Assembly (NCBI GenBank): GCA_964426185.1
Contig: CAYRPF010000080.1
Location: 1 to 13,560, forward strand
DNA length: 13,560 bases
Direction: 5' to 3'
DNA from: an uncultured archaeon
Lineage (GTDB): Archaea > Asgardarchaeota > Lokiarchaeia > Sigyniarchaeales > Promethearchaeaceae
Part shown: one piece after another, positions 1 through 13,560 of the stretch
Layout of the letters: each line of letters starts with the position of its first letter
Position numbering within the stretch: the first letter of the stretch is position 1
Position numbers and translations under genes: made by a program
Notes under the pieces: model-generated
Database searches by the model: none
The model's input: the letters and a program-made list of their open reading frames with translations, nothing else
What the model was told of the DNA's origin: nothing

Positions 1-68
1 CCTAATTAAATAAAGAGCTTAAACAATTAAAAAATTGCTATAAATGATATACAAAAAATAATATATCT

Positions 69-1487
69 TTAAGTTAATTTTCCATCAGCTTGAAGTCGTT
101 CAAGAATCATAGATACTGCTTGATCTACCCCAACTTCTTCGGTTTCAATAGTTATTTCTGGATTGAGTGGTTCTTCATAGGGTGCAGATTCTGATACACC
201 CGTAAAATCAGAGATTTCTCCTGCAATTGCTTTTTTATATAATCCTTTTGGATCTCGCTGCTGACACGCTTCAACACTTGCTTTTACATAAATTTCATAA
301 AAATCGGTGTTTCCGATAGCAGAGCGTGCATCTGCTCGAATTTTGCGATAGGGACTTATAAAAGAAACTAAAATGATTACTCCTGCATCAAAAAAAAGTT
401 TGGACACTTCGATTATTCGACGCAGGTTCTCACTTCTTTCTTCTGGGGAAAATCCTAAATCTGCATTTAATCCATGTCGAATATTGTCTCCGTCTAATCT
501 ATAAACCAATTTTCCTTGATGGAATAATTCTTGTTCTAAGGCAACTGCAATTGTGGATTTACCTGAACCAGAAAGACCTGTAAACCACAAAACGAAATTT
601 TTTTGACCTAAAAGCGTTAATCTATCGAACCGATTGATTTTTCCTTCATGCCACTTTACATTTTTTGGGTGTTTTACATGTTCTGGATGCTCATGAAGTG
701 CATTTTGCATCGAATTCAGTACGTAAAAACCTTTATCATTGAGTGAATTTTCCCGATTATACAACATCTCAGAATTATCCATTTGTCGGAAAATCCCTCC
801 AGCTTCTTCTACAATGCACTGCATGGCGGCGGTATCCCATTCCATGGTATATCCAAACCGATAATAAATTTCCGCTTCACCTCTGGCAATTAGACAACCT
901 TTAAGTGAACTTCCTTTTGCAATTTCGTGTTTAATCTTGGATTGAAATGGGGCTAAAAGAGCTTCCAATTGTGGAGATTTATGAGATCGACTTTCCACAA
1001 TCACCAAATCGGTGGTTTTATCACTCACGTGCAATTTCCTGGGGGGGTCATTTTCAATTTCTAAGAAAGCCCCAAACCCTTTTGCCGCATAATAAAGTTC
1101 TTTTAGAACTGGTGCATAAATAATTCCCAAAATTACTTGGTGTTGGAAAGATAAGGCAATATTTACCGTAAATTCGTCGTTTCGTTTGATAAACTCTTTT
1201 GTTCCATCTAGTGGATCAACAATCCAGCAGAATTCATTTTCCAATCGCGATTTTTCATCCTTAGATTCTTCTGAAAGGATAGCATGGCTGGGAAAATGAG
1301 ACTGTAAATATGATACAATAATTTCATTTGCGGCCGTATCTGCTTGAGTGAGAGGTGATTGATCTGATTTCATCGAAATTTGCATGTCATCATTATAATA
1401 TTTTAAGATTTCAAGACCGGCTTGGATGGCAATTGGTTTTAAATTCTCGATAATTTTGGGTAGTTGTGTAAAAATAGGATTAACCAT
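69..1487 (-). CDS. cysQ-cysC: Fusion of 3'(2'),5'-bisphosphate nucleotidase (CysQ, inositol monophosphatase family; N-terminal ~260 aa) and adenylyl-sulfate kinase (CysC; C-terminal ~200 aa)
   Basis: N-half has IMPase/CysQ motifs: K-S-D-x-SPLTxAD, ILSEE, WIVDPLDGTKEF, EFTVNIAL, SRSH, GSSLK, EWDTAA. C-half has APS kinase motifs: NVKWH, WFTGLSGSGKST (P-loop), LDGDNIRHGLN, SFISPY, RDPKGLYKKA, FTGVS..PYEEP. One uninterrupted ORF with a His/Pro-rich linker. Confidence 0.93.
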   Translation of the reverse strand: MVNPIFTQLPKIIENLKPIAIQAGLEILKYYNDDMQISMKSDQSPLTQADTAANEIIVSYLQSHFPSHAILSEESKDEKSRLENEFCWIVDPLDGTKEFIKRNDEFTVNIALSFQHQVILGIIYAPVLKELYYAAKGFGAFLEIENDPPRKLHVSDKTTDLVIVESRSHKSPQLEALLAPFQSKIKHEIAKGSSLKGCLIARGEAEIYYRFGYTMEWDTAAMQCIVEEAGGIFRQMDNSEMLYNRENSLNDKGFYVLNSMQNALHEHPEHVKHPKNVKWHEGKINRFDRLTLLGQKNFVLWFTGLSGSGKSTIAVALEQELFHQGKLVYRLDGDNIRHGLNADLGFSPEERSENLRRIIEVSKLFFDAGVIILVSFISPYRKIRADARSAIGNTDFYEIYVKASVEACQQRDPKGLYKKAIAGEISDFTGVSESAPYEEPLNPEITIETEEVGVDQAVSMILERLQADGKLT

Positions 1488-1494
1488 GATAATA

Positions 1495-2172
1495 TCACGC
1501 TAGATTGTGGGAAGTGGTTGTAACTGAAATCTTTTCTAAATAAGTTTTATAGGTAAAAAATCGTTGAAAGAAGGTTAAACAAGTTAAAAACGCATAAATA
1601 GATAGAAGGATGACTAATACAAGGGAAGAGGTAAATTGCACAACCACAGACATGATAAAAAGATAAAATAAACGCTCAGAACGGGCTAAAATTCCGATAT
1701 TAAAAACCAAAGGTTCTGTTTTTATCTGTTTGCTGTTTTTTACTTCTAATTCTGCGCGAGCGCGAGAATAACTAATTAAATAGGAAAATAGGAAGCAAAA
1801 AGCAGTTAGGATTGAAATAGAATCTGCGTATTCTATGGAATAATATTGAGCATAAATTACGATACTTCCGTAGATTACACCTTCTGATAGGCGATCAAAA
1901 GTTGAATCGAAAAAGCCACCAAATTTGCTAATTTTCCCGGAAAGTCGGGCAATAGCCCCATCAACTCCATCCATTAAACCGGTAATAAACACAAATATCC
2001 CAAACCATAAAAAACTCTGCCAGATTAGTAAACCCACTGCCGATACCACTGCAAAGAACATCATTATCCAAGTTACCATATTTGGAGTGATTTTCATTTT
2101 AATTGCAATTTTAGCCAGAAATTTAACCAATGGAGCAAAAATAGGACGAAGCCGAAAAGGTTTACTATTCAT
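1495..2172 (-). CDS. CDP-alcohol phosphatidyltransferase family protein (archaetidylinositol-phosphate synthase / PgsA-like)
   Basis: TPNxVT motif and the family signature DxxDGxxAR...GxxxDxxxD (MDGVDGAIAR..GGFFDSTFDR). ISYSRARAE and GILARSER are typical of AIP/PIP synthases. Several hydrophobic helices. Its stop is 7 nt upstream of the cysQ-cysC start. Confidence 0.9.
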   Translation of the reverse strand: MNSKPFRLRPIFAPLVKFLAKIAIKMKITPNMVTWIMMFFAVVSAVGLLIWQSFLWFGIFVFITGLMDGVDGAIARLSGKISKFGGFFDSTFDRLSEGVIYGSIVIYAQYYSIEYADSISILTAFCFLFSYLISYSRARAELEVKNSKQIKTEPLVFNIGILARSERLFYLFIMSVVVQFTSSLVLVILLSIYAFLTCLTFFQRFFTYKTYLEKISVTTTSHNLA

Positions 2173-2243
2173 GGGTTATTTTCCACCAGAGAATTTAAAA
2201 ATATAAGAGAATAGAAGTTTCTTAATTGCCTCAGAAATATGGT

Positions 2244-2489
2244 TTATTCTTCGACATCGGAATCAGGTCGATCAGGCAGTTCAGTAAGTTTAAATGTTCC
2301 ATGTACCTTGCTCAAGACATGTTTTCCGTCTTCCACCTTCTCAACGGCCAATTCCACATCATTGCCATGTTCTAAAGCGATTTGAAGGAAATTAATCAAA
2401 CCGATGTGCTTGGAGGGCGGAATTTTAAATTTTATTTCCACCGGATGCCCTTTTTTCGTAGTTGTGTTTAAGATCAATCGAAATTTCAC
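2244..2489 (-). CDS. Small hypothetical protein (81 aa)
   Basis: GTG start with GAGGG upstream, protein-like beta/alpha pattern, fills an otherwise empty gap, same strand as the two downstream genes. No family recognised. Confidence 0.7.
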   Translation of the reverse strand: MKFRLILNTTTKKGHPVEIKFKIPPSKHIGLINFLQIALEHGNDVELAVEKVEDGKHVLSKVHGTFKLTELPDRPDSDVEE

Positions 2490-2512
2490 AGATAAACCCT
2501 CAGATCAGATAC

Positions 2513-2520
2513 TTATATAA
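2513..2520. promoter_or_regulatory. Putative archaeal TATA box (palindromic TTATATAA) in a divergent intergenic region
   Basis: TTATATAA lies about 24 nt upstream of the minus-strand start at 2489. The AT-rich background makes chance matches common. Confidence 0.35.
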
Positions 2521-2608
2521 TGGATAGCGTATAATTAATTAATAACCTTTTGGTTCCAGCCAGAAGAATTTTAACCGTAAGATCCCATTAAATTTAAGAG
2601 GAATATAA

Positions 2609-2959
2609 ATGAATGAAACACCCCCCCTCCCATCTTCTGTTGATTCTAATCAGAATACTGTAGCAAGTCCATTTACGGGCACCTTATACCGCTTTGAAGT
2701 GAATCGTTGGATCAAAACAAATGACTTTCAACCTTCAGATGTAGTTGTTGTCTTGGATGAACTTCAAAATAGGTTGTACTATTATGAAGGAAACGAAACA
2801 TCCGCTCAAGATCATCAAAGTGCAAAAACAAATCTTATTCGGTTTCAAAATTCCTATCCTGATCTAACAATAATTCGAATTGAATCCCTTCAATCTAAGC
2901 AAAAAAGAAAGATCCCAATCGAAGTTCTTACCTATCTGAATTCACACCAGAAACGTTAA
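2609..2959 (+). CDS. Single-domain gelsolin/villin-like protein (putative actin regulator)
   Basis: LYRF...DFQPSDVVVVLDELQNRLYYYEGNETSAQDHQSAK follows the gelsolin-repeat pattern (L-n-s-x-D-hydrophobic-LD....iy-x-W-x-G..ss..E...A). GAGGA upstream of the ATG. Confidence 0.62.
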   Translation: MNETPPLPSSVDSNQNTVASPFTGTLYRFEVNRWIKTNDFQPSDVVVVLDELQNRLYYYEGNETSAQDHQSAKTNLIRFQNSYPDLTIIRIESLQSKQKRKIPIEVLTYLNSHQKR

Positions 2960-3072
2960 ACAATCTTTAAAAATAGAGAGAATTTATTGATCTCATTATA
3001 ACGAGTGGAAATCAGATTGATGCTTTCTTCTTTCCTAAGGTTATAGATAAATAAATCTCGAAAAAGGATACG

Positions 3073-3080
3073 TTATAAAA
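3073..3080 (+). promoter_or_regulatory. Putative TATA box (TTATAAAA) preceded by purine-rich BRE-like sequence
   Basis: CGAAAAAGGATACG-TTATAAAA, about 30-45 nt upstream of the candidate starts at 3112 and 3127. Confidence 0.4.
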
Positions 3081-3126
3081 CTCTTAAATTGTTACTGATC
3101 ATTGCACATACTTGGAGAACGTGTTC

Positions 3127-4011
3127 ATGTTAATCTTAACATATTTTAATCCCATCATCGGTCCCGATATCCTATATAGTGTCCCTCCAGATCTAGAAAA
3201 GCTTATCACAGAAAAAGATCTTGGCCAAATAAAGCGGTTGATGGATACTGCTTCTCCTGGTTTTTTTACTCATGCTTTCTCTGCCAGCTTGAATACAGCC
3301 AATTATTTTTTTATGATTCCCTCGGACTGGGCTCGTGGAAAGCAAGAGATGGTGATGATTACCAAAATTATCGAAGAAGAATCACCTAATCTAAAAGCAT
3401 ACGCCCAAAGGTTTCAGGAATTTGCCCAAGAGCTAAAACAAAATCAAAAATCTATTTTTAAAGCATTATATATTAATAATCCACCGTTAAATTACGAAAA
3501 GGAAATATTCAATGAATTCAGATACCTCAAGATAAAATTCGAAGAATTGGCCAAATTTTTTGAGATTAGTCAAGTTCAAACCCACGGAATCCTACTACCT
3601 TTCCGAAAATTGGCAGAAGATCATGCCATTCACCTCCCATCCCAAATGGTTAAGGAACTTGAATCTTTTTTGGGGGAAAGAGAGAATTATTTTGTGGTGT
3701 TTCAACGGAGAAAAGATTCTTTCAAAGTAGACATTCTACCCCATGAAGGCAATCAAGTGGTGAAGTTTGCGGTATTATTCAACGGAACATTAAGTCCGGA
3801 AACCCTCAAGCAAATTGGTTTAGTTTTTCAAGAACTGGGACTTCCCTTTGTGTATACTTCAGGAATTTGCCAAAAAGGCGGTCAATGTATCTATGAAGTA
3901 TACTTAAACCCTAAGGAGATGAAAGATTTTGAAGCCACAAAACAACAGTTGCTGAAAATTGAGCAAGTAGATGAAGTCAAAATTATCGACATTGAACTTC
4001 TGTTAACATAA
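3127..4011 (+). CDS. Longin/uDENN-like (folliculin/NPRL2/SMCR8-type) N-terminal domain, possible AbrB-like swapped hairpin, C-terminal ACT-like domain
   Basis: N-terminal LILTYFNPIIGPDILYSVP resembles the NPRL2-type F-x-P-x-x-GP-x-I-x-x-x-VP start. FMIPSDWARGKQ resembles the folliculin [12 protein letters not shown] segment. The last ~85 aa have a beta-alpha-beta-beta-alpha-beta ACT pattern ending LLKIEQVDEVKI. ATG at 3127 with GGAG upstream is preferred; TTG at 3112 is the alternative. Confidence 0.7.
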   Translation: MLILTYFNPIIGPDILYSVPPDLEKLITEKDLGQIKRLMDTASPGFFTHAFSASLNTANYFFMIPSDWARGKQEMVMITKIIEEESPNLKAYAQRFQEFAQELKQNQKSIFKALYINNPPLNYEKEIFNEFRYLKIKFEELAKFFEISQVQTHGILLPFRKLAEDHAIHLPSQMVKELESFLGERENYFVVFQRRKDSFKVDILPHEGNQVVKFAVLFNGTLSPETLKQIGLVFQELGLPFVYTSGICQKGGQCIYEVYLNPKEMKDFEATKQQLLKIEQVDEVKIIDIELLLT

Positions 4012-4030
4012 TCATTACCTTCTTTCCCTC

Positions 4031-4066
4031 TTTAGAGTTTTTTAGCGTCTTTTAGCGTTTTTTAGG
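4031..4066. repeat. About 3.5 tandem copies of a 10-bp unit TTTAG(A/C)GT(T/C)T between convergent genes; probable T-rich terminator region
   Basis: TTTAGAGTTT TTTAGCGTCT TTTAGCGTTT TTTAGG is directly visible. Confidence 0.75.
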
Positions 4067-4074
4067 AAAATATT

Positions 4075-5058
4075 TCATAGTAACGGTGTATTAAACAAAA
4101 GAAGCACCATAAAAGTTGCATAATCAATAAACAGAACAATCATTAGACTTCTCTCAAATTTGATGACCTTTACCAAGGAAATCCCGATGGCCAAGATAAT
4201 AGTTCCCCATGCTTGAAAAATCACCAAAAGAATGCGGGTAATTATCAAAAAAGTACTAGAATGCATTGAAAACAAACGTAGAATTCCAATACATAGTAAG
4301 TAAAAAACTAACGGAATATAACTGATAGACAAAACAGAGAGCAACCAACGCCAATTCTCTTTTTTTTTGAACAATCCACGCGCTAAAATTTCAACCAAGC
4401 CAACCAATAATGCATATCCCAAAAAAACACTTATGAATTGAATTATTGGATATCTAATTAAAATTGATTCCAATGGTTCGAAAATAGGGAGAAAAATATT
4501 GACAAAGGCTTGAACCCGTATAAGCATACTTAATCCCGCAATTAAGGTCAGATTCAGAACAGAAAAGCCAATTGAAGCATTATAGTTTGAAAAGTAAAAT
4601 TTAAATATTGGTTGCCCCAGCAACCATGCCTGCCAATTCTTTAACGGTCGATCCCACAAAGATCTTTGTGAGTTATCTGATAATTCTTGGAAATCACTGC
4701 CAGTTTGAAGCATGTTATATGCATGTTCACCTATTCGGGTAAAATAATACTTCTTTTGTTCATTTTGCTGTACTAAATCCTTTAATACATCGAGATGGTG
4801 ATAGACGGTACCAGTACTCACCTTTAACAGCCGCTTGATATCAGAAAATCCAGTTGAACCATTTTTTCCGATTAATTTGAGAATTTTTCTTCTGTATTCA
4901 TGCCCCAAAGCGACAAAGATTGCTTGTTCAAATTCTGATTCCGATTCTGAATCCAATTCTGAATTTGATTTTGATTCCAATTTAGAGCCTAATTCTGGTT
5001 TAGATTTAGATTCAGATTTAGACTTGTTGAATACTTTGTCGGGTTTAAGAATAGACAC
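4075..5058 (-). CDS. ArsR-like winged-HTH domain fused to a Yip1-like multi-pass membrane domain
   Basis: IFVALGHEYRRKILKLI...FSDIKRLLKVSTGTVYHHLDVL..LV......YYFTRIG is an archaeal ArsR/wHTH. The C-terminal ~190 aa has about 5 TM helices with Yip1-like patterns (ILARGLF....W..LLSVLSISYIP; W..IILAIGI......ERS). GTG start with AAGGAG SD. Confidence 0.8.
   Translation of the reverse strand: MSILKPDKVFNKSKSESKSKPELGSKLESKSNSELDSESESEFEQAIFVALGHEYRRKILKLIGKNGSTGFSDIKRLLKVSTGTVYHHLDVLKDLVQQNEQKKYYFTRIGEHAYNMLQTGSDFQELSDNSQRSLWDRPLKNWQAWLLGQPIFKFYFSNYNASIGFSVLNLTLIAGLSMLIRVQAFVNIFLPIFEPLESILIRYPIIQFISVFLGYALLVGLVEILARGLFKKKENWRWLLSVLSISYIPLVFYLLCIGILRLFSMHSSTFLIITRILLVIFQAWGTIILAIGISLVKVIKFERSLMIVLFIDYATFMVLLLFNTPLL
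4930..5025 (-). repeat. Degenerate 6-bp periodic tract encoding an (S-E/K/D/N)n low-complexity N-terminus of the wHTH-Yip1 protein
   Basis: Repeated GATTCT/GATTCC/AATTCT/GATTTA units encode SKSESKSKPELGSKLESKSNSELDSESESEFE. Confidence 0.7.
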
Positions 5059-5070
5059 TCTCTCCTTAAA

Positions 5071-5682
5071 TTAAATTTCACTGTTTGCATTTTGCGGGGG
5101 AATTAAATTCTGAGAATTTTCTGGTTGTTTATCTTCTTGATTTTCTCCGGGCTGAGATGAAGATGAAGTTGATGGGGGAGATAAAGGTGGAGATGATAGG
5201 GGAGTTGAAGGTGAATAGGAAGGCGAAGGGGAATTTATTTGTAAAAATCCAAGAAAACACCCTAAAAACAGAATCAACGCAGTAATAATCAGGTAAATTC
5301 CGGGCTGATTCCATAAATACGGTGTGTGATCTTGAAATATTTGGCTCAAAAAAAGTGTGGTCAAATTCAAATCCAAGAACAAAATCAAATAGAACCCTAA
5401 TTTTTGGGAATGTATAAATTTGGAAAGAAAAATCCCAAAAATTATCATTAATCCTCCGTTTATGAGAGGAATACTGTAAAGAAATCGCTCCCAGCCTTCA
5501 CCAACAACTTGGAACATCAATATCAGCGGAAAAAAGGAAGTCAAAGGAACTAACATAGATATCCACCATAAAATACCACTTCCTATAAACCATAAGCGTA
5601 ATTGAAGGATTAATTTTCCGTTTTTCCTTCTATTGGTTTTTTCCCCTATTTTTTTCGGTTCACCTGATCTCGATGGATTCAT
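5071..5682 (-). CDS. Hypothetical membrane protein (about 4 TM helices, basic N-terminus, Ser/Pro-rich disordered C-tail)
   Basis: Four hydrophobic stretches. Ends 12 nt before the wHTH-Yip1 start, so probably co-transcribed with it. Confidence 0.75.
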   Translation of the reverse strand: MNPSRSGEPKKIGEKTNRRKNGKLILQLRLWFIGSGILWWISMLVPLTSFFPLILMFQVVGEGWERFLYSIPLINGGLMIIFGIFLSKFIHSQKLGFYLILFLDLNLTTLFLSQIFQDHTPYLWNQPGIYLIITALILFLGCFLGFLQINSPSPSYSPSTPLSSPPLSPPSTSSSSQPGENQEDKQPENSQNLIPPQNANSEI

Positions 5683-5806
5683 TTATCATCATAGGTTCAT
5701 CATGATAATCTACATTTTAATATTTTTATTATTCACATATTCATTTACTTTCCAAAAAGTCTAGCATTATAAGGAGAAAAAAAAATACTAATAACAAGAG
5801 CTTTCG

Positions 5807-5825
5807 GATCGATAACATTTCGATC
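5807..5825. promoter_or_regulatory. Inverted repeat GATCGA-N7-TCGATC just upstream of the GTPase start
   Basis: Perfect 6-bp arms at 5807-5812 and 5820-5825, GC-rich in an AT-rich divergent intergenic region, ending 12 nt before the ATG at 5838. Confidence 0.4.
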
Positions 5826-5837
5826 GGGGTTAAAAAT

Positions 5838-6395
5838 ATGTCTAAACTAAGAAAACAGTATAAATTTAAAGTTCCATTATTTGGTTCTCAAAATGTGGGA
5901 AAAACTAGCCTTATCATTAGATTCATCAAGCAAACATTCTCCAGTGATTTAAAACAAACCATCGGAACAAATTTCTTGATCAAAGATGTGGAAGTTGATG
6001 GAAATGATGTGCGATTAATGCTTTGGGACATAGGAGGACAAGCTCAATTTTCATCCATGCGAAACATATATTTTAAAGGTTCTCAAGCAGCTATCGGCGT
6101 ATATGACATTACAACTCCAGAATCTCTTTTACGTCTTCCAGGTTGGATAAGTACTCTTAAAAAAGCGGCGGGAGAAATCCCTTTGGTCTTGATAGGTAAT
6201 AAAGTAGATTTAGAAGAAACAGATCGTCGGGTGGCACGATCGGATGCACAAGAACTAGCAGATCGTTTGAATGCAGTGCATTTAGAAACTTCTGCGAAGG
6301 ATGGGACGAATGTCGAGGAGATGTTTATGCAAGTAGCGCGTAAATGCTATGAACGTGCTTTAGAGATCGAGAAGGAACTGGAAGGAATAGAATAA
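5838..6395 (+). CDS. Rab-like small GTPase (Ras superfamily)
   Basis: G1 GSQNVGKTS, G2 QTIGTNF, G3 LWDIGGQ, Rab-like switch II FSSMRNIYFKGSQAAIGVYDIT, G4 GNKVD, G5 ETSAK. No C-terminal CC/CxC/CaaX motif. Confidence 0.95.
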   Translation: MSKLRKQYKFKVPLFGSQNVGKTSLIIRFIKQTFSSDLKQTIGTNFLIKDVEVDGNDVRLMLWDIGGQAQFSSMRNIYFKGSQAAIGVYDITTPESLLRLPGWISTLKKAAGEIPLVLIGNKVDLEETDRRVARSDAQELADRLNAVHLETSAKDGTNVEEMFMQVARKCYERALEIEKELEGIE

Positions 6396-6494
6396 TTCAA
6401 ATCGTAATTTTGGGACATATGAATTATCTCTTTTTACAAAGCAAAAAACGGACTTTTTTAAAAAAAATTTTAGCAGAGAAGTAGTGATTTTGGT

Positions 6495-6977
6495 ATGGAT
6501 AATCGCATTGAAAATTATAGAAAATCTTCCGAAGAGATTCGAATAAGATCTTTCGATGAATTTAAGGTGGGAGATTCGGCGCAAATCACAGTAAAGACCA
6601 GTAATGAGACTGTGGAACAATTTGGTAAATTAACCACCGATTTTAATCCCTTACACTTTAATGATGAATTTGCAGCAAAAACCGTCTTTAAGAAACGATT
6701 GGTGCACGGTGCATTCTCATCAGGTTTAATCAGCGCAGTGATTGGGATGAAACTACCTGGACCCGGTGCGCTATATTTAGATCAATACTGTAAATTTCGT
6801 AAACCGGTCTATATCGGGGATAAATTAACCGCAATAGCCACTGTGGTAGAAAAAAAAGTTAAGGAAAGGGATGGAAAACCTCCGATGAAGCTTTTAATTT
6901 TAGAAACAAACGTAAAGAATCAAAATGATGTGATAGTAACTGAAGGAAAAGCCACCATTTTAGTGCAAGAGATGTAA
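6495..6977 (+). CDS. MaoC-family (R)-specific enoyl-CoA hydratase / 3-hydroxyacyl dehydratase (hot-dog fold)
   Basis: F..LTTDFNPLH...EFA..T.FKKRLVHGA (catalytic Asp/His), LPGPGALYLDQ...FRKPVYIGD. Confidence 0.92.
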   Translation: MDNRIENYRKSSEEIRIRSFDEFKVGDSAQITVKTSNETVEQFGKLTTDFNPLHFNDEFAAKTVFKKRLVHGAFSSGLISAVIGMKLPGPGALYLDQYCKFRKPVYIGDKLTAIATVVEKKVKERDGKPPMKLLILETNVKNQNDVIVTEGKATILVQEM

Positions 6978-6989
6978 AATCACATTAAA

Positions 6990-7047
6990 CTTTTTTTCCG
7001 CATTTCTATTTTTCACTTCATATTACATGTTTTCTGATGATCTTTTT
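6990..7047 (+). terminator. Oligo-T-rich putative archaeal terminator after the MaoC gene
   Basis: T7 run followed by several T4-T5 runs immediately after the stop. Confidence 0.4.
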
Positions 7048-7073
7048 AATATAATAATAACTTACATTTTGAT

Positions 7074-8075
7074 ATGGAGGAAAATCGCCCGGCTGTAAGC
7101 GTTATTGGTGCTGGTGGATGGGGAACCACACTAGCGAATCTTTTGGCGATGAAAGGAATACCCGTGAAAATCTGGGCATATGAAGAAGAAACAGTTCGAA
7201 ATATTAATTATAAAAATGAAAACCCCCAATTTTTACCCAACATTCAACTTTCACCGCGAATATTTGCCTACACCGAATTGGAAAAAGTTATACCAAAGGC
7301 AGATATTTTGATTTTTGCCATTCCTTCAACATTTGTTCGCATGATGGCAGAAAAAATATCACCTTTATTTATTCCATCGAGGGAATACCGCTTGATTTCT
7401 GTTTCCAAAGGTTTGGAATATGAAACTTTCAAATTGATGTCAGAAATTTTACGTGAAATTTTACCGAAAAACGTCAAAATTGCCGCACTTTCAGGACCGA
7501 ATCTATCTAGGGAGGTAGCACTGGGTCAACCCACTGCCACTGTGATTGCTTCCATTCATGAAGAAATTCTACCAGATTTGGTAAATCTTTTTCATACTTC
7601 CACCTTCAAACCGTATGCTTTAACGGATGAACGCGGCATAGAAATCTGCGGAGCGGTGAAAAATATTACAGCAATTGCAGTGGGTATTTGTGATGGTTTG
7701 GGATTGGGAGATAATTCCAAAGCCAGTATTATTACTTTAGGATTGACCGAAATGAATAGAATAGGACAGCATTTTGGATGTGATCGTAAAACTTTTTTTG
7801 GAGTGGCTGGAGTGGGGGATTTAATCGCAACTTGCTCTTCAAAACTTTCGCGAAACCGAACCTATGGGCAAAAACTTGCCGAGGGAAAAACATTTGCAGA
7901 AATTAAAGAGGAAATGCATGGAATGGTGGCAGAAGGTGTTTGGGCGGCTAAATCAGTCCATCTTTTTGCCCAACAACATAATATTGAGCTGCCGTTAACC
8001 ACTCAAATCTACAAAATTTTGCACGAAAATAAACCGATGAAAGAGGCAATTTCCGATTTGCTTAATTTGATATAA
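7074..8075 (+). CDS. gpsA: NAD(P)H-dependent glycerol-3-phosphate dehydrogenase
   Basis: GAGGWGTTLA Rossmann motif, EN..FLP, SKGLE, LSGPNLSREV, GIEICGAVKN, GLGDN.KA.IIT.GL.E, G.AGVGDLIATC.S..SRN, VAEGV. Confidence 0.96.
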   Translation: MEENRPAVSVIGAGGWGTTLANLLAMKGIPVKIWAYEEETVRNINYKNENPQFLPNIQLSPRIFAYTELEKVIPKADILIFAIPSTFVRMMAEKISPLFIPSREYRLISVSKGLEYETFKLMSEILREILPKNVKIAALSGPNLSREVALGQPTATVIASIHEEILPDLVNLFHTSTFKPYALTDERGIEICGAVKNITAIAVGICDGLGLGDNSKASIITLGLTEMNRIGQHFGCDRKTFFGVAGVGDLIATCSSKLSRNRTYGQKLAEGKTFAEIKEEMHGMVAEGVWAAKSVHLFAQQHNIELPLTTQIYKILHENKPMKEAISDLLNLI

Positions 8076-8095
8076 AAGGAGGCATTGAGGTTATT

Positions 8096-8728
8096 ATGGA
8101 AGAATCGAAAATAATAGATCAGTTGGATGCGATATTTACGGAAATTCGTGCCTATTACGAGCAAATGGATAAAATTCGAGAAAAAATTCTGCCTTTACAG
8201 CGAAAAACTGTTCGGATGTGCAGTGAAATTATCAAACAAGTCCACAGGCATGAACATGAAAACATACCTTCAAAGATCGATCAGATAAAAAATCACCTCT
8301 CCCAAATGACAAGCCTAATTTCACAAGCACCCGGTATATTTCCCAAAGATTACGTTCAAATTGTTAAACAAGAAACAGGGGAAGCAATAATTTTTTACCA
8401 TATCGTTGTTCATCATTCCCTTCCAACCCCTAAAGAGTGTAACATCGAACTGGAGGATTTTGCCTATGCTTGCGCCGATGTTGTTGGAGAGATCCGCCGA
8501 TATATTTTACGATGTTTAAGAGAAGAAGACTTAACCCAAGCTTCGCATTTATTAGAGATCATGACCGAATTGTACAACTATTTATTCACATTAGACTATC
8601 CAAATGGATTAATTCCAGGATTGAGAAAAAAAATAGATGCGGCTCGTGGGATTTTGGCCCGAACTGAAGCGGATATCACCTTATCTCTCCAAATGCACCG
8701 CTTACATCATGATTTAAATTCTGCTTGA
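8096..8728 (+). CDS. Translin/TRAX (C3PO) family RNA-binding protein / endoribonuclease
   Basis: All-helical. REKIL...R...R, QETGEA, ADVVGEIRR and GLRKKID match archaeal translin-like proteins. AAGGAGG/GAGG upstream; 20 nt after the gpsA stop. Confidence 0.88.
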   Translation: MEESKIIDQLDAIFTEIRAYYEQMDKIREKILPLQRKTVRMCSEIIKQVHRHEHENIPSKIDQIKNHLSQMTSLISQAPGIFPKDYVQIVKQETGEAIIFYHIVVHHSLPTPKECNIELEDFAYACADVVGEIRRYILRCLREEDLTQASHLLEIMTELYNYLFTLDYPNGLIPGLRKKIDAARGILARTEADITLSLQMHRLHHDLNSA

Positions 8729-8761
8729 ACAATAGATGATAAAGGAGGACCTTTAGCTTAG

Positions 8762-9901
8762 ATGGATACCATCATTATTACCGGAGGATTAGGGTTTATC
8801 GGAGTTAATTTGGCTCAATATTTCGCCAGTCAGGGATACCATGTAATTTGTATTGATAATTTATCCCGTCCCGGTCCGAATTATGTCCAATCCTTAGATC
8901 AATTACCCATCAGACATTTTTATATGTCTGATAAATCGGAAAATTTACCAGATCTTTCAGCATTTCCTTTTATTCTGCAGTATATGAGAAAAAACTTCCC
9001 AACAGTCGAAATTTACCTGGAAGATATAATCAATGCAGCTGCTGTCAAAGATATAATCACTCCCTCGAATCCCCAAATGATTATCCACGCAGCAGGCCAA
9101 ACTTCCGCCATTGATTCTTACTACGACCCAATTTCAGATTTTTCCGCAAATTCAGTTGGATTGATAAATGTGCTTGAAGCCGCACGCCACTGCAAATGCC
9201 TTCCCATATTTTTATATTTATCAACCAATAAAGTCTATGGAACTAAAATCAATGAAGCATTAATTAGAGAAAATGTGGATAGATTTGAACTTGTTAGCCC
9301 TGCGAGTGGTTTTTCCGAGATCGTTGGAGTGGATCAAACATCCCATACTCCCTATGGAGTCTCAAAATTAGTGGGAGATTTTTATACTCAAGAATATGCC
9401 TACGCATTTGGTTTTCCAGCTGGTATTTTTCGCATGTCGTGTATTTATGGCCCTCAGCAATTTGGAATTGAAGGTCAAGGCTGGATTTCCTATCTAATTA
9501 TTCAAGCTCTGAAGCACCAACCAATAACAATCTTCGGATCGGGAAAACAAGTACGGGACGTGCTCTATATATCAGATTTAGTGAATTTGGTAGAGAAATT
9601 CTTTAAAAAATTACAATCAACTCCAAATTCACACAGAAAAAGAGAAGCGTATTTATTCAATGTGGGAGGTGGAATCAACAATACTCTATCCCTTAGGGAG
9701 TTAACTTATTTAATTGCTCAAGAACTCCAAGAACCCTTGCATATTGAATATGAAAAGAGCCGTCTTGGAGATCAGAAGGTTTTTATCTCAGATATTTCCA
9801 AAGTTTCCCGTGTACTACTTTGGAAACCAAAGATATCTCCTAAAGAAGGCGTAAGACAGCTGATTGACTGGACCAGATCTCATTTAAATGAATTTAAGTA
9901 A
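8762..9901 (+). CDS. NAD-dependent nucleotide-sugar epimerase (extended SDR), CDP-paratose 2-epimerase (RfbE)-like
   Basis: ITGGLGFIG, IDNLSR, HAAGQ, STNKVYG, PYGVSK (YxxxK), RMSCIYG..QFG...QGW, GKQVRDVL, FNVGGG..N.LS, R.GDQ. AAAGGAGG SD. Confidence 0.88.
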   Translation: MDTIIITGGLGFIGVNLAQYFASQGYHVICIDNLSRPGPNYVQSLDQLPIRHFYMSDKSENLPDLSAFPFILQYMRKNFPTVEIYLEDIINAAAVKDIITPSNPQMIIHAAGQTSAIDSYYDPISDFSANSVGLINVLEAARHCKCLPIFLYLSTNKVYGTKINEALIRENVDRFELVSPASGFSEIVGVDQTSHTPYGVSKLVGDFYTQEYAYAFGFPAGIFRMSCIYGPQQFGIEGQGWISYLIIQALKHQPITIFGSGKQVRDVLYISDLVNLVEKFFKKLQSTPNSHRKREAYLFNVGGGINNTLSLRELTYLIAQELQEPLHIEYEKSRLGDQKVFISDISKVSRVLLWKPKISPKEGVRQLIDWTRSHLNEFK

Positions 9902-9994
9902 AGATAAAATACCACCAGCTACTCACTAAAATTATTAACTAATTCTTTTCCAAGAATATATTTAGTAAAATAACATTTTAAAATCTGATTAACT

Positions 9995-10444
9995 ATGCGC
10001 GTTCTGGTAACTGGCTGTTTTGATATTCTACATCCCGGACATATCTTTCTTTTTCAAGAAGCTGCAAAAATAGGTGAAGTTTATGTCATTGTAGCGCGTG
10101 ATTCTACCATTGAAAAATGGAAAAAACAGAGACCGGTAATTCCAGAACTTCAGCGATTGGAAATGATAAAAGCCATCAAATATGTTACTTATGCCACTTT
10201 AGGAAATGAGCACAACAATTTTTTGGAGAAAGCTTTAAGTTTAAAGCCAGATCTGATTTTACTGGGTCCCAATCAAAAAATAAGTATTTCCAAACTAAAG
10301 GAATTATTAAGCGAAAAACATGCAGAACATATCCAAGTTCACAGATTAGAGAAACTTAATACAAAATTTCCTTTGTACAGTTCCAGTTCAATCAAAAAGC
10401 GAATTATTGAACACTACTTACAAGATCAACAAGATCATATTTGA
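9995..10444 (+). CDS. ribL: Archaeal FAD synthase (cytidylyltransferase-like HxGH nucleotidyltransferase)
   Basis: GCFDILHPGH, VIVARD, PVIPE.QR..MI.AIKYV..A.LG, KPD.I.LG..Q, SSS.IK.RI. A TagD-like G3P cytidylyltransferase is a less likely alternative. Confidence 0.75.
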   Translation: MRVLVTGCFDILHPGHIFLFQEAAKIGEVYVIVARDSTIEKWKKQRPVIPELQRLEMIKAIKYVTYATLGNEHNNFLEKALSLKPDLILLGPNQKISISKLKELLSEKHAEHIQVHRLEKLNTKFPLYSSSSIKKRIIEHYLQDQQDHI

Positions 10445-10489
10445 TAAAAGTAAGTCTTTTTACGAAATTCTGATCAATTACCATATATC

Positions 10490-10497
10490 TTTATATT
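10490..10497 (+). promoter_or_regulatory. Putative TATA box (TTTATATT) for the ATPase gene
   Basis: Lies 20-28 nt upstream of the ATG at 10518, compatible with a leaderless or short-leader transcript. Confidence 0.35.
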
Positions 10498-10517
10498 TGA
10501 TTCCTCAGTTGAAGCTT

Positions 10518-13463
10518 ATGTCTGGAAATAATGAAACTCTAGTTAAAACCTTTGATAAACCGCTATATTCAGTAAATCTATCTGAAATTTATGAGATGTT
10601 TCACGTCGATCCTCAAAAGGGTTTATCCGATAAGCAAGTGGAAATAAATTTAACAACTTATGGCCTAAATGAATTAAAAAAGGTTAAACGTTCTTTCTAC
10701 AAAGTAGTTATTGCTCCTATTATAAATCTTTTAATCATTATATACTTGGCAAGCGCGTTTTTGATGTGGATTTTAGGGGACGTACAAAGAACTATACCTA
10801 CCTTTATAATTCTCGGCGCAAATGCATTAGTCGCGATAATACAACAATTACGTGCTGAAAAACAATTACAAGCACTAAAAGAACTCAGCGAAGCTTCTAG
10901 CTATGTATTACGAAATGGAGACTATGTTGAACTTCCTACAAAAGAAATTACTGTAGGAGATATCGTAAGACTTCGGCAAGGAGATAAAATTCCCGCAGAT
11001 TGTAGGTTGATCGAAGCCAGAAATCTCTCAATCGATGAAGCTAGTTTGACTGGTGAATCCGAACCTGTAAAAAAAAGGGTTGATTTTGCAGGTTCCAACG
11101 AATTGGACTTACCCCTTCAAGACCAGAAAAATATGTTATTTTTGGGTACTTTTGTAGCATCAGGGGAAGCAAAAGCAATTGTAGTCCGGGTGGGACCTCA
11201 AACAGAAATCGGTAAAATAAGCACCAAATTGGAAGAAACCAACACGGGAGATATCCCATTACGTAAAAAAATGAATCATATTGCCATCTATTTGGGCATA
11301 GGTGTCATAATTTTGTTGATTTCTTCAGTTATATATAAATTATATATATATTCAATTCAAGGAAGATTCGTGTGGGAGCCAACAATTAGGGAAGGTATAA
11401 TAGATTCCATTGATTTGGGTATGAAAATTATGCCAATTAACCTTCCTTTGTTAACTACCATCGTTCTTTTAACTGGCGTGCTTTCAATGGCACAAAAGGG
11501 TGTTATAGTTCGTGAAATATCTAGAACAGAAAGCTTGGGGAGAGTTTCTGTAGTATGCACAGATAAAACCGGAACACTTACAAAAAATGAAATGACCGTC
11601 GTTCATGTTTGGACCCCTGCAGCAGAATATGAGGTTGAAGGAGAAGGTTATTCATATGAAGGTCGTATTGTAAAAATTCCAGAAAAAGAACAAATAACAT
11701 TGAATTCACATGATACTCATTTATCTTTATTGATAGAATCAGGGTTTTTGAATAATAATTGTCAAATTCAGAAACGGATTGTAAAAACTCTCCGAAAAGA
11801 TCAAAAAGAAAAAGTTACCTATTCAATCATGGGACTTCCAACCGAGGCTGCTTTAAAAGTCATAGGCCGGAAATATCATCCAGATATTGAAGCATTTTAC
11901 TCCAATTATAATTTTGTGTATGAATTTAGCTTTGATTCTTCCATTAAACGGATGAGTAAAATATTTCGCACACCTGAAAACACCACTTTGATGTTTACAA
12001 AAGGCGCCACGGAATGGTTATTGCCACTCTGTTCAAAATATCGAAAGAATGAAGAGGAGCTTACCATGACTGATGAAATGCGGACAGAAATTTTTGAGAA
12101 AATGAAGAGTTTTGCAACAGAAGGATACCGAATACTATCAATAACCTACCGAAAATTGACAAAATCCATACTCACGATAGATTTCGAGGCAGAAAATGCC
12201 CGAGAACATTACGAACAAGATTTAACATTTTTAGGTTTCGTGGTAATCTTAGATCCACCACGTGAAGATGTATATATGGCAGTTAAAGAATGTAAACATG
12301 CTGGAATTAAAGTTATTATGATTACTGGTGATAGCATTGCCACTGGAAAAGCAATTGCCGAAAAAATTGGAATTTATTCGCCAGAACAGGATTTGGCTGT
12401 AGAAGGCGCCGAATTAGAAAATCTTTCGGATGAAGATTTTCAACGCACTACAGTTTATGGTCGTGTATCTCCCGAACATAAGCAAATTATTGTTTCACGG
12501 TTTCAAGCCATGGATAAAATTGTTTCCATGAGTGGGGATGGTGTGAATGATTCATTAGCTCTTTCTATGGCCGATTGTGGGTTAGCAATGGGTATTCAAG
12601 GTACAGAAGTAGCAAAAGAAGCCGCAGATATGATAATTACGGATGATTCATTTAGTACTATTGTAACTGGAATTAGAGAAGGGAGAGGATTATTTATGAA
12701 AATTCGCTCCATTATTTACTTTTTTGTATTAGTTTCCGTTATGGAAGCAATAATTTTGTTTACAAGCACTCTTAACCCTGAAAATCCCGATTTTCAGATG
12801 TGGTATTATTGGCAATTGAATCTAATCTATTTAACGGCTCATTTTTTCCCATCTTTTGGTTTTACTTTCGGAAAAAACGCTCGAACAGTTATGGAAGAAC
12901 CACCCCGAAATTCAGCCGAAATTCTCACACCTAATCTCTTGAAAATACTTGTAATTCAATTAGTTTTAATGGGGGCCGCAATAGCCATCGCCTACTATTT
13001 CTGCATGTTTGATATTATACATGTTAATGATGTAAATTTAAACAATATTGGATATCCAGGATCAATAACTAATCCATATCCTAATTTACCCCCCGAAAAA
13101 GTAGAGATGCTTGTATCACCAGAGATGGTCAAAGCGCGCACCATGGGATTTCTGGTATTATTCATTACAGAATCAGTTATTATGCCTTTGCAAATTCGAC
13201 GGATTAATTATTCGCTGTTAGATTCTTTGAAAGACTTAGGTTGGTTGGAGTTTCTATTTTATATTCCTTCGTTATTAATTTTCGTGATTGGAATATACAG
13301 TCAAGAATTGCAGCAGTTTATGGGTGAAACCTTGAACATTACTTTTTACTTTACAGCATTGAGTTTCTCTGATTGGGTGATTTGTATTTTACTTTGTCTC
13401 CCAAGCACTATTGCGTTTGAAATAATTCGATTTTATGCCAGAAAAAGAAAAGTGTTGTTCTAA
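10518..13463 (+). CDS. P-type ATPase of P2 (cation-transporting, SERCA/PMR1-like) architecture with non-canonical membrane binding site; substrate unknown
   Basis: GLS...YG.NEL, GD.IPAD.R, DEASLTGES, CTDKTGTLT (Asp codon at 11562), F.S..KRMS, KGA, DPPR, MITGD, RVSPEHK, GDGVND, about 10 TM helices. The ATG at 10518 (981 aa) is preferred over the TTG at 10407, which overlaps ribL. Confidence 0.92.
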   Translation: MSGNNETLVKTFDKPLYSVNLSEIYEMFHVDPQKGLSDKQVEINLTTYGLNELKKVKRSFYKVVIAPIINLLIIIYLASAFLMWILGDVQRTIPTFIILGANALVAIIQQLRAEKQLQALKELSEASSYVLRNGDYVELPTKEITVGDIVRLRQGDKIPADCRLIEARNLSIDEASLTGESEPVKKRVDFAGSNELDLPLQDQKNMLFLGTFVASGEAKAIVVRVGPQTEIGKISTKLEETNTGDIPLRKKMNHIAIYLGIGVIILLISSVIYKLYIYSIQGRFVWEPTIREGIIDSIDLGMKIMPINLPLLTTIVLLTGVLSMAQKGVIVREISRTESLGRVSVVCTDKTGTLTKNEMTVVHVWTPAAEYEVEGEGYSYEGRIVKIPEKEQITLNSHDTHLSLLIESGFLNNNCQIQKRIVKTLRKDQKEKVTYSIMGLPTEAALKVIGRKYHPDIEAFYSNYNFVYEFSFDSSIKRMSKIFRTPENTTLMFTKGATEWLLPLCSKYRKNEEELTMTDEMRTEIFEKMKSFATEGYRILSITYRKLTKSILTIDFEAENAREHYEQDLTFLGFVVILDPPREDVYMAVKECKHAGIKVIMITGDSIATGKAIAEKIGIYSPEQDLAVEGAELENLSDEDFQRTTVYGRVSPEHKQIIVSRFQAMDKIVSMSGDGVNDSLALSMADCGLAMGIQGTEVAKEAADMIITDDSFSTIVTGIREGRGLFMKIRSIIYFFVLVSVMEAIILFTSTLNPENPDFQMWYYWQLNLIYLTAHFFPSFGFTFGKNARTVMEEPPRNSAEILTPNLLKILVIQLVLMGAAIAIAYYFCMFDIIHVNDVNLNNIGYPGSITNPYPNLPPEKVEMLVSPEMVKARTMGFLVLFITESVIMPLQIRRINYSLLDSLKDLGWLEFLFYIPSLLIFVIGIYSQELQQFMGETLNITFYFTALSFSDWVICILLCLPSTIAFEIIRFYARKRKVLF

Positions 13464-13482
13464 ATACAAAAATTAGATTAAT

Positions 13483-13560
13483 TCTTTTTTTTTAGAGTTC
13501 CCAATGAAAAAGATTTTTATTAAAAACTCTTTTTTGCTTTTTTAAGTTGTTTGTAGTTTT
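13483..13560 (+). terminator. Oligo-T putative terminator downstream of the ATPase
   Basis: T9 run at 13485-13493 followed by further T6-T7 runs. Confidence 0.5.

Follow-up and report, generated by a model that had tools for sequence, protein, structure and literature searches.

The window analysed here, a 13,560-nucleotide stretch that makes up a complete contig of a Lokiarchaeal genome of 3.26 Mb, carries at positions 3127..4011 (+ strand) an ORF for a 294-amino-acid protein in which a longin domain is followed by an AbrB-like segment and an ACT-like domain. By analogy with the eukaryotic longin GAPs, we favor, by a modest degree, the reading that this protein is a GAP that would supply an arginine finger from its longin domain and carry a built-in regulatory module. 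The longin class to which it belongs has already been described for Asgard archaea in the text of PMC12290439. The AbrB/ACT module is the unusual part of the protein and was missed by the initial annotation, which ended the feature at 3560. The host is an Asgard archaeon, a close relative of eukaryotes, and in our own cells this class of longin switches off small GTPases.

Read from the ATG at 3127, codon 3334-3336 is CGT and encodes Arg70, where the initial annotation had placed the arginine, and both peptides quoted there are in frame with this start. An in-frame TTG at 3112 would add five residues, but homologues begin at the ATG. Its homologues in the two cultured Lokiarchaea, NEF87_004254 of Ca. 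Lokiarchaeum ossiferum (67% identity) and DSAG12_01826 of Promethearchaeum syntrophicum (63%), are both annotated as hypothetical and mark the host as a Lokiarchaeon. Protein and profile searches against the PDB, Pfam, and NCBIfam gave no significant match, and promoter and terminator scans remained at chance level.

The AlphaFold2 model of the 294-residue protein (mean pLDDT 81.5) contains, at residues 1-148 (3127..3570, +), a five-strand, three-helix longin domain of the FLCN/NPRL2/SMCR8 type. In VIA-align, the best match was FLCN (8dhb_J; Z 13.0, rmsd 2.9 over 136 residues), followed by NPRL2 (Z 11.8, rmsd 2.7 over 129 residues), with lower scores for Lst4 (Z 10.2), C9orf72 (10.1), AP2 sigma (9.5), and SMCR8 (9.4). 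Foldseek, used with the same model, ranked GATOR1 chains first. The longin fold anticipated from the sequence, and its likeness to known GAP longins, are therefore borne out. A specifically folliculin-like identity did not survive: FLCN and NPRL2 lie within about one Z unit of each other, the motif spacing is that of NPRL2, and the protein is not folliculin, SMCR8, or a DENN protein because it has no DENN module. The 294 residues lack the DENN core and so depart from the tripartite layout of Rab GEFs (longin, DENN core, and dDENN). Two observations count against a GAP assignment: a Lokiarchaeal roadblock-longin protein scores nearly as high in the structural comparison (Z 11.5), and sequence similarity to the eukaryotic GAP longins falls below significance in profile searches of the PDB and Pfam. 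The Pfam Folliculin model matched two places in the whole genome, both below its cut-off (E 0.001 and 0.0025); each is an ARG-bearing longin paralogue that is also found weakly by our own profile. The Pfam NPR2 model found nothing in the genome. Feature searches of the ESM Atlas all scored below 0.9 and provide leads only, among them a cluster with 19% NPR2.

Where strand 2 begins, the domain carries a GP motif (Gly12-Pro13; 3160..3165, +), which is given in the text of PMC12290439 as a mark of GAP longins; in 93 relatives, Gly12 is invariant and Pro13 is found in at least 90%. The candidate arginine finger, Arg70 (3334..3336, +), lies in the model on an exposed hairpin loop that joins strand 4 (residues 56-65) to strand 5 (residues 73-82). 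No residue is more conserved: all 93 aligned longins have it, as do all 36 full-length relatives, at identities down to 19%. The offset from the GP motif to the arginine is 58 residues both here (Gly12-Arg70) and in NPRL2 (Gly20-Arg78), and the structural alignment begins with this same shift of 8 between the two chains. The equivalence of Arg70 to the eukaryotic finger arginines, as the model suggests it, is drawn from topology and register. The eukaryotic motifs given in the initial annotation proved correct against PDB sequences (FLCN 156-175 with Arg164; SMCR8 140-160 with Arg147; NPRL2 10-41), as did NPRL2 68-88 with Arg78. Its gapless alignment of the FLCN "ARG" segment held in part. The best register of the FLCN 20-mer on the 93-sequence longin profile does put Arg on Arg, but the score of 3.7 bits was reached by 484 of 5000 shuffles and by 21% of random 20-mers and is not significant alone. 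The N-terminal 20-mer of NPRL2 scored 30.7 bits (0/5000 shuffles and 7/20000 random 20-mers), statistics that are optimistic because this peptide was preselected by a PDB search. The FLCN motif is weak as sequence. The case for a GAP longin rests on fold, position, and conservation and not on three letters. On that footing, the claim of an intact, conserved finger arginine stands: Arg70 is invariant, in an exposed loop, and at the finger position of GAP longins.

The arginine longin is a mobile domain that occurs several times in a genome. Among 78 longer relatives, 32 (about 40%) have an Arf/Rag-like GTPase domain, 16 a PAS domain, 7 a histidine-kinase ATPase (HATPase), and 3 a V4R domain; the longin is also N-terminal in winged-helix-like and repeat proteins. 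Nearly all longin-GTPase fusions keep the arginine. Fusions to Rag/Arf-like GTPases, exemplified by L116:1981-3399 (= G000 C24:32480-33898, - strand), L107:794-1780, and L039:11390-12352, are natural cis pairs and would be simpler still to assay than the protein described here, which is itself small and soluble, has orthologues in the two cultured Lokiarchaea, and comes with few candidate substrates. The full fusion with the AbrB/ACT module was found in 42 of 161 Lokiarchaeia genomes: it is present in 13 of 14 genomes of the host family, is patchy in the next family, and was not found in two large genera (0/54 and 0/42). A phylum-wide tally gave matches in 198 of 251 genomes; this figure was rejected as the range of the longin because most matches outside Lokiarchaeia are to the stand-alone AbrB/ACT module. 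In the longin tree, ACT fusions fall into three groups on an unresolved backbone, which fits one origin of the fusion as well as several. At L108:1689-2681 (- strand; G283), the fusion gene is split into two frames, one for the longin and one for the ACT part, by either a frameshift or an assembly error.

A Rab-like small GTPase of 185 amino acids (Pfam Ras E 1.3e-47) is encoded at 5838..6395 (+), with intact G motifs, Gln68 in switch II, and no C-terminal Cys. It starts 1827 bases after the end of the longin ORF, in agreement with the initial annotation, which had noted a potential substrate about 1.8 kb downstream; this neighbor is, however, conserved only in the host family and is replaced elsewhere by other paralogues or by none. 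Of the 13 family genomes that carry the fusion, 4 have the orthologue of this GTPase as the adjacent gene on the same strand, 8 have it at a distance of two genes, and in 1 it lies about 10 kb off. It is thus close to the fusion gene in 12 of the 13, and the surrounding neighborhood is largely conserved in the family. In one genus, four genomes have a different Rab-like paralogue next door (grouping with C12:22105 at a tree support of 0.99), two distant relatives have a third Rab-like paralogue 9-13 bases upstream, and two genomes of another family have an adjacent divergent Arf/Rag-like gene. Nineteen other genomes have no adjacent GTPase, and in 13 of these an Arf/Rag-like fusion lies 2.5-7 kb upstream. 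Counted over nine distinct gene contexts, which we grouped ourselves and which are not fully independent, a small GTPase gene is adjacent in four, compared with the 3.9% expected for genes picked at random from this genome (rough P 2.5e-4); three of the four adjacencies are on the same strand and involve three different Rab-like paralogues. A single fixed cognate GTPase was rejected because the neighboring paralogue differs between lineages. A connection with small GTPases as a group is well supported, and the 5838-6395 protein as the partner is a fair first guess: as other lineages pair the gene with different paralogues or none, it is a candidate substrate and not a fixed partner. Its orthologue occurs in 132 of 161 genomes, including genomes without the fusion and the two large genera that lack it. 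Co-folding of two longin copies with this GTPase, GTP, and Mg scored 0.01 against a mark of 0.32, a result that weighs neither way.

Two genes on the opposite strand (4075..5682, -) separate the longin gene from the GTPase and are elsewhere or absent in four relatives. One (4075-5058, -) encodes an ArsR-like winged helix with a multi-pass membrane domain and is conserved in the family; the other encodes a small membrane protein. Upstream, a single gelsolin-like domain is encoded at 2609..2959 (+; villin E 6.9e-9, 7c2f E 1.6e-5) by a neighbor that is conserved in the family and that has a C-terminal membrane-spanning part in several relatives. Farther away in the window, the gene at 69-1487 (-) looks, by motifs only, like a fusion of a CysQ-type phosphatase and an adenylylsulfate kinase, 7074-8075 (+) has motifs of a glycerol-3-phosphate dehydrogenase-like gene, and 8096-8728 (+) is a translin-family gene (Pfam E 1e-9). 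At L033 and L111 (G005), about 10 kb of toxin-antitoxin-like and mobile-looking genes lie between the longin gene and its usual neighbors. In the neighboring family (L055-L060, L096-L109), the fusion gene is flanked on one side by a ribbon-helix-helix gene and on the other by a conserved gene of 410-440 amino acids that has no annotation, with an Arf-like GTPase fusion and a V4R protein close by.

From the fold, motifs, conservation, domain layout, and neighborhoods computed here, we infer a scheme for the dimer, GTPase binding, catalysis, substrate, and ligand. The N-terminal longin would be half of a longin pair, formed as a homodimer or with an arginine-less longin as the other half, which would cup a small GTPase at switch I and II. 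Like FLCN Arg164, NPRL2 Arg78, and SMCR8 Arg147, Arg70 would be put next to the γ-phosphate; there it would stabilize the transition state. The substrate would most likely be one or several Rab-like GTPases, and we tentatively put the 5838-6395 protein forward as the first candidate. The C-terminal module, seemingly taken from an archaeal regulator family, would set activity or location. The GAP reading is favored by the catalytic subunits FLCN and NPRL2 as top structural matches, by the direct fusions to GTPases, by the adjacency of GTPase genes, and by the invariance of Arg70. In the eukaryotic longin GAPs, two longins form the cup for the GTPase and one gives the arginine, and all three (FLCN, NPRL2, and SMCR8) need a second, different longin subunit (PMC8213707, PMC9473554). 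That no such second subunit was found here argues against a GAP. AbrB and ACT domains usually form dimers, and the Lokiarchaeal longin structure 8yqg is a dimer, so the second longin may be another copy of the same protein. The genome also contains WD-type longin-like ORFs (G000 C78:50-439 = L119:50-439, - strand; C20:703-1851, C77:5528-6766, C34:28441-29574, C51:14295-15215, and C4:38734-40008) with a C9orf72-like W-D-x3-G(P) start. The arginine is missing in the two that were read fully over that loop, and by sequence such arginine-less ORFs are candidate non-catalytic partner subunits. Also weighing against a GAP are the change of neighboring GTPase by lineage and the occurrence of its orthologue in two genera without the fusion.

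The position of the arginine longin N-terminal to PAS and histidine-kinase domains suits an input that reads a GTPase as well as it suits an enzyme. The longin might accordingly act as an effector or sensor that binds a GTP-loaded GTPase, with Arg70 reading the γ-phosphate but hardly accelerating hydrolysis and the signal passing to the C-terminal module or to partners. The same position in V4R, winged-helix-like, and repeat proteins, the many fusions to two-component domains reported in the text of Liu et al. (bioRxiv 10.1101/2020.10.19.343400), and the recurring GTPase neighbors, which suit binding equally, are consistent with such a role. We nevertheless consider it unlikely, since catalysis is the simpler role for an invariant arginine located where three proteins have a proven catalytic finger, and the direct GTPase fusions keep it. 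Less likely again is an exchange factor or plain scaffold, as most longin and DENN proteins are, in which the arginine would serve binding or structure. Most longin/roadblock dimers are GEF platforms (PMC10933270), one relative has a weak Afi1 match, and Mon1-Ccz1 is present among the Foldseek matches. These points are outweighed by the best Z scores to FLCN and NPRL2, by the lack of a DENN core, and by the combination of GP motif and arginine finger, which in the text of PMC12290439 marks the GAP subgroup and is missing in adaptins, TRAPP, and DENND.

Residues 149-294 are modeled at a pLDDT of 91.5. They comprise a degenerate AbrB/MazE-like segment (residues 149-206; 3571..3744, +) and an ACT/ferredoxin-like domain (residues 208-293; 3748..4005, +). 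The same genome encodes a canonical AbrB+ACT paralogue at C2:87872-88300 (PRK08577 match, E 1e-22), to which this half of the protein aligns over 121 columns (hhalign 80%, E 1.4e-5); by shape, it matches an AbrB+ACT cluster at a TM of 0.63. This homology, which runs throughout the C-terminal half, would fit a transcription regulator whose AbrB-like segment binds DNA under the control of a ligand via ACT and of a GTPase via the longin, and in one family (f2) a ribbon-helix-helix gene lies just upstream. Such a function is nonetheless improbable: the DNA-contact motif of AbrB (D-x-x-GR-x-x-IP type), which the canonical paralogue has, is found in 0 of 40 rows, with only a proline kept, and the AbrB-like segment is the least conserved part of the protein. 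In the structure search, no AbrB structure matched residues 149-206, which does not exclude the fold. As for the remaining alternative, that Arg70 is structural, its likeness to an arginine finger a coincidence, and the protein without any GTPase link, the FLCN 20-mer is indeed not significant alone and small GTPase genes are common here (55, with 8% of the genome within 2 kb of one), but this reading is highly implausible in view of the fold, the GP motif, the invariance of Arg70 and its place in a loop, the fusions to GTPases, and the recurring adjacency, which all agree.

The ACT-like domain scores Z 10-11.6 in a tie between ACT domains, the NikR C-domain, and ribosomal S6; a modeled fold tied with S6 points to no particular ligand. 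The fold is ACT-like; Pfam ACT was matched in 1 of 40 sequences (E 0.065), and NikR_C was matched in 1 of 40 (E 1e-3). A G-x-C-x5-C hairpin (Gly246, Cys248, Cys254), followed by Glu257 (3862..3888, +), is conserved and is a candidate metal, redox, or ligand site. The NikR fold scores Z 11.4, and its nickel site (His/His/Cys) is on the strand 2-3 hairpin, which may be the equivalent of this hairpin; here there are two Cys and no conserved His. Both Cys residues are present in 87 of 91 fusion sequences, and three of the four exceptions are fragments or have unusual spacing. The Cys-bearing hairpin is also found in stand-alone modules of other Asgard classes. Such AbrB/ACT-derived modules (L120-L133) occur in up to five copies per genome: this genome has three (G000 C71:7392-7850, C50:5126-5575, and C30:9908-10378), and five test genomes from other Asgard families have between one and five each. 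No Pfam or NCBIfam family covers this stand-alone Cys-bearing module, which recurs across Asgard families. In three genomes, the gene of an arginine-longin protein of 425-441 amino acids is immediately followed by a stand-alone AbrB/ACT gene (L044:2687-4457, L045:6406-8113, and L050:7025-8747); in other genomes, the two are found in one block at a distance of about 2-3 kb. This split form, with its adjacent genes, supports a working link between longin and AbrB/ACT.

Returning to the favored GAP, the AbrB/ACT module may oligomerize the protein and tune it in response to a metal, a small ligand, or the oxidation or reduction of the Cys pair, a suggestion that we regard as plausible but short of probable. 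A stronger version, a ligand-gated single-chain GAP in which a metabolite, metal, or redox state perceived by the Cys-bearing ACT module would control an arginine-finger longin that turns off a Rab-like GTPase, is doubtful; if true, it would be an archaeal one-protein version of eukaryotic sensor-to-GATOR1 logic. Whether longin GAP chemistry, which is central to mTORC1 nutrient signaling and lysosome control, predates eukaryotes is a question raised in the text of PMC12290439. The known domain class caps the surprise of the present protein; its fused sensor-like module would show in addition what controls such a GAP, and GAP activity, if true, would be the first measured for the longin family outside eukaryotes. 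In the searchable texts of the literature, we found no paper on a longin-AbrB/ACT fusion, none reporting a measured GAP activity of an Asgard longin, none naming the cultured orthologues DSAG12_01826 and NEF87_004254, and none joining Asgard, longin, and ACT domain. Matching Asgard GTPases to their regulators by gene order has been called difficult (PMC10933270).

Among characterized proteins, FLCN, the GAP for RagC/D with Arg164, is the best structural match (Z 12.2-13.0) and has the ARG loop in common with the protein described here. SMCR8, a GAP for Arf with Arg147, shares the loop at a structural score of only Z 9.4 and has some, weak activity on Rab8A (PMC8213707). FLCN and SMCR8 are 13-17% identical to the present protein, which differs from both in having no DENN module and no FNIP or C9orf72 partner found here. 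NPRL2/Npr2, the catalytic subunit of GATOR1/SEACIT and GAP for RagA/Gtr1 with Arg78, aligns at Z 11.8, with model residues 1-148 on chain residues 9-142 and a gapless N-terminal register. NPRL2 has its own C-terminal domains, which are absent here, where residues 149-294 are AbrB-like and ACT-like instead. NPRL2 needs NPRL3 and DEPDC5, and ACT-domain amino-acid sensors (CASTOR) are separate proteins that act via GATOR2. The archaeal AbrB+ACT proteins (NCBIfam NF006352, PRK08577) share the two-part layout over 121 columns, but here the DNA-contact motif is lost, the G-x-C-x5-C hairpin is present, and the module is fused behind a longin. The Asgard longin-GTPase fusions (Tran et al. 2024, PMC10933270) contain the same longin family, as in the 32 of 78 longer relatives above, whereas in the present case the GTPase has a gene of its own and the C terminus is a sensor-like module. 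The closest counterparts are the Asgard "Folliculin/SMCR8-type" longins (Novak Vanclova, Jackson, Dacks 2025, PMC12290439) and the "NPRL2-like longins" of Liu et al. (bioRxiv 10.1101/2020.10.19.343400), for which GAP activity was proposed. By the descriptions in the text of these sources, the longin fold, GP motif, arrangement of the arginine, and Asgard host are shared with both. An AbrB/ACT fusion is mentioned in neither text. Arf-related or Rag-like substrates were proposed there, whereas the GTPases adjoining the present gene and its relatives are mostly Rab-like. Compared by description, the feature that defines the class in the text of PMC12290439, an Asgard longin with a GP motif and an arginine finger, is present here.

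What the first reader, a model, noticed from the sequence alone, without database searches (positions are those of the whole stretch)
11421..12875. P2-scaffold ATPase with flippase-like TM4 (PINL) and a dismantled cation site: candidate proto-P4 lipid flippase or novel-substrate pump
Seen: the catalytic motifs (TGES, DKTGTLT, KGA, DPPR, TGD, GDGVND) are intact. TM4 reads KIMPINLP (PINL at 11433-11444) instead of AIPEGLP, TM5 reads LVSVME instead of SSNVGE, and TM6 (12813-12851) reads QLNLIYLTAHFFP instead of QLLWVNLVTDGLP. Known: SERCA E309, N768, N796, T799 and D800 bind Ca2+. By my alignment these are I, S, Y, A and H here, and only the E771 equivalent remains. The Glu-to-Ile change in TM4 (PISL) is the hallmark of P4 lipid flippases, which are regarded as essentially eukaryotic and use DGET rather than TGES. 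Inference: an active ATPase that is unlikely to pump Ca2+. It may be an intermediate between ion pumps and flippases, or a convergent case, and it lies near lipid genes. Automated annotation would probably call it a cation ATPase.
Basis: partly seen in the sequence, partly recalled or inferred. Interest (0 to 1): 0.85.

Follow-up and report, generated by a model that had tools for sequence, protein, structure and literature searches.

The report
Asgard pump with rebuilt transport site
This gene encodes an intact ATP-driven membrane pump, built like a calcium pump, from a large undescribed family found mainly in Asgard archaea; its calcium-binding residues are replaced by a different conserved set, so it probably moves another small ion, and a deep kinship with eukaryotic lipid flippases is possible but unproven.

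Summary
Observation confirmed, interpretation partly supported. Gene 10518-13463 (+, 981 aa) has all catalytic motifs and a P2A fold. It belongs to a multi-copy family seen in about 78 of 121 Asgard genomes and 1 of 301 Thermoproteota; its sister is a Thermoplasmatota clade with TM4 PWSFP. This paralogue's subclade adds D299, K303, S740 and Y771. Ile at the E309 position is not a P4 hallmark: P3A proton pumps share it. Other P4 marks (DGET, TM5 Lys, TM6 Asn, profile cut-off) are absent. Trees reject P4 as sister of this gene or its subclade, but the stem of the whole family is a top-two, statistically tied position for P4 (35-54% of unconverged bootstrap trees). Best reading: a pump for H+ or one non-calcium cation (0.55); lipid flippase 0.17. 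No paper describing the family was found in the library searched. The scan noted it before on other genomes and on two paralogues in this one.

The parts
10518..13463 (+). P-type ATPase gene, 981 aa, 10-TM P2A-type layout (ATG start chosen over the in-frame TTG at 10407 because the closest homologues are 980-981 aa)
11049..11060 (+). A-domain phosphatase motif TGES (aa 178-181); P4 has DGET
11412..11426 (+). TM4 outer half with D299 and K303 (K303 at the SERCA A305 position); 100% in the 32-member subclade; D, T, N, S or A in other paralogue groups
11433..11447 (+). Unwound TM4 motif PINLP (aa 306-310): I307 replaces E309, N308 replaces G310, both prolines kept
11562..11582 (+). Phosphorylation motif DKTGTLT (D349)
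12000..12008 (+). N-domain KGA motif (K495 invariant)
12252..12332 (+). P-domain DPPR and TGD motifs
12534..12557 (+). GDGVND motif followed by L680, where P1, P2 and P3 pumps have Pro (98-100%) and P4 and P5 do not
12735..12746 (+). TM5 S740 (N768 equivalent; Asn in 97% of other family members) and E743 (E771 equivalent; invariant)
12828..12851 (+). TM6 Y771 (N796), A774 (T799), H775 (D800; 99-100% His), P778
13170..13172 (+).
9995..10444 (+). Upstream cytidylyltransferase-like gene, the most constant neighbour of this subclade (next to, or within 0.7 kb of, the pump in 9 of 11 loci); substrate not settled

Best explanation
An intact primary pump of an undescribed, mostly Asgard P-type ATPase family that moves one small cation other than Ca2+, either a proton or monovalent ion or a single Mn/Fe/Zn/Mg-type ion (I weigh these about equally), most likely out of the cytoplasm. 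Shown from sequence: a complete Post-Albers engine (D349, TGES, K495, TGD, GDGVND); loss of the site II side chains (E309 to Ile, N796 to Tyr); retention under purifying selection of a polar cluster where SERCA has site I (E743, H775, E885, S740) plus N308 in unwound TM4. Inferred by homology, with no distances measured: these side chains line one central pocket; binding from the cytoplasm triggers phosphorylation of D349; E2P releases the ion outside. K303, paired one turn away with D299, may act as a built-in counter-charge that lets this paralogue dephosphorylate without a counter-ion. Paralogues with Asp, Thr, Asn or Ala at 303 would differ in stoichiometry or ion.
For: Catalytic residues and N308, E743, H775 are invariant, E885 nearly so. 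Purifying selection on TM4-6. The TM5-10 model (pLDDT 88) is closest to P2A: SPCA1 Z 21.9, rmsd 2.0, 219 aligned; SERCA Z 21.6. P4 score lower: ATP8A1 Z 16.4, rmsd 3.8, 8% identity; Neo1 Z 15.9. Two buried Glu and a His are ion- or proton-handling residues, and the P4 references have no acidic residue at either Glu position. A hydrophobic residue at E309 occurs in P3A proton pumps (PMC4937031). It also occurs in human TMEM94/ERMA, whose TM4 has Leu there and where an ion density was modelled as Mg2+ on TM4 carbonyls and a TM5 Gln (PMC13322241; disputed by PMC12134183). Built-in cations are precedented in KdpB and in P1B-2, P3A and P4A pumps (PMC10654040). The Thermoplasmatota sister clade keeps the same Asn, Glu, His, Glu set with Trp in TM4, so the polar set predates the Ile.
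Against: No transport data exist. To my knowledge no characterised P2 or P3 pump has His at the D800 position, so the chemistry is inferred. P3A pumps use Asp there (PMC10654040). Four paralogues per genome with different residues at 303 would also fit different lipid or organic substrates. The neighbourhood gives no ion clue.
Confidence: 0.55

Rival explanations
1. Lipid or amphiphile flippase, either convergent or because the family stem is the prokaryotic sister of eukaryotic P4 ATPases. A headgroup would be held at unwound TM4 by backbone amides and N308, gated by I307, with K303 standing in for the P4 TM5 lysine.
For: I307-N308 resembles P4 Ile-Ser, and some members even read PISIP or PITIP. 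Under LG+C20 PMSF, with the site columns removed, P4+P5 joined the family at 82/84 in one data set. The family stem was the second-best of 81 placements for P4+P5 (delta lnL 1.2, AU 0.75), second-best for P4 alone and best on another backbone. Family+sister+P4 appeared in 54% and 35% of interim bootstrap trees. The P-domain Pro after GDGxND is lost in the family, its sister, P4 and P5, and kept in P1-P3. An Asgard-centred distribution suits a eukaryote-specific family of unknown origin. P4B flippases need no CDC50 (PMC10654040).
Against: TGES not DGET; second Pro kept; no TM5 Lys (P4 references 90%); no TM6 Asn (P4 100%); two conserved acidic residues that P4 lack. TIGR01652 scores 115 bits against a cut-off of 431. 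A P4 HMM scores the family no better than canonical P2 (median 112 vs 102), and only 2 residues are shared exclusively with P4 versus 6 for P3. The placement is unstable: near the root under LG+G4, with P3 once P4B and P5B were added, inside P2 when groups were dropped; 23 of 39 P4 placements are not rejected. Placement beside this gene (AU 0.001), its subclade (0.011) or the PISIP/PITIP clade (0.001) is rejected. Kinship would not prove lipid transport. GpsA is not a conserved neighbour.
Confidence: 0.17
2. Pump or dislocase for another organic substrate (polyamine, small amine, peptide or membrane helix), working like P5 ATPases, with E743 and E885 binding a cationic group.
For: Loss of the gating Glu and N796 could widen the pocket while acidic residues remain. 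The family stem is second-best and not rejected for P5 (AU 0.59). A P5 HMM scores this protein highest in the family (213 bits).
Against: No PP[ED]LP or PPALP. TIGR01657 scores 263 against a cut-off of 618. A canonical P2 scores higher on the same P5 HMM (239). P5 goes with P3 or P1 in most trees. P5 structures rank low for TM5-10 (Z 13-14).
Confidence: 0.15
3. Still a Ca2+ (or Ca2+/Mn2+) pump that uses only a modified site I, as automated annotation implies.
For: Nearest solved relatives and profiles are P2A Ca2+ pumps. E771 and E908 equivalents are kept. Some PEGLP pumps also carry His at D800 (P0207, P0213, P0227, P0228).
Against: E309, N796, T799 and D800 are all replaced, and N768 too in this subclade. 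Known one-site Ca2+ pumps keep site II, the site lost here (own knowledge). The genome has a separate canonical PEGLP pump on contig C92. All P2 family cut-offs are missed.
Confidence: 0.08
4. A degenerate or non-transporting ATPase (decaying paralogue, scaffold, or regulatory partner of another paralogue).
For: Paralogues often lie in tandem in relatives; plant PH1/PH5 is a precedent for a helper subunit (PMC10654040).
Against: Open frame, invariant catalytic residues and strong purifying selection on the membrane site; this gene has no paralogue beside it.
Confidence: 0.05

Closest known systems
P2A Ca2+/Mn2+-ATPases (Listeria LMCA1, human SPCA1, SERCA)
   Same: Best sequence and structure matches (E 6e-114 to LMCA1; whole model Z 31-32 to SPCA1); TGES, 10 TM, two TM4 prolines, E771 and E908 equivalents.
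   Different: No E309, N796, T799 or D800; Asn and His at new positions; K303; below family cut-offs (445 vs 798, 430 vs 703); forms its own clade.
P3A H+-ATPases (AHA2, Pma1, archaeal P3A)
   Same: Hydrophobic residue at the E309 position inside a P-x-x-L-P motif; TGES.
   Different: P3A have Asp at D800 (100% of my references) and no Glu at E771 or E908; 325 bits vs cut-off 615; separate clade.
P4 lipid flippases (ATP8A1/2, Drs2, Neo1)
   Same: Ile then a small polar residue after the first TM4 Pro; Asn at N768 in most family members; no Pro after GDGxND; family stem is one of several tied tree positions for P4.
   Different: DGET, single-Pro PISL, TM5 Lys and TM6 Asn all absent; two acidic residues and a His present; 115 bits vs cut-off 431; lower structural scores.
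TMEM94/ERMA (eukaryotic P-type-like ER protein; Mg2+ pump role disputed)
   Same: TM4 has Leu at the E309 position and both prolines, P-L-L-F-P, like the basal family members' P-L-N-F-P; its two short motifs score like the family and P2, far above P4.
   Different: Degenerate catalytic motifs in ERMA; only 12% structural identity, Z 21 whole and 15 for TM5-10; 48 residues cannot separate the family from canonical P2 as its relative (25.7 vs 27.2 bits).
Thermoplasmatota PWSFP clade (uncharacterised; P0218, L252-L264)
   Same: Sister group (95-99 support); same TM5 Asn and Glu, TM6 His and TM8 Glu.
   Different: Trp-Ser instead of Ile-Asn in TM4; no known function either.

Membership tests
P-type ATPase superfamily | DKTGT, A-domain Glu motif, N-domain Lys, TGD, GDGxND | tested here: met
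   TIGR01494 276 bits vs cut-off 62
P2A Ca2+-ATPases | P2A fold, 10 TM, TGES | tested here: met
P2A Ca2+-ATPases | TM4 PEGL glutamate (E309) | tested here: not met
   I307; Glu in 100% of P2 references, 0% of the family
P2A Ca2+-ATPases | TM6 N796 and D800 | tested here: not met
   Y771 and H775
P2A Ca2+-ATPases | Site I N768, E771, T799, E908 | tested here: inconclusive
   E743 and E885 kept; S740 and A774 differ
P2A Ca2+-ATPases | Curated profile cut-off (TIGR01522, TIGR01116) | tested here: not met
   445 vs 798 and 430 vs 703; cut-offs may also miss some prokaryotic P2A
P2A Ca2+-ATPases | Nests among canonical P2A in a tree | tested here: inconclusive
   Own clade within an unresolved P2A/P3 radiation
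P4 lipid flippases | A-domain DGET | tested here: not met
   TGES invariant
P4 lipid flippases | TM4 P-[IV]-S-L followed by an aromatic residue, one Pro | tested here: not met
   PINLP: Ile shared, Asn not Ser, second Pro kept
P4 lipid flippases | TM5 Lys (ATP8A2 K873) | tested here: not met
   V739; Lys in 90% of P4 references (PMC4937031)
P4 lipid flippases | TM6 Asn (ATP8A2 N905) | tested here: not met
   Y771; Asn in 100% of P4 references
P4 lipid flippases | TIGR01652 cut-off | tested here: not met
   115 vs 431; my P4 references score 1198-1337; 0 of 151 Asgard genomes pass
P4 lipid flippases | CDC50 beta subunit (P4A only) | tested here: inconclusive
   PF03381 in 0 of 151 Asgard genomes, no positive control; P4B lack one anyway
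P4 lipid flippases | Sister-group relationship of the whole family to P4 | tested here: inconclusive
P4 lipid flippases | Lipid-stimulated dephosphorylation and lipid flipping | not testable with these tools
   needs purified protein
P3A H+-ATPases | Hydrophobic residue at the E309 position, two prolines | tested here: met
P3A H+-ATPases | TM6 Asp proton acceptor (AHA2 D684) | tested here: not met
   H775
P3A H+-ATPases | TIGR01647 cut-off and clade membership | tested here: not met
   325 vs 615; P3A form a separate clade at 100
P5 ATPases | TM4 PP[DE]LP or PPALP; TIGR01657 cut-off | tested here: not met
   PINLP; 263 vs 618
P6 ATPases (CtpE) | PEGL kept, N-domain Lys absent | tested here: not met
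   PINLP and invariant K495 against PMC10654040
TMEM94/ERMA | Specific kinship | tested here: inconclusive
   only 48 residues could be compared

The most novel reading that the evidence does not exclude
The family, with its Thermoplasmatota sister, is the closest prokaryotic relative of eukaryotic P4 ATPases and itself flips membrane lipids, using an ion-pump engine (TGES, no CDC50) and an Asn/Glu/His/Lys headgroup site. It would be the first prokaryotic P-type lipid flippase and a living model of the ion-pump-to-flippase transition. The kinship alone, without lipid transport, I put at about 0.25.
Probability: 0.1. Interest if true: 0.92.

Novelty: new variant of a known kind. Interest (0 to 1): 0.6.

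Why it matters
P-type ATPases are classed in six families, and a 2023 review expects more among prokaryotes and lists the origin of lipid flippases as an open question (PMC10654040). Here is a conserved, expanded family in the archaeal relatives of eukaryotes (four copies in this genome) that databases mislabel as calcium pumps. Whatever its cargo, an Asn/Glu/His/Glu site without the TM4 glutamate would be new transport chemistry. An orthologue with the same site residues exists in the cultured Prometheoarchaeum syntrophicum (QEE15990.1, 60% identity), so the question can be tested directly. If the weak tree signal holds, it would supply the missing prokaryotic relative of P4.

Tried and rejected
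P4 pattern scan of viral contigs: six chance hits, none a P-type ATPase; P5 pattern: none. P2C search in Asgard at E 1e-200: nothing, no positive control; a plasmid search with a P2C-like fragment gave no full-length match, so P2C and P2D are missing from my trees. The bacterial promoter and terminator scan was uninformative. A treekit AU test and a full bootstrap run did not finish; I used fixed-backbone placements and interim bootstrap trees instead. The upstream TTG start at 10407 was rejected on homologue length. A lipid-gene operon was rejected: GpsA is absent from all 11 relatives' loci; the archaetidylinositol-phosphate synthase homologue is syntenic in two but lies about 7 kb away on the other strand. 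PISIP/PITIP members as P4 ancestors were rejected (AU about 0.001). No complex prediction was run because no partner is claimed. Five literature searches on Asgard or archaeal P-type ATPases found no description of the family. The library lacks most subscription papers. Russum et al. 2021 (PMC7997004) list a putative Ca2+-ATPase in all five Asgard proteomes, which may or may not be this family.
Full report
WHAT IS THERE. The finding lies inside one gene, 10518-13463 on the + strand, 981 aa. Pfam gives the five usual P2 domains. The named top hits are Lokiarchaeota and Promethearchaeota, including P. syntrophicum QEE15990.1 at 60%, so the genome is an Asgard archaeon of that group (inference from hit names). 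The genome holds four proteins with this kind of TM4 (contigs C80, C9, C34, C40), one canonical PEGLP pump (C92) and one P1B pump (C134).

A FAMILY, NOT A ONE-OFF. All 116 of the top 119 homologues that cover TM4 read P-[IL]-N-[IL]-P. A profile of 100 of them splits Asgard matches into a group at 1050-1530 bits and canonical pumps at 775 or less. Loci fetched from each side of the gap confirmed the motif split. By my count 78 of 121 Asgard genomes, in 12 of 25 families, hold a member; only seven candidates per genome were scored and partial genes can be missed. Outside Asgard I found one member in 301 Thermoproteota genomes (only two candidates scored per genome) and none in 201 Thermoplasmatota. 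A search of 1.84 billion representatives brought up one odd relative, P0218. It belongs to a Thermoplasmatota clade with TM4 PWSFP that is the family's sister in the trees (95-99).

THE SITE IS REBUILT. In SERCA numbering, site II side chains are gone (E309 to I307, N796 to Y771). At site I, E743 (E771) is 100% conserved, H775 (D800) 99-100% and E885 (E908) 97-98%; N308 replaces G310 in 97-100%. The Thermoplasmatota sister has the same TM5, TM6 and TM8 set with Trp in TM4, so that polar set is older than the Ile. The window's gene belongs to a subclade of 32 sequences with D299, K303, S740 and Y771 at 100%; other members have D, T, N or S at 303 (Ala in the basal group) and Asn at 740. Against the same-genus orthologue, TM4 shows 1 amino-acid difference to 24 synonymous ones and TM5-6 shows 2 to 27. 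These are selected residues.

IS IT LIKE P4? I fetched real P4A proteins from eukaryotic metagenome contigs (validated), P4B, P5A and P5B, Asgard P3A and bacterial P1, P2 and P3B references. Ile at the E309 position is not diagnostic: P3A pumps read PVALP or PIALP, as Andersen et al. 2016 state (PMC4937031), and TMEM94/ERMA has Leu there. The P4 references have DGET, one TM4 Pro, TM5 Lys (90%), TM6 Asn (100%) and no acidic residue at E771 or E908; the family has the opposite at each point. The P4 profile gives 115 bits against a cut-off of 431. No CDC50 and no P4 was found in 151 Asgard genomes, without positive controls, and P4B needs no CDC50 (PMC10654040). The AlphaFold models match P2A best: whole protein SPCA1 Z 31.4, Neo1 25.9, ATP8A1 25.6; TM5-10 SPCA1 Z 21.9 at rmsd 2.0, ATP8A1 Z 16.4 at rmsd 3.8. 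It is not a member of P4.

IS IT KIN TO P4? All trees omit the TM4, 5, 6 and 8 site columns. The family is one clade (81-99 support across runs). Under LG+G4, P4+P5 sit near the root. Under LG+C20 PMSF with 44 rows they joined the family plus P0218 at 82/84, unstarred. Dropping groups moved them. With P4B, P5B and more Thermoplasmatota, on columns agreed by two aligners, they went beside P3 at 46-60. On a fixed backbone the P3 stem was best and the family stem second (delta lnL 1.2, AU 0.75), with 14 of 81 positions not rejected; P4 alone and P5 alone gave the same order. With more Asgard rows the family stem was best for P4 by 1.0 lnL, again tied. Interim, unconverged bootstraps put P4 with the family in 54% and 35% of trees. 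Positions inside the crown are rejected: beside this gene AU 0.001, its subclade 0.011, the PISIP/PITIP clade 0.001. The closer look-alike motifs therefore arose within the family. HMM scores and shared residues give no excess similarity to P4. One hint remains: the Pro after GDGxND is lost in the family, its sister, P4 and P5; but P3 also shares 11 of its 17 losses with P4. The P4 stem is 2.4-2.7 changes per site, P2C and P2D are missing, and the site frequencies came from one guide tree. Verdict: unresolved, about one in four.

NEIGHBOURS. A block of Ras-family GTPase, translin, epimerase and cytidylyltransferase-like genes precedes the pump in most loci from the same family. GpsA is present only in the window. 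The archaetidylinositol-phosphate synthase homologue is syntenic in two relatives but about 7 kb away on the other strand. More distant orthologues have other neighbours. The context gives no substrate clue.

HOW IT MOST LIKELY WORKS. Shown: a complete catalytic engine and a conserved polar set in TM4, 5, 6 and 8. From established P-type mechanism: phosphorylation of D349 and dephosphorylation through TGES drive alternating access. Inferred: E743, H775 and E885, with N308 and S740, bind one small cation or proton at the position of SERCA site I; I307 and Y771 fill site II; K303 may supply a fixed counter-charge, as lysines do in KdpB and P4A (PMC10654040). Export is assumed by analogy with P2A and P3A. 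I give this 0.55, a lipid flippase 0.17, another organic substrate 0.15, Ca2+ 0.08 and a non-transporting role 0.05.

NOVELTY. It works like a P2A or P3A ion pump and fails a defining feature of every named family, so I class it as a new variant of a known kind: an undescribed subfamily. No paper on it was found; Palmgren's 2023 review does not mention Asgard. The scan noted the same family on at least two other genomes and on two paralogues in this one; my reading of a rebuilt site was written before I saw those notes. This report contributes the Lys-bearing subclade, the Thermoplasmatota sister, explicit placement tests that leave the P4 link open at the family stem only, and the TMEM94 lead; I saw only the opening lines of the earlier notes and cannot say whether they already covered these points.

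Noticed in passing
L246:8001-10955; L252-L264: Thermoplasmatota P-type ATPase clade with TM4 PWSFP, TM5 Asn and Glu, TM6 His and TM8 Glu; sister to the Asgard family; at least 13 species; apparently uncharacterised.
   Followed up: partly
PDB 9jjk (TMEM94/ERMA) versus G000 contig C34:2826-5660: Human TMEM94 TM4 has the pattern P-L-L-F-P, like the basal family members' P-L-N-F-P. Two short motifs score like the family and canonical P2 and far above P4 or P5. The Asgard family may be worth testing as a relative of TMEM94.
   Followed up: partly
L202, L203, L204, L205, L209, L210 (Asgard family f7): Family members reading PITIP, PISIP, PIMIP or PIAIP. The invariant Asn is relaxed in this lineage; it nests in the crown and P4 placement there is rejected.
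   Followed up: yes
P0207, P0213, P0227, P0228, P0245: PEGLP pumps with His at the D800 position and N796 kept; in the trees they do not group with the Asgard family, so His at this position arose more than once.
   Followed up: partly
e.g. G036:C86, G021:C32, G032:C91, G026:C70: Two divergent family paralogues often lie in tandem in the order; this raises a possible heterodimer. The window's gene has no such neighbour.
   Followed up: no
window:4075-5058 (-): ArsR-type HTH fused to a membrane domain whose predicted fold resembles Yip1-like proteins (TM 0.72 and 0.60), close to a Ras-family GTPase (5838-6395) in several relatives.
   Followed up: partly
window:7074-8075 (+): Bacterial-type NAD(P)-dependent glycerol-3-phosphate dehydrogenase (GpsA) in a block where none of the 11 related loci has it.
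   Followed up: partly
window:69-1487 (-): Fusion of an inositol monophosphatase-family (CysQ-like) domain to adenylylsulfate kinase.
   Followed up: no
G000 contig C40:16308-19157 (-): The PVNIP paralogue gave no GDGxND match and tblastn skips residues 620-708; probably undetermined bases in the assembly.
   Followed up: no
L183-L194, L230-L232: P3A-type pumps above the TIGR01647 cut-off occur in 22 of 121 Asgard genomes, none in this one.
   Followed up: partly
L323:1510-3996: The single PINIP member found in 301 Thermoproteota genomes, beside a gene that looks like undecaprenyl-diphosphatase; transfer or misbinning not tested.
   Followed up: no
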